Source: Octopus sinensis
Lineage: Eukaryota
NCBI RefSeq assembly: GCF_006345805.1
Contig: NC_043014.1
Coordinates: forward strand, 38,378,001-38,442,000
Direction: 5' to 3'
Length of the DNA: 64,000 bases
Shown: piece by piece, positions 1-64,000 of the stretch
Layout of the letters: each line of letters starts with the position of its first letter
Numbering within the stretch: the first letter of the stretch is position 1
The notes under the pieces: generated by a model
The model's database searches: none
The model's input: only the letters and a program-made list of their open reading frames with translations
Told to the model about the DNA's origin: nothing
Made by a program: the position numbers and the translations under genes

Positions 1-1240
1 ACAGGTACAACTCGTTTTTGCCAGGTGAGTGGGCTGGAGTAACGTGAAACAAAGTGTCTTGTTCAAGGACGCACTGCGTCGCAGGGAATTGAATTCACGA
101 GTAGCCTTCTGGTATAAATAACTTTCAAAAAAAAATTAATGATGATAGCACGTAGCCAGCTCATAATATAGCAAGGATAGTTGAAATAATCTGCATGCCT
201 GAACGCGAGTTGAAAAAAATGAATGAGCTAAGGTATACGAGAAGTATGATGTTTCAACTAGTAGTCTTATTTTGCTGGTGTCAACCAGTAGATTGGCCAT
301 GTTAGGGCACTGCTTTCAAAAAATTTTTTTTTATTAATTATATCTATTTCTTTACTACCCACATGGGGCTAAACACAGAGGGGACAAACAAGGACAGACA
401 AAGGGATTAAGTCGACTACATCGACCCCAGTGTGTAACTGGTACTTAATTTATCGACCCCGAAAGGATGAAAGGCAAAGTCGACCTCGACAGAATTTGAA
501 CTCAGAATGTACCGCTTGACGAAATACGGCTACGCATTTCGCCCGGCGTGCTAACGTTTCTGCCAGCACATCAATTGCAGTCTCGTACTTATTTTATGAC
601 TTCTCCCCAAGGAATGACGGAGTTCAACGAGTTATAACCGTTAGTTAGAGTTACCTCCCTTGTTAGTATTGGCGAGAAATATCGGTCTATATTCAAACAT
701 CTGAACACAAACATGCATCTGCCCAGGGCTTTCATTGGTCACAGCAGTACATGTACCTTCACTGGGGAAAGTTTCACTGCTAGGTGCAGGCCCTGACAGT
801 TGTCTATGCAACAAATCTCACCTTCTCCAAGTTGCAGATGCCCAAGAGAAGGGTTAAGGATCAATATAACTTGCCTGAATTCAAAATATAAAAACCACGA
901 CCACCACCACAAGACACTTGTCCAAAGTGCAGTACAGTGGGACTAAACCCAGAACTACGCGGCTGTTGGCAATCTTCTTGACCACATAGTTCTGTCTGTG
1001 TCCATAGGTATTAACTCTGAATGGGTGATTAATGTTTGATGAAAAGTGCCATGTACCAGAGGTGAAAGATGCCAATTTATCTTTTACTCTTTTACTTGTT
1101 TCAGTCACTTATTCTTTGTAAGCGTAGTACTTATTCTGTTGGTTTCTTTTGCTGAGCAGCTAAGTTCCAGGGATGTAAACACACCAGCATCAGTTGTCAA
1201 GCGATGTTGGGAGGGGGGATAAACACAGACACACAAACAT

Positions 1241-1283
<43 letters not shown>

Positions 1284-1786
1284 TACGACGGGCTTCTTTC
1301 AGTTTCCATCTACCAAATCTATTCACAAGGCTTTGGCCAGCCTGAGGCTATAGTAGAAGACACTTGCCCAAGGTGTCACGCAGTGGGACTGAACCCGGAA
1401 CCATGTGTTTCGTAAGCAAGCTACTTACCACACAGCCACTCCTACGCCTGTCCCCAACTATTTTTTCAAATGTATTTATGCTCAAACCTAAACTGTTCAG
1501 AGCAAAGCTTAAATGTTCCCTGCTCAATTTAAAAACAAACTAATAAAAAATAAAATAAAAACTGACCTGCAAGAAATAACAGCTAAATCTGTCCCTAGTC
1601 ACATCCAAATGTTTGAAACGAAAACTACATTTGACCAAAGGATGCACAGAAAGCTAGGAGGGTCACAGTTGGACTGCTTTTGACCATAGTGTCAACATGA
1701 CCAGAGATGATCAGAGGCTAAACAACTAAGTATTGTAGAATTTGCATAGATTGCAGGCATATTTGAGAATATTTAGTAATACTTAC

Positions 1787-1939
1787 CTTCCCACAGTGGA
1801 CTGAGACCTTCAGGTGTTGTTAAATTTGGATCTGCTCCACAATGCAACAATGCAGAAACACACTGATAATGTCCTTTACGTGCAGCTAGAAGGAGAGGAG
1901 TTTCACCAGCAAAGCTTTGTACATTAACATCCACTTTTC
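1787..1939 (-). CDS. ASB3: ASB3 coding exon 3 (gene continues beyond the left edge)
   Basis: Acceptor tttcaatttag|, donor GAAG|gtaagt, 153 nt, phase 1/1. Encodes GKVDVNVQSFAGETPLLLAARKGHYQCVSALLHCGADPNLTTPEGLSPLWE (ankyrin repeat). Confidence 0.9.
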
Positions 1940-2069
1940 CTAAATTGAAAGAGAAATAAAAAAAGATTTAAATATATATAAACACAACACACAGCTCTGT
2001 TTTGGAATTGAAACAACAATCTTGTGATCATGAGTGCAATTTCCTAACCACTCAGCCATGCAACTTATA

Positions 2070-2370
2070 TCATCATCATCGTTTAGCGTCCGCTTTCCAT
2101 GCTAGCATGGGTTGGACGGTTCAACTGGGGTCTGGGAAGCCAGAAGGCTGCACCAGGCTCAGTCTGATCTGGCAATGTTTCTACGGCTGGATGCCCTTCC
2201 TAACGCCAACCACTCCGTGAGTGTAGTGCGTGCTTTTTACGTGCCAGACAAGACTGGCAAACGGCCACGATTGGATGGTGCTTTTTACGTGCCACCGGCA
2301 CGGAGGCCAGGCGAGGCTGGCAACGGCCACGAACGGATGGTGCTTTTTACGTGCCACCGGCACTGGTATC
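2070..2370 (-). mobile_element. RTE-like LINE 3'UTR fragment (also about 6840-7190 and 8212-8495)
   Basis: Same catcatcgtttaacgtcc...ggatgcccttcctaacgccaac sequence as the 3' end of the 14915 element. Confidence 0.75.
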
Positions 2371-2989
2371 ACAATATGTTAAAAATGGAGAAGAGAAGAT
2401 GTTACAATTTAAGAGAATTCTCTTAAATTTTAACATCTCTTCTCTATTTTTAATAAATTTTTTGAGTTTTATGGGATTTCTTTCCATAAATTCACATAAC
2501 ACACCATATACAAGTATTGTTTTCATATTCGCAAACTTACGCCAGTAAGCTACCAGCAAAATATGAAGAATCTATATTAGAAATCTTTTTTAGAATCCTC
2601 CAAATTAAAGGACAAAATATAATTCAACCTTTTTACTGACACACTCATGCAAGCACGCACGCATACACACACGTGGAAGCGCAATGGCCCAGTGGTTAGG
2701 GCAGTGGACTCACGGTTGTAGGATCGCAGTTTCGATTCCCAGACCAATCACTGCTGTACTCTTTTGCCACAATTTTCTCTCTCTTTCTTCTGTTGGCCTG
2801 CTCGCTTAGCCAGCAGGGTGGCGTCATTTGAAGGCTAAAACAATGCGAAGCACATTGTGACCAGTGATGTGTAGCAACATCTGATAGCCTGATCGGTCAC
2901 GGTGATCACAGTGATATATATACTGCGTGTGTACCGTTGGTGATTTTTTTTCCTCTGTCTTCTCTTTTCTGGATCTTTCCTTCTCCTAT

Positions 2990-3024
2990 GTTTCCGACGA
3001 AGAGCTCTGCTCGAAACGTTAAAC
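2990..3024 (+). ncRNA. Minimal hammerhead-like motif in a ~210-bp (TA)n-tailed element (about 2925-3135)
   Basis: GTTT-CCGACGA-A-GAGC(tct)GCTC-GAAA-CG-T-T-AAAC. Mutated second copy at 12721-12755; related truncated motif at 23066-23094(-). Confidence 0.55.
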
Positions 3025-5133
3025 CCTCCTTCTTTCCTGAGCGTCCAATAATACTATATTTGTTCCACATCCTCGCGTTGTTGTGTTTTTTTGTGCTTTC
3101 TTGTTTGGATTAACTTTATATATATATATATATATATCTGTACGATTCAAAAATGCAATTTTCCCAAATAAAGTGCACTTCATATTCAAGGGTCTGATGA
3201 AGCTATAGGATGTTATCTGAGTACTCAAGTGTCCATCACATCTTATAAGCAGAAACAGTTGTAAGCTAATGAAGTTCATTGCATAACCTTTGTTTATTTT
3301 CCAGTGTGGGTGGGTGGGCAGGCAGGCAGGTGGGTAGATAGGTAGATATACAGAATGCAATGAAAATTTGAAGAAACATATACATACTGTATTTGATGGC
3401 ATATAAAATGAATTTTAAAAAATAGTTTAAAAAAAAGAATCAATCTATGTACTATATACAAAATTAGGTCCTCCACAAGCTAATTTTGTCCCCGACACTC
3501 TACTGCAGGCTAATTTCAATCCAGATAGTCTCTCCTACTTGTCAAGATGCCATAGTAATAATATTTACATAAACATTATTATTATTATTTTTACTGTAAA
3601 AGAAATTATCTTTTAGCTTTTACTTGTTTCCCTCAGACTGCAGCCATGTTGGGCACTGCTTTGAAGAATTCTAATCAAATTAATTGATCCCCTCCTTTGC
3701 CAAACTTCTAAGTTATGGGGATGTAAACACACCAACACTGGTTGTCCAGTAGTGGTGGAATACAAACACAGATACACATATATTCTTTTACTTGTTTCAG
3801 TCATTTGACTGTGGCCATGCTGGAGCACTGCTTTGAAGGGTTTTTAGTCGAACGAAATCGACCCAGGAACTTATTTCTTTTAAAGCCTAGTACTTATTCT
3901 ATCGTTCCCTTTTGCCGAACCACTAGGTTATGGGAATGTAAACACACCAACACCAGTAGTCAAGCTCTGATAGGGGAACAAACACAGACACAAAGATACA
4001 CATAAATATATACGATGGGCTTCTTTCAGTTTCCGTCAACCAAATCCACTCACAAGGCTTTGGTTGGCCCATGGCTATAGTAGAAGACACTTGCCCAAAG
4101 TGCCATGCAGTGGGACTGAACCTAGAACCACGTGGTTGAGAAGCAAGCTTCTTACCATACAACTGTTGTTTATACCTATTTCTTTATTACCCACAAGGGG
4201 CTAAACACAGAGGGGACAAACAAGGACAGACATAGGTATTAAGTCGATTACATCAACCCCAGTGCGAAACTGGTACTTAATTTATCGACCCCGAAAGGAT
4301 GAAAGGCAAAGTCGACCTCGGTGGAATTTGAACTCAGAACGTGGCGGCAGACGAAATATCGTTAAAGCATTTCACCTGACGTGCTAACGATTCTGCCAGC
4401 TCGCTGCCTGTTATTTATACCAGAAGGCTACTCGTGAGTTCAATTTCCGGCGACGCAGTGCGTCCTTGAGCAAAACAATTTGTTTCACGTTACTCCAGCT
4501 CACTCAGCTGGCAAAGACGAGTAGTACCTGTAATGCCTGCACTTATTATGTACTTTTTGTATACAGTAAGGTACTTTTGAAATGTTTCACAATGTGCTGC
4601 TAGACTGTTTTAAATATTGTATGCTTTAAGGCACCAAAAACATTCTGTCCAGAATATGCAGTGCTGAAACTGGGATTGCATCCAATATGCTTGAGTCTCT
4701 TTTATGCCAACAAATACAGTTTCTATAAACCTTTTCAATCCAAAGAAATTCTTTTGTTATTTTTTACTTGTTTCAGTCATTTGACTGCAGCCATGCTGGA
4801 GCACCGCCTTTAGTCGAACAAATCGGTCCCAGGACTTATTCTTTGTAAGCCTAGTACTTATTCTATCGGTCTTTTTTGCCAAATTGCTAAGTTACGGAGA
4901 TGTGGGTTAAGCAAAAACACACAAATACATATAGTTTGTCATTTGACTGTGGCCATGCTGGAGCACCGCCTTTAGTCGAACAAATCGACCCCAGGACTTA
5001 TTCTTTGTAAGCCTAGTACTTATTCTATCGGTTTCTTTTGCCAAAATGCTAAGTTATGGGGACATAAACACACCACCATCAGTTGTCAAGCGATGTTGCG
5101 GGGACAAACACAGACACATAAACATATACACAC

Positions 5134-5164
<31 letters not shown>

Positions 5165-6158
5165 TATATATACATATATACGACAGGCTTCTTTCAGTTT
5201 TCGTCTACCAAATCCATTCATAAGGCTTTGGTTGGCCCGAGGCTATAGTAGAAGACACTTGCCCAAGGTGTCACGCAGTGGGAATGAACCCAGAACCATG
5301 TGGTTGGTAAGCAAACTACATACAAACCTGCTCTGCTTTGGTCCTTTTTTTCTTATAGTTTACCCACTTCTAGTCCTCATCTTCGACAATATAAAGTTAC
5401 TCTTCTTGGAGTTCGTAGTCTTGAAAGCTGCACAGCATCCTCAATAATGCTGGTGGCATGAAAAAAAGCACCCAGAACATACTGTACAGAGGTTGGCATT
5501 TGGAAGGGCATCCAACCACAGAAACCATGCCTAAGCAGACACTGGAGCACAATGCAGTCCTTGGGCCCATCAGATCCTGTCAAAACGTCCATAGCACAGA
5601 ACGCAGCTGTTAAATGATGAAAATGACCATGATGATTATCCCCAGGCCAATACTGATTGTCCTATAAATCAAAGGCCATGACCATCCTGTTTTTGTTTAC
5701 CTATGACTATATTTCCCAATGTGTGTGTCTTTTTTAAAGATGGTAGCATAGTGGACATCATTTTAATGTCCACTTTTCCATTCTTGCATGGATTGGTTTC
5801 TCAAATAATGTGCCATGCTGCACTGGTTTGTCACAGGGAATGGCTAGGTGTAAAGTTTTAAAAATATAATGCAAGGCTTTAGAAAATCCATATTAAGGCT
5901 TGAGTGTCTTCAAAAATATGTTTTTCATAATTATTGTTATACATAAGCAGGATTAATAAAGCAAAATAAACAATAGTTTTCTATAGTGCATAGTGCAAGC
6001 ATGGCTGTGTGGTAAGAAGCTTGTTTTTTCAACTACATGGTTCCAGGTTCAGTCCCACTGTGTAACACCTTGGGTAAGTATCATCTTCTATATCCTTGGG
6101 CTGACCAAAGCCTTGTGAGTGGATTAGGTAGACAGAAACTGAAAGCTCATCGCGTATG

Positions 6159-6203
<45 letters not shown>

Positions 6204-8833
6204 ATATATAATTATGTAAGTATATATTTATGTGTGTATGTGTCTGTGTTTTTCCCCCAACCATTGCTTGACAACTGATATTGGTATGTTTATGTCCCTG
6301 TAACTTAGTGGTTCAGCAAAAGAGACTAATAGAATAGGTACAAAGCTTACAAAGAATAACTCCTGGGGTCCATTTCTCCAACTAAAAACCCTTTAAGGCA
6401 GTGCTCCAGTCAAATGACTGAAACAAGTAATAGAATAGCAGAATAATAGTTTTCTATATATTTTTCTAATTCTTAACTCGTGTACGGGAACTGTGTCAGT
6501 GACCCAGTCACAGTTAATATGAGAAAAATGTTGCTACCTCCATCCTCCCATTCTTTCCAAGCCTGTCTCTTTGCTTTTATGGCTTCGTCTACCTCCCTTG
6601 GTCTAGTTGGAACTTTGAGCCAGTCACAAATTTAGTCCATTACCCTCAGTAGGTTGCTTCAAAAGAACTTGTTCCCCTCTATTTTATAAGTCTATCTTGT
6701 TAACTGCTTCAATTCATTTCGCTCTCTCTCTCTCACATGTGTTTATGTGTCCTTGTGCACATTTGAACTTCTCTGAAAATCTCTGTGTCACAACACTGGT
6801 GGCATCATTTTATTTACCAACAAATTATCTGCTGGGTTTCATCATCATCATCGTTTAACGTCCACTTTCCATGCTAGCATGGGTTGGACGATCTGACTGA
6901 GGTCTGGCGAACCAGACTCCAATCTGATCTGGCAGAGTTTCTACAGCTAGATGCCCTTCCTAACACCAACCATTCCGAGAGTGTAGTGGGTGCTTTTATG
7001 TTCCACTGGCATGTGGGCCAGTTAGGTGGTACTGGCAACGGCCATGTTCAAATGGTGCTTTTTATGTGCCACCTGCAGAGGAGCCAGTCCAGCGGCACTG
7101 GCAACAACCTTGCTTGAATGTTTTTTCATGTGCCCCCAGCACAAGTGCTAGTAAGGCGTCGCAGGTAACGATCACACTCAAGTAAGGCGATGCAGGTGTC
7201 TCCAAAAAGACATGGAATAAAAGATCCCTTTCATGGAAAACAGGTATGGGTTAGTGACAGGAAGAGCATTCAGCTGTAAAGCAGCGCCTCAAAAATATAT
7301 TTGGCTAACCCATACTAGCATGTAAAAATGGGCATAAAAATGAGCCAACAAAGTTTTCAGTTGACCAAATTCCACAAAAATCATCTTGATCAACTCAAAG
7401 AATGGTAGAAAATATTTGTCAAAGGTGCTGTGCAGTGAAATCAAACCTGGAGCCATGCTGTTGCAAAATGACCTTCTTAAAAAATAGATGGGATAATCAC
7501 AACTGGAATGCCTTTGATCATAAGCTTGCTCAATCAGGATTGCTTTGGGTCTGTCTAACAACTATATAAAACAGTGGTTCACAAATGTGACATAATTACC
7601 CCAATCAGGATGGAAACTGCATTTGGTTGGGGTTATATGAAAGGCGCAGAGAGGGGAGTCCATAGTTTCATGCTCTCCCACTTCACTAAAAGGAGTGGTT
7701 CCTCCTAAATGATTAAAAAGAATTGTGCTCTTTACAGACTATGCCAGAAATACAGGGAAAATGCAAAGCTATAAGTAGAGGTCTGTAGTTGATGGTAAAT
7801 CATCCATCCATCTTCTCTGTTGGCTGTTCTTGGGAGGGTTGTAGAGATAGAGACCTCAGGCACCTCCTCCACAGATTACTATCAGAAGCAGCTGTCATGA
7901 GACTCTCCAGCTGGATTCCCAAGTGTGACCAACTAAGACTGGCTATTATCCAACCACATCTTGTTCTTGGCCTTCCTCTAGGTCCCCTGCTGTTTTACTT
8001 GACTTGAAAATCTGCCTTGTGATTCTTTCCTGCAATGTTCTAATCACACATAGTATAGGAGCTGTGATCTCTCAATGTACTTATAGTGATCCATTAAAAA
8101 CAAAATAAAATTTGTTCTGAAAATGAGTGTTTTTATGTACTGTGAAAGGTCAGCTCAGCTCAGGTTAGATTATTTTGAATTAGTTTAGTTTAGACTGCAT
8201 ACAGTTTTCACATCATCATTTAACATCTGTTTTCCATGCTAGCATGGGTTGGACGGTTCGACCGGGGTCTGGGAAGCCAGGAGGTTGCACAAGGCTCCAG
8301 TCTGATCTGGCAGTGTTTCTACATCTGGATGCCTTTCCTAACGCCAACCACTCCAAGAGTGTAGTGGGTGCTTTTTATGTGCCACTGGCACAGGGGCTGA
8401 GGAGGCTGGCAAAGGCCACAATCGGTTGGTGCTTTTTACGTGTCACCAGCATGGAAGCTACTCAAGGTGGCACTGGCATCGGCCACGTTTGGATGGTGCT
8501 GAATAAGGGCCCGTATTTCCCCACCTGCCACAGTAGCTGATCCGTACAAAGCCAGACTTTTACTCCTGAAGGGGTTTTTTCAAAGCTTAGAGATAAGGCT
8601 GGTTATGTCAAAGACTAAAGTACACACATCCAACATTTGGAGTTGACAAAACAACTTTGTCCATTTCAATGAAAACTAAAACTATAACAGCACTGTACTG
8701 TACATGCTGCATTGTAATAGAATTGTGCATTAGTGTTATGCATATCTTAAAATTTTACAAAGGGTGATTTGGACGCCAACCATTGACTTGAAGGTTTTTC
8801 TGTCAACTTGAGATCGATAAGTTAGTGACTCAC

Positions 8834-8932
8834 CTCTGTGTAACAAAACTTGCAAGCAACCAGTATTATTCCAAAATGCCGCTTCATGTAATGGTTCCCA
8901 GCCCCTGTTGTCTCGGACATCAACCGGCCTCC
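8834..8932 (-). CDS. ASB3: ASB3 coding exon 2
   Basis: Acceptor ttaaccag|, donor AGAG|gtgagt, 99 nt, phase 1/1. Encodes GRPVDVRDNRGWEPLHEAAFWNNTGCLQVLLHR (ankyrin repeat; cf. human GRSVDVADNRGWMPIHEAA). Confidence 0.93.
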
Positions 8933-9122
8933 CTGGTTAAGAGAACGAGAAAGTCCATAACAAGCAACTTGACAGGGAAAATAAAAAGAATATTAGTCAT
9001 GGCTATCATACGAGAATTTTAAGAAAATCCTCATACAATCTCCAGTTTCTTGCTAATTCAATGAATTTGAAGCTTTATACCAAAGTTTAAAAATATCAAT
9101 TAAAAACGTCTCAAAAAGTAGG

Positions 9123-10040
9123 GGTGGGGCAAAATGAGTAACTTCTGATTTCTTGTTATTTTTTTTTTGTCTGTTTGAAATTATGACATTGCAATTACTG
9201 CATCGTCATTTTGTATTGCAACCTTATATTTAACAGAAACAATTAGTCAGCATAGTTGTTGATGAAGCTGTGGGAGCCCAAAACATAGTCAGGTGGCAGG
9301 TCCTGTTTTTTCAAGAAATTTTTCCTCAAATTTTGACCCAATTGTAATTGAGGTTGCTAATAAAATAGCTGGAGAATTATTGGTGTTTAACAATCAATAT
9401 TCTTTTCTCTGTTGGATTACAAGTCAATTTTTTAACCCATACTAATGTCTAATTTGAATATTTTCAAGTTACAAAAAATTGTGGTATAAAATGGGGTAAA
9501 ATGAGTATTTACTAATTTCAATAATTTTTTCTCTTTAACTGCATGGTGTGCGAATATGTCACGAAGAGGACACTCCAGTATATCATGAAGAAGCTATAGA
9601 GAATATTCTATGTTAAGTTACTGTTTTTCTTAGTCAAGTTTCGTTAATTTGATATCATGTACCATTTTTACCGTTATCCTCTTTCATTTGATCTAGATAT
9701 TTATTTTATTTATTTTTTCTTTTTGCATTTATGATTTTTCTGATGTCCAAGGATGGATATTGATGTGTATGAGTCTGTTTTCTGGAGAAGTGAAGCGGCA
9801 AATTTACATAATCTTGTCTTACTCATTTTGCCCCGGTCAAATTTGTCCTTTACACGCTCAAAAGGGAATGGCGATAATTTTCTGAAATGGTGACCAGATT
9901 ATGTTATAATGCTTTTAATGCATTTAGGGAAGGCCATTTGCTTAGCTGATATAGCTTTCGTAAGGTAGTGAATATTTGTAAAAAAATATACTTTGTTTCA
10001 AAGAAAGAAATACAGTAAAAACACCTCATTTTGCCCCACC
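9123..10040. mobile_element. Non-autonomous TIR element in ASB3 intron 1
   Basis: 16-bp inverted termini GGTGGGGCAAAATGAG / CTCATTTTGCCCCACC with TA flanks, and internal copies of the motif near 9492 and 9820. Confidence 0.55.
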
Positions 10041-10641
10041 TATATCTAAACGTATTAAGCAAACATTTAAATATAAGTAACATACGATACAAAGGGGTAA
10101 AAAAAACAACACTACAAAAATGAATTTTCTTTCCACTGAGAACAGTTTTACAAAAAATCTAAGCTATAATTATGAATAACAAATAAACACTAAATAACTT
10201 TAACTCAATTAGATTCATAAGCTAATTGTCCACAGGATTAAAATGAAAACCCGCTTGTTTAAAAATTAAAAATTCGCTTTTTTTTTCCACACACACACTC
10301 ACAAACAATGAAGTGATATTTCAGCTTATAAGTAAAAAATCAAAAACAGGTACATATATAGTTTATTTGTATTGAGCAAGTATTAAAATTTCTTGTTTGT
10401 TTATTCAAAAGATGACGTTCTTGCTTCTGGACGCATCTTGCTATAAGAAAAATTTAAAAGATTAATTGGACAGAGATAGGGAATACCGAGGGACACCTGC
10501 TGCATCAGGAACTAAGAATAAAGTGGACACAAAGACACTTAATTAATTGTAAGCCAATAAATGGTTTTAAAGTTAAACTATAATTAAAATTAAATAAAAA
10601 TTGCAGACGTAATGACAAAATTTGAATGCATCTTATATTAC

Positions 10642-10738
10642 CTTGTGTAAGTAATGTCTGCAGAGCACAAACATCACCGACTCTGGCAGCTGCTCCTATT
10701 GTTGAACAAGTATCAGCGTAAGCTTCCGAGAAGTCCAT
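10642..10738 (-). CDS. ASB3: ASB3 (ankyrin repeat and SOCS box 3) coding exon 1
   Basis: Translates [32 protein letters not shown](G), matching the recalled vertebrate ASB3 N-terminus [21 protein letters not shown]. Start context caaaATGG; donor CAAG|gtaata; 97 nt, phase 1. Confidence 0.93.
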
Positions 10739-11345
10739 TTTGAACGTTTTGATAAATCGATCCTTGAAAACAATCTTAAGAAGCTTCTTTTTGTATTAGG
10801 GATGGAACAAGGTTGGGATTAAGAGAGATTATTACGGCAAAATAGAATTTTTAAAAAAAGTATCTTATTTTTATCAAGTCACCATGATGTCATATTAGAT
10901 AATTCTCTGTTTCTTTGGTACATTATACTCTTAATCGAACATTACAATTAATTTTTAATTAACGAAAAATTACAAAAAAAACCACTCAACTTGGTTAAGT
11001 TTGTTTTGCAGCAGAAATTTACGAAAAAACGCTGTTAACTGCTAACGGTGATAACCTTAGAAGTTCCTCCTGTAATATTTATTCAAGGGAACAAATTAAT
11101 GTATGAGAAATTATAATACCTGGCTTAACTGATCAGAGATAAGTAGCATCCGAGTAAAATTATTTTAACAGTTTTGTAATCTCAGAGAATATTTTAAAAT
11201 ATAAATAATTCTATCGAGTTATTTATCCAATCGTGTGTTTTTATATTATTTAAATTAATTATTTAAATTAATTAAATTTACATAATTTTTAAGCACCGAA
11301 TCTAAGGGAGAGAACTGAAATGCTGTCTTTGGTTTGTTTACAAAC
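10739..11345. promoter_or_regulatory. Putative bidirectional promoter region ASB3/SPATA24
   Basis: 607 bp free of recognisable repeats between divergent start codons, in an otherwise repeat-saturated window. Confidence 0.55.
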
Positions 11346-12062
11346 ATGGCGTCGGATTGTGGTGAAAGTTCGGCGCTGACTCTAACAAGTGTTACCACTG
11401 GTTACGAAGTGATACAGCAACAGTTTCAAGATTTATTGCAACTCAAAGACTTTTTAATTAACAAAACTACGGAATTATCCTCCAAAGCTTCTGGACAGTC
11501 GAACAGTCGCAATGAAAGTGCTACCATTATGTCAGATTTTGATAACTCGAAATCATCAACTTTTAAGGGGTCCGAAATATTGGATTCAGTGGTTTCCTGG
11601 AAACAATATGAATCAGTAGCCCAGGAATTGGAGATCGAGAAATTAAACCATTGCCGAACCAAAACACGCTGCTGTGAGCTAACTGATCATTTAGAAATAT
11701 CACAGCAGCAAATAGCCGCTCTACAGAAGCAGATACAAGACGACCGTGAAAGTTTCCGAAGAATTTTAAACTCCTTGAATAAATCTGTGAAACTTGAAAA
11801 TGAAAAGAAATGTGAATTGGAAACCCGATGTAGTCAGCTTGAAGAGCAGAATAAGAAACTGGATGAAAAATTGGCTTCTAGAATCTCGGAAGTTAAAAAG
11901 CTCAAAGGAAACTTGCTAAAACAGAAAGAATTACAGAGCCGTAATTTGATGGAACTAGAAGTGAACCGATGCCAACAAGACTACATTTCAAATTATCTTG
12001 ATCAGTGTCATCAACCACGTATCAAGAAGTGTGAGCAAAATTATGTAACGAGCAGAAAATAA
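11346..12062 (+). CDS. SPATA24: Single-exon SPATA24-like coiled-coil protein, 238 aa
   Basis: ATG in aacATGG context; uninterrupted ORF. Segment VSWKQYESVAQELEIEKLNHCRTK...ENEKKCELETRCSQLE...QQDYISNYLDQCH aligns without gaps to recalled human SPATA24 VSKEEFQAVEKKLVEEKAAHAKTK...ESSKKDQLITKCNEIE...QQESYMAQVLDQKH. Confidence 0.8.
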   Translation: MASDCGESSALTLTSVTTGYEVIQQQFQDLLQLKDFLINKTTELSSKASGQSNSRNESATIMSDFDNSKSSTFKGSEILDSVVSWKQYESVAQELEIEKLNHCRTKTRCCELTDHLEISQQQIAALQKQIQDDRESFRRILNSLNKSVKLENEKKCELETRCSQLEEQNKKLDEKLASRISEVKKLKGNLLKQKELQSRNLMELEVNRCQQDYISNYLDQCHQPRIKKCEQNYVTSRK

Positions 12063-12856
12063 GAAAAACGGCTTTACCCAAATGAACTCAACCAAGTTTG
12101 AATTTGCTGGATTGAAACTGCATAGGACGATACATTACACCCCTATGATTTGATTTACTACGTGGTTTGTAGTCATATCGAGTAAAGGGGTTTTTTTTTT
12201 GTGAGTACCACCGGATTAAATATATATATATATATAGATTCAGTATCTCATGCAGTGCAGAGCATCATTAAAACTACTAGAGAATTTACAGGTATTTAAG
12301 TTCGTGATACAACCCATAGTCCCTTCCAACTATTTGTCACTCATAAAGACATTCATCCAGTTAAATTATTCCATTGTTACCTAAGGAAGACTGTTTTCCT
12401 TAAGCACTTGTGCCAAATCTATTACCAGGTTTTCTTCTGGTTCCCTCTGAAAAATTTCTAATCACATCTCTGCTATCCTTCTATATGATTCCTATATCAG
12501 CCTGGTAACACATCTGGGTTCTAGCTACAAATGCTTAGCACCAATTTCCAAATGTACTTAAATGGCCGCAACCATCTTCGTATTCCATATATATTATGAA
12601 GTCTCTCACTTGAACGTTCATAAAACATGATCAGTTTAAGAAATAGGGGAGTATTATTGAATCTCGTGACCGCGTGTGTACCGTTGACGATTTTTTTCCC
12701 TCTGTCTTTCCTTCTCCTATGTTTCCGACGGAGAGCTCCGCTCGAAACTTTAAACCCTCCTTCTTTCCTGAGCGTCTAATAATACTATATTTGTTCCACG
12801 TCCTCGCGTTGTTGTGTTTTTTGTGCTTTCTTGTTTGGATTAACTTTATATATATG

Positions 12857-12897
<41 letters not shown>

Positions 12898-12957
12898 GTG
12901 TATATTTAAACACAAGAGAAATTACCTTTAACAGGTAATTTTACATGCTAAAAGAAG

Positions 12958-13000
<43 letters not shown>

Positions 13001-13380
13001 AGTTAATCCAAACATGAAAACACAACAATGCGAGGACATGGAACAAGTATAGTGTTTTTGGACGCTCAGGATATATATATAACAAAACAAGAAATTAGAA
13101 ATATTTTGGAATTATTTATTAACCATTACACATGTTTCATCTGTTAGTAGGAATTACAGTTTTACATGTTAGACAGACATGTAAGGGATTTCCTATTAGA
13201 AATTCTTCAGACTGAGGAATAACATACTATAATATATATTTCCATAATTCTCAATTTTAATATGTATTTTGAACTAACGTTCTAACATGCTGCAGCAACA
13301 GAGACTACATATTGGATTTTAATAACGGTATAAGTTGATGTGCATGAAGAGGAAACAGTTCTATATTTAAGAGATGAGGA

Positions 13381-13821
13381 ATTATTTACATTTGACAGAT
13401 ATTTTTCCTCATCTTATTTGTTGTCAACACAACGTTTTGGCCGATATACCCCACAGCCTTCAGGCATTTTGGGGAAATTTCGAACCTAGGTTCTCATTCC
13501 TAAGATATTTTTCAATGTTGTTGTTATTATTATTATTATTCGGGTCACTGCTTGGAATTGAATTTGGAATCTTGGGGCTAGTAGCCTGTGCTCTTAACCC
13601 CAAAATTCCGAGTTCAGTTCCAGGCAATGACCTGAATAATACTAATACTACTACTACTAATAGTAATAATAACAACAACAACATCGAAAAATACCTTAGG
13701 AATGAGAACCCAAGTTCGAAATTTCCCCAAGACACCTGATGAAGGCTGGAGGGTATATCAGCTGAAACATTGTGTTAACAACAAACAAGATGAGGACAAA
13801 TATCCATCAAATGTAAATAAT
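13381..13821. mobile_element. 441-bp fold-back element: two tRNA-headed, hammerhead-tailed units fused head to head
   Basis: Arms of about 200 bp are mutual reverse complements. The centre is tRNA-like (GGTTAAGAGC...; the two arms give consensus GAGTTCAATTCC, a B box). Hammerhead-like fold in the right arm. Confidence 0.7.
13731..13776 (+). ncRNA. Minimal type I hammerhead ribozyme-like motif
   Basis: GACAC-CTGATGA-A-GGCTG(gagggtatat)CAGCT-GAAA-CA-T-T-GTGTT. Stem I is 5 bp and the core is canonical with an extra A after A9. Stem III has a C.A mismatch (ACGT in the other arm). Confidence 0.6.
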
Positions 13822-14914
13822 GTACCTATAATATATATATATATCTTAATCACTAGCATGATACTAATGTCACTTTATAATCAATGAAGGTTCAACAAAA
13901 TATGAAGAAAAGTTGACTGGTACATTGGTAACCTTATAAACACACAAGAAGAAACTTATATTTTTATAATAATTTATTGATTTCGTAATTAATAGTATTT
14001 CTTCACTTTTCTTTCAATTGCAAAATAGAAATATGTTTGCAATATCTAGATCTGTGGAACTCTCAAAAAGCATGAATATATATATATGTACTTCTTATCA
14101 AATATTAAAACAAAATTTTTTTTTGTTTTTTGTAATTTATTTCTCTGAGAAAATGAATTTGTGTTTTAATTTATTGTATATGTAGTTTCTACTATGGGTA
14201 ATAAATAATCACAATCTGTTGATTTTAATTCTAGGCCAGCTAGCCCTTCTTCTCCTTCTTGTTCTTGTTCTTGTTCTTCTTGTTCTTGTTCTTGTTCTTG
14301 TTCTTCTTCTTCTTCTCCTCCCCTCCTCCTCCTCCTTGAAAATGAACACCATTTATGAAAGCAACTTGATTATATATTGTAATTTTGTGTTGTAACGACT
14401 ACTTTGAGGAATGCTTAGTGGATCCAACGCGTTCTGTTTGTGCTAAAAATGCATATTTTTTAAATTTATTTATTTGAATCATTAGACTGTGGCCATGCTG
14501 GGGCACCACCTTGAAAAATTTTTAGTTGAATGAATCAACTTATTTTCTTTTTAAGCATGGTTCTTTTTCTATCTGTCTCTTTTGCTGAACTGCTAAGTTA
14601 TGGGGATGTAAACACACCAACACCAGTTGTCAAGCAGTGGTGGGGGACAAACACACACACACACACATATGGCTGTGTGGTAAGAAGCTTGCTTCCCAAC
14701 CACATAGTTCCAGGTTCAGTCCTACTGCATGGCACCTCGGACAAGTACCTTCTATTATATATAGCCACTGGCGGACCAAAGCCTTGTGAATGGATTTGGT
14801 AGATGGAAACTGAAAGAAACCCATTGTGTATGTATATATATATATATATCATCACACACACACACGCACACATATAGGAAAGTATTGTAGGTCACTTGAA
14901 GCATTGTGCATTTG

Positions 14915-16073
14915 TCATCATCGTTTAATGTGCGCTTTCCATGCCGGCATGGGTTGGACAGTTTGGCTAAGGGCTGGTGAGCCAGAAGGCTGCACCAGGT
15001 TCCAATCTGATCTGGCTGAGTTTCTACAGCTGGATGCCCTTCCTAATGCCAACCACTCCGAGAGCATAGTGGATGCTTTTTATGTGCTATAGGCATGAGG
15101 GCCAGTCAGTCGGCACTGGCAATGACCACGCTTGAATGGTGTTTTTTACATGTCACCAGCACAGGTGCCAGTCAGGCAACACTAGTAACAATCACGCTTG
15201 AATGGTGCTTTTTATGTGTCACTGGCACAGGAGCCAGTCAGGCAGCACTAGCAACAATCATGCTTGAATGGTGCTTTTATCGTGCCACTGGCAGAGGTGC
15301 CAGTCAGGTGGTATTGCCATTGGCCACGATAATGATTTCACTTGCCTCAACAGGTCTTCGCAAGTGCAGTTTATTGCCCAATGATTGAAGGGTACTGTTA
15401 AATGGGCTGGTTATGTTGCACTGGCATAGTCCACAGTTATGGTCTCACTTGACTTGCCAGGTCTTCTCAAGCACAGCATATCTCCAAGGTCTTGGTTACT
15501 TGTCATTGCTTTGGTGAGGTCTAATGTTCGAAGGTCATGCTTCACCACCTCTTCCCAGGTCTTCTTGGGTCTACCTCTTCCACAAGTTCCCTCTACTGCT
15601 AGAGTGTGATGCTTTTTCACACAGCTGTCCTCATCGAGTTGCAACACATGACCATCCCAGTGCACTTGTCTCTCGTGCACACCACAGCTGATATTTCTTA
15701 AGTTCAACTTCTCTCTCAGGGCGCTTACACCCTATCGTGTATGAACACTGACATTACACATCCTGCGGAGCATACTGGCTTCATTCCTTGCAAACTTGCA
15801 CATGTCCTCAGCAGTTACAGCCCATGTTTCACTGCCATGTAGCATGGCTGTTTGCACAAATGTGTCATACAGTCTACCTTTTACTCTGAGCAAGAGGCCC
15901 TTTGTAACCAGCAGAGGTAAAAGCTCTTTGAACTTTGCCCAGGCTATTCTTACTCTAGCAGCTACACTTTCAGAGCATTCACCCCAGCTACTGACTTGGT
16001 GACCTAGGTAATGGAAGCTATCAACTACTTGTAGTTTTTCTCCCTGGAATGCGACAGAAGCTGTTTTCTGCAC
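14915..16073 (-). mobile_element. 5'-truncated, frameshifted RTE-like LINE (RT C-terminus plus 3'UTR)
   Basis: HYLG...RVRIAWAKFKEL...KGRLYDTFVQTAMLHGSETWA... and HWDGHV...GRGRPKKTW. The 3'UTR has internal ~45-bp tandem repeats and a GAT-type tail. Confidence 0.85.
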
Positions 16074-17929
16074 ATATATATATATATATTATAAAGTTTA
16101 AATTTCTTATGAAGTATGTTTTTTAAGTATACTTCACAATATTTATATGAATATATATTTCATTGTGTGTTTTACATTATGCTTTGGAATTTGTATTGAT
16201 CGCCTTAGATGTGTTCCTTCTATAATTTTCCTTATCCTTATGTGTGTGTGTGTGTGTGTGTGTGTAGATAAGGTTGTGTGGCTAAGAAGCTTGCTTTGCA
16301 GCCATGTAAGGTTTAGTTCAGGTTTAGTTCTGCTAAAGCATTGGAAATGAATTTGGTAGACAGTAACTGTGAGGAAGCCCTTTCTGTGTGCATATGTGTG
16401 TGCGTGCATGTGGCTATATGTGTGTATATGTAAGCATTTATGTTTGTCCCCTCTTCACCAGTTGACAGCCAAAGGAATTAAGAAACCTACATCGTGTGTA
16501 TGTAAATGTCTTCAAAGTGTAACTGGACGTTCTACTGTCTAGAATTCCAAATGAATCTTCTTCAGAGCAGGAGACACACAACTAAGGATGATAACTTCAG
16601 ACTCCCTTATTCATCAAATACCAACTAAGGAAGGAGGATCAGTGTAATTGTAACAACACCAACAAGAATTTGCTTCAGAGAATTATTACCTACCTGGTAA
16701 CAAGGGTTGGCGACAGTGATGCATTCGGTTGTAGAAAATTTGCCTCAAAGGCCCATGGGAAAGTAAACATTAAAATGATGAAAAGGAGTTACTGTTTTAA
16801 AGTGTGTATACACGACAACATCTCTATATGTTTTCTTTTCTAACCTTGCCTCTCAGACTCAGTGTTTCCGACTCTGTTCTTTTCTTCGATGTTCTTCCTC
16901 TGTAATTATTCCACATCTTTCACTGATAGCAGTTGGATTTCTCTAAGCAACACAAAGCTTTCATCTGTATATATAAAAGACAGGATGTGCGTGTGCCTGT
17001 ATGTGTGTACGTGAATGTAATTTATGCACGTCCACAAATTAGCACGCATGTCGTTCCATTTTTAGGAGGACATTCGTCATGACCCTAGCTGTATTTTCGT
17101 CGACTTATTTTCACAAGAGGCACCAGCGAATAGCAGTAAAAATAAATTTTCTATCAAACCTGTTAACAATTTTCAAGTCGGAGAAATCACCATTGTTTGA
17201 AAACTGGAGTTAAGTCCCCTTCTAGTGACGAGGAAGTTTTTTTGTTAAGTTGTTGTTTTTTCCATCGAGGAAAAAAGTGTTTTATTGATATACAGGTAAC
17301 ACACACACACACACACACGAACATGTATGCAATAGGTGTACGTACGTACGTGTGTGTGTGTGTTTTACACACATACACGGATTTGCCCAAATTTGACGTC
17401 GATGTTACTTAGTTTGGTTTGAAAGGAGTGGCTGTGTGGTAAGTACCTTGCTTACCAACCACATGGTTCCGGGTTCAGTCCCACTGCATGGCATCTTGGG
17501 CAAGTGTCTTCAACTATAGTCTCGGGCCGACCAAACTGAAAGAAGCCTGTCGTATAGATGTATATATATATATATATGTTTGTGTGTCTGTGTTTGTCCC
17601 CTTAGCATTGCTTGACAACCGATGCTGGTGTGTTTACGTCGCCGTCACTTAGCGGTTCGGCAAAAGAGACCGATAGAATAAGTACTGGGCTTACAAAGAA
17701 TAAGTCCCGGGGTCGATTTGCTCGACTAAAGGCGGTGCTCCAGCATGGCCGCAGTCAAATGACTGAAACAAGTAAAAGAAAGAGCTTGATTATACTGTGA
17801 GTTATCCTTATTTTCACATTCTTTGCTGATACGCACAAGGGAGACTACTCTTGTTCACTTTGCTAAATTTACCTCCCATATGGTAACTGGGAGTAGTTAG
17901 CGATTCCATTGCCAGTTAATAGCAGTAGG

Positions 17930-18300
17930 AGGCGCAATGGCCCAGTGGCTAGGGCAGCGGACTCGCGGTTTCGATTCCCAGACCGGGCGTTGTGAGTGTT
18001 TATTGAGCGAAAACACTTAAAGCTCCACGAGGCTCCGGCAGGGATGGTGGTGATCCCTGCTGTACTCTTTCACCACAACTTTCTCTCTCACTCTTACTTC
18101 CTGTTTCTGTTGTACCTGTATTTCAAAGGGCCGGCCTTGTCACTCTCTGTGTCACGCTGAATATCCCCCGAGAACTACGTTAAGGGTACACGTGTCTGTG
18201 GAGTGCTCAGCCACTTACACGTTAATTTCACGAACAGGCTGTTCCGTTGATCTGATCGGATCAACCGGAACCCTCGCCGTGGTAATCGACGGAATGCTTC
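17930..18300 (+). mobile_element. tRNA-derived SINE family B, representative copy
   Basis: Head ggaggcgcaatggcccagtgg..gtttcgattcccagacc. Approximate other copies: 42670-43043(-), 49720-50100(-), 52345-52722(-), 59357-59670(+), 2676-2780(+, deleted). Confidence 0.85.
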
Positions 18301-19069
18301 CAATAGCAGTAGCAGTCAGCGGTCAGTCAACCCACCAATGTGGTCTGAACTAGTTAATAAACATGAGTTTTACTCACCACATAATTGAGCAGTGTCACCC
18401 ATTGCCAAGCTATGGCTCCAATATTTTAACAAATAATTAAGGCTCGTGGCTTAGTGATTAGGGTATTCGTCTCGCGATCGTAAGGTCATGTGTTCAATTC
18501 TCGGCGACGCATTGCGTCCTTGGGCAAGAATCTTTATTTCACGTTGTTCCAGCCCACGCAGCTGGTAAGAATGAGTTGTACCTGTATTTCAAAGGACCAG
18601 CTTTGTCACATTCTGTGTCACCCCAAATTTCCCTGAGAACTACATTAATGGTATGCTGGCAGAAACGTTAGCACACCGGGCGAAATGCTTTGCAGTATTT
18701 CGTCTGCCGCAAAGTTCTGAGTTCAATTCTTGCCGAGGTCGACTTTGTCTTTCAAACTTCCGGGGTCGATTAAATGAGTACCAGATATAATCGACTTAAA
18801 CCGTTTGTCTGTCCTTATTCGTCCCCTCTGTGTTTAGCCCCTTGTGGGTAGTAAAGAAATAGAAATAGGTATGCTTCTCTGTGGAGTACTCAGCCACTTG
18901 CACGTTAATTTGACGCGCAGGCCGTTCCGTTGGTCGCATCAGCCGGAACCCACGTTGTCGTAACCGACGAAGTGCCTGTTATTTTATTAACCTTGGTAGT
19001 ATTGGGTTGTCCGGGACAGTTCGTGCCGATTTTTAAAGGAAAGAAAAGGTCAATAAATACTTGCCATTA

Positions 19070-19345
19070 CATCTTTAGTCAACCAAATATGAACCATTTT
19101 GTTACATCATGCGTCTACATCTTTCCTTTAACTTGAAAATATCCTCTTCCCAGAATTGAGGTGGTTTCATGGCAAAGAAATTCATCAAGGTATCTTTTTA
19201 CGTCATCCAAGGAATTGAAATTTTTACCTTAAGACTATTCTGCAGAGACCTGAATAAGTGGAAATCCGAAGGAGCAATATCTGGTGAATATGGAGGGTGG
19301 GGTAATATATCCCAGCCGAGCTGCAGCAATTTTTGTATGGTTCCC
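19070..19345 (-). mobile_element. Mariner transposase C-terminal relic
   Basis: QKLLQLGWDILPHPPYSPDIAPSDFHLFRSLQNSL, then a frameshift, then ...QNGSYLVD*. YSPD(I/L)APSD is the mariner motif. Confidence 0.85.
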
Positions 19346-19697
19346 AAAGCATCAAGTGCCGAAAATGACCTTTCTTATCTTCCATTGTAAAGGGTTACAA
19401 AATTAATACAGGTTATAGAAACACAAACCTTCTTCCACGAAAAGATAGCTTAAAATGTACTCTAAATGGAGGTGTAGTCAAATCCTATTTTATGGATTCA
19501 ACCATGTTCTAAAATAAGTTGAAAGGTAAGCTACTATAAATCGGCACAGACTTTCCAGACAACCCAGTAATTTGGTTAAGGATCCTCAGAGAAGTCAATT
19601 GAAGTTTACTATCTCTGTCACATCGAGCACCAAATACAGGCACCACTCGTGTGTGTGTGTGTATATGTATGTATATATATATATATATAATATATAT

Positions 19698-19760
<63 letters not shown>

Positions 19761-20621
19761 ATATATATATATATATATCAACCAATGTCTTTAAAACTGC
19801 TTCTTTTGACATCAAGATGTTTCCTTGTTTCCTTAAAAGATAACAAAAGAGTCCCTGTGTGTGTGTGTCTGACTTGCTATAAACAGAAACCTAATCTACT
19901 TCGAAATTATGAACCATATCAAGAAAGGAAAGGACTGATTGAGTAGCGTTGTGCGAGATGATACTGCATTGTGCCTGAAAAGAAGATAACCGGAATTCTG
20001 TCGGTTACGACGACGAGGGTTCCGGTTGATTCGATCAACGGAACAGCCTGCCACAGAAATTAATGTGCAAGTGGCTGAGCACGCTACAGGCACGCGTATC
20101 CTTAACGCAGTTCTTAGGAGATTCGGCGTGACACAGAACGTGACAAGGCCGGCCCCTTGAAGTACAGGTACTACTCATTTTTGCCAGATGATTAGACTGG
20201 AGCAGTGTGAAATAAAATGTCTTGCTCAAGGACACAACGCGCCGCCGTGAATCGAACTCACGATTGTGAACCAAATGCCCAAACCACCGAGTCGCGCGCC
20301 GTCACGGAAAGAAGTTGGGGTGGTCATAACAGCCGAACGCATCTGAACAATTGCTTCCTTTATTCACTCGACGTCACCTTTTCCAATTAATTACTCTTTT
20401 GCTGGTTCCAACCACTGGCTTGTGACCATACTGGGACACCACCATAAAAAAAATTGAAGAAGTACCAATTGCTGATAGTTCCTGATTTTTGTTGTATTTG
20501 TACAAACTCAAATGTGATCTCTGTTGAATGAATAATTAGTGTGCTGGACAACATGTCAAAGAGTCGGTGGTACGTGTCTCGTTACTGGTAGGACTCCGTA
20601 ACCATAAATTTATTTTGCACG

Positions 20622-21015
20622 TAGGAGTGGCTGTGTGGTAAGTAGCTTGCTTACCAACCACATGGTTCCGGCTTCAGTACCACTGCGTGGAACCTTGGGC
20701 AAGTGTCTTCTACTATAGTCTCGGGCCGACCAAAGCCTTGTGAGTGGATTTGGTAGACGGAAACTGAAAGAAACCCGTCGTATATATGTATACACACACA
20801 TGTATGTATGTATGTATGTGTGTCTGTGTTTGCCCCCCCCAACAACGCTTGACATCCGATGCTGGTGTGTTTACGTCCCCGTAACTTAGCGGTTCGGCAA
20901 AAGAGACCGATAGAATAAGTACTAGGCTTACAAAGAATAAGTCCCAGGGTCGATTTGCTCGGCTAAAGGCAGTGCTCCAGCATGGTCACAGTCAAATGAC
21001 TGAAACAAGTAAAAG
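20622..21015 (+). mobile_element. tRNA-derived SINE family A, representative copy of about 20
   Basis: Head aggagtggctgtgtggtaag..ggttcagtcccac, internal (TA)n/(TG)n tract, tail gaaacaagtaaaaga. Approximate other copies: 1090-1449(-), 3785-4160(-), 4763-5335(-), 5995-6430(+), 17424-17780(+), 31305-31720(-), 36288-36730(+), 46140-46565(-), 49075-49472(-), 51047-51510(+), 53010-53395(-), 53975-54450(+). Confidence 0.88.
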
Positions 21016-21880
21016 AGACCTGTTACAACTAGCTGTGCAATAGGTACCTTGAAAAGTATGGTTTGCCTCTTTAAGATGGTAGCAAGTTGGATAATTATTT
21101 TAATTAACAGGTTTTGGGTTTTTGACTCATGTTGCGATATGCATAAACATTTTATAATTACGCCGCCAGCGAACACTTTATGAAAATTGGAGGGAGTTGT
21201 CCGCTAATGAGTTTTCAACAAACTATAAAATATGTTAGGGCAATCTCCTTTATTTTTCCAGCTCAGAAAAGAATAAGTTGTTTTTACATCTGTTTAAAGT
21301 TTCACAGCAAAGGTTTCAACAATTGTTGTTGAACTACCTTAAATATATGTTAAGATTTTAATAAACACCGTGTTATACATATACGTTTATTAATAGTTTA
21401 ATCACATCGAAGGCGAATGAATAGTATGCAAATTAGCCTAGCTATTACTGCTAAATCCCCGTTTGTTTGTTGTAAATAGCAATTTACAAGTTCAGTTCGT
21501 TAGCTGCATGATGAGGACGCACACGTCCTCTGATGAGTGACGAACTAACCGCAAAACCTGTCAGGTCAATATCTTTTGTTTTTCTAAACGCGAAAAGAAT
21601 AACAAGATATATTTACATATATTCAGTTTCACAGCAAAGGTTTAACTACTTAACGTTACCTTACGATTCTAATGCAAGCTGTGTGATGCATGATTATTTG
21701 ATTAATCACTAGAAGTTTTGTTAGCTTCATTGAGATCCAGCGAGGAAACCTTCAGTTGTATCGTCCCTCAAAATAATTTGAAACCGTCAGGGTCACTAAC
21801 ACTGTAATTTTCTCAAGATAACGGCATAGAGAAGTTAATAATAATAATAATAATCCTTTCTACTATAGGCACAAGGCCTG

Positions 21881-21911
<31 letters not shown>

Positions 21912-21913
<2 letters not shown>

Positions 21914-22466
21914 CCCTGATGCAGTACCAGGCAGTGGCTCTCATGGCTTCTGATTTTAACTGATTGGAAGTGTTATCATGTACATTGTTTTGTCTTGGTA
22001 TAAAAGATGGGCTACAGCAAATATTCTGCTCAATACCACAGATTTGCTTGTCAGTTGTTTGACCTTAATCAGTTGATCATGTCCCTTAGTGGCTGACGAT
22101 ATGTGCATCTCTGATCACGAGCAGAAGTAGTGGGGGAGCATCATAGCCATGTGTTGAGAGGGATTCTTTGGGGTTTGAATAATTCACCTCTGGAAACATG
22201 GGTGGTTCTTTCAACATCCTTAAACAACCCTTATTCAGGGACCTTTTGAGCGGGATGGGCTACTCAACCTGAAGAAAATTCTAACTGGGCCCCACCTGCA
22301 AGGTCATGTGCTTTTTATCTTGATATGAGATCACCATGTCGCGCACATATGGTTGTGATGCATGTGCCTAGTGTACCCTTATCAGACGGGTAGTCTTGAT
22401 GGTTATACCGGGCTTCGTATATTTTACCCCAGTGTCAATTTGATGGCATGCACTGCTCTCTCACTC

Positions 22467-22467
<1 letters not shown>
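21912..22467. repeat. 556-bp interspersed element flanked by AAT microsatellite (inverted copies at 40556-41111 and 41437-41991)
   Basis: Three near-identical full-length copies with the same ends, no TIR and no ORF, each bordered by AAT/ATT-rich repeats. Confidence 0.8.
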
Positions 22468-22507
<40 letters not shown>

Positions 22508-22558
22508 TAGTAAAAACGGAAAAGAAGATGAGAGGAAATAAAGCAGACAAGGAAAATA

Positions 22559-22639
22559 TTTATTCACAATCATATTCCATATACATTTATATATTCATTT
22601 CATTATCATCTTCGTTGTCTTGTGCTTATATCCTTTATT
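22559..22639 (-). terminator. Candidate poly(A) signals of the peroxidase gene
   Basis: AATAAA overlapping the stop codon (22639-22634) and a second at 22564-22559. Confidence 0.45.
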
Positions 22640-22845
22640 GCTGAGCTCGATTTCGACACACTTGTACTTGGGTTTCTTCTGCTACCCCGTCGCAAGAACA
22701 AGGACCATCAACTGGGGCGGCACAAGCTCTAGTTCGACTCATCTGGCCATCAGCGCAAGCAGTCCAAGCAGACCAAACACCGTAACTTCTCACCAGAGCG
22801 CAGACATCAGCAGATGGCAAACTGTTACAGTTGACCAAGGGGTTA
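22635..22845 (-). CDS. Peroxidase-family gene, exon 14 (end of peroxidase domain, TSP1-like tail, stop)
   Basis: ttttttcaacag|, 211 nt. Encodes NPLVNCNSLPSADVCALVRSYGVWSAWTACADGQMSRTRACAAPVDGPCSCDGVAEETQVQVCRNRAQQ*. The 14 exons sum to 2796 nt = 931 aa plus stop. Confidence 0.9.
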
Positions 22846-22896
22846 CTGTTGAAAAAAAAAAGAAAAAGAAAATAGATAGAAAAATGTACTATTAAA

Positions 22897-22976
<80 letters not shown>

Positions 22977-23189
22977 GGAAAGTTTACGAAAATAAACAAA
23001 AGACGAAGGCAGGTGGAGTACAAACAGACAAACGTATTAGTATAGCGCTCAGGAATAGAAAAAGTCTTTTACGTTTCGAGCCTACGCTCTTCGACATATA
23101 TATACATATGGGGTGGGGGTATGTGGTACAAAGGTAAGTCTCCAGCAGCCTGTAGAAGGTATAAAAAAACAACTTTCAGGAACAATAGT

Positions 23190-23220
<31 letters not shown>

Positions 23221-23811
23221 TAGTTGTAACGCTACATATGTGACTCAAGTGCCTAGAGTTTCGTACACGACGCCAAATAATTCGCGCATATATACACACA
23301 TACATACATACTAATGTACTAGTAGTGACTTAGTCAAATATTGAAGTTCAACTACCGTGGCTTTTCTTAGAGCCTTGTTTATTAGTGGGTGGAAGTTATC
23401 TACTGCTCAGATGCACGAATTCTTGCAGCCGAGTGGTCTTTGTTGAAAGACATTCAAGGCCCAGGTGGTAGTGGTGGTGTTAAACAGCCTGGCAGATCAA
23501 GTGAACTCAAAATATATACAGTTAGGTCAGCCTAATGTGTATGTATGTACGTATGTATGTGTGTGTATTTTGTATGTTTTTAGCTAAGGCCATGCTGGAC
23601 CACCATCTTGCTTTTCATACGACACACACACACACACACACACATGTACGCACGTATGTATAATGGAGTTGTCCAATATTCTTTTCCCGACTTTCTCCTG
23701 AAACATCATATTGTATACGTGTGACATATGTTCATGTTCATGCTGTCAATTCTCTCTCACCAATCGAAAGTACCACGAAACAGCTCAAGATTATCTCAGA
23801 TAAACATGTGA

Positions 23812-24189
23812 CTAGTTATATATTAACAACGGTGCTGAGTTGTCAAACATTTAAACCAAATTTTTTGGTCTCTTAAATATATTGCATTTTGTGGCATTAT
23901 TTCAAGCCAACCGGCTTTTTTTGCGCAAACTGCACGTGCATTTTTCTCGCGTTCGCGTAGTATCGATCGCAACAGCTGATGTACTTGCGCGTACAAATGC
24001 ACGTTCCCACGGCTTTATCGATCGCATTCTCACTTGAAATCGATTTTTGTAATTTTTTCAGGACTTATAATGCCCTAATACCGTCGGTATTTACATATCA
24101 AATTTGAGCGCAATCGGATGGAGGATGCCCGAGATCCTAGAAGACACACACACACACACAGACAGACAGAACTGATTTTATATAACAGA
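23812..24189 (-). mobile_element. Non-autonomous Helitron, peroxidase intron 13
   Basis: Minus-strand 5' A|TCTGTTATATAAAATCAG followed by a TGTC/TG microsatellite. 3' GACAAC..GTTGTT hairpin then CTAG|T. Confidence 0.65.
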
Positions 24190-24357
24190 TTAACATCGGT
24201 GGAGAAGTACAACTCATAAGAGCACCTTTTTAAAAGCCAGCTATTTGTTTACTAAATTTCTTCATCTCTGATGACAGAATATACCATATATTCACCTAAG
24301 TGAACAACATATACTGTAACATAAAATGAAATTATATGAAAAATAAACAAAACTTAC

Positions 24358-24460
24358 GTGTCAGAGATTTGCAGAAAAGCATCAGCTTGGATCTGTTCGA
24401 TGTTGGTGTTGTCACAGATTAATCGAGACATTGTAACGTTTCTTACAGCAGCCAAAGTAT
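24358..24460 (-). CDS. Peroxidase-family gene, exon 13
   Basis: ttccattgtag|...ACAC|gtaagt, 103 nt. Encodes DTLAAVRNVTMSRLICDNTNIEQIQADAFLQISD. Confidence 0.93.
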
Positions 24461-24789
24461 CTACAATGGAATATTGTTACAGAGGGATATTATAGGCCAG
24501 AAATCCAACTGTTAGAAATATCTTTACCCGAAAATAACCCCGTACATCACTTAATCTATTCTCTCTTCCCCTGTGTAGGCAATTTAACTGACTGAATTGA
24601 CTCCAAGTAACATTAGAGATTCACGACGAAGTATCTCGTTTTGTCTGACTCACTACCGAGATATCACATTTTGTTTGACTTTCTATCGAAATACCACATT
24701 TTGTGTGACTCTACTGATTCCGGCATCCTAACGCCGTTCTAATTTAAACGTACATAAAAGCTGGTCATTAAAAAAGAAATTTGTATTAC

Positions 24790-24956
24790 CGAGCGATAAC
24801 TGGTTGGGTCCGGCATTTTCGTACCAGAATCTGTCTCCGACTTTCAAAGCTTGGAACTGTCGTGCTGTAATGCAAGCTAATGTAGGACCAACATCGCCAC
24901 CTGCAACTTGGATTTCGGACACACCACCACTCCATACGTCAATATCGGCAACATTC
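24790..24956 (-). CDS. Peroxidase-family gene, exon 12
   Basis: atttttcag|...CTCG|gtaata, 167 nt. Encodes NVADIDVWSGGVSE...VGPTLACITARQFQALKVGDRFWYEN. Confidence 0.95.
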
Positions 24957-25395
24957 CTGAAAAATGTAAAGACAAAAATGTGTTATTAGTATAAATGGGG
25001 GTAATGGGAGAAAATGAGGTCTCATACATGCAGAAATGTGTTTGTTTGGGTGTATGCTTAAAACGTTGGCTTTTCAAATTTCAGGTTCAGTCTTATTGCG
25101 CGGTTTCTTGGGCATATGTCTTTTAGCCCCGAGTCAACTATGTGAGTGAATTTGGTAGACGGAATCTGTGTGGAAGTCCATCATACATATATATGGTGTG
25201 TGTGTGTGTAGGATTGGATGTGGGGTAAGTAGCTTGCTTACCAGCCACATGGTTCCGGGTTCAGACCCACTGCGTGACACCTTGGGCAAGTGTCTTCTAC
25301 TATAACCTCGGGCCGACCAAAGCCTTGTGAGTGGATTTGGTAGACGGAAACAGAAGCCCGTCGTATATATGTTTGTATATATATATATATATATA

Positions 25396-26608
25396 CTAGC
25401 AGAATTGCCCGGCGATCCTCGGGGCTGAATTGCTTGAAAGTACTGCTAATGATTGCACTGAATTATGATGACTATTCAGGCAAATATTGATATAAGTTTA
25501 CGGTGGGAGATAAGGACTTAACGATCAAACGTGTGCCATTGCATTGTTTTGGGGGAACCAAATTTCTAATGAGCATTATAGGGGCACCAACTTTAAGTTT
25601 GAGAATGTGTGGTGGTAGTCCGGGGGGCTCAAAGGAATTGAGTACCTCTATAGGATAGTTGATGACGTCCTCTGGGTCAGAAGTTGTATCGATAGACTTA
25701 TATACATAGACATCCCCAGCAATGAATTTTAGCATTTCATCATTAATATGGTGAACAGTTTTATTCCTCGGGGCCAGAATAGCCCTTTGGCCAATCCAAT
25801 CCATTTTCTGATAATTAGCTTGTAGATCTGGGAACACTGCATCTCTGAGATCAGAAGGCGTTTTAACAATGGTACAAATGGAATCGATGGCAATATTACC
25901 ATTTTCATCCCCTGGTATTTTGCCTTCGCCGAGTGCAAAAGTACGTACTGGTGGGGGTCGACTTCTTTGATTAAGCCCCTTCAAATTGATGCCCCAGAAT
26001 GGCTGCTTTCCAATGAGAGAAACAAGTAAGAGATAAAAGATATGATAAGAGAAAGTTACCCGAGGAATTAGCATACGTTAAAGACGAGCTAATTTCGATT
26101 TTTGATGGTAACTTGGTTGCAGGAATGTCTGTGCGTTTAAGAAGCTGTTTCGCAACTATGTGGTTATGGATTGACCGCCCCCTTTTTACGTAGCACTGCA
26201 CAACAATTTCAATAAGGTCTGATCTCCGATCAAGGGATAACTTTTGCACTTCTTCCTGTGAAGTAGGTCATGGACACCCTTATAATTTTAAGACTTCAAA
26301 ATATATTTAATATAAACTCAAGGCACCCTTTGTGTTGCGGAATCGTTGCATTCCTGAAAATATTTCCGTAACATGGAGTTCCGTAACGAGAAACCCACTT
26401 ATCACTGGCTTTCTCGTTGCATAGACGTTAAAGTGAGAGGAATATATTTTGCGTCACGAAATCCTACACCGCGGCAAAGTTCTCAAGAATGCCATACTGT
26501 GATAAAGCGAAGGGTGCCTATATTTCATTCCATGTTTATATTCGTAGAAAGGGCTGGAAAGTTACAAGGAATAATATTTATAAATCTGATAATATGAATA
26601 TCGTTAGA
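25396..26608 (-). mobile_element. Internally deleted Helitron with PIF1-type helicase fragment, in peroxidase intron 11
   Basis: 5' A|TC at 26608; 3' GC-rich hairpin then CTAG|T at 25396. ORF 25472-26074 contains RAILAPRNKTVHHIN...YPIEVLNSFEPPGLPPHILKLKVGAPIMLIRNL...CNGTRLIV (Helitron helicase). Confidence 0.9.
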
Positions 26609-26653
26609 TATTGATTTCTAATATTGGTACTAGGCATTACTTGGATGTGAATG

Positions 26654-26718
<65 letters not shown>

Positions 26719-26947
26719 CAGACAGACAGAGCGGGGGAGGAGGAGAAAGAGGAAGGAAGATAAAGAGAAGTGAGAGAGAGAGGGGGAGAGAGAAAGAGAA
26801 AAGGAGAGAAAGAAAGAAAGAAAGAAAGAGGGACGGAGGGAGAGAAGGATGAAAGAAAAGGTGAGAGAAAGCAAGAGGGAGAGTGAGATAGAAAGAAAGA
26901 GGGAGAGAGTAAAATGGAGAAAGAGAGAGAGAGAGAGAGGAACTCAC

Positions 26948-27160
26948 TCGTAAAGTTGTGAGAGAAGGTTTTGATTTTCTTCAGTGTGATCTACGAGGTC
27001 TGTGAAGTTTTCAGGAACAGACAATCCACACCACTGTCTCCAAGCTGTGTATGATGGGAGTCCATTATCACGTCCTTGCTGGATATTTAGTGCAGCTAAA
27101 TCCCAGCCATTTCCTGGGGCTGTTTCAACTAATCTGTTGGTTAGATCTTCTGTCATCAGT
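26948..27160 (-). CDS. Peroxidase-family gene, exon 11
   Basis: tttttttgtag|...ACGA|gtgagt, 213 nt. Contains DLAALNIQQGRDNGLPSYTAWRQWCGL. Confidence 0.95.
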
Positions 27161-27340
27161 CTACAAAAAAAAAAACGTAATTTAGTACATATAATGGCTA
27201 CCATAACTGTTGTTATTTAGTTCAGCTCCGTTGGAACCGAGAAGACTTATGGTCAAAGGCATTCTAGCAGTTACAGTCTTATATGTCTTCATTTCTTTTA
27301 ACTATTTTGTTACCATATTTCATTTCAAATACTCTGCGCT

Positions 27341-27494
27341 TTTTTGTTGTGTCTGGGAAGAGTCATTCTCTTATAGTGCCTTATCATTTAACACACTCAC
27401 CGGTAAAGTTTCCACTCATGAGTAGAAACTTTACCGGTGAGTGTGTTAAATGATAATGTACTAAAAGAGAATGACTCTCCTCAGACGCAAAAAA
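27341..27494. repeat. Loopless near-perfect palindrome, ~77-bp arms
   Basis: Centre ...tttccactca|tgagtagaaa... at 27418/27419; only a handful of mismatches across the arms. Confidence 0.9.
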
Positions 27495-28044
27495 TATGCT
27501 TCAACACACGAACTCACATAAAGAATCTTGCAAACCAAATCCAAAAGTGAAATACACTGCTTCTATTTCTATAAAATAACAAACCTGTTCATTTATAACG
27601 TAATTATTCTTAAACGCTCTAACAAAATGTAAAAGACGAAAAGAATCGAACTATGTCTCCCGACAGTAACTTATAAAAAGAAAAATTATTTTGAAAATTT
27701 CTTCGGTTTTCAAAGTTTTAACACAAAATAATTACTTTAAACAAGTAATTACGTGTCGATAAAGAAATAGAAAACAGGTGTTTCTAAAATTTGTATTTAG
27801 GTGAAAGATAGGTTTAAATTAACGTAAATCAAGACGGCAGTAATATATTTACTTATTTCTCGGTCGTTGAGAGAAAGGTTTTAATGTAGCTTCTGTCGGA
27901 AATCCGCTTTTAAACTTTCAAAATGATACACTTACTCCTTCAGAAGGCCGCAAGTTCTCGGTGTCAGGAATGAAGTTCTTTGACAAAAAGAACCTCAATA
28001 TCGACTATAAAAATACTCAAACACTATAAGGGAGATGTAATTAT

Positions 28045-28272
28045 ACCTATTTCTTTACTGCCTACAAGGGGCTACACAGAGGGGACAAACAAGGACAGAT
28101 AAACGGATTAAGTCGATTATATCGACCCCAGTGCGTAACTGGTACTTAATTTATCGACCCCGAAAGGATGAAAGGCAAAGTCGACCACGGCGGAATTTGA
28201 ACTCAGAACGCAACGGCAGACGAAATACCGCTAAGCATTTCGCCCGGCGCGCTAACGATTCTGCCAGCTCGC
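28045..28272 (-). mobile_element. tRNA-derived SINE family C, representative copy
   Basis: Head gcgagctggcagaatcgttagc..gttctgagttcaaattccgcc, tail gtagtaaagaaataggtat. Many copies, e.g. about 345-570, 4178-4410, 18655-18862, 32570-34305, 61571-62460. Confidence 0.85.
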
Positions 28273-28433
28273 AGGGAGATGTAATTATACCGTTATTCGA
28301 TACTCGCTGAAACATCCCCTCGGAGGATGTTGTTTCAGCGGATATTGAATAACGCATCATGATAGGTTACACTATGTATGAAAACTCAAGCATCTTTGCT
28401 CTTAGCGCTATTATCCTCAACAAATGGTTTTAC

Positions 28434-28902
28434 CTGTCAACTTCTTGTGCCAAATCAGAGGTAAGTCCTCGGTAAACTAAAGTAGGGGCATCGGTTTCTC
28501 CATAGAAAACATCTGCGTTATAGTACAAGGAAATAAGAGCATTCTGAGTTTCTCCAATGGTAATAAGGCCTCTAATTCCGGAGTGACTGTAGATAATACC
28601 AGCGGCGCCGAAACCATTACGAATAGCAGGATTGATGTTGCCTATGTACAAGGAGTAACCCTCTGTAAGTGAGTTCAGATTGTAGGTGTTCATAAATTCA
28701 GGGCCGAGTACTTTGGGTAGATATTCGTCGTATGCAATGTGTTGCATCTCAGAAATGACGATTTTGCGAGCTTCTTGAAAGACGACTTCGTCGGTCCAAT
28801 CTGGGTGGCCGGTGCTCAGCGCGTTAGCTATGCGGTTGTGTTCTCGAAGGAAGAGGGTGTGTTGGGACATCATCATAGGTTGTACATTAACTCGGTTATC
28901 AC
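28434..28902 (-). CDS. Peroxidase-family gene, exon 10 (distal Arg, proximal His)
   Basis: cccctgcttcag|...ACAG|gtaaaa, 469 nt. Encodes GDNRVNVQP...HTLFLREHNRIA...FQEARKIVISEMQHIAYDEYLP...FGAAGIIYSHS. Confidence 0.97.
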
Positions 28903-29002
28903 CTGAAGCAGGGGAAAAACATAGCAAAAATAAAAGCAAACAAAAAGCATGTTAAAATGAGTGAAGTGTTATATTGATATGAAACAGTAATGGAAATAGA
29001 TA

Positions 29003-29229
29003 CAGGGCGCGGCAGAAAGGTTGCCCCGATTTCAATGGTTAATGAAAAGAACAAATACTTGAAGGTACAAGAAAAAACGTTCTCCACTCCAGGCAATGGT
29101 GGATACTTCCTAAAACGGAAAAAATGGCAAGTAATGAACTTCTTAGAAATCTAAGGTTTTTTCATGCATCTTCCGGTGTGTATTTTTTATTAATCATTGA
29201 AATCAGGGTGTCCTTTCTGCCGCACCCTG
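29003..29229. mobile_element. Tc1/mariner-type MITE, peroxidase intron 9
   Basis: TA|CAGGGCGCGGCAGAAAGG ... CCTTTCTGCCGCACCCTG|TA. The imperfect TIR extends to about 45 bp. Confidence 0.8.
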
Positions 29230-29513
29230 TATATTGTAAATGTATTGATGACGTAAACTTGTATCGGATTCCTCGAAATTCAAGATTTTACTTTATAAAT
29301 CACGTATTTATTACAGAAAAGGCCTGTTAGTCAAGTGTCATTGTTATTTAGCAATTGCCTGGAGCAGTGGAGTAGTGGTTAAGGTTGGACTACCCGAACA
29401 CTATGTGTTCATGTATTGAAACTCGCTCGCAAAGGATTTTATATATCTGCCTATCTCTCCCTTTCTTTCAATCTATCTATCTCGTCCCACATATGCACAC
29501 ACACTTGCACACA

Positions 29514-29551
<38 letters not shown>

Positions 29552-29746
29552 CACACACACACACACACACACATACATAAATGCGAATAGAGTGGGAGAA
29601 AAGCGGTAGAGGTAGAAACATGGTCCTTTACGTATGTAGCAGAACAAACAACTGAATTAAAGAATTCCATTTGATGGGGTTTTTTTATGACACACATCAT
29701 CCAAATATTGAAGTAAATTGGTATTTTTCATTGACAAATCATTTTA

Positions 29747-29785
<39 letters not shown>

Positions 29786-30686
29786 CGCACACACACACAG
29801 AGAGAGGCTTTCACACAGTTATCGTTTAGCAGATTCACTGACAAGTCATTTGTCGGCCTGGAGCTATAGTAGAAAGCGCTTGCTCAAGGTGCCGCGCAGT
29901 GGGACCGAACCCAAAGTCACGTGTTTGCAAAGCAAGTTACTTAAGTATACCACCTATAAGGAAAGATCAGTGCTCAAGATCCTTTAAAGGGTTTCCGATA
30001 ATGTTGGAAGAAAGGGAGGAAGGTATTCTAGTCCCGGAGACCTGACCCCAATGTTTACAACAGAGTCGACTCCGCTGAAGGCCACGAAGGGTCAGGTGGG
30101 GGTGTTAAACCGGGTGACGCTTGGAGTCTACCAATTAAGTTGGCCGTAATGAGATTTGAACCCAGAACCCTCAGAGGTGGAACGAATATCGCAAGGTATT
30201 TGGTCCCACACTCCAACGTTTCTGCCAGTCTACTGCTCTAGTTCTGATACTTTATATATCGACCCCACCGAAGGATAAAATGCCTGATTAACTTCGGTGG
30301 ATTTGAACTCTGAACGCAAGGACCCTGAATAATTACTGCAGTGCATTTCATCGACGTCCCTAAGGTGAGTCCACATTACACTGTAAGGAGCATAAGGATG
30401 AAGCATAAGGATAATTTCCCCGGTTTCTCTGATATATATACACCTCCCTGCACGGGTCGCTAGTCCGTCGCAGGATTACTCATTTTTACCAGACGAGTGG
30501 ACTGGAGCAACGTGAAATGAAGTGCTTCGCTAAAAAAAACAAAAAAAACAACGAACCGCCCGGCTCAGGAATCGAAATACCAATCTAACGATCATGAATC
30601 CAACACTCTAACCACTAGGCCATGCGCTTCCCTAAAGACTGCTGATTCTGTTAAAATATACACTGATAGTTAAGAGAATAACCCAC

Positions 30687-30785
30687 CTCCAATGAAGCAG
30701 AGGTTTCCTTCAGAGGCAAGACAGAATGTGGTGTTAGACTGGGGCAGAAGGTCGAGATCATCAGTTGAGGTTGATCTCATTAGTC
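30687..30785 (-). CDS. Peroxidase-family gene, exon 9
   Basis: tatatttgcag|...GGAG|gtgggt, 99 nt. Encodes GLMRSTSTDDLDLLPQSNTTFCLASEGNLCFIG. Confidence 0.92.
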
Positions 30786-31513
30786 CTGCAAATATACAAG
30801 AAAAAAAAATTTAAATCGATCTCATAAGAACGAATACAAATTATATATACATACACGGGTACGTACGCATAAATAGAAATACTCTCTCTCTCACACAAAC
30901 ACAAGGAAAAGACATGATAGGCATAACATACAGTTTAAACTAGTCGTTTCCTACGTGCGTTTCGCCATTGTGGATAGTTGCATCTTCTGCGATATGTATT
31001 CATAGTGCATGGCTGTATTTCCGTGACTTTATTGGAAGTAGATTGGGTGCTGATACTCTTCACGTGGACCTTTATATATTCACCTGTAGCAGTCGTACAT
31101 CAGACAGCACACTCAGGAACTACTATATATATATAATGACTTTTAAACACCAATGATTCATTTCTCAATGTTAATTATTGGTCCATTTATTATCTTCTCT
31201 TTCTCTTTCTGTGTATATATATATGTATGTATGTATGCATGTATGTATGCATGTATGTATGTATGTATGCTATACAGATAGATATATGTATGTTTTTATT
31301 AATTTTTTTGTTTCAGTCATTTAACTGCCGCCATGCTGGAGCACCGCCTTTAGTCGAACAAATCGACCCCACGACTTATTCTTTGTAAGCTTAGTATTTA
31401 TTCTATCGGGCTGTCTTGCCGAACCGCCAAGTCACGGGGACGTAAACACACCAGCATCGCTTGTCAAGCGATGCTGGGGGGACAAACACAGACACACAAA
31501 CACATACATACGT

Positions 31514-31571
<58 letters not shown>

Positions 31572-31733
31572 GGCGGGCTTCTTTCAGTTTCCGTCTACCA
31601 AATCCACTCACAAGGCTTTGGTCGACCCGAGACTATAGTAGAAGACACTTGCCCAAGGTGCCACGCAGTGGGACTGAACTCAGAACCATGTGGTTGGTAA
31701 GCAAGCTACTTACCACACAACCACTCCTACATG

Positions 31734-31765
<32 letters not shown>

Positions 31766-31987
31766 TGTATGTATGTATATATGTATGTTGTTATGTGTGC
31801 GTGGATATGCATACGCACGAGTGTGTGAACAAAACGAAAGTAGCACTCGATTCAGCCCCACATTACTATCAAGTTTCTTGGATGTAGGACATGTCTACTT
31901 CATCGGATATTCCGAGGAGGCATTTATCAAAAGGGGCCACCACATGCACTCTCCCTCCCCCAACTCACCCACAAACATAAAACTTAC

Positions 31988-32089
31988 CACCAGTCATTGT
32001 CCTCAGTGTGGTTTGTCTGGTCAAATCAGAACCATACACCTGAGATGCATCTATGAAGCTAGTCGCACCGTTCAACTGTTCGCGTGGAC
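31988..32089 (-). CDS. Peroxidase-family gene, exon 8 (Ca-binding loop)
   Basis: catatttcag|...GGTG|gtaagt, 102 nt. Encodes GPREQLNGATSFIDASQVYGSDLTRQTTLRTMTG. Confidence 0.95.
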
Positions 32090-33459
32090 CTGAAATATGA
32101 TAACGAAAGAAACTGTTTTACAAACTGTTACACACATCAACAAAACGACATTCATGATACTGATTTCAAATTTCGGCACAAGGCCAGCAATTTAAGGGGG
32201 AGAGACTAAGTCGATTACATCGACCCCAGGGCTCAACTGGTACTTATTTCATTGACCCTGAAAGAATGAAAGTTAAAATCGACCAGGGTCTCTAGAATCA
32301 GTAAGGAGAAACGATGAGCCAATTCTTCGTCAGGTTTTCTACAACTTTCTCACCAAGATTACTATTGCACTTTTGAAGCCACAAAGATTCATAAATTAGA
32401 AATAAGTAAATAAATACATATACATCGCATCTGGACATTTGAAATGCTTGTCGAAACTAAAGCTGCTGTTAGCAAGCAGCATCTAAATTCGTGAGTTGTT
32501 TTGCTATTTGCTTTTTATATTTTTCGAAAAAAAGCAACATTTTTATTAATTTTTCCTCAGACAAATATTATACATAATCTTTTCTACTCTAGTCACAAGG
32601 CCCGACATTTTGGGGAGAGGGCCAGTCGATTAGGTCGATCCCAGTACGCATCTGGAACTTTATTTATCAACCCCGAAAGGATAAAAGGCAAAGCCGACCC
32701 GGGCGGAATTTGAACTCAGAGCGTAAAGACAGGCGAAATACCGCTAAGCATTTCGCCCCGTGTGCTAACGTTTCTGCCAGCTCGCCGCCTTAAAGATTAT
32801 ACATAATCTTTTCTACTCTAGGCAGAAGGTCTGAAATTTTTGGGGAGGGGACCAGTCGATTAGGTCGATTCCAGTACGCAAATGGAACTTAATTTATCGA
32901 CCCCGAAAGGATAAAAGGCAAAGTCGACCTCGGCGGAATTTGAACTCAGAACGTAGACAGACGAAATACTGCTAAGCATTTCGCCTAGCGTGTTAACATT
33001 TCTACCAGTTCGCCGCCTTAAATATTATAAATAATTTTTTCTACTCTAGGCAGAAGGTCTGAAATTTTGGGGGAGGGGGCCAGTCGATTAGATCGACCCC
33101 AGTAGGCAACTAGTACTTAATTTTTCGACTCCGAAAGGATGAAAGGCAAAGTCTGGGTGGAATTTCAACTCAGAACGTAAAGAAAGACGAAATACCTATT
33201 TCTTTACTACCCACAAGGGGCTAAACACAGAGAAGACAAACAAGGACAGACAAACGGATTAAGTCGATTATATCGACCCCAGTGCGTAACTGGTACTTAT
33301 TTAATCGACCCCAAAAGGATGAAAGGCAAAGTCGACCTCGGCGGAATTTGAACTCAGAACGTAACTTCAGACGAAATACGGATACGCATTTCGCCCGGCG
33401 TGCTAACGTTTCTGCCAGCTCGCCGCTTTAAAGATTATAAATAATGTAAGCATACTTAC

Positions 33460-33575
33460 CCAAAGCGCAGGAAAGTGGGGGAGTGGCTAGGCTACGGGTG
33501 TATGCCATGCATGTTCTACTGTATTGAGCGAAAAAGGGATCGTCTTCTGGGATGGCGATAGGAAAGCAGATGTCG
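33460..33575 (-). CDS. Peroxidase-family gene, exon 7
   Basis: atcttttcag|...TTGG|gtaagt, 116 nt. Encodes DICFPIAIPEDDPFFAQYSRTCMAYTRSLATPPLSCAL. Confidence 0.95.
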
Positions 33576-35772
33576 CTGAAAAGATAAGAAATGATTTTTT
33601 AAAATTATTGTTACCGGAGGGGTAGGCTGAACAAAGTCGTTCAATATCGGAGCCATTAAAACATCAACGATATTCGTATTGCTTTCAAATTTTAGCACAA
33701 GGCCAGCAACTTCTGGTTAGGGGTAAGTCGATTACATCGACCCCAGTGCTCAATTGGTGCTTATTTTATCGACACCTCGAAAGGATGAAAGGCGGAATTT
33801 GAACTCAGCACGTAAAGACTGACGAAATGCCGCTAAGCATTTTGCCCGGCGTGCCATCGATTCTGCCAGCTCACCGTCTTCTTATCTACTATAGGTACAA
33901 GGCCTGAAATTTACATTGACCCCAGTGCTCAACTGGTACTTATTTTATCGACCCCGAAAGACTGCAAGGCAAAGTTGATCTCGGTGGAATTTGAATTCAG
34001 AACGTAAAGACGGACAAAATGCCGCTAAACGTTTTGCGCGGTGTACCAACGATTCTCCCAGCTCGCCGCCTTATTTCTTTATTGCCCACAGGGGGCTAAA
34101 TATAGAGGGGACAAACAAGGACAGACAAAGGGATTAAGTCGATGACATCGACCCCAGTGCGTAACTGGTACTTAATTTATCGACCACGAACGGATGAAAA
34201 GCAAAGTCGACCTCGGCGGAATTTGAACCCCGAACGTAAAGACAGGCGAAATACCGCTAAGCATCGCGCCCGGTGTGCTAACGATTCTGCCAGCTCGCCG
34301 CCTTACATCAACAATATTCATATCCAAGTTTGTTTTGGTATGAGAGGGATACAATTTTTTAAAAATATGAACTATCGCGTTACATGGGACAAGCCAAAGC
34401 AATAACTTGAATTTAGCACCGTAACCCAGAATGCTCATTAATTTATTGCCTCGTGTTTCCGTTTAATTACAGCAAAAGGCGGCGAATTCATATACCATTG
34501 ACCTCTTCATGGGATCGTTGAATACTTATTGGTTCCTATCATGTAAATTTCTATATTTAAAATTAAAACGTATATTTTATCTTTTACTTGTTTCAGTCAT
34601 TAGACTGCGACCATGCTAGGGTACTGTCTTGAAGAATTTCTCGTCGAATGTATCGACCCCAGTACTTTTATTCTTAGCCTGATACTTATTCTATCGGTCA
34701 CTTTTGCCGAACCGATTTTAACAAGAAATATTTGAAGAAATTTAATGAAACTACTCAACGAAATTGATAAAGAACAATAAAAATTCAGTGGTATTATATT
34801 GGTATAGTTGGACTGCTTAACGTGAAATATGTGTGGTAAATGCAAGTTATTGCATCGATATTTAGTTGAGGATCATTGAGTAAAATTACTACACTCTTCC
34901 AGATTCAGTTCGTTAACAATTCAGCCTTCTCAGGTGTTTATCAATTACATAGAAACCTCAAAGATCAATATTGATAACTTTGCCGATTACTGAATTTCAG
35001 TATTCAGCTGTAAATTCTCACCTGTTTATAACTAAGTGGAGCGTATCTTTTGAGAATTAAGTGCCTCGAAAAGAAACAAAGTGCATTGGCGGAAACGTCA
35101 GCTTCTTAACCATACACGCTTCTCATATAACACTGGGTGATTGTTGTTTAGACCTCCAGGTCAATTCTGATCAAGCGTTTCAGCATGGATCAATGAATCA
35201 CCCCTCGAAAGATGAGATGTGATTCATTGATCCATCTTCTCCTCATAAAATACCGGGTGTTGTTGTTATGACCCAGGCAGTCTCTCAAAGGACGGGGTGT
35301 GATTCATTGATCCATCGTCCCAGTTATACTGTATCTCTCTCTCTCTACCTAACTGAAGACCATTAAGTCGCTCAATCAACTGAATTTATACTCGTGAAAT
35401 TAACGTGTTAGCGGTTGAGTGTTCCGCAAACATTTGTATCTTTAATGTCATTCTCAGACCAAATCAGTGTGATGCAATGTGACATGGCTGGAGAAAATAA
35501 AGAATGTGTAGTGACTAGCGATCTATCATGGCGAATCCCGGACAGAAGGGTCACACAGGAGAACTAGGGAGAAGAGGAGGTAACAAAGTAGTGGTGATCC
35601 TAAAACGAAGGTGCGCGTGCGTGTGTATAAGAGAGGTTTTATGTGTGTGTGAAAGAGGGCTGGTGCTCTTGAGAGCAGATGCACGGTCCACGGAACGTGC
35701 TCTGGCAAGGACGATGTAGGTCATATATATAGTCCAGAGAGAAGAGGGGGAGGGAGGGAGAGAGAGATAGAG

Positions 35773-35815
<43 letters not shown>

Positions 35816-35999
35816 AAAGAATTGACTCTAGTAATGAATCGGTACTGTATTTATCGACCCCTAAAGGATGAAAGGGAAATTTAATTTGAGAGGGTTTGGA
35901 ACACAGAGAGCCAGAGAGCTGAATCGAATTCCGTCAAGTGTTCAATCTGACGCTCTGCTAATTCCGTCTGTTCTTCACCTTCAATATGGTATTACTTAC

Positions 36000-36024
36000 A
36001 TGTCGTCAGTTTCACAGCAGTCAC
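36000..36024 (-). CDS. Peroxidase-family gene, exon 6 (25-nt microexon)
   Basis: ttcttcttcttttccaccag|GTGACTGCTGTGAAACTGACGACAT|gtaagt. Encodes GDCCETDDI. The phase 1-to-2 shift is required to join exons 5 and 7. Confidence 0.88.
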
Positions 36025-36459
36025 CTGGTGGAAAAGAAGAAGAAAATAGTCGTTATTTTATAAATGGATTAAACAACACATTATACATTTAGCAAAAGAA
36101 GCAAAATAATCATCATCTAAAGATACATTGCATATTCATATAAGGCCGTATATATTTGTACAAGATCGATTAAAAATCATATAAAACTAACTAACTAACA
36201 AACTAACTGACTAACTAATTAACTCTGTGTGTGTGTGTGTGTGAGAGAGAGAGACCAATTGTATTCATATAATAGCCTATATATAGGCGTAGGAGTGGCT
36301 TTGTGGTAAGTAGCTTGCTTACCAGCCACATGGTTCCGGGTTCAGTCCCATGCGTGGCACCTTGGGCAAGTGTCTGCTACTATAGCCTCGGGCCGACCAC
36401 AGTCTTGTGAGTGGATTTGGTAGGCGGAAACTGAAAGAAGCCCGTCGTATATATGTATG

Positions 36460-36528
<69 letters not shown>

Positions 36529-36795
36529 TTGTGTGTCTGTGTTTGTTCCCTCAACATCACTTGGCAACCGATGCTGGTGTGTTTACGTCCCCGTCACTTA
36601 GCGGTTCGGCAAAAGAGACCGATAGAATAAGTACAAGGCTTACAAAGAATAAGTCCTGGGGTCGATTTGCTCGACTAAAGGCGGTGCTCCAGCATGGCCA
36701 CAGTCAAATGACTGAAGCAAGTAAAAGAGTAAGAGAGAAAGATTTAAAGAGTATATAATTAAACAAAGTCCATTGAGGTTAAGGGAAGACCTTAC

Positions 36796-36981
36796 CACTT
36801 GTTGGCATAGCAGGATAATCTTGAAGATCGTGGTTGAGGAAGACACCGAACATTGTTAGCAGATGGGTAAAATCAGGATTGACGTTTTCTTGAGTACTGG
36901 CGCCATGGAATGTTGTACTAATCAATCGGGCTCCGGGAAGGTTTCCTCCATTAACACCGGTAGCACGAGGAGCGCTGAGAT
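36796..36981 (-). CDS. Peroxidase-family gene, exon 5 (distal His)
   Basis: tttctcaatag|...AGTG|gtaagg, 186 nt. Encodes DLSAPRATGVNGGNLPGARLISTTFHG...LLTMFGVFLNHDLQDYPAMPTS. Confidence 0.95.
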
Positions 36982-37413
36982 CTATTGAGAAACAAAAAAA
37001 GAAGATACATCTTATTTTATTTTATTTTATTCACAGTGTATTTTTGAAGTATAAGATTTCTTTTATTATTTTTGATTATGTAGAAAACCTCAGATTTGTA
37101 GAGAAAGCGAAACGGGATGTTATGGCTTCCGTCCGTTTTCGAAATCCGTTTAATGAAATCGAACATGAAAGCAAGTAAATAAGTACAAACTGAAAATGGA
37201 ACTCGAGCTGCGGATTTACAGAAGAATCGAACACGCGATGCCATTTTATATGTATATATGTATGTATTCATGTATGCACGTATGTCATTATTCAATCTTG
37301 TTTCAAGATTTCTTGCTAAAAGAGGAAGAGCCTGTTTCTAACCTAGAGACAAGGCTTTGGAATTTCAACAACAGGGTATTTTCGTATGTACATACATGCA
37401 TACATACATACAT

Positions 37414-37446
<33 letters not shown>

Positions 37447-37474
37447 TACATACATACATACATACATACATACA

Positions 37475-37505
<31 letters not shown>

Positions 37506-38281
37506 GTAGGTTCTCAAAACCAGAAAGAAGAAAGCAAGACTTTCTCAAGTTCCAAATGTGAATCTGTTAGTGTTAACTACACTCCAAAGATGGAGCCTTG
37601 TATCTTTGTTAGAAACAGGCTCCCTCCTCAGTGGAAGAGTTATAATAATTAAAAACTAGAAGAGACATACATACATAATACATACATTACATACATACAT
37701 AGGCATAATAAGAAGGAGCACTGATGGAATGTCTCAGTTAAAACCTCATTAAAATGTAAACATAACCAACTTGATATAGTGATTAGGGATAGAGAAGAGA
37801 AACTGAGTATAGCAGTAGAAATCAGCTGCCTAGCGGATGTTAACATACAGCTAACGATCAGCCCAAAATACTCTGTCCAGATTACAAGTTCAGGTTTATA
37901 CTTGTAATTATTGGGGCACTGGGATACGTAACACACTGCCTAAGTAACAACCTTGAGAAATTAAGGCTTCTCAGAACCAGAGTGGATAAATCTGATTCGA
38001 AGGGAGCAGATCTACGTCATCACCGGAACTATAAAAAGTTGTAGGGCTTCCCAGAAATTTATCACTTAAGTGTGCATGTCTGGATATGCAAGTATATGCG
38101 TGAGAAAGCATGCATAAAAAAATCATATAAATCTGCACATGCACTAACTCCAAATACTGCACATATGCACACATACAGTGAAGGAGCCTTGGATCTAGGT
38201 TAGAAACCGGCTCTTTCTCTATTGATATTTTCATGGGCGCGACACTAATTCCGACTCTCTAGATTATTGATTCTAACTTAC

Positions 38282-38496
38282 CGTCTTCGTAAATAGCTGG
38301 CAAATAACGATCGAAAGGAGTGTTTGATCGGCCAAGGTAGGGGAACAGAAGGTTGTTACAAGAGCCATCAGCAGAACGGTAAGGAACTGTAGCATCACAA
38401 GTTAAGGCTTCGACGAACGGACAATTCTCAACAAGTTCCAAGGGAGGCTGGACTGCAGGTAGAAGATTTTCTGCTGTGATAGCTCCATCGTCTAAC
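38282..38496 (-). CDS. Peroxidase-family gene, exon 4
   Basis: ttatttttcag|...GACG|gtaagt, 215 nt. Contains YRSADGSCNNLLFPYLGRSNTPFDRYLPAIYED, the canonical N-terminal motif of animal haem peroxidases. Confidence 0.95.
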
Positions 38497-39463
38497 CTGA
38501 AAAATAATTTATTCTTTTTCTTAATGGCCACAAGGATTAATATAAATTATACATAAAATACAACACAAGACGATACAAAGGGTTTTCACATTCGTGTAAA
38601 CATTAAATAACAGTAAAAAGGTGACATGGAAAACTCCCACAAAAGCCACGGGTGCCTGATCAACAGGGCAAGAGCCCGTTTTTAATTTTACAGGTGTATT
38701 CTCAGAATTGGTCTAACCTGAAAAATAATGATTGTAGTTTTGACGAACAGATTAATATAAGAGGTAACCTGTAAATTCATAAAGAAAGGACAGATGGCGG
38801 ACAATTATCTATATATTTCTCATGTTCGTACTTTATTCAATTGCACTAACGATATTCACAAGAAGAGCAGTACACACTCGTTCGTGATACTTTGCAGTGG
38901 GTAGAAAGGAAGTTGGGAGAAATCTCATGCAACAGAGTTGAATTCCACCAAATGCACTGACGGGCAGGTGATGATAATTCTGAGGCGTATTAAGCATGAA
39001 GATAGCAAAGCAATTTCGACTGAGAATATAAGTTGATGTCAATGACATGCTGATCAAACAGATAGATAGAAAGCGCCACGACGTCGATCACTACAACTAC
39101 ATTACTGGTTGCAAATTTTGGCATAAGCCTAGCATGTTCGTGGGAGGGGATAAGTAGACTATATCGACCCCAGTGTTCAACTATGTACATATTTTCTCGA
39201 CTCCAAAAGGATGAAAGGCAAAGTCGACCTCGGCAGAATTTGAACTCAAAACGTATAGAAGGACGAAATGCTTCCTAACGATTCTGCCAGCTCCGAGGCT
39301 ATAAATAGAAAACACTCGTCCAAGGTGCCACGCATTGGAATTGAAACCGGAAACATGTGGTTGTGAAGCAAGTTTTCTTACAGCCACGCCTTATTGTCCG
39401 ACCATTCTAACTTTTCTGCCAAAACCGCCGGAGATGGCGGAGCAACGATGATGATGGTGGTGG

Positions 39464-39498
<35 letters not shown>

Positions 39499-39558
39499 TG
39501 ATGATGATGATGATGAAAAGGTGGAGTGAGAGGAGAAGAAATTAAGCAATCGACTTAC

Positions 39559-40219
39559 AGCTGCTGAATCAGTCTTCCAGTGACCACAAATACAAGACCG
39601 GTTTCAGCAATGGCCAACTGGTTATCCGGCAGGACTACAGCTGCCTCTCCGTTCACGACAGTGTCATTGGCAGCGGCAGCAGCAGCAGCGGCAGCGGCAG
39701 CAGCTGCAGCAGCATCGGCAGCGGCAGCGGCTGCAGCAGCAGCAGCAGCATCTTCGGCAGTGACAGCGGCAGCAGCAGCGGCGGCGGCACCGGCAACAGC
39801 AGCGGCAGCAGCAGCGTTGGCGGTGGCGGCCTCAGCAGCAGTACTGGCGGCTAGGGCAGCAGCTTCGGCAGCAACAGCAGCGGCGGCGGTGGCGTTGGCA
39901 ACGGCTTCGGGGTCGTCAGGGTTGGCAGCAGCAATGGCAGCAGCTTCTTCAGCAGCGGCAGCGGCGGCTATGGCAGCATCGGCAGCGGCGGCAGCAGCAG
40001 CATTTGCAGCTTCAGCGTTTGCGGTTTCAGCAGCAGCGGTGTTTGCAGCGACAGCAGCAGCAGCTTGAGCCGCAGCAGCGGTTCTCGCAGTAGCGGCAGC
40101 AGCAGCAGCTGGGGTGAGGTTTCCAATATCGATTACTGCGTTACCAGTTCCAGCATTATTGGCTCCATTGGCTCCATTGGCTGTATTGTCTCCATTGCGT
40201 GTATTGGCTCCTGCTTGAT
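39559..40219 (-). CDS. Peroxidase-family gene, exon 3 (Asn/Gly- and alanine-rich)
   Basis: Acceptor caacttccag|, donor AGCT|gtaagt, 661 nt, phase 1/2 fits both neighbours. Open throughout, with mixed GCN codons. Confidence 0.85.
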
Positions 40220-40233
40220 CTGGAAGTTGAAAG

Positions 40234-40292
<59 letters not shown>

Positions 40293-40502
40293 CAATAAGG
40301 CAGTGAACTGGCAGAATCGTTAGTACACCGGGTGAAATGCTTAGGGGTATCTCATCTACTGCTACGCTCTGAGTTCAGATTCCGACCCTTGCCTTTCATC
40401 ATTTCGGGGATGATAAATTAAGTACCAGTGAAACACTAGAGTCGATCTAATCGATTAGTCCCAGCTCCCCAAATTTCAGGTTTTGTGCTTTAAGCAGAAA
40501 GG

Positions 40503-40556
<54 letters not shown>

Positions 40557-41117
40557 GAGTGAGAGAGCAGTTCATGCCATCAAAGTGACACTGGGGTAAA
40601 ATATACGAAGCCCAATATACCCATCATGACTACCCGTCTGATAAGGGTACACCAGGCACATGCATCACAACCATATGTGCGCGACATGGTGATCTCATAT
40701 CAAGATAAACAGCACCTGACCTTGCAGGTGGGGCCCAGTTAGAATTTTCTTCAGGTTGAGTAGCCCATCCCGCTCAAAAGGTCCCTGAATAAGGGTTGTT
40801 TAAGGATGTTGAAAGAATCACCCATGTTTCCAGAGGTGAATTATTCAAACCCCAAAGAATCCCTCTCAACACATGGCTATGATGCTTCCCCACTACTTCT
40901 GCTCGTGATCAGAGATGCACATATCGTCAGCCATTAAGGGACATGCTCAACTGGTTAAAGTCAAACAACTGACAAGCAAATCTGTGGTATTGAGCAGAAT
41001 ATTTGCTGTAGCCCATCTTTTATACCAAGACAAAACAATGTACTTGATAACACTTCCAATCAGTTAAAATCAGAAGCCATGAGAGCCACTGCCTGGTACT
41101 GCATCAGGGCATTTTTA

Positions 41118-41174
<57 letters not shown>

Positions 41175-41395
41175 CAATAAGGCAGTGAACTGGCAGAATC
41201 GTTAGTACACCGGGTGAAATGCTTAGGGGTATCTCATCTACTGCTACGCTCTGAGTTCAGATTCCGACCTTGCCTTTCATCATTTCGGGGATGATAAATT
41301 AAGTACCAGTGAAACACTAGAGTCGATCTAATCGATTAGTCCCAGCTCCCCAAATTTCAGGTTTTGTGCTTTAAGCAGAAAGGATTATTATTATA

Positions 41396-41430
<35 letters not shown>

Positions 41431-42022
41431 TATTATTGAGTGAGAGAGCAGTTCATGCCATCAAAGTGACACTGGGGTAAAATATACGAAGCCCAATATA
41501 CCCATCATGACTACCCGTCTGATAAGGGTACACCAGGCACATGCATCACAACCATATGTGCGCGACATGGTGATCTCATATCAAGATAAACAGCACCTGA
41601 CCTTGCAGGTGGGGCCCAGTTAGAATTTTCTTCAGGTTGAGTAGCCCATCCCGCTCAAAAGGTCCCTGAATAAGGGTTGTTTAAGGATGTTGAAAGAATC
41701 ACCCATGTTTCCAGAGGTGAATTATTCAAACCCCAAAGAATCCTCTCAACACATGGCTATGATGCTTCCCCACTACTCTGCTTCGTGATCAGAGATGCAC
41801 ATATCGTCAGCCATTAAGGGACATGCTCAACTGGTTAAAGTCAAAACAACTGACAAGCAAATCTGTGGTATTGAGCAGAATATTTGCTGTAGCCCATCTT
41901 TTATACCAAGACAAAACAATGTACTTGAAACACTTCCAATCAGTTAAAATCAGAAGCCATGAGAGCCACTGCCTGGTACTGCATCAGGGCATTTTATTAT
42001 TATTATTATTATTATATTATTA

Positions 42023-42056
<34 letters not shown>

Positions 42057-42260
42057 CATTAAGGCAGTGAGCTGGCAGAATCGTTAGTACACCGGGTGAA
42101 ATGCTTAGGGGTATCTTATCTACTGCTACGCTCTGAGTTCAGATTCCGACCTTGCCTTTCATCATTTCGGGGATGATAAATTAAGTACCAGTGAAACACT
42201 AGAGTCGATCTAATCGATTAGTCCCAGCTCCCCAAATTTCAGGTTTTGTGCCTTTAGCCG
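40293..42260. repeat. 882-bp tandem duplication (about 2.2 units)
   Basis: Unit starts at 40293, 41175 and 42057. Unit = SINE C + (ATT)n + 556-bp element + (ATT)n. Confidence 0.9.
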
Positions 42261-42265
42261 AAATG

Positions 42266-42340
<75 letters not shown>

Positions 42341-44711
42341 TGCCTCTGGCATAGTACCACGCATTTTCATCTCTCTGTAAGTGTTACCCAAATTGTAGTT
42401 TGTTTTATTCTTCTGAGGTTTTCTTTTTCTGAATGTTTGTTGCACTTTTTGTTATATTTTCCAACATTTCGGAGTCATTTAAAGAGTCGAGGATTTCGCT
42501 CCAAAAACGACAGAATTGAAGTAGAAAGTCTTGAGAATGAGAAAGAAGAGTTGGAAAATATTTTCCTTGCATTTCTTTTACAGTAGAAGGCTTCCTTTTC
42601 TTTCAATCAGCACTGCTACACTACCACCACTATTGCTATAGGCATTGTTGAATAGTGTGTGGAAGCACATCGTCGGTTACGACGACGAGGGTTCCGGTTG
42701 ATCCGAATCAACGGAACAGCCTGCTCGTGAAATTAACGTGTAAGTGGCTGAGCACTCCACAGACACGTGTACCCTTAACGTAGTTCTCGGGGATATTCAG
42801 CGTGACACAGAGAGTGACAAGGCCGGCCCTTTGAAATACAGGTACAACAGAAACAGGAAGTAAGAGTGAGAGAAAGTTGTGGTGAAAGAGTACAGCAGGG
42901 ATCACCACCATCCCCTGCCGGAAACTCGTGGAGCTTTAGGTGTTTTCGCTCAATAAACACTCACAACGCCCGGTCTGGGAATCGAAACCGCGATCCTATG
43001 ACCGCGAGTCCGCTGCCCTAACCACTGGGCCAATGCGCCTCCACTGTTGAATAGTAAGGAATGGCAGTAACAACAACCTGTTGAACAACAGCAACAGGAA
43101 GATGCCAAACAGCAACCCCGAAGGCTGAAAATACCTATAACAACAACAGCAGCAACAACAACAACGCGGTGAAACACATTGGTGATAACATTGACCCTTG
43201 GCTTGTTTTCCCATTTATGTCACGGTACAAGCAAATAGTGAATGGTGCCAAAAAACAACTACAAACGACGTGATCAGGGGGAAGTCCTAATGATACCCGA
43301 AGGCCACTGGGCCAATCTGGAGCTGTGCCCCGTCATGGATGCAGAAAGAAATGTAATGAGATGGTTGATTCAGAAAGACCAGCCGTTACACGTATGGAAG
43401 TGAAGGCCACTTGAAGGCTTTCTACTCTGAAGAAATGGGACGACAGAAGAGGATAAAGGACAGTGGACAACAGCAGAATTATTAAAGACTCCGCCAGTTA
43501 CGACGACGAGGGTCCCAGCTGATACGATCAACGGAACAGCTTGCTCGTGAAATTAACGTGCAAATGGCTGAGCATTCCACAGACACGTGTACCCTTAACG
43601 TAGTTCTCGGGATAATCAGCGTGACACAGAGAGTGACAAGGCTGACCCTTTGAAATACAAGTACAACTCATTTTTGCCAGCTGAGTAGACTGGAGCAACG
43701 TGAAATAAAGTGTCTTGCTCAAGGACACAACGCGTCGCCGGGAATCGAACTCACAACTCACAACGGTCATAGGATCGCGGTTTTGATTCCCAGACCGGGC
43801 GTTGTGAGTGTTTATTGAGCGAAAACACCTAAAAGCTCCACGAGTTTCCGGCAGGGGAAGGTGGCGACCCCTGCTGTACTCTTTCGCCACAACTTTCTCT
43901 CATTCTTTTCTCGCTTAGCTTCCATTCCATTTAAATAAAATATAAATTAAAAGACACCTCCCATAAGAAAAGAGTACCTCCAGGGAAGGCAAGTAAGGAG
44001 TTTATCGCTCCCCGGGAACTTATGAATTTTGCACTGCTTCGTATAGCTAACAAGGTACTGATGGCCTGTTTGCACGTACTGCATATAGGCCAACAAGGAA
44101 TACATAAAATGCAGATTGAGAAATATATTCATTTTTACTACATAGGATTTTACAAACGATAGACGGTTAACAAGAAACAATTCAATAATCTACGAGCAGA
44201 TATACGTTAATCACAAATAGAAGCAGACCCTTTCTTATCCACTCCAACACCCGAGTTGCTCATAGATATCTTTATGACTGATCATTTGAACTCAATCATG
44301 AAAGCAACGGGATTTGAAATCAGAACGAATCACGCCGGGGTAAGTTTGGCATTTCATCTCTCCGAGGTCGATAAAATAAAGTACCAGTAAGCTGCTGAAT
44401 CTGGTGGTACTGACTAGATCCCCTTCCCTCAGAATTACTGGTCTTGCGCTAAATCAGGAATTATGAAGGGCAGTGGATTGTCAAAATTTTTATAGCGTGG
44501 GAAAAAACCACATTGCCATACTTCTTCTGGTTCCAAATGTTTTGAGTTCCAATTCCGCCGAAGTCAAAATTACATTTCATTCCTTCGGGGTCGATCAATA
44601 AAGTGCCAATCAAATGCTAGGGTCAATAGTGCCTGATTAATTTCATTCCTTTAAAATCGCTGACCTTGTACCTAAATTAGAAGCCATTATTACTAAGAAT
44701 GCTATACATAC

Positions 44712-44932
44712 TGTTTTGCCGTTCATCAATGGCATCTGATGTTCCGGATCTTCCTCCCGATCTTCTTCCGCCATGCCTTCGTCCGCTACAAGATCCGTAA
44801 CGTCTAAAAAGACATTTGTTTCGTACTATTCTCGATGCTTTTGCGTAGACACTTTGGCATTGTTTATCTTGGAGAGGTGTCAAGCATAAAACTATGCAAG
44901 GTAGAATCGCCAGTAATAAGATTAAAGATGGA
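44712..44932 (-). CDS. Peroxidase-family gene, exon 2 (signal peptide plus basic Arg/Gly segment)
   Basis: Strong acceptor cttttttctcttttccttttcag|, donor AACA|gtatgt, 221 nt, phase 2/1. Encodes RPSLILLLAILPCIVLCLTPLQDKQCQSVYAKASRIVRNKCLFRRYGSCSGRRHGGRRSGGRSGTSDAIDERQN. Confidence 0.8.
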
Positions 44933-45107
44933 CTGAAAAGGAAAAGAGAAAAAAGATATCAATGACCGCAGTCAAATGACTGAAACAAATAAAAGAGAGT
45001 AAATAATGTAATAGTTTGTTACTTTTCTTCTTATATTAAAAAAAAAAACAATACAAAATATAACGAAATATTCAGGATATTCAATATTCGCATCGCTCTA
45101 CCTCTCT

Positions 45108-45680
<573 letters not shown>

Positions 45681-46367
45681 CACATACAAATATAAAACTA
45701 TAACTACATTGAAACAGAACACGCACAAAAATAGAAAAAGAAATTAGAGGACGATATGAAAGAACTAGCCATTCCCATTAGTCAAGTAAGGAAGTTATCA
45801 ATTAGTTAAGGGAGGAATTAGGTGGAATACTGTTATATGAAGTCAAGTTCGTTTAAAGTAATAATAGCTAAATATGAGCTGGAAGCCATATTGTTTCATT
45901 GCTCACGAAATTGCACTTCGTTAAAAGAGCGAAAACAACAACAAATCTCATGCTTCTTTCCTCATTTTACGCTTAATTAAAAAAAAAATGTTTTATCTGT
46001 GCGAACTTCCGGTAGCAAACTAGCCTCATTTCCGCCCGAACTAATCAAAACTACATTTTGTTTTTCGTCATCACAAAATTCCTTTATGTTCATAACAGAC
46101 AAATGCTTCCAGTTTGTTGAACCGATATGTGCAAACAGATACTCTTTACTCTTTTACTCTTTTACTTGTTTCAGTCATTTAACTGCGGCCATGCTGGAGC
46201 ACCGCCTTTAATCGAGCAAATCGACCCCGGGACTTATTCTTTTGTAAGCCCAGTACTTATTCTATCGGTCTCTTTTGCCGAACCGCTAAGTAACGGGGAC
46301 GTAAACACACCAGCATCGGTTGTCAAGCAATGCTAGGGGGACAAGCACAGACACACAAACATACACG

Positions 46368-46405
<38 letters not shown>

Positions 46406-47584
46406 CAACGGGCTTCTTTCAGTTTCCGTCTACCAAATCCACTCACAAGGCATTGGTCGGCCCGGGGCTATAGCAGAAGACACCTGCCCAAGATGCCACG
46501 CAGTGGGACTGAACCCGGAACCATGTGGTTGGTTAGCAAGCTACTTACCACACAGCCACTCCTGCATAATTTTTTCTAAATGTAAGCTTTCAGATTTCTA
46601 AGATACTTCTGGTTTTTTTTTATCCTTTTGCAATAATTGATATTCCTATTCACTTCGAGCACGTAACTAACGATCTGGCCTTTTCGTTTATAACACGTTA
46701 GTTTTGACTTCTCAATCGACATTTATTAATGGAGTTCATTCGAAAATCGTTTCTAATAATGTTATACTTTCATTAATCCTTCATTTTCAGTCATATATTA
46801 CAAGCACGCTTCATTATATATATCTCAACGTGATAGTGTGTCTATGTTTCTATATATGTGTGTCTGAATACCAGATATGAATATGTGCGTATATCTATAC
46901 ATGCACACACATATACATGCATAGAACTGCTTCTTCCATTCAATCATTCACTTATATATATATAATACGTTCTGAGTTCAAATTCCGCCGTGGTCGACTT
47001 TGTCTTTCATTCTTTCTATGTTTAGCCCCTTGTGGGCAATGAAGAAATATATATATATATATATATATAATAGATACAGTTTGATGAGAGTTAACCAGTA
47101 GCTAAACAATCTCAACAAAACAGGGCTAACCGCATCTAACAACCTCAAGCAATTATAAAAGCCAGGGTGGGGGGAGTCTTTACTCGTTAGAAAAATACCC
47201 AGTCAAATTTAGCCTCAGATCACGCCTTATGCTTAGCGAATGACACATTGATTATGTCATTCCAGATACACTGTGTCTTGCATAGAATATAAGATAAAAG
47301 TATTTATCTTCGAGATTCAAAAAGACGGGTGGTCATAGCTGAAAGGTTTTCATTATGTCTGCTCAGTCAGGTCTTCAACTGAACAAAGAATCGTCTGCGT
47401 CAATGATTCTCAAAATTTTCTACTCTCACTTATCCCCTTTGCTTCATGTATTTCACAATCTGCCCTCTTATTCCTCCTATACAGTAATTGCTATATATAA
47501 AAGAAGTCCATGTCACCGCCAAAGATTTCCTTTAAATTAGCGTTTTAGCGGTTGTATTATATATATATATATATATAATATATA

Positions 47585-47622
<38 letters not shown>

Positions 47623-48168
47623 CCTCGCCAAGTTAAATATTTCAGTCACCTGAAGAATGACTGTAACTCGAATTTTTACGAATTGGACAGCCATGAAACG
47701 ATCGTAGTGTTATACTATTATCTTTTTTTAATAATTTTGATATATATTTAAAATAATATAAATTAATTAATCTTATGTATTGGCTTAAGTTTTTCATTGT
47801 ATGATTTTCCTAATAGTGGTTTTATCTCTAATTTAATATAATATATATATATAATATATATATATATATTATATATATATATATATAAAAGAACACGTGT
47901 GTATATAAACAAACTTACATTTGTTTTTAGAAGCGCCGAATGTGTATCGTACGATACAAACAAGAAAGTGATATTTTGTAATGCAGTATCGCCGTTAAAA
48001 CAGCAGAAATATTGGGTGTTACTACCCTTACAAGGCGGAAAAGTCAACAATGTCATGTGTGCGTGTGTGTGTGTGTGTGTAAAGAAAGAAAGTGTAAAAT
48101 ACAGACAAAGGATAGAAAGACAGACAGAAAGAGAAGAAAAATGAAAGGAAATACGCAAGAAATCTCAC

Positions 48169-48176
48169 CGAATCAT
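48169..48176 (-). CDS. Peroxidase-family gene, coding exon 1 (ATG ATT CG, 8 nt)
   Basis: aaccATGATTCG|gtgagat. Phase 2 matches exon 2 and gives signal peptide MIRPSLILLLAILPCIVLC. TATA-like box 55 nt upstream. Confidence 0.7.
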
Positions 48177-48230
48177 GGTTGTTCTTCGAAGATCCAAGCA
48201 GGTCTGTTCAAAATCTTGTCTTTGCTGAGA

Positions 48231-48237
48231 TTATATA
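48231..48237 (-). promoter_or_regulatory. Candidate TATA box of the peroxidase gene
   Basis: ccTATATAAt 55 nt upstream of the inferred ATG. Positional inference only. Confidence 0.45.
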
Positions 48238-48525
48238 GGAGGTAAAAATGAGAGCAATCGAATAATGACGTAATGATGTACGATAAAAACTAATTGTTCT
48301 AAGCATCAACTGACTGAAAAATTCTTAATAAAATGACAATAAAAATGCCTAATAAATCAATGAATGTATAAGTACAAGCAGGCGTCTTCGCGGATACGAA
48401 TCGTGACACTTGAGCAACGAACACAAAAAAATGAGGACTTCTCAAAAACCCGCAATGAGAAGATTAGGTTATGTAGGTGGATAAGAGAAGGAAGAAAGAA
48501 GGAAAGAAAGAAAGAAAGTGAGAAG

Positions 48526-48564
<39 letters not shown>

Positions 48565-50446
48565 AAAGAGTGAAGGAGGGGGAGAGAGAGAGATTCACCT
48601 TTGATTATTTAATAACTGATCATTTTAAAGTATTTATTTTCGAAGTAAGTAGCTGCTATGACGAAACAAATTTGGCTGCAAATAAAACTGAGGTTATAAA
48701 CTTTACAAGAAATAAGGTACTGACTCATGATAGCAATTTAAAGTATTGTTAATTCAGTTTTTCTTTGTCCGTTTCAATTTGAAGAGTGCCGTGGTCTAAA
48801 AGTAATCCTCCAGCAAGTTTACTGCTCGAAAAGATTTCGAATACTGATTTTAACCATTTAACTTCAGTTATGTTGGCACAAGGCCATCAGTTTTAGTGGG
48901 GAGGGTGGTTAGCTGATTACAAGGACCCCAATGCTCAACTGTTACTTAATTTTATCGATCCTCCAAAAGGATGAAAGGCAAAGTTGACCTTGGAAGCATT
49001 TGAACTCAGAACGTAAAAAGCCAGAAGTACATTTTCCGGCGCGCTAACGTTATGGTCTTCGTTATGTTTTTTTTTTTTACTTGTTTCAGTCATTTGACTG
49101 CGGCCATGCTGGAGCACCGCCTTTAGTTGAGCAAATCGACCCCGGGACTTATTCTTTGTAAGCCCAGTACTTATTCTATCGGTCTCTTTTGCCGAACCGC
49201 TAAGTGACGGGGACGTAAACACACCAGCATCGGTTGTCATGCAATGCTAGGTGGACAAACACAGACACAGAAACATACACACACATATATATATATATAT
49301 ACATATATACGACGGGCTTCTTTCAGTTTCCGTCTACCAAATCCACTCACAAGGCTTTGGTCGGCCCGAGGCTATAGTAGAAGACACTTGCCCAAGATGC
49401 CACGCAGTGGGACTGAACCCGGAACCATGTGGTTGGTAAGCAAGTTACTTACCACACAGCCACTCCTGCGCCTATGTTTCGTAACAATTCTTTTTAATTT
49501 TGACACAAGGCCAGTAGTTTTGAAGGGAGGCGGGACTAATCGATTACACCAACCCCAGTGCTCAACTGGTACTTATTTTATTGATCTCGAGAGGTTAAAG
49601 GGCAGAGTCGGCTTCAGCTGCATTTGAGCTCAGAACGTAAAGAGCTAAAAGAGATGCTGCTAAACATTTTGTCCGCTACCTAACGATCTGCCGGTTCACC
49701 ACCTTAGATTGGTAGTGGAAGCACTCCGTCGGTTACGACGATGAGGGTTCCGGTTGATCTGAATCAACGGAACAGCCTGCTCGTGAAATTAACGTGTAAG
49801 TGGCTGAGCACTCCACAGACACGTGTACCCATAACGTAGTTCTCGGGGATATTCAGCGTGACACAGAGAGTGACAAGGCCGGCCCTTTGAAATACAGGTA
49901 CATCAGAAACAGGAAGTAAGAGTGAGAGAAAGTTGTGGTGAAAGAGTACAGCAGGGATCACCACCATCCCCTGCCGGAGCCTCGTGGAGCTTTTGGGTGT
50001 TTTCGCTCAATAAACACTCACAACGCCCGGTCTGGGAATCGAAACCGCGATCCTACGACCGCGAGTCCGCCGCCCTAACCACAGGGCCATTGCGCCTCCA
50101 CAGATTGGTAGTAATACTCTAGGGAAGGACATTCATGTCAAACAGTAACAAGACTCCAAATGAGATCAAACAAATCGAAATATACAGTTAATGTAAATAT
50201 TTTTAAAAAAGCAACAAAAACTGACCACTAAAAATGAGATTTAATAAATCAAAAATTAATTTTACTTTTGTTTTTGTATAATACAGTTGAAGTCATTTTG
50301 CCATACGAAGAAATCAAGTTTCCTTTCCAACTTTTTACGAAGCACTCTCAAAAGCATCAAAGATTTCCCTTGGTAGCAGTGTGCTCATGCATCAAAGAAA
50401 TATTACTGCTTTGCACTATTAGAAACAGCTTTGTCAATTCTAGATA

Positions 50447-50752
50447 TCTTTATATATAAAAGTGAAGTTGTGTGAGAGTCTGTCTCTTCCGATTTAGATT
50501 CCTAACTACTCCCACATTTTGCAGTGCAGTTTAACCAAAAGCGGGTATCTTATAGTCGTGATTCATATCGAGCCCTTCTGGGTATTAGCGCGCGTCTACG
50601 ATGAGTCTACGATTAAAAAAAAAATTACCATCATTTTTTTCGTTTTTTTTTATGCATTTTTTGCTCGGTTTATATTAGGGAAGTAACTCTCTAAAGATGC
50701 TTATATAGTTATTTCCCTTACAAACCCGAGCAACGCCGGGCGATACTGCTAG
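50447..50752 (+). mobile_element. Non-autonomous Helitron
   Basis: A|TCTTTATATATAAAAG ... CCCGAGCAACGCCGGG hairpin ... CTGCTAG|T. Confidence 0.8.
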
Positions 50753-51216
50753 TACAATATAAGACGTTATAAACACCTGAGATAGTAAAAAAATACGCAG
50801 CTTCACCAACGGATAACAGCACTACCAGTTATGATGTGCCAGCTCTCTTTATTAAAGTAGGCTATTAGCGTTATTTAGTTATTCTCTTCGTGCCTTAGCC
50901 TCTTTGCAGTAATAACTACACCCAGTCTTTCATCTCCAGAATACTAAACACAAACTTCTGTTGAAAACTTAACAATTTTGAGAGTTTATGCAACGATTAT
51001 GGAAGTCCTGCTTCTTTTTCCTAACCAAACCACAAAAAATATAATAGGCGCAGGAGTGGCTGTGTGGTTAGTAGCTTGCTTACCAACCACTGGTTCTGGG
51101 TTCATCTCCACTGCGTGGCACCTTGGGCAAGTGTCTTTTTCTATAGCCTCGGGCCGACCAAAGCCTTGTGAGTGGATTTGGTAGACGGAAACTGAAAGAA
51201 GCCCGTCGTATATATG

Positions 51217-51315
<99 letters not shown>

Positions 51316-51840
51316 GTGCGTGTGTTTTGTGTGTGTCTGTGTTTGTCCCCTCAACATCGCTTGACAACCGATACTGGCGTGTTTGCGTCCCCGTAACTTA
51401 GCGGTTCGGCAAAAGAGACCGAAAGAATAAGTCCAGGGGTCGATTTGCTCGACTAAAGGCGGTGCTCCAGCATGGCCACAGTCAAATGACTGAAACAAGT
51501 AAAAGACTAAAAGTGTACATACATATATGTATAAATTTATATAAATAAGGATAAGATCGTCCTTTTAAGTATCAATCATATCAAGTGGGTAGCATGGGAA
51601 TAAAAACCTTGTAGGTAATAGTTATTAAAATTATAATTAAGAGTATCTAAAAGATACCAACATGCTAGAGACAGCAGTCAAAACTTGACTCTTAAACCAC
51701 ATCAAATATTCATACACCACTAGGAGAAAAGACAAATAAAATAAACTAGCAAAAAATTATTAGATAATTCCAGATCTAGATTTTTAGGTCTGCATAAAAA
51801 CACGGGTTGCTTCGTCAGTGGAATATACACAGATGGTACA

Positions 51841-51875
<35 letters not shown>

Positions 51876-54139
51876 TTGATGTGGTTTTAGAGTGAAGTTT
51901 TGATTGCTGTCTCTAGCATAATGGTATCTTTTAGATACCCTTAATTGTAATTTACACACACACATACACACACACACAACACACACACATACATACACAC
52001 ACACACATATATATATATAAGGCAGGTGTAGACGTGGGTGTATGGTAAGCCGCTTCTCAATCACATGGTTTTGGGTTCAGTCCCTCTGTGTGGAACTTTG
52101 GGCAAGTGTCTTCTGCTATAACCTCGGACCGACCAAAGCGTTGTGAGTGGATTTGATAGACGGGAACTGAAAGAAGCTCATCGTATGTATATTTGTGTGT
52201 GTGTGTGTCTGAATGTGTGTGTGTGTTTAGAAAAATATTTTGATCTAGAAATTATCCAGAATAATGTATTTATGAACAATCCACTTACTTTATTTCAGCA
52301 CCAGCACTGCAATATACAATCTTCTTACAAAGTCATTGTAAGGGAAGCACTCCGTCGGTTACGACGACGAGGGTTCCGGTTGATCCGATCACGGAACAGC
52401 CTGCTCGTGAAATTAACGTGTAAGTGGCTGAGCACTCCACAGACACGTGTACCCTTAACGTAGTTCTCGGGGATATTCAGCGTGACACAGAGAGTTACAA
52501 GGCCGGCCCTTTGAAATACAGGTACAAGCGAAACAGGAAGTAAGAGTGAGAGAAAGTTGTGGTGAAAGAGTACAGCAGGGATCACCACCATCCCCTGCCG
52601 GAGCCTCGTGGAGCTTTAGGTGTTTTCGCTCAATAAACACTCACAACGCCCGGTCTGGGAATCGAAATCGCGATCCTACGACCGCGAATCCGCTGCCCTA
52701 ACCACTGGGCCATTGCGCCTCCACTACAAAGTCATTGTATATGTTAGTGTACAGGACGGAATTTAAAACCCACATGTCTCCCGAACAAGGAAAATTAGAC
52801 GTTTTCTTAAATGTTAAGTAAAAAAAATTGAACCATAGTATATTGCGATTTAGAGAATCACTTATTTTAGACAACATCGTAAAACACAAACAGATCTTCT
52901 AGGCTCCTATTACTCAATATTTTCTACTGAAACTTACAGGCATGTTTACTAAATGGATTAATAGTAAGGTTATATTTAAAATTAGATATTCTTTTATTCT
53001 TTTCTTTTTCCTTGTTTCAGTCATTTTGACTGCGGCCATGCTGGAGCACCGCCTTTAATCGAGCAACTCGACCCCGGAACTTATTCTTTTGTAAGCCCAG
53101 TACTTATTCTATCGGTCTCTTTTGCCGAACCGCTAAGTAACGGGGACATAAACACACCAGCATCGGTTGTCAAACAATGCTAGGGGGACAAACACAAACA
53201 CACAAACACACACATATACATATACATATATACGACGGGCTTCTTTCAGTTTCCGTCTACCAAATCCACTCACGAGGCTTTGGTCGGCCCGAGGCTATAG
53301 TAGAAGACACTTGCCCAAGGTGCCACGCAGTGGGACTGAACCCGGAACCATGAGGTTGGTAAGCAAGCTACTTACCACACAGCCACTCCTGCGCCTATGC
53401 ATTATAAATCTACCTAACTAACTAAGCTGACATTGCCAGTCTCTATTTATAAAAACTGACGAACAGTAAAAATGAATTGCTTAAATTTTGATAATCAATA
53501 TCGTTACTTAGCAGTAGCAAATATGCAAATTATGTCCGAATTAAATACAGAATTAATATGTGGGCCCCGACAGTTTACGTCTACCAAATTTCACTCAAGG
53601 GGATAGAAGACACTCACCGTTTTGGATCAAATTCAAAACTTCGTGGTAGTAAAAGAAACTCTTTAACGAAACAGCCATAGCTGTTCTTTGTACTTCTATG
53701 ATATCCTATGATCATTGAAATGACGATTAAAGGTCAAGGTAGTTGATTGAGCAGTCAGCTTTCAATAGTAACTACCAGGCTCCAAGATCTTTGTGAGTAT
53801 TGGAAAATCGCCCTTACCGCCAAATAGAAACTTTTATAATCTTTACATAGCAACTGATTACAAGTTATGGTTTTGCTTCAACCTTTAAAACATGTTAAAA
53901 CTTGTGCACCCGTCTTCAGAAACAAATAAATAAATAAATAAATTCCATACGTTGAATCAAAACCAAAACTTTTAGGCGCAGGAGTGGCTGTGTGGTAAGT
54001 AGCTTGCTAACCAACCACATGGTTCCGGGTTCAGTCCCACTGCGTGGCACTTTGGGCAAGTGTCTTCTGCTATAGGCCCGGGCCGACCAATGCCTTGTGA
54101 GTGGATTTGGTAGACGGAAACTGAAAGAAGCCTGTCGTA

Positions 54140-54229
<90 letters not shown>

Positions 54230-56837
54230 TTGTGTGTCTGTGTTTGTCCCCCTAGCATTGCTTGACAGCCGATGCTGGTGTGTTTACGTCCCCGTCACTT
54301 AGCGGTTCGGCAAAAAGAGACCGATAGAATAAGTACTAGGCTTACAAAGAATAAGTCCCGGGGTCGATTTGCTCGACTAAAGGCGGTGCTCCAGCATGGC
54401 CGCAGTCAAATGACTGAAACAAGTAAAAGAGTAAAAGAGTAAAAAGAGTAAACCGTTGTGAAATATTGGCAGGTAGTCTTTATACAGCACGAATAGCACA
54501 AAAACCTGTATTTTAAACTGAAATTCTGATGGGTCTTCTGGTGCACTCAGTCACCTTATACAGAGCCAACTAAGGAGCCACGACGGGGTCGCTTAGTAAT
54601 TACATACTTGCAGTATACGCTACCAAGAAGGTAAGTTTACAAATTGGTTTCGTTTTCCAAGGAGGGTAAACTTACAAATTAGGTTCTCGCTGCTAAGAAG
54701 GTAACCTCCACACAAGTAATCATTCACTGCATTAGCTCTGCTAAATTGGTTGTAAATATGCAAAATAGCTTACCGTTACTAAGAAAATAAGTATACAAAT
54801 TATGTTTGCATGCTTACTTTCTTAGAGTTATTTAGAGAATAAGCATGCAGGCTTCGACAAGTCTATCAGTTTCTACCCGTAGAGCTTTTGCCAGCTGGAA
54901 TAAAATACAGTCATCCAATGTGCAATGCAATGGAGATGGAATTCGTAACTACTTGATTGCAAAGTGAGCTCTTTAACCAAAAGTTATGTCTATTCTAGAT
55001 CTACAAAAGAGACGGACGTTTACTTTTCATAGGCCTTTGATAATAATTCTTGATCAGTGTTAATGTACGACCCAGTAACTAATACCATTATTTCACCAGT
55101 CATTCGTCCAGCAAACACTTTGAGATCTAAAGCTTGACATAGCTTATTTCATAGATTTCTGTGGGGCTTCTGTGTTTTACGAGCAATGACTGCAAGACAA
55201 CGTTACTTATCTTTAAAAAATAAGTGAAAATGCCATATCAACTGGTGGCATTGTAATTTACTGAAGCTTTATCAGTTTTACATAGTTACATCTGGATGAA
55301 CACTACCATTTAGTACTATCTATTACTTATAGCTGAATAGAGTTTGAAATTTAGGTATTTTCTCAAGAAATGTATGTTTGTTTAGCAAAGCAAATTTTTA
55401 AATTTTAAGCCTCAATAACTTAGTTACCAATAGGTGGGATATATTGTAAATGGAGAAAGAAAAATAAGAGAAAAATATATTTTCGGGGCTGTTATTTTAT
55501 TTTTTTTTGTGACATTTCTCTGAGATCATTCTCAATGTCGACTTATGGATTTCTGTAATATTTTATTTAAAAACTATTCAACCTTTAAGTGTTGTGATAA
55601 CGTGTCCACGCACATAGAAGTACGTAAACGTGCTAGAAATGGTGGCATAAATTCTCTCAAATCACACTACTTACAGCCTTTAATAAGAAAGGAAATATTT
55701 AATTATGAAGTCTGGGATGGAAAATGCACAAAAAGACGGAACGGTCGCATTTGGGGCTGACTTGAAGTTCCAAAACAATGTTTTTTTACTTTTATGTTAT
55801 TAGTAAAAGGGAGATTGAAACGTAACAAGATCAAATTATAGGCTTTGAACAACGGGATGTAAACACTTTATGGGTTTGATTTATGTTTTAGTATGCTTGA
55901 TAGGTGTTCTCTTGCGTGACTGTCTTGAACATTATTAGTATTGGAAAACAAAATCATTAGCATTGTATAGAGCAGTAGATTAGCAGAATCTTAAGTTAGC
56001 TTGCTGGCTAAGTTATGTCCTTTTAATAAAATATGTAAAGTATCTGTGGAGTTGAAATCATCAGACGATTGCGGTTTGACCAAAAATACAAGATAAGTAC
56101 ATGAATAAAAGGAGAGGAGATGGGGAGAGAGAATGGAAACTGCAGAAACAGTAAAAAGAGGAGAAGGAAGATCAATTCATAAACAATATGATAGTTTGGC
56201 TTCGCGAATGAAAATTGATGAAATGGGGCTGTCCACGTCGACTGCAAAATCATTAATGGTTGACAAGGTCAATATAACAGCTGCAAGGGAAATTCTGTTC
56301 TGGGTTCGGTGCTTCTGTATTACGGTTCTTGTTTTGTTCTCGAGGTCAGCCCAAGCGCGCGTTTTTTTTTGAAAGAGAAAACAAATTGGTTTTGCAGAGC
56401 ACTGGCGATGGTCATAGCAATAGGTACTGAGAGTGAAAATTTTCTTCAGAAACTCTTGGTACCTCTTCTTTGATGCTCTTCTACTCCGGTTGCCATTGAA
56501 GAATTCGCCATACTGCTTTAGCAGTATACGATCTATCAACTTGAAAATGTTCCCAGCTCAGTGCAGTTGTGACTTTAACTGCATGGTCTCGATGTAACTT
56601 TTGGTTATTCAAAAACTTCAGTATGAAAAATGAGTTTACAAAATACAATACAATGGTCTATATGAATCTCTGCACAGAGCATCACTAAAATGTGTAAGAT
56701 GCTCTCAAGTTCTCTCTGAAGCACGGAAATGCAGTAGCATGATAGAATCCAATGCTTGGAATAGGCATGTATTCAGACTGTCTTCAAGTGACGGAGGCAG
56801 TTTCTAACGATTTCCTATGTAGTAAACCAGTCAGTAG

Positions 56838-57085
56838 TGGAGGCGCGTGGCTTAGTGGTTAGAGTGTCAGCATCATGATCGTAAGATTGTGGTTTCGATT
56901 CCTGGACCGGGCGACGTGTTGTGTTCTTGAGCAAAGCACTTCATTTCACGTTGCTCCAGTCCACTCAGCTGGCAAAAATGAGTAACGCTGTGATGGACTG
57001 GCGTCCCGTCCAGCTGGGGGACACATACGCCATTGAAACTGGGAAACCGGGCCCTTGAGCCTGGCTAGGCTTTATAAGGGTGCAT
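56838..57085 (+). mobile_element. tRNA-derived SINE, further family
   Basis: A/B-box head ggaggcgcgtggcttagtgg..gtttcgattcc, central gttcttgagcaaagcac, 3' gatggactggcgtcccgtccag. Confidence 0.7.
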
Positions 57086-57205
57086 TTATTTTTTATTTTA
57101 AACCAGTCAGTAATCGCAGTGTTTACTACACCGGTAAGAATTAGAGATGTATTGTGCCTGCACTTTCCTCGAATGAACGAATGCCAGGTCCAGCAAACAC
57201 CATTA

Positions 57206-57597
57206 TCTCTCTCTATATAAACGGCAGTTTGTCTGTGTGTGTGTCTGTGTGTCTGTGTGTCTGTTAGATTGTACCCTCACCCTGACCACGGCTTTCAACC
57301 GATTCTGATGAAACTTGATATACACATAGCCCAATGTCATAATTCAAAACTAACGCAGCGAAAATTTTGAAAAGTTCCCCCAGTTCTGAAAAAAATCGAT
57401 AAATTCGACATGGGGTCGAGAATCAGAAACACAAACCACAGACTGTCTAGGGGACGCAACTCGACCTTTTAACTCTCAAAAAAAAATTTACCATAATTTT
57501 TTTTCCATTTTTTTGCTATTTTTTGGCTATAACTCTCTAAAAATGCTTTATAGTTATTTCCCTTACAAACCCGAGCAACGCCGGGTGATACTGCTAG
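57206..57597 (+). mobile_element. Non-autonomous Helitron
   Basis: A|TCTCTCTCTATATAAAC, TGTC repeats, and the same 3' hairpin and CTAG|T as the 50447 element. Confidence 0.8.
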
Positions 57598-58137
57598 TCT
57601 TTACTATTTTCTATAGAACACACATGATAAATGTAAAGTTGAGATGCAGCACTAATTATGCCTTTTATGTCGTTGAGAGAAATATGAACGTCTTATCTTA
57701 CTCTGTCTTTCCTCTCAAGAAAAGATGAGTGTAGATGAGTTCAAAGCCTACGATAAGCGACCATCATGGTCATCATTTGACCTAAATGAATTGAAATCAG
57801 TCCTTTCAGAAATTTTGTCAACTTCTACCGTGGTAAACCTTGTTTTCCATCGCCCTGAGTATGATCGAATAACTATCAGTCATACACTGGTGTCGATTCA
57901 TTCGACTACATAGATTTCCTAAAAAACTAGGATCAGTGAAGAAACATTTACGGCGTCACTCTATTAGAAACGGCAGCCAAATCTCCCTCAGATCACACAC
58001 ACATATTCCTTGTTTTAAATAAAAAGAACACATTAAATAAAATAGTTCTATATAACCCCAAGAAAGACAGGACAGACACTGCAGGTTTGGCTTTGGTCGT
58101 AGTTGAATTTGTTCAGGGCTCATCTGAAGCTAAACAG

Positions 58138-58170
<33 letters not shown>

Positions 58171-58759
58171 ACAACAACAACAACAACAACAACAAAAACA
58201 AAAACAACAACAAACAACAACAACAACAACAACAACAACTGCAGCAACATATCTTATAGAAGAACAATATTCCTTATTACAAAGCTTCTGACTGCAGGCG
58301 TGGCTGCATGGTTAAAGCGCTTGCTTCGCAACTACATGGTCTCGGTTTCAATCTCACTGCGCTGCACTTTGAGAAAGCGTCTTCTACTACATCTTCAGAT
58401 CAACCAAAACCTTTTGAATGAAATTGGTAGATGGAAACTGCGTAGAATCCTTTGAAAGGAACCGTTCCAGCTTTTCGGGTGGTAGACTTAATCTGTCTCC
58501 CCTCGCGATCATATAAGACAAACAGTAGCTCCTTACATACTAAGACTCAAACTATGCTGGTCTCATTTCCAGTTGAAGCAATTTAACTTTATTTCATTAC
58601 ATCCACCGCTAATGTCCACGTCAAGGAAAGCAGTTAAGCCATACCCCTATTTCTTCAAATGATCCTTAAATTATGATGACATATTTATGTCAAGTTATAA
58701 AGATACTAATTCACATAACAAGCTTATAACTATATTTATAATATAAGGATAGAAATAAA

Positions 58760-59265
58760 CTGTAGACTCGTTAATCCCTGATTCAGTCACCCTGATCCGG
58801 GATAACACGGTATGCTCAATGGTGAACCATGTAACGCTTATCACAGATTGATCAGTAATAACACAGGTCAGTGATCCGTCGAAGATTCTGCTTATACCAT
58901 AAAAACCCCTGCACCCTAGCGACTACCCAGAATGCTCAGCTACCCAGAATGCATTGACTATTGTGTTTACATGACTTTGCTGCGAGGCTGCGTATTTTTT
59001 ATACGGATTTACAAGTACACATCAACATTGGGCCAAGTGAACAGAAAAAAATATGAAGGTATCTGATCCTAACAAACGATGCAAACGATTGTATTCTTTA
59101 CAGGAAATAGCAGAGATGCTCAAGGAAATACATGAAGGTGGAAGCTTCGCTGCTGAGGGCTGTGAGTTAAGTGTCAATGAATCTTCCATTCGTTCCATTT
59201 ACGAAGTGCTTGGAAGTGATTCATTTATCACTGCATTTTTTTCGTTTTGGAATGAACCGTGATAA
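58760..59265 (+). mobile_element. Tigger/pogo-like transposon relic (CENP-B-type HTH N-terminus)
   Basis: ORF 59053-59262 KRLYSLQEIAEMLKEIHEGGSFAAEGCELSVNESSIRSIY resembles pogo N-termini (..GRSYAAVGRxxxVNESTIRxI). Degenerate TIR-like ctgtagactcgttaatcc near 58760. Confidence 0.6.
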
Positions 59266-61570
59266 ACGAGGATAAGCAAATAGTAAATGTTACAATCGCA
59301 TGCTGTTGTTTTAGTTATAGTCATAGTTAATATAGTTGTTGGTTAGCCACACTCCCAGACCGGGCGTCGTGAGTGTTTATTGAGCGAAAAAAACCCTAAA
59401 GCTCCACGAGGCTCCGGCAGGAGATGGTGGTGATCCCTGCTGTACTCTTTCACCACAACTTTCACTCACTCTTACTTCCTGTTTCTGTTGTACCTGTATT
59501 TCAAAGGGCCGGCCTTGTCACTCTCTGTGTCACGCTGAATATCCCCGAGAACTACGTTAAGGGTACACGTGTCTGTGGAGTGCTCAGCCACTTACACGTT
59601 AATTTCACGAGTAGGCTGTTCCGTTGATCGGATCAACCGGAACCCTCGTCGTTGTAACCGACGGAGTGCTTCCAAGTCCAAGGTTAGCCACAGGTCAAAG
59701 CTGATTGAGCAGACCAACGATCAACGATCAAATTCCAGCATCAATCTCTACCCTCGACATTTGGGTGTCTTCATTGGGTGTTCAAGACTAGATTATTCAA
59801 GACGATTTTTCATCTAACCCAAACCCTAACATTAGCCCTATTCCTGGTGCTGGGGCGACGAAGATGATAAGCACCATTATCCAGTAGTGGGATGAAATTA
59901 ATCTTTTGTGTTTTTTTTTTACTTGTGTCAGTCATTGAGCTGCGGTTATGCTGGAGCACCGCTTTGAAGGGTTTAGCCGAACAAAGGGTCCAAATACTTT
60001 ATTTTTGTTGTTTAAGTGAGGTACTTCTGCTAATACACACTTTGCTGAACTGCTAAGTGACAGGGAATAAACAAACAGACACCAATAGTGAAGGACAAAC
60101 TCACACGCGCACAGACATGCACACTTATAAGGCATTGGTCAGCCCAGGGGCTATAATTGAAGACACTTGCCCAAAGCGTCACACGGTAGGACTGAACCTA
60201 AAACTACTTGGTTACAAAGCGAGTTTCTTAACCACATAGCCATGCCTGCGCCTACATTTGAGGAAAATTTGACTGCTACTTCTTTCGGATCGGATCTTCC
60301 GTGTAAAGGCATCCACTTTGACAAGTACCATCGCAGGTTGCTGCCTGTTCGTAGTCAATCTCAATAGGAAAGAACTATAATCAAAGGCATCCCAGATATG
60401 ACTATCCAGTCTGTTTTTTTGGTGGAGTTTCTAGAATTGCAATATCTAATGTGTCCTCTTTTTGAAGACGACAGTGTGATTTGAGGGAGATTTGCCTACT
60501 ATTTCAAGAAGATCGATTTACCACATACGGGTTACTTCACTATCAAGTTGATCTGATTGTAAATGATGTTATTGTTGCTTAGTGTCACGTCGGCCGTGAT
60601 CAAGCATACATACGGTCGTATGCATTCCAGCCGTGATCCTCCTTCCTTCTTTTCAAGGCGCAGTGCAATTTAGATCATAATATCCAAAGTAGCGTTCTCT
60701 TTCTAAAACAGAAAGAAATACGATTTTGAAGGAACTTGACTTTTATTTCTAACAGGTCAAGTGATTTCGTAGTAGCTTCTTTTAGCTCGAGGTTGTATCC
60801 GTGTACAGTCACATGTATGTATGTAGTATGTATGTATGTATGTATGTATGTATGTATGTATGTATGTATGCATGTACGTATGTATGTATGTATGTATGTA
60901 TGTATGTATGTATGTATGTATGTGTGTATTTATAAATGTATGTATGTATGCATTTATGTATGTATGTATGTATGTATGTATGAGTGTGTGCGTACGTGTG
61001 TGTACGTGTGTACGTGGGCGCTTATAACCGCAGGTTGAAGTAGAAGGTGGAAATAGACATGATGATTTATAACCGTGTTTAAAACATTAAAGGTTCTCGA
61101 AGTGTAAAAGAACTTTTTACTTCACATCTCCACCCCAAAGACACAGTCATAAATATACAAGGAAAACAAATAATAAAAACCAAACTGTTCTTGAGTAGAA
61201 GTATTAAGAATCTAGATCTATGACTACACGTAGTAAACAAAAGTAATATTAATATCTGGCAGAGTCGTTAGCACGCCGGACAGAATGCTTAGCGGCATTT
61301 CGTCCGTCATTACATTCTGAGTTAAAATTCCGCCGAGGTTGACTTTGCGCTTTTCTGATCTTGTGCCTGTTCATCCCGAAAGATGAAAGGAAAAGTTTTA
61401 AAGAGCCGGAAGAAATGCCGCGATGCATTTTGTCCGACTTATTAATGATTCTGCCAGCTCACCACCTTGTATTTTACGGCTACTTTATTCTGTTGTCCAC
61501 GAAAAAAAAAAAAAACGAAAGGCAAAGTTGATTTCGGTTGAAGCTGAAGCCAGTATGTAAATAGTTAGAA

Positions 61571-62460
61571 AGGCGGTGAGCTGGCAGAAACGTTAGCACG
61601 CCGGGTGAAATGCGTAGCCGTATTTCGTCTGCCGTTACGTTCTGAGTTCAAATTCCACCGAGGTTGACATTGCCTTTCATCCTTTCGGGGTCAATAAATA
61701 TAATCGACTTAATCCGTTTGTCTGTCCTTGTTTGTCCTCTCTATGTTTAGCCCCTTGTGGGTAGTAAAGAAATAGGTATTTCGTCTGCCGTTACGTTCTG
61801 AGTTCAAATTCCACCGAGGTTGACATTGCCTTTCATCCTTTCGGGGTCAATAAATATAATCGACTTAATCCGTTTGTCTGTCCTTGTTTGTCCTCTCTAT
61901 GTTTAGCCCCTTGTGGGTAGTAAAGAAATAGGTATTTCGTCTGCCGTTACGTTCTGAGTTCAAATTCCACCGAGGTTGACATTGCCTTTCATCCTTTCGG
62001 GGTCAATAAATATAATCGACTTAATCCGTTTGTCTGTCCTTGTTTGTCCTCTCTATGTTTAGCCCCTTGTGGGTAGTAAAGAAATAGGTATTTCGTCTGC
62101 CGTTACGTTCTGAGTTCAAATACCGCCGAGGTTGACTTTGCCTTTCATCCTTTCGGGGTCGATAAATTAAGTACCAGTTACACACTGGGGTCGATATAAT
62201 CGACTTAATCCATTTGTCTGTCCTTGTTTGTCCTCTCTATGTTTAGCCCCTTGTGGGTAGTAAAGAAATAGGTATTTCGTCTGCCGTTACGTTCTGAGTT
62301 CAAACACCGCCGAGGTTGACTTTGCCTTTCATCCTTTCGGGGTCGATTAGATAAGTACCAGTTACGCACTGGGGTCGATATAATCAACTTAATCCGTTTG
62401 TCTGTCCTTGTTTGTCCTCTCTGTGTTTAGCCCCTTGTGGGTAGTAAAGAAATAGGTATT
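61571..62460 (+). repeat. Tandem array of SINE C bodies (3 x 156 bp, then 2 x 184 bp)
   Basis: Unit starts (tatttcgtct) at 61621, 61777, 61933, 62089 and 62273, ending at 62457. Confidence 0.92.
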
Positions 62461-63127
62461 TGCCCGCCTTTACGTTCTGAGTTCAAAATCTGCTGAGGCC
62501 AACTTTGCCTTTCATCCTTCCAGCGTCGATAAAATAAGTACCAGTTGAACACTGGGGTCGATGTAATCGACCAAACTCCTCGAAATTGCTGGTCTTGTAC
62601 CAAAATATGAAACCAGTGGCGAGGTCGTAGAATCGTTACCTCATACGTTCTGAGTTCCAATATCACCGGGGTCTACTTTGACTTTTATTCTTTCGGGGTC
62701 GATGAAAAAAGTACCAGAAGAGAACTGAGGTCGATGTGCTAGAATTTGAAACCAATATGTTGGATGGAATGCCACTAAATATTAGTAATAATAGTTTGTA
62801 ATTTAGGTAGAAGACCAGCTATTTTTGAAGGATAGGAGTTGGGGTAATCGATATTGACCGTAGTTCCTGTCTTGCATTTTACTTTGCAGTCTCCCAAAGA
62901 ACGAAAGGCAAGTTTACCTCGGCGGAATTGAACTCTTAACATAAAGAACCGAAAGAAATAGGCGCAGGCGTGACTGTGTAGTAAGAAACTTGCTTCCCAA
63001 CCACATCGTTCCGGGCTCAATTCCACTGCGTGGCACCTTGGGCGAGTGTTTTCTACTATAGCCTCGGGCTGACCAAAGCTTCATGGGTGGAATTAAAAGA
63101 CCGAAACTGAAAGAAGCCGTCGTATCA

Positions 63128-63230
<103 letters not shown>

Positions 63231-63361
63231 ATATATACTTTATTTAAAAGCAGCAGAAATTTAACAAAAGCTGTTACTCGGAATTTCATATTACTCTACC
63301 TCTGGTATTTAAGTACTCTTTTTTCCACCTTGTTTCACATTTATGTGTTTACTCCGGTATT

Positions 63362-63455
<94 letters not shown>

Positions 63456-63622
63456 GTTGTATACTGTCAATCTAACAAGAACGTGACAGTAGGGGGTACA
63501 CCACCGCTGTATAGCCCTAGGAAGCATCGAACGCCTCCTGATAGCTTTGACACATTTTTTTCCCTGTGTCCTTATATACATATACGAAGGGGAGACAAAC
63601 ACCCCCGGCCGCCGGAACTGCA

Positions 63623-63668
63623 TCTAGGGACACCGTGTTTCAGGATCTTTGTCCTTCATCGGCCTAGA
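63623..63668 (-). ncRNA. Minimal type I hammerhead ribozyme-like motif (U4C core variant)
   Basis: TCTAGG-CCGATGA-AGGA(caaaga)TCCT-GAAA-CAC(g)GTG-T-C-CCTAGA. Stems I, II and III are perfectly paired with a GUC triplet; predicted cut between 63629 and 63628. Confidence 0.75.
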
Positions 63669-64000
63669 GTATATTCAGTGAAGTTTATTCACTGATTATC
63701 AAAATAAGAAATATTGAATTTCTAAATCTCTCGTAGAGACATGTACGGTGGTGGGGCGATAGAATGAGGAGGCGTTCGATGCTTCCTAGGGATATACAGC
63801 GGTGGTGTACCCCCTACTGTCACGTTCTTGTTAGATTGACAGTATACAACCATTCTATCGCCCCACCACCGTACATGTCTCTACGAGAGATTTAGAAATT
63901 CAATATTTCTTATTTTGATAATCAGTGAATAAACTTCACTGAATATATATATATACAATTACGAAGTCGAGGCAAATATCACCAGCTGACCGGTGTCTGC

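What the first reader, a model, noticed from the sequence alone, without database searches (positions are those of the whole stretch)
26948..36981. Intact peroxidase gene with a systematically rewired haem pocket
Seen: all 14 exons splice in frame with no stops. Against the peroxidase-cyclooxygenase consensus (MPO numbering), GQFxDHD is GVFLNHD (Gln91>Val, ester-forming Asp94>Asn) and RxNEQP is RVNVQP (ester-forming Glu242>Val). AFRFGH is GIIYSH (propionate-binding Arg333>Ile), and LNIQRGRDHG is LNIQQGRDNG (Arg424>Gln, His>Asn). Retained: distal His95, Arg239, proximal His336, Asn421, Asp96 and the TSFIDAS calcium loop. Established: Asp94 and Glu242 make the covalent haem links, and Gln91 takes part in halide binding. 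Inference: either a non-covalent-haem enzyme with a more hydrophobic pocket and different chemistry (e.g. phenol/catechol cross-linking or melanogenesis), or a secreted pseudo-peroxidase. Its 931-aa size recalls cephalopod ink-gland and light-organ peroxidases, but I could not verify orthology.
Basis: partly seen in the sequence, partly recalled or inferred. Interest (0 to 1): 0.85.

Follow-up and report, generated by a model that had tools for sequence, protein, structure and literature searches.

The report
Octopus ink peroxidase with altered haem pocket
This is the intact, expressed octopus copy of the known cephalopod ink-gland / light-organ peroxidase. Its unusual haem pocket is real, but it is an old signature shared by the cuttlefish and bobtail-squid enzymes sequenced in the 1990s, not a new oddity of this gene.

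Summary
A minus-strand gene of 14 GT-AG coding exons encodes 931 aa with no stop. Against myeloperoxidase (MPO) it carries Q91V, D94N, E242V, R333I, R424Q and H428N, and keeps His95, Asp96, Arg239, His336, Asn421 and the TSFIDAS calcium loop. The stated coordinates cover only exons 5-11; the gene spans 22635-48176.

It is the octopus orthologue of the Sepia officinalis "melanogenic peroxidase" (O18504, 926 aa) and the Euprymna scolopes light-organ peroxidase (Q24926, 891 aa). The clade has 100% NJ bootstrap support and one shared architecture: signal peptide, Ala-rich acidic region, peroxidase domain, TSP1-like tail. All orthologues carry the same V-N-H-D / R-V-Q / G-I-I-Y-S-H pocket, plus F407V.

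A published O. vulgaris ink proteome ranks a transcript-derived protein, matching over its first ~390 residues, fourth in ink. The gene is under purifying selection (dN/dS about 0.15-0.36 within Octopus).

Best reading: a secreted, active haem peroxidase with non-covalently bound haem, suited to one-electron oxidation of melanin precursors rather than chloride oxidation. That chemistry is inferred, not tested.

The remaining interest is that its biochemical meaning seems undiscussed and fits poorly with the "halide peroxidase" label.

The parts
48169..48176 (-). Coding exon 1 (ATGATTCG: Met-Ile-Arg, with the Arg codon split across the intron)
   Evidence: Matches MIR... of P0002 and the transcript ORF ...RRTTMIRPSL in the PMC10142993 supplement. 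GT donor.
44712..44932 (-). Exon 2: hydrophobic signal peptide (res 4-20, mean KD 2.8), Cys-rich and Gly/Arg-rich N-terminal segment
39559..40219 (-). Exon 3: Ala-rich acidic low-complexity region (res ~96-282; 62% Ala over res 96-275; 1 K/R, 17 D/E), followed by a conserved helix LAIAETGLVFVVTGRLIQQL
   Evidence: Retained as one exon in the O. vulgaris transcript and in the Euprymna and Sepia sequences. The annotated model P0002 wrongly splices most of it out.
38282..38496 (-). Exon 4: start of the peroxidase domain (CxxxxxYRSADGSCNN)
36796..36981 (-). Exon 5: distal-His helix GVFLNHD (V415 at 36842-36844, N418 at 36833-36835, H419 at 36830-36832, D420 at 36827-36829)
36000..36024 (-). Exon 6: 25-nt micro-exon (GDCCETDD)
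   Evidence: Also present in O. vulgaris L003 and O. bimaculoides L004. Missed by the P0002 model.
33460..33575 (-). Exon 7 (DICFPIAIPEDDPFF...SCALG)
31988..32089 (-). Exon 8: calcium loop TSFIDAS (res 487-493, 32043-32063)
30687..30785 (-). Exon 9
28434..28902 (-). Exon 10: distal Arg helix RVNVQP (R548 at 28892-28894, V551 at 28883-28885) and proximal helix GIIYSH (I648 at 28592-28594, H651 at 28583-28585)
26948..27160 (-). Exon 11: V712 (MPO F407), LNIQQGRDNG (N726 at 27085-27087, Q729 at 27076-27078, N733 at 27064-27066)
24790..24956 (-). Exon 12
24358..24460 (-). Exon 13: end of the peroxidase domain
22635..22845 (-). Exon 14: C-terminal TSP1-like domain (WSAWTAC..., res 885-926) and TAA stop
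   Evidence: Pfam TSP_1 22.9 bits (cutoff 21.6) when scanned alone, but 17.2 bits, below the cutoff, within the full protein. The tail is shared with Sepia, Euprymna and paralogue P0007.

Best explanation
The gene encodes the octopus orthologue of the coleoid ink-gland / light-organ peroxidase (Sepia 'melanogenic peroxidase', Euprymna LO4 'halide peroxidase').

Shown here:
- It is intact and under purifying selection.
- It has a signal peptide, an Ala-rich acidic region, an LPO/MPO-fold peroxidase domain and a TSP1-like tail.
- Its protein is abundant in octopus ink.

Inferred:
- It binds haem b through His651 without the two ester links, because Asp94 and Glu242 are Asn and Val.
- It still forms Compound I from H2O2 using the retained distal His419/Arg548 pair.
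- It works as a one-electron (HRP-like) oxidase of phenolic/indolic donors, most plausibly 5,6-dihydroxyindoles during eumelanin polymerisation in ink-gland melanosomes.
- Lacking the ester links, the halide-binding Gln91 and both propionate-anchoring arginines, it should be a poor or null chloride oxidiser.
- The pocket was remodelled once, before the octopus-squid split, and has been held fixed since.
For: Gene integrity:
- 14 GT-AG exons, 931 aa.
- Pfam An_peroxidase E=2e-163.
- An AlphaFold model of the 83%-identical Argonauta orthologue has pLDDT 92.5 and matches LPO/MPO at TM 0.86-0.89.

Orthology:
- NJ bootstrap is 1.0 for the clade and for its octopod and decapod halves.
- Sepia O18504 sits in the same 90% cluster as hit P0006.
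- Same architecture and size.

Expression:
- The shown N-terminal ~390 residues of the 953-aa ORF Cluster-58773.132244 match this gene apart from small Ala/Asn-repeat length differences and NNIQ versus NNLL. They include 22 in-frame 5'UTR codons and the Ala-rich exon.
- That ORF is ranked 4th in O. vulgaris ink: 268 PSMs, 15 unique peptides, 35% coverage.
- Reviews place peroxidase in Sepia premelanosomes, where it polymerises DHI/DHICA (PMC4052311).

Selection:
- dN/dS is 0.15-0.19 against O. vulgaris and 0.28-0.36 against O. bimaculoides.
- 327 of 545 domain columns are invariant across five orthologues.

Pocket:
- The catalytic His/Arg/His and calcium ligands are kept.
- 93 of 120 highly conserved family columns are kept in all orthologues.
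- The clade-specific invariant replacements cluster on the distal helix (411, 415, 418, 422, 424), the Arg helix (544, 554-556), every neighbour of the proximal His (646-650) and F407 (712). That pattern indicates selected remodelling, not decay.
- The roles of Gln91, Asp94, Glu242 and Asn421 are as stated in PMC4420034 and PMC3533774.

From memory, not checked here: Weis et al. 1996 reported that an antibody to the Euprymna LO4 protein immunoprecipitated dianisidine peroxidase activity.
Against: - No haem-binding, spectral or kinetic data exist for this protein or, as far as I could find, for any purified member of the clade.
- Both propionate-binding arginines and His428 are lost, and the proximal His partner (N/D/K) varies among orthologues. 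Haem affinity and reactivity could therefore be badly compromised.
- The Euprymna orthologue is described in the literature as a halide-dependent peroxidase (PMC3187790 and PMC6386654), which conflicts with my prediction of little or no chloride oxidation.
- Presence in ink shows secretion, not a role in melanin synthesis.
- The structural model is of an orthologue and carries no haem.
Confidence: 0.68

Rival explanations
1. Pseudo-peroxidase: the protein no longer binds haem or turns over H2O2. It serves instead as a structural or scaffolding component of ink or melanin granules, using the Ala-rich acidic region and the TSP1-like tail.
For: - Five haem-contact residues are lost: Q91, R333, F407, R424, H428.
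- The proximal His partner is variable.
- Several cephalopod paralogues in the same radiation have clearly lost catalytic residues: P0007 lacks the distal His, P0010 both His, P0013/14 the proximal His.
- The protein is very abundant in ink, as a structural protein would be.
- There is precedent in the superfamily: DUOX peroxidase domains and PXDNL-type peroxidasins lack key residues.
Against: - The distal His, distal Arg, proximal His and calcium site are invariant in every orthologue across the coleoid split.
- The replaced pocket residues are themselves frozen, which is not expected if the pocket were unused.
- From memory only: anti-LO4 antibody pulled down dianisidine peroxidase activity in Euprymna, and DAB-positive peroxidase is present in Sepia premelanosomes.
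Confidence: 0.14
2. Conventional antimicrobial halide peroxidase: despite the substitutions it oxidises halides (Cl-/Br-/I-/SCN-) to hypohalous acids, as proposed for the Euprymna light-organ enzyme. On this reading its role in ink is chemical defence.
For: - The literature labels the Euprymna orthologue 'halide peroxidase' and credits it with hypohalous acid production (PMC3187790 and PMC6386654).
- Haem b peroxidases can oxidise iodide and thiocyanate, and seawater supplies bromide (general knowledge).
Against: - Both ester-forming residues and the halide-binding Gln91 are absent. The reviews tie the special redox properties and halide binding to these features.
- There is no MPO-type Met243.
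- Euprymna has 14 expanded peroxidases, six in the light-organ cluster (PMC6386654), so halide activity measured in extracts need not come from this protein.
Confidence: 0.15
3. Unexpressed or decaying gene copy: the open frame is fortuitous.
For: None found.
Against: - There is transcript and peptide evidence in ink.
- dN/dS is below 0.4.
- The 14-exon structure is conserved in O. vulgaris, O. bimaculoides and Argonauta.
Confidence: 0.01

Closest known systems
Sepia officinalis melanogenic (ink-gland) peroxidase, UniProt O18504 / CAA72331 (Gesualdo et al. 1997)
   Same: - Orthologue (clade bootstrap 1.0), 926 vs 931 aa.
- Same architecture: signal peptide, Ala-rich region, peroxidase domain, TSP1-like tail.
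- Same pocket: GVFFNHD, RVNVQP, GIIYSH, and V at the F407 position.
   Different: - About 70% identity in the domain.
- Position 421 is Asp (Asn here) and position 424 is Ala (Gln here).
Euprymna scolopes light-organ peroxidase-like protein LO4 / 'halide peroxidase' EsHPO, UniProt Q24926 (Tomarev 1993; Weis 1996)
   Same: - Orthologous clade and same architecture; 68% identity.
- Same V-N-H-D / R-V-Q / I-I-Y-S-H signature.
   Different: - It belongs to a squid-specific tandem expansion expressed in the light organ (PMC6386654).
- Positions 421/424/428 are K/A/I.
- It is described as making hypohalous acid, which the pocket does not obviously support.
Octopus vulgaris annotated 'peroxidase' (P0002, assembly GCA_951406725.2) and ink-proteome entry Cluster-58773.132244
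   Same: - Same locus: CDS 99.4% identical, dS 0.019.
- The transcript ORF of 953 aa equals 22 upstream codons plus a coding length within a residue or two of this 931-aa model, given small repeat-length differences.
   Different: - The annotated 719-aa model omits exons 6-7 and most of the Ala-rich exon.
- A few amino-acid differences (NNLL vs NNIQ, STST vs STPT, LISL vs LSSL).
- Introns are 93-98% identical, so the window is a sister species or a divergent haplotype.
Mammalian lactoperoxidase / myeloperoxidase (peroxidase-cyclooxygenase superfamily, family 1)
   Same: - Same fold (TM 0.86-0.89).
- Distal His/Arg, proximal His, calcium site and disulfide cysteines are shared.
   Different: - No Asp94/Glu242 ester residues, no Gln91, no Arg333/Arg424/His428, no Phe407.
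- Extra Ala-rich N-terminal region and TSP1-like tail.
Non-covalent haem members of the superfamily (cyclooxygenases, alpha-dioxygenases) and haem b plant peroxidases such as HRP (functional analogues)
   Same: - Predicted non-covalent haem b and one-electron oxidation of aromatic donors.
- From my own knowledge (title seen in the PMC4052311 reference list): d'Ischia et al. 1991 showed that peroxidase/H2O2 polymerises dihydroxyindoles to melanin.
   Different: - Sequence and fold are much closer to LPO/MPO than to COX (E 1e-85 vs 1e-13) and are unrelated to HRP.
- This is a resemblance of mechanism only; it was not tested.

Membership tests
Animal haem peroxidase (Pfam PF03098; peroxidase-cyclooxygenase superfamily) | Profile match above the curated cutoff over the whole domain | tested here: met
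   545 bits vs cutoff 25; profile positions 1-530 of 530
Animal haem peroxidase (Pfam PF03098; peroxidase-cyclooxygenase superfamily) | LPO/MPO-type alpha-helical fold | tested here: met
   AF2 model of the 83%-identical Argonauta orthologue, pLDDT 92.5; Foldseek to LPO/MPO gives TM 0.86-0.89, E about 1e-47. The window protein itself could not be submitted.
Animal haem peroxidase (Pfam PF03098; peroxidase-cyclooxygenase superfamily) | Distal His + distal Arg + proximal His | tested here: met
   H419, R548, H651
Animal haem peroxidase (Pfam PF03098; peroxidase-cyclooxygenase superfamily) | Signature G-Q-x-x-D-H-D with the ester-forming Asp and halide-binding Gln | tested here: not met
   G-V-F-L-N-H-D. 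Consensus definition from PMC4420034.
Animal haem peroxidase (Pfam PF03098; peroxidase-cyclooxygenase superfamily) | Signature R-x-x-E with the ester-forming Glu | tested here: not met
   R-V-N-V
Animal haem peroxidase (Pfam PF03098; peroxidase-cyclooxygenase superfamily) | Distal calcium site (Asp96 + LTSFxDAS loop) | tested here: met
   D420; TSFIDAS at 487-493
Animal haem peroxidase (Pfam PF03098; peroxidase-cyclooxygenase superfamily) | Covalently bound, H2O2-reactive haem | not testable with these tools
   Needs protein chemistry
Coleoid ink-gland / light-organ peroxidase orthogroup (Sepia O18504, Euprymna Q24926) | Monophyly with those proteins, mirroring the species tree | tested here: met
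   NJ bootstrap 1.0 for the clade, for octopods and for decapods
Coleoid ink-gland / light-organ peroxidase orthogroup (Sepia O18504, Euprymna Q24926) | Architecture: signal peptide, ~180-aa Ala-rich acidic region, peroxidase domain, TSP1-like tail; ~890-930 aa | tested here: met
Coleoid ink-gland / light-organ peroxidase orthogroup (Sepia O18504, Euprymna Q24926) | Pocket signature V91 N94 V242 I332 I333 V407 | tested here: met
   Identical in all full-length members. Two further fragments carry IIYSH.
Coleoid ink-gland / light-organ peroxidase orthogroup (Sepia O18504, Euprymna Q24926) | Protein present in ink / ink gland | tested here: met
   Literature data only: PMC10142993 supplements
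Coleoid ink-gland / light-organ peroxidase orthogroup (Sepia O18504, Euprymna Q24926) | Peroxidase activity on dihydroxyindoles / dianisidine | not testable with these tools
   Enzymology needed
Halide-oxidising (MPO/LPO/EPO-type) peroxidases | Two haem ester links plus the Gln91 halide site | tested here: not met
   N418, V551, V415
Peroxinectins (family 3) | Integrin-binding KGD/RGD motif | tested here: not met
   No [RK]GD in the 931-aa protein

The most novel reading that the evidence does not exclude
The coleoid ink / light-organ peroxidases would be a functionally distinct and so far unrecognised subclass of animal haem peroxidases. On this reading the ester links, the halide-binding Gln and the propionate-anchoring arginines were all given up before the octopus-squid split, in favour of a hydrophobic, non-covalent haem b pocket specialised for melanin-precursor (indole/catechol) radical chemistry. 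If so, the enzyme long cited as the hypohalous-acid source in the squid-Vibrio light organ cannot make HOCl, and that activity belongs to another paralogue.
Probability: 0.4. Interest if true: 0.55.

Novelty: already known. Interest (0 to 1): 0.33.

Why it matters
For genome annotation:
- This fixes the true structure of the octopus ink peroxidase gene. Published models drop two exons and the Ala-rich region.
- It identifies the gene as the orthologue of the Sepia and Euprymna enzymes.

For biology:
- The clade-wide, frozen remodelling of the haem pocket predicts non-covalent haem and loss of chloride oxidation.
- If confirmed, that would explain how cephalopods polymerise ink melanin with a peroxidase.
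- It would also force a second look at the 'halide peroxidase' role given to the Euprymna orthologue in the squid-Vibrio symbiosis.

It is not a new gene or a new signature. The same residues are visible in sequences deposited in 1993 and 1997.

Tried and rejected
I modelled the Argonauta orthologue P0003 instead.
- Weis et al. 1996 (PMC19390) is not held. Its content and that of Small & McFall-Ngai 1999 are cited from memory only.
- One phrase search was rejected as too long.
- Searches for papers discussing the missing ester/Gln residues in cephalopod peroxidases found nothing. That shows absence in this library only.
- The first Biopython tree run timed out. A bootstrap run mis-specified the clade by omitting P0006. 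Both were corrected.
- The first exon-mapping script mishandled HSPs that ran into introns. It was redone exon by exon.
- dN/dS against Argonauta and Sepia is unreliable because dS exceeds 2 (saturated). Only the within-Octopus comparisons were used.
- A narrower protein search (exons 10-11) added only two 148-aa orthologous fragments.
- No second peroxidase copy exists in the window; tblastn hits lie only in this gene.
- A TATA-like box just upstream of the ATG was considered as the promoter. It was dropped because the published transcript ORF reads through it.
- Peroxinectin membership was rejected: there is no KGD/RGD motif.

Full report
**What is in the sequence**

Six-frame inspection and tblastn with cephalopod homologues showed a peroxidase gene on the minus strand that extends well beyond the stated interval. 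Reading every junction gave 14 coding exons. All 13 introns are GT-AG. The CDS is 2796 nt = 931 aa with one terminal TAA.

The coding gene runs from 48176 to 22635.

Exon 6 is a 25-nt micro-exon (36000-36024). Exon 3 (39559-40219) encodes an Ala-rich acidic low-complexity stretch: 62% Ala over residues 96-275, with 1 K/R and 17 D/E.

Pfam finds An_peroxidase over residues 336-856 (545 bits, E=2e-163). The C-terminal TSP1 match reaches the curated cutoff only when the tail is scanned alone (22.9 bits against 21.6); it scores 17.2 bits within the full protein. The N-terminus is a hydrophobic signal peptide.

**Check of the residue claims**

I used a phmmer alignment to human MPO. Chain 5mfa_A numbering minus 118 gives mature MPO numbering.

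| MPO residue | Window residue | Status |
|---|---|---|
| Gln91 | V415 | changed |
| Asp94 | N418 | changed |
| His95 | H419 | kept |
| Asp96 | D420 | kept |
| Arg239 | R548 | kept |
| Glu242 | V551 | changed |
| Met243 | Q552 | changed |
| Arg333 | I648 | changed |
| His336 | H651 | kept |
| Asn421 | N726 | kept |
| Arg424 | Q729 | changed |
| His428 | N733 | changed |

The TSFIDAS calcium loop is residues 487-493 (window coordinates). The functional roles of these residues are as stated in two open reviews: Asp94 and Glu242 form the ester links, Gln91 is involved in halide binding, Asp96 and the loop bind calcium, and Asn421 hydrogen-bonds the proximal His (PMC4420034 and PMC3533774).

A systematic comparison went further. 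I compared the window protein with 106 non-cephalopod homologues.
- Of 120 columns conserved at 85% or more, 93 are kept in all orthologues.
- 16 are changed in at least four of the six orthologues compared.
- The changed columns, and the clade-specific invariant replacements, cluster on the distal helix (411, 415, 418, 422, 424), the distal-Arg helix (544, 554-556), every neighbour of the proximal His (A-F-R-F-G becomes G-I-I-Y-S, 646-650), MPO Phe407 (V712) and W720.

**What it is**

The best database hits are:
- an O. vulgaris 'peroxidase' (P0002);
- O. bimaculoides and Argonauta proteins;
- the Euprymna scolopes light-organ 'peroxidase-like protein' Q24926 (891 aa, 68% identical).

A cluster look-up showed that hit P0006 shares a 90% cluster with the Sepia officinalis 'melanogenic peroxidase' O18504 (926 aa).

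All of these carry GVF(L/F)NHD, RVNVQP, GIIYSH and Val at the Phe407 position. Two further 148-aa fragments have IIYSH.

A neighbour-joining tree of the peroxidase domain gives bootstrap 1.0 for:
- this clade;
- its octopod half and its decapod half;
- its sister relation to a decapod paralogue (P0007);
- the monophyly of all cephalopod paralogues in the sample.

The architecture (signal peptide, ~180-aa Ala-rich acidic region, peroxidase domain, TSP1-like tail) is shared by the Sepia and Euprymna proteins. The window gene is therefore the octopus orthologue of the ink-gland / light-organ peroxidase. The pocket signature was already present in the common ancestor of octopods and decapods.

**Is it used?**

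The supplements of an O. vulgaris ink proteome paper (PMC10142993) list a transcript-derived ORF, Cluster-58773.132244, of 953 aa.
- Its shown N-terminal ~390 residues match this gene.
- It carries 22 in-frame upstream codons (SQQRQDFEQTCLDLRRTT...) that are found verbatim in the window upstream of the ATG.
- It includes the complete Ala-rich exon.
- It differs only by small Ala/Asn-repeat length differences and NNIQ versus NNLL, so its coding length is within a residue or two of the 931-aa model.
- It is the fourth-ranked protein in ink: 268 PSMs, 15 unique peptides, 35% coverage.

That supports exons 1-5 of the model, including the Ala-rich exon, and shows abundant secretion into ink.

I built codon alignments against the orthologous loci of O. 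vulgaris, O. bimaculoides, Argonauta and a Sepia-like transcript.
- dN/dS is 0.15-0.19 against O. vulgaris (dS 0.019).
- dN/dS is 0.28-0.36 against O. bimaculoides (dS about 0.1).
- Deeper comparisons are saturated at synonymous sites.

An AlphaFold model of the 83%-identical Argonauta orthologue is confident (pLDDT 92.5) and superposes on LPO/MPO at TM 0.86-0.89.

**How it most likely works**

Shown:
- The catalytic minimum for a haem peroxidase (distal His and Arg, proximal His, calcium site, fold) is intact and invariant across the clade.
- The residues needed for ester linkage and halide binding are absent.

Inferred:
- Haem b is bound non-covalently in a more hydrophobic pocket.
- H2O2 is still cleaved to Compound I.
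- The enzyme acts by one-electron oxidation of aromatic donors, as HRP-type enzymes do.

The Sepia literature summarised in PMC4052311 places peroxidase in premelanosomes, where it polymerises DHI/DHICA to eumelanin. That substrate class needs no ester-linked haem.

In most orthologues position 421 is Asp, the proximal partner typical of haem b plant and fungal peroxidases (my own knowledge), which fits this picture. In Euprymna it is Lys, which does not.

Positions 421/424/428 are free to vary while the rest of the pocket is frozen. This suggests that the propionate edge has lost its old constraints.

**Rivals**

- *Haem-less pseudo-peroxidase.* This would fit the loss of both propionate arginines and the presence of truly degenerate paralogues in the same radiation: P0007 lacks the distal His, P0010 lacks both His, and P0013/14 lack the proximal His. 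But those paralogues lost the very residues this clade has kept for the whole of coleoid history.
- *Conventional halide peroxidase.* This is what the Euprymna literature calls the orthologue. It is hard to reconcile with the pocket. Euprymna has 14 expanded peroxidases, six of them in the light-organ cluster, so extract activities are ambiguous.
- *Unexpressed pseudogene.* This is excluded.

**Context and novelty**

Losing both ester residues while keeping the catalytic triad is not rare. Twelve non-cephalopod homologues among the 120 hits do so, including lepidopteran and mussel proteins, and 24 more lack one. What is specific to the coleoid clade is the added loss of Gln91, Arg333, Phe407, Arg424 and His428.

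Within cephalopods there seems to be a series:
- P0008/P0012 have lost only the ester residues.
- The deeper-nested paralogues and the ink clade have also lost Arg333.

The gene, its orthologues and the signature are already in public databases. I found no paper in the held library that discusses the signature's biochemical meaning. The finding is therefore correct but ordinary as a discovery. It leaves one testable biochemical prediction.

**Limits**

- No haem chemistry can be tested here.
- The structure model is of an orthologue and contains no cofactor.
- The tree is distance-based.
- Statements about Weis 1996 and Small & McFall-Ngai 1999 are from memory.
- The source species is inferred only as a close relative of O. 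vulgaris (CDS 99.4% identical, introns 93-98%).

Noticed in passing
window 11334-12062 (+): A 242-aa ORF matches Pfam SPATA24 (E=1.6e-18). A SPATA24 gene lies in the same position and on the opposite strand next to the peroxidase in Argonauta (L002 20925-21635), so synteny is conserved.
   Followed up: partly
window 25472-26074 (-), inside intron 11: A 200-aa ORF carries a Pif1 2B helicase domain (E=1.8e-14). It is probably a Helitron/Pif1-like transposon fragment.
   Followed up: partly
window 40251-42276, intron 2 just upstream of exon 3: A unit of about 882 bp is repeated two to three times in tandem (97-100% identity between copies). At the syntenic place the O. vulgaris locus L003 has a single copy, to which both window copies align (a further copy lies elsewhere in the locus), so copy number differs between the two genomes.
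   Followed up: partly
window 45114-45650 (intron 1) and 32563-33196 (intron 7): A long (AT)n microsatellite (~276 copies; local GC 0.27) and a 228-bp tandem array (2.8 copies). A related SINE-like element recurs in several introns (e.g. near 28130, 33280, 34140).
   Followed up: no
L003 (O. vulgaris GCA_951406725.2) and L004 (O. bimaculoides GCA_001194135.2): The public gene models of the orthologues are defective. P0002 omits exons 6-7 and most of the Ala-rich exon, although the first two are intact in the DNA. The O. bimaculoides models are broken by assembly gaps (N runs at L004 8835-10467 and 15407-15771), and one (P0004) reads into an intron.
   Followed up: yes
proteins P0007, P0008, P0010-P0014 (cephalopod paralogues): The paralogues form a monophyletic cephalopod-specific radiation of peroxidase-like proteins with progressively degraded haem sites. 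Some have lost only the ester residues. Others have lost the distal His, the proximal His or both.
   Followed up: partly
window residues 554-556 (28868-28876) and 720: A Met-Met-Met run directly follows RVNVQP and is conserved in all orthologues; the middle Met replaces a Leu that is 99% conserved elsewhere. A clade-specific Trp precedes the DLAALN helix. The role of either is unknown. I wondered whether one of the Met residues contacts the haem.
   Followed up: no
window exon 3, 39603-40163: The ~180-aa Ala-rich acidic region is conserved in kind (50-62% Ala, almost no K/R) in Octopus, Sepia and Euprymna. It varies in length between the window and the published O. vulgaris transcript. Its function is unknown (propeptide or granule-matrix anchor?).
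   Followed up: partly
whole window vs L003: The window is collinear with the O. vulgaris chromosome OX597833.1 locus, but introns are only 93-98% identical and the protein differs at a few residues. It probably comes from a sister species or a divergent haplotype.
   Followed up: partly

What the first reader, a model, noticed from the sequence alone, without database searches (positions are those of the whole stretch)
39559..40219. About 147-residue, ~71% alanine helical-hairpin-like domain fused ahead of the peroxidase domain
Seen: exon 3 encodes an Asn/Gly-rich stretch (NGDNTANGANGANNAG), then 63 residues and about 80 residues of Ala-rich sequence separated by a PDDP turn. By hand count, 105 of 147 residues are Ala, the spacers are mostly D/E/T/N/V, and there is one Arg and no Lys. 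Codons are mixed GCT/GCC/GCA, so this is not a pure triplet expansion. Established: poly-Ala tracts occur in silks and mollusc matrix proteins (beta-sheet) and in type I antifreeze proteins (long helices). Inference: a self-assembling or structural module attached to a possible cross-linking enzyme, i.e. a one-chain scaffold plus curing agent for an extracellular material, or an acidic propeptide spacer.
Basis: partly seen in the sequence, partly recalled or inferred. Interest (0 to 1): 0.75.

Follow-up and report, generated by a model that had tools for sequence, protein, structure and literature searches.

The report
Alanine-rich helical domain of octopus ink peroxidase
The alanine-rich stretch is a real, translated and anciently conserved N-terminal domain of the peroxidase that is abundant in octopus ink; genome annotations miss it, a squid cDNA has carried it since 1993, and its function has never been studied.

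Summary
Minus-strand exon 3 (40219-39559, AG/GTAAGT) encodes a 147-residue core with 106 Ala (72%). It splits into arms of 63 and 80 residues around PDDP, with one Arg and no Lys. The gene is a 14-exon, 931-aa secreted animal haem peroxidase with a C-terminal TSP1-like domain.

The core is coding, not an intron:
- It is in frame in O. vulgaris and Argonauta hians DNA.
- 25 of 41 non-Ala landmarks are identical, with one 12-nt indel.
- Differences fall at codon positions 1/2/3 as 11/22/72.
- An O. vulgaris de novo transcript carries it between exons 2 and 4.
- A Euprymna scolopes cDNA protein (Q24925) has a homologous 141-residue, 57% Ala domain.

The O. vulgaris genome model that splices the core out is probably an annotation error.

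The transcript's product ranks fourth in the O. vulgaris ink proteome, so this is the ink peroxidase. AlphaFold2 predicts two long helices broken at NPDD; hairpin packing is unproven.

The domain lacks every residue that oxidative cross-linking would use, which argues against a "scaffold to be cured". Whether it is kept or cleaved is untested. It is a new member of a known, uncharacterised kind, of moderate interest.

The parts
48169..48176 (-). Coding part of exon 1 (ATG ATT CG), start of the signal peptide. The 5'UTR extends upstream to at least about 48224.
   Evidence: tblastn of P0002; sequence and GT donor
44712..44932 (-). Exon 2: the rest of the signal peptide, the Cys motif CLTPLQDKQCQ..., and a basic Arg/Gly-rich stretch (pI about 10.8 for residues 21-87, which run 9 residues into exon 3).
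   Evidence: the motif is conserved in Euprymna Q24925
39559..40219 (-). Exon 3 (661 nt, 219 whole codons plus split codons at both ends): the finding.
   Evidence: AG acceptor and GTAAGT donor, one open frame; in frame with exons 2 and 4; present in an O. vulgaris transcript
40110..40217 (-). Asn/Gly-rich leader (QAGANTRNGDNTANGANGANNAGTGNAVIDIGNLTP). It contains a 9-nt G-A-N repeat whose copy number varies between genomes.
39921..40109 (-). Ala-rich arm 1: 63 residues, 45 Ala.
   Evidence: predicted helix 31-98 of the exon peptide
39909..39920 (-). PDDP break between the arms. It reads PDNP in Argonauta and VGANA in Euprymna.
39669..39908 (-). Ala-rich arm 2: 80 residues, 61 Ala. It begins with the conserved EAVANATAAA motif (an N-A-T sequon) and ends in Ala runs of 11 and 15.
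   Evidence: predicted helix 103-192
39561..39668 (-). Conserved non-repetitive tail NDTVVNGEAAVVLPDNQLAIAETGLVFVVTGRLIQQ, linking to the peroxidase domain.
   Evidence: Identical from QLAIAETG onward in Argonauta and recognisable in Euprymna
39641..40144 (-). The 504-nt stretch that the O. vulgaris genome annotation (P0001) removes as an intron (GTAACG...CAG, in frame). Judged not to be a real constitutive intron.
   Evidence: acceptor has 7/20 pyrimidines against 9-20 for the gene's real acceptors; the AG is absent in Argonauta; the stretch is retained in a transcript
38282..38496 (-). Exon 4: start of the animal haem peroxidase domain (...PYRSADGSCNN...).
36796..36981 (-). Exon 5 (distal-His motif FGVFLNHD).
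36000..36024 (-). 25-nt micro-exon (GDCCETDD).
33460..33575 (-). Exon 7 of the 14 (ICFPIAIPEDDPFF...SCALG). It is missing from the O. vulgaris model.
24358..32089 (-). Remaining peroxidase exons: 32089-31988, 30785-30687, 28902-28434 (proximal His, HTLFLREHNR), 27160-26948, 24956-24790, 24460-24358.
   Evidence: all have GT-AG boundaries
22635..22845 (-). Last exon: TSP1-like domain (WSAWTAC...) and the stop codon.
   Evidence: PF00090, 22.8 bits against a cut-off of 21.6

Best explanation
**Shown**
- Exon 3 is a constitutive coding exon of the octopus ink peroxidase gene.
- The gene encodes a secreted 931-aa, roughly 97 kDa, pI 4.4 animal haem peroxidase with a C-terminal TSP1-like domain.
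- The exon adds a domain of about 147 residues between a basic Arg/Gly-rich N-terminal stretch and the catalytic domain. The domain is strongly acidic (net charge -12) and 72% alanine.
- The domain has been kept in coleoid cephalopods since before octopods and bobtail squid split. Its length stays at 141-147 residues, its charge at -12 to -14, and specific polar landmarks are retained.

**Predicted**
- It forms two very long alpha-helices, which in octopods are broken at N-P-D-D-P.

**Inferred**
- The domain most likely works as a rigid, chemically inert helical rod or hairpin. It would make the enzyme self-associate, or hold it in the matrix of the ink-gland premelanosome or ink granule.
- The peroxidase is thought to polymerise dihydroxyindoles into eumelanin there.
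- The domain lacks every side chain that quinones and radicals attack, so it would survive the enzyme's own chemistry.

I put about 0.9 on "real, translated, selected domain of the ink peroxidase". I put about 0.35 on the self-association or tethering role, as opposed to a cleaved pro-region. The single confidence value of 0.55 is a compromise between these two figures.
For: **Gene model.** There are 14 exons, all GT-AG, with one open frame of 931 aa. Pfam finds An_peroxidase and TSP_1.

**Conservation**
- The ORF is in frame in O. vulgaris (L001 9766-10527) and in Argonauta hians (L002 9377-10063).
- Octopus and Argonauta align with one 4-codon gap in the core, and 25 of 41 non-Ala residues are identical.
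- Of 91 Ala-Ala columns, 50 use different codons.
- Nucleotide differences by codon position are 11/22/72 (p = 8e-14).
- Between the window and O. vulgaris I count 9 substitutions in the exon, all synonymous, in the nucleotide alignment. The indels are 9, 3 and 3 nt.

**Transcript and protein evidence**
- Transcript Cluster-58773.132244 (953 aa) reads exon 2, then the full exon 3, then exon 4.
- Its product ranks fourth in the O. vulgaris ink proteome, with 268 spectrum matches, 25 peptides and 35% coverage (PMC10142993).
- The peptides LVETAPGNGWDLAALNIQQGR, NGFGAAGIIYSHSGIR and KIVISEMQHIAYDEYLPK are encoded in the window.

**Decapod homologue**
- Euprymna Q24925 (cDNA, evidence level PE=2) has the same architecture, with a 141-residue, 57% Ala, net -14 domain and the shared motif EAVxNATAAAxxAAEA.

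**Structure**
- AlphaFold2 predicts helices at 31-98 and 103-192. pLDDT is 85-92 around the break.
- No K, Y, C, H, M, W or F occurs in the core of any of the three species.

**Role in ink**
- Peroxidases are reported in Sepia premelanosomes and are assigned the polymerisation of DHI/DHICA (PMC4052311).
Against: - No peptide from the domain could be checked. The stored peptide table is cut, and trypsin gives fragments of only 43 and about 180 residues there. Retention in the mature enzyme is therefore untested.
- The structure comes from a single sequence (mean pLDDT 70, pTM 0.47). Hairpin packing was not verified.
- The PDDP turn is replaced by VGANA in Euprymna.
- Two database models omit the region: P0001 and P0002.
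- No periodicity that would indicate a coiled-coil or ice-binding face was found.
- The tissue assignment rests on the ink proteome and on homology, not on expression data for this locus.
- The Euprymna cDNA came from the light organ (my recollection of Tomarev et al. 1993, not read here), so a role in halide oxidation or antimicrobial defence is equally possible for the enzyme.
Confidence: 0.55

Rival explanations
1. The domain is part of a long N-terminal pro-region (exons 2-3). It would be needed for folding, haem loading, ER exit or latency, and would be cut off before or during packaging, as with the myeloperoxidase propeptide. The mature ink enzyme would then lack it.
For: - From my own knowledge, mammalian members of this family (MPO, EPO, LPO) are made with N-terminal propeptides.
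- Pfam's peroxidase profile starts only after the exon-3 tail.
- Arg residues flank the domain, in the RRxGGRRSGGR stretch upstream and at VVTGR downstream.
- A pro-region can be conserved too.
- No domain peptide was seen in the stored part of the ink peptide tables.
Against: - The stored peptide tables are incomplete, and trypsin is nearly blind to the core, so absence says little.
- A length held to within a few residues and 25 of 41 fixed polar landmarks over a deep divergence is more than a spacer needs.
- No canonical dibasic convertase site lies directly after the domain (by eye).
Confidence: 0.25
2. The Ala core is an intron inside the exon (an "exitron"). It would be removed from the mRNA as in the O. 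vulgaris genome annotation, so the protein normally lacks it.
For: - The P0001 model jumps from NNAGT to AVVLPDNQ.
- The removed stretch has GT...AG ends and is 504 nt, a multiple of three.
- P0002 joins exon 2 to LVFVVTGR.
Against: - The de novo transcript retains the core, and the Euprymna cDNA has the homologous domain.
- The listed transcript isoforms are 954, 948 and 864 codons. None is the 168 residues shorter that this splice would give.
- The acceptor has 7/20 pyrimidines against 9-20 for the gene's real acceptors, and its AG is not present in Argonauta.
- The codon-position bias shows selection on translation.
- P0001 also drops two conserved peroxidase exons, and P0002 drops part of one, so both models are unreliable.
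Confidence: 0.04
3. The stretch is a neutrally drifting low-complexity triplet expansion. It happens to be translated but has no function of its own.
For: - Degenerate 3-nt periodicity.
- Small in-frame Ala-run and G-A-N repeat length differences between close relatives.
- No Pfam family and no significant relative among 1.84 billion representative proteins.
Against: - The length is 147/143/141 residues and the charge is -12/-12/-14 in Octopus, Argonauta and Euprymna.
- Landmark residues and an N-A-T sequon are fixed.
- Pro, Ser and Gly are depleted relative to the equally accessible Asp/Glu, Thr and Val.
- All 9 substitutions between the window and O. vulgaris are synonymous.
Confidence: 0.05
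4. The domain converts to beta-sheet and assembles into fibrils, like poly-Ala in silk or the PMEL amyloid of vertebrate melanosomes. These fibrils would form the matrix on which melanin is laid down.
For: - Pure Ala runs of 11 and 15 (longer in Argonauta) are of the kind that aggregates (established knowledge of poly-Ala behaviour).
- The enzyme is in ink, and peroxidase is reported in premelanosomes.
Against: - A helix is predicted with the best confidence in the middle of the domain.
- There are 13 acidic residues and no Gly-rich spacers.
- Nothing here tests assembly.
Confidence: 0.08
5. It is an ice-binding domain of the type I antifreeze or Maxi kind.
For: The top Foldseek hit is 4KE2 (Maxi), with similar composition and size.
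Against: - The hit is not significant: E = 5.9, probability 0.11, TM 0.30-0.33, rmsd 22.9.
- There is no 11-residue periodicity, and phmmer finds no PDB relative.
- Temperate and tropical octopods have no evident need for it.
Confidence: 0.01

Closest known systems
Euprymna scolopes peroxidase-like protein, fragment (UniProt Q24925 = GenBank AAA16244.1, L01771; light-organ cDNA, Tomarev et al. 1993)
   Same: - Same order of parts: signal peptide with the CLTPxxDxxCQ motif, an Arg/Gly-rich basic stretch, an acidic Lys-free Ala-rich domain of about 141-147 residues, IAETGL(V/I)FV...LIQxLL, the haem peroxidase domain, and a Cys-rich C-terminus.
- Shared motifs EAVxNATAAAxxAAEA and AEDAA.
- It is the best BLAST hit of the O. 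vulgaris transcript of this gene.
   Different: - 57% Ala with more Val (17) and Gly (8), against 72% Ala in the octopus.
- The octopod N-P-D-D-P break reads V-G-A-N-A.
- There is no Asn/Gly G-A-N repeat leader.
- It was cloned from the light organ, not shown to come from ink (the tissue of origin is my recollection of the 1993 paper, not read here).
Sepia officinalis ink-gland (melanogenic) peroxidase (Gesualdo et al. 1997; gi 2239176)
   Same: It is an ink-associated animal haem peroxidase of a coleoid. It is assigned the oxidative polymerisation of DHI/DHICA in premelanosomes (PMC4052311). The octopus protein is abundant in ink.
Maxi, the hyperactive type I antifreeze protein of winter flounder (PDB 4KE2)
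   Same: It is a very Ala-rich helical protein of about 190 residues that folds back on itself. It is the top, non-significant, structural hit.
   Different: - The octopus domain has no 11-residue Thr/Ala periodicity.
- The match is not significant (E = 5.9).
- It is unrelated in origin, not fused to an enzyme, and has a different charge.
Myeloperoxidase-type N-terminal propeptide
   Same: It is an N-terminal extension ahead of the catalytic domain of a secretory-pathway haem peroxidase of the same superfamily (PF03098).
   Different: There is no sequence similarity and the composition is completely different. Cleavage of the octopus domain was not tested.
PMEL amyloid matrix of vertebrate melanosomes (functional analogy only)
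   Same: It is a self-assembling protein scaffold inside the organelle where melanin polymerises.
   Different: PMEL is a separate protein that forms beta-sheet fibrils and is not an enzyme. Nothing here shows that the octopus domain assembles.

Membership tests
Animal haem peroxidase (Pfam PF03098, peroxidase-cyclooxygenase superfamily) | Significant match to the family profile over the catalytic domain | tested here: met
   The nearly identical O. vulgaris model P0001 scores 488 bits, and Argonauta P0004 scores 537 bits over profile positions 1-530. The window's exons align to both.
Animal haem peroxidase (Pfam PF03098, peroxidase-cyclooxygenase superfamily) | Distal His and proximal His motifs | tested here: met
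   FGVFLNHD (exon 5) and HTLFLREHNR (exon 28902-28434) are present in the assembled protein. They were read by eye against the known motifs.
Animal haem peroxidase (Pfam PF03098, peroxidase-cyclooxygenase superfamily) | Asp and Glu that ester-link the haem in mammalian members | tested here: inconclusive
   By eye, the equivalent positions read Asn (FLNHD) and Val (GDNRVNVQ). No structural alignment was made.
Coleoid ink / light-organ peroxidase with an Ala-rich N-domain (type: Euprymna Q24925) | Order of parts: CLTPxxDxxCQ motif, Arg/Gly-rich stretch, acidic Ala-rich domain, IAETGLxFV...LIQxLL, peroxidase | tested here: met
   Three-way alignment A2, with 58% identity to Euprymna over the N-terminal 359 residues.
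Coleoid ink / light-organ peroxidase with an Ala-rich N-domain (type: Euprymna Q24925) | The domain is present in mRNA | tested here: met
   The O. vulgaris transcript Cluster-58773.132244 and the Euprymna cDNA (PE=2) both contain it. No transcript from the window's own source was available.
Coleoid ink / light-organ peroxidase with an Ala-rich N-domain (type: Euprymna Q24925) | The protein is present in ink | tested here: met
   It ranks fourth in the O. vulgaris ink proteome, with 15 unique peptides. Three of them were checked against the window's exons.
Type I antifreeze protein / Maxi | 11-residue periodicity of Thr and other ice-binding residues on an Ala-rich helix | tested here: not met
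   No period exceeds the shuffle controls. The peaks near 3.8 and 11-12 residues are below the 95% level.
Type I antifreeze protein / Maxi | Significant sequence or fold similarity | tested here: not met
   phmmer against the PDB finds only a designed repeat protein at E = 7.8. Foldseek hits 4KE2 at E = 5.9 with TM 0.30-0.33.
Silk-like / shell-matrix poly-Ala beta-sheet modules | Short Ala blocks alternating with Gly-rich or other spacers, adopting beta-sheet | tested here: not met
   There is one Gly in 147 residues. The spacers are D/E/T/N/V, and the prediction is helix throughout. Conformation in vivo is not testable here.
Cleaved propeptide of secretory haem peroxidases | Proteolytic removal before the enzyme matures | not testable with these tools
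   The stored peptide tables are truncated, and trypsin yields fragments of 43 and about 180 residues in this region.
Exitron (intron within a coding exon) | The spliced junction is present in transcripts and the splice sites are conserved | tested here: not met
   The only support is one genome model. The transcript retains the region, the acceptor AG is absent in Argonauta, and the polypyrimidine tract is weak.

The most novel reading that the evidence does not exclude
The Ala-rich domain is the cephalopod counterpart of the vertebrate PMEL scaffold, built into the enzyme itself. It would self-assemble in ink-gland premelanosomes, as helical bundles or after conversion to beta-sheet. The matrix it forms would concentrate the peroxidase and template the uniform eumelanin granules of ink. 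Because it lacks oxidisable side chains, it would not be consumed by the reaction.
Probability: 0.1. Interest if true: 0.75.

Novelty: new member of a known kind. Interest (0 to 1): 0.4.

Why it matters
Cephalopod ink melanin is a widely used model and biomaterial, yet how its granules are organised is poorly understood. One of the most abundant ink proteins carries a large domain, conserved since before octopods and bobtail squid split, that is 57-72% alanine and chemically inert.

I found no paper describing this domain. Current octopod genome annotations delete it, truncate it or start after it. Proteomic and evolutionary studies that rely on those models are therefore blind to it.

Correcting the models is a concrete gain. 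Testing whether the domain tethers or assembles the enzyme would address how melanin polymerisation is confined and templated outside vertebrates. It is also a natural example of a very long, soluble, secreted poly-alanine-like helix, which is relevant to poly-Ala aggregation biology and to protein design.

Tried and rejected
1. **Profile search with the exon 3+4 alignment.** The 8000 candidates were flooded by Ala-rich proteins and none scored. The search was wasted.
2. **Chimeric query of the non-repetitive flanks.** It gave 1120 candidates and none scored, not even P0001. This is unexplained.
3. **Full HMMER scan of 1.84 billion representatives with exon 3.** Only the tail matched P0001, so no annotated protein in that library shows the domain. 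HMMER's composition correction may hide others.
4. **Structure prediction with the three-species alignment.** A single-sequence model was used instead.
6. **Logan contig L003 (P0005, 68% identical, probably a decapod transcript).** It loses similarity upstream of exon 4, so it says nothing about the N-terminus.
7. **Periodicity and antifreeze analogy.** Rejected.
8. **Literature searches for an Ala-rich peroxidase domain.** No description was found.
   - The 1996 Euprymna peroxidase paper is not held.
   - The Argonaut eggcase paper mentions peroxidases only generically.
9. **Search for domain peptides.**
   - In the ink peptide tables: not in the stored part, which is cut.
   - In the skin-mucus proteome: absent from the stored files.
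Full report
**1. The observation**

The finding lies on the minus strand. Window 40219-39559 is a 661-nt exon bounded by ...cttccag| and |GTAAGT. One frame is open throughout. It reads:
- an Asn/Gly-rich leader (QAGANTRNGDNTANGANGANNAGTGNAVIDIGNLTP);
- a 147-residue core;
- a non-repetitive tail (NDTVVNGEAAVVLPDNQLAIAETGLVFVVTGRLIQQ).

The core (40109-39669) has 106 Ala (72%). It consists of a 63-residue arm, PDDP, and an 80-residue arm, with one Arg and no Lys. Ala codons across the exon are GCT 66, GCC 41, GCA 8 and GCG 2, and no run of one codon exceeds five. Tandem Repeats Finder sees only a degenerate 3-nt period with 63-72% matches.

GC rises to 0.67-0.69 over the core, against 0.31-0.46 around it.

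**2. The gene**

Using the closest database proteins as guides, I assembled a 14-exon model on the minus strand from 48176 to 22635. Every intron is GT-AG, and the single open frame is 931 aa (97 kDa, pI 4.4). Its parts, in order:
- a signal peptide;
- a Cys motif (CLTPLQDKQCQ...);
- a basic Arg/Gly-rich stretch;
- exon 3;
- an animal haem peroxidase domain (PF03098);
- a C-terminal thrombospondin type-1-like domain (PF00090, 22.8 bits against a cut-off of 21.6).

A 25-nt micro-exon (36024-36000) is required to keep the frame.

**3. Is the alanine core translated or spliced out?**

- The O. vulgaris genome model P0001 (GCA_951406725.2) jumps from ...NNAGT to AVVLPDNQ... This removes window 40144-39641 (504 nt, in frame, GTAACG...CAG).
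- An O. bimaculoides-like model (P0002) joins exon 2 to LVFVVTGR.
- The Argonauta hians model (P0004) is partial and starts at QLAIAETG.

Five lines of evidence show the core is coding.

(a) The genomic DNA of O. vulgaris (L001 9766-10527) and of Argonauta hians (L002 9377-10063) carries the homologous stretch in frame, directly upstream of the annotated sequence.

(b) Octopus and Argonauta align with a single 4-codon gap in the core. 25 of the 41 non-Ala residues are identical in place, including TANAEAANAAAA, EEAAAIAAANPD(D/N)PEAVANATAAA, AEDAAAA and ANDT(V/L)VN.

(c) Substitution patterns fit selection on the protein.
- Of 91 Ala-Ala columns, 50 use different codons.
- In an independent nucleotide alignment, the differences fall 11/22/72 on codon positions 1/2/3 (p = 8e-14), and the only core indel is 12 nt.
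- In a GCN repeat an aligner will tend to pair the G and C columns, so this test is not fully independent. However, variation confined to third positions is itself what selection for alanine produces.
- Against O. vulgaris I count nine substitutions in the exon, all synonymous, in the nucleotide alignment. The three indels are 9, 3 and 3 nt.

(d) The "intron" of the O. vulgaris model is weak.
- Its acceptor has 7 of 20 pyrimidines, against 9-20 for the gene's real acceptors.
- The AG is not present in Argonauta.
- The same model also omits the micro-exon and the following conserved peroxidase exon.

(e) There is direct transcript evidence.
- Supplementary File S1 of the O. vulgaris ink proteome paper (PMC10142993) prints the ORF of a de novo paralarval transcript, Cluster-58773.132244 (953 aa, 99.7 kDa, pI 4.61).
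- That ORF reads exon 2, the complete exon 3 with the alanine core, and exon 4 without interruption.
- The isoforms listed with it are 954, 948 and 864 codons. None is the 168 residues shorter that the annotated splice would give.

A minor spliced isoform cannot be excluded.

**4. What the protein is**

The transcript's product is the fourth-ranked protein of O. vulgaris ink, with 268 spectrum matches, 25 peptides (15 unique) and 35% coverage. Three of its peptides are encoded verbatim in the window. The authors equate it with the ink-sac peroxidase of melanogenesis.

In Sepia, peroxidases are reported in ER-derived premelanosomes and are assigned the polymerisation of DHI/DHICA to eumelanin (PMC4052311). 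The protein was not found in the stored supplements of the same group's skin-mucus proteome.

Its best BLAST hit is AAA16244.1 / Q24925, a peroxidase-like protein from a Euprymna scolopes cDNA (GenBank L01771; Tomarev et al. 1993). From my recollection of that paper, which I could not read here, the cDNA came from the light organ. A second Euprymna entry (gi 159008) is the "halide peroxidase". The enzyme family therefore also has an antimicrobial reading.

**5. Depth of conservation**

The same supplement prints the first 400 or so residues of Q24925. It has the same architecture:
- the CLTPITDDLCQ motif;
- an Arg/Gly-rich stretch;
- an Ala-rich domain;
- IIAETGLIFVETARLIQDLL;
- the peroxidase domain.

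The three species align with small gaps. Their Ala-rich domains compare as follows:

| Species | Length (residues) | Ala | Net charge |
|---|---|---|---|
| Octopus (window) | 147 | 72% | -12 |
| Argonauta hians | 143 | 70% | -12 |
| Euprymna scolopes | 141 | 57% | -14 |

None of the three contains Lys, Tyr, Cys, His, Met, Trp or Phe. The motif EAV(A/N)NATAAA..AAEA, with an N-A-T glycosylation sequon, and AEDAA are shared.

The octopod N-P-D-(D/N)-P break is V-G-A-N-A in Euprymna. The domain thus predates the octopod-decapod split, and it has sat in GenBank since 1993. I found no paper that describes it. No predicted protein among 1.84 billion representatives shows it.

**6. Structure**

AlphaFold2 was run on the single exon-3 peptide. 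It gives helices at 31-98 and 103-192 with a break at N-P-D-D. Mean pLDDT is 70 and pTM is 0.47, with pLDDT 85-92 around the break and under 50 in the leader and tail.

The depletion of Pro, Ser and Gly among one-step neighbours of Ala codons fits selection for helix. Hairpin packing itself was not verified.

The best PDB fold match is the flounder antifreeze Maxi (4KE2), but at E = 5.9 and TM 0.30-0.33. There is no 11-residue or heptad periodicity above shuffle controls, no PDB sequence relative and no Pfam family.

**7. Mechanism**

Shown: this is a translated, selected, acidic, Ala-rich N-terminal domain of the ink peroxidase.

Predicted: it forms two long helices.

Inferred: my preferred reading (about 0.35) is a rigid, chemically inert helical module that drives self-association of the enzyme, or holds it in the premelanosome or ink-granule matrix. 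The fixed length, fixed charge and fixed polar landmarks point to a defined structure rather than a floppy linker.

The total absence of oxidisable or quinone-reactive side chains suits a domain that must sit next to a radical-generating active site.

The main rival (about 0.25) is a cleaved pro-region, as in myeloperoxidase. The available proteomics cannot decide. Trypsin yields only a 43-residue, possibly glycosylated, fragment and a fragment of about 180 residues here, and the stored peptide table is truncated.

The other rivals are less likely:
- a PMEL-like beta-sheet scaffold (0.08);
- neutral low complexity (0.05);
- an exitron as the main form (0.04);
- an antifreeze function (0.01).

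**8. Verdict**

- "real helical Ala-rich domain fused to a peroxidase": yes;
- "scaffold plus curing agent": not supported as stated;
- "propeptide": open.

The gene is a new member of a known kind, the coleoid ink / light-organ peroxidases. Its Ala-rich domain is public but undescribed, and octopod genome annotations systematically miss it. Interest is moderate. It gives a clean annotation correction, an unusual conserved domain, and a testable link to how ink melanin is organised.

Noticed in passing
window 36000-36024 (-) and 33460-33575 (-): A 25-nt micro-exon (GDCCETDD) is needed to keep the frame. The O. vulgaris genome model P0001 skips both it and the next exon, although that exon is a conserved part of the peroxidase domain. 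The public model is therefore defective in the catalytic domain as well.
   Followed up: partly
window 25472-26074 (-): A 200-aa ORF inside an intron matches the Pif1 helicase 2B domain (PF21530, 53.6 bits). It is probably a Helitron or Pif1-like transposon remnant.
   Followed up: partly
window about 40300-40560, 41180-41440, 42100-42260; microsatellites 40234-40292 and 39447-39516: - Three copies of a SINE-like element with (AAT)n tails lie upstream of exon 3.
- An (ATT)20 tract abuts the exon-3 acceptor.
- A (GAT)24 tract sits about 45 nt after the donor.
- Argonauta also has a long CAT/CAC-type microsatellite just after the homologous donor (L002 about 10070-10600).
   Followed up: no
window exon 5 (36796-36981) and exon 28434-28902 (-): By eye, the positions matching myeloperoxidase Gln91, Asp94 and Glu242 read Val, Asn and Val (FGVFLNHD, GDNRVNVQ). 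The haem may not be ester-linked, and halide binding may differ. Paralogues P0006 and P0007 also show Asn and Gln/Asn at these positions.
   Followed up: no
window 40158-40197 (-): The 9-nt repeat encoding G-A-N varies in copy number. The window has fewer copies than the O. vulgaris genome, which has fewer than the O. vulgaris transcript. The two terminal Ala runs differ by one residue each.
   Followed up: partly
window 38282-38496 (-) and the whole gene: The window differs from the O. vulgaris reference by about 1.4% in exon 3 and by NNLLFPY against NNIQFPY in exon 4. It probably comes from a sibling species or population (O. sinensis?). The source was not identified.
   Followed up: no
window 39580-40068 (+): The antisense strand also gives a 162-aa Ala-rich ORF. 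This is a mechanical consequence of GCN repeats (NGC in reverse, read one base shifted) and not evidence of a gene.
   Followed up: yes
PMC10142993 supplement; paralogues P0007 / P0008: A second peroxidase (Cluster-58773.74875, 741 codons per its FASTA header (the protein table gives 740 aa), chorion-peroxidase-like) is also in the ink proteome. It has an ordinary N-terminus without any Ala-rich domain.
   Followed up: partly
locus L003 (Logan SRR29271487 contig, 2144 nt): A transcript contig encodes a 68%-identical peroxidase, probably a decapod orthologue. It loses all similarity upstream of the end of exon 4, so it may be a chimeric assembly or use an alternative 5' end.
   Followed up: partly
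window 22635-22845 (-): The peroxidase ends in a thrombospondin type-1-like domain (WSAWTAC...CSC...C). This domain is also present in the Argonauta protein and in the decapod-like P0005.
   Followed up: partly
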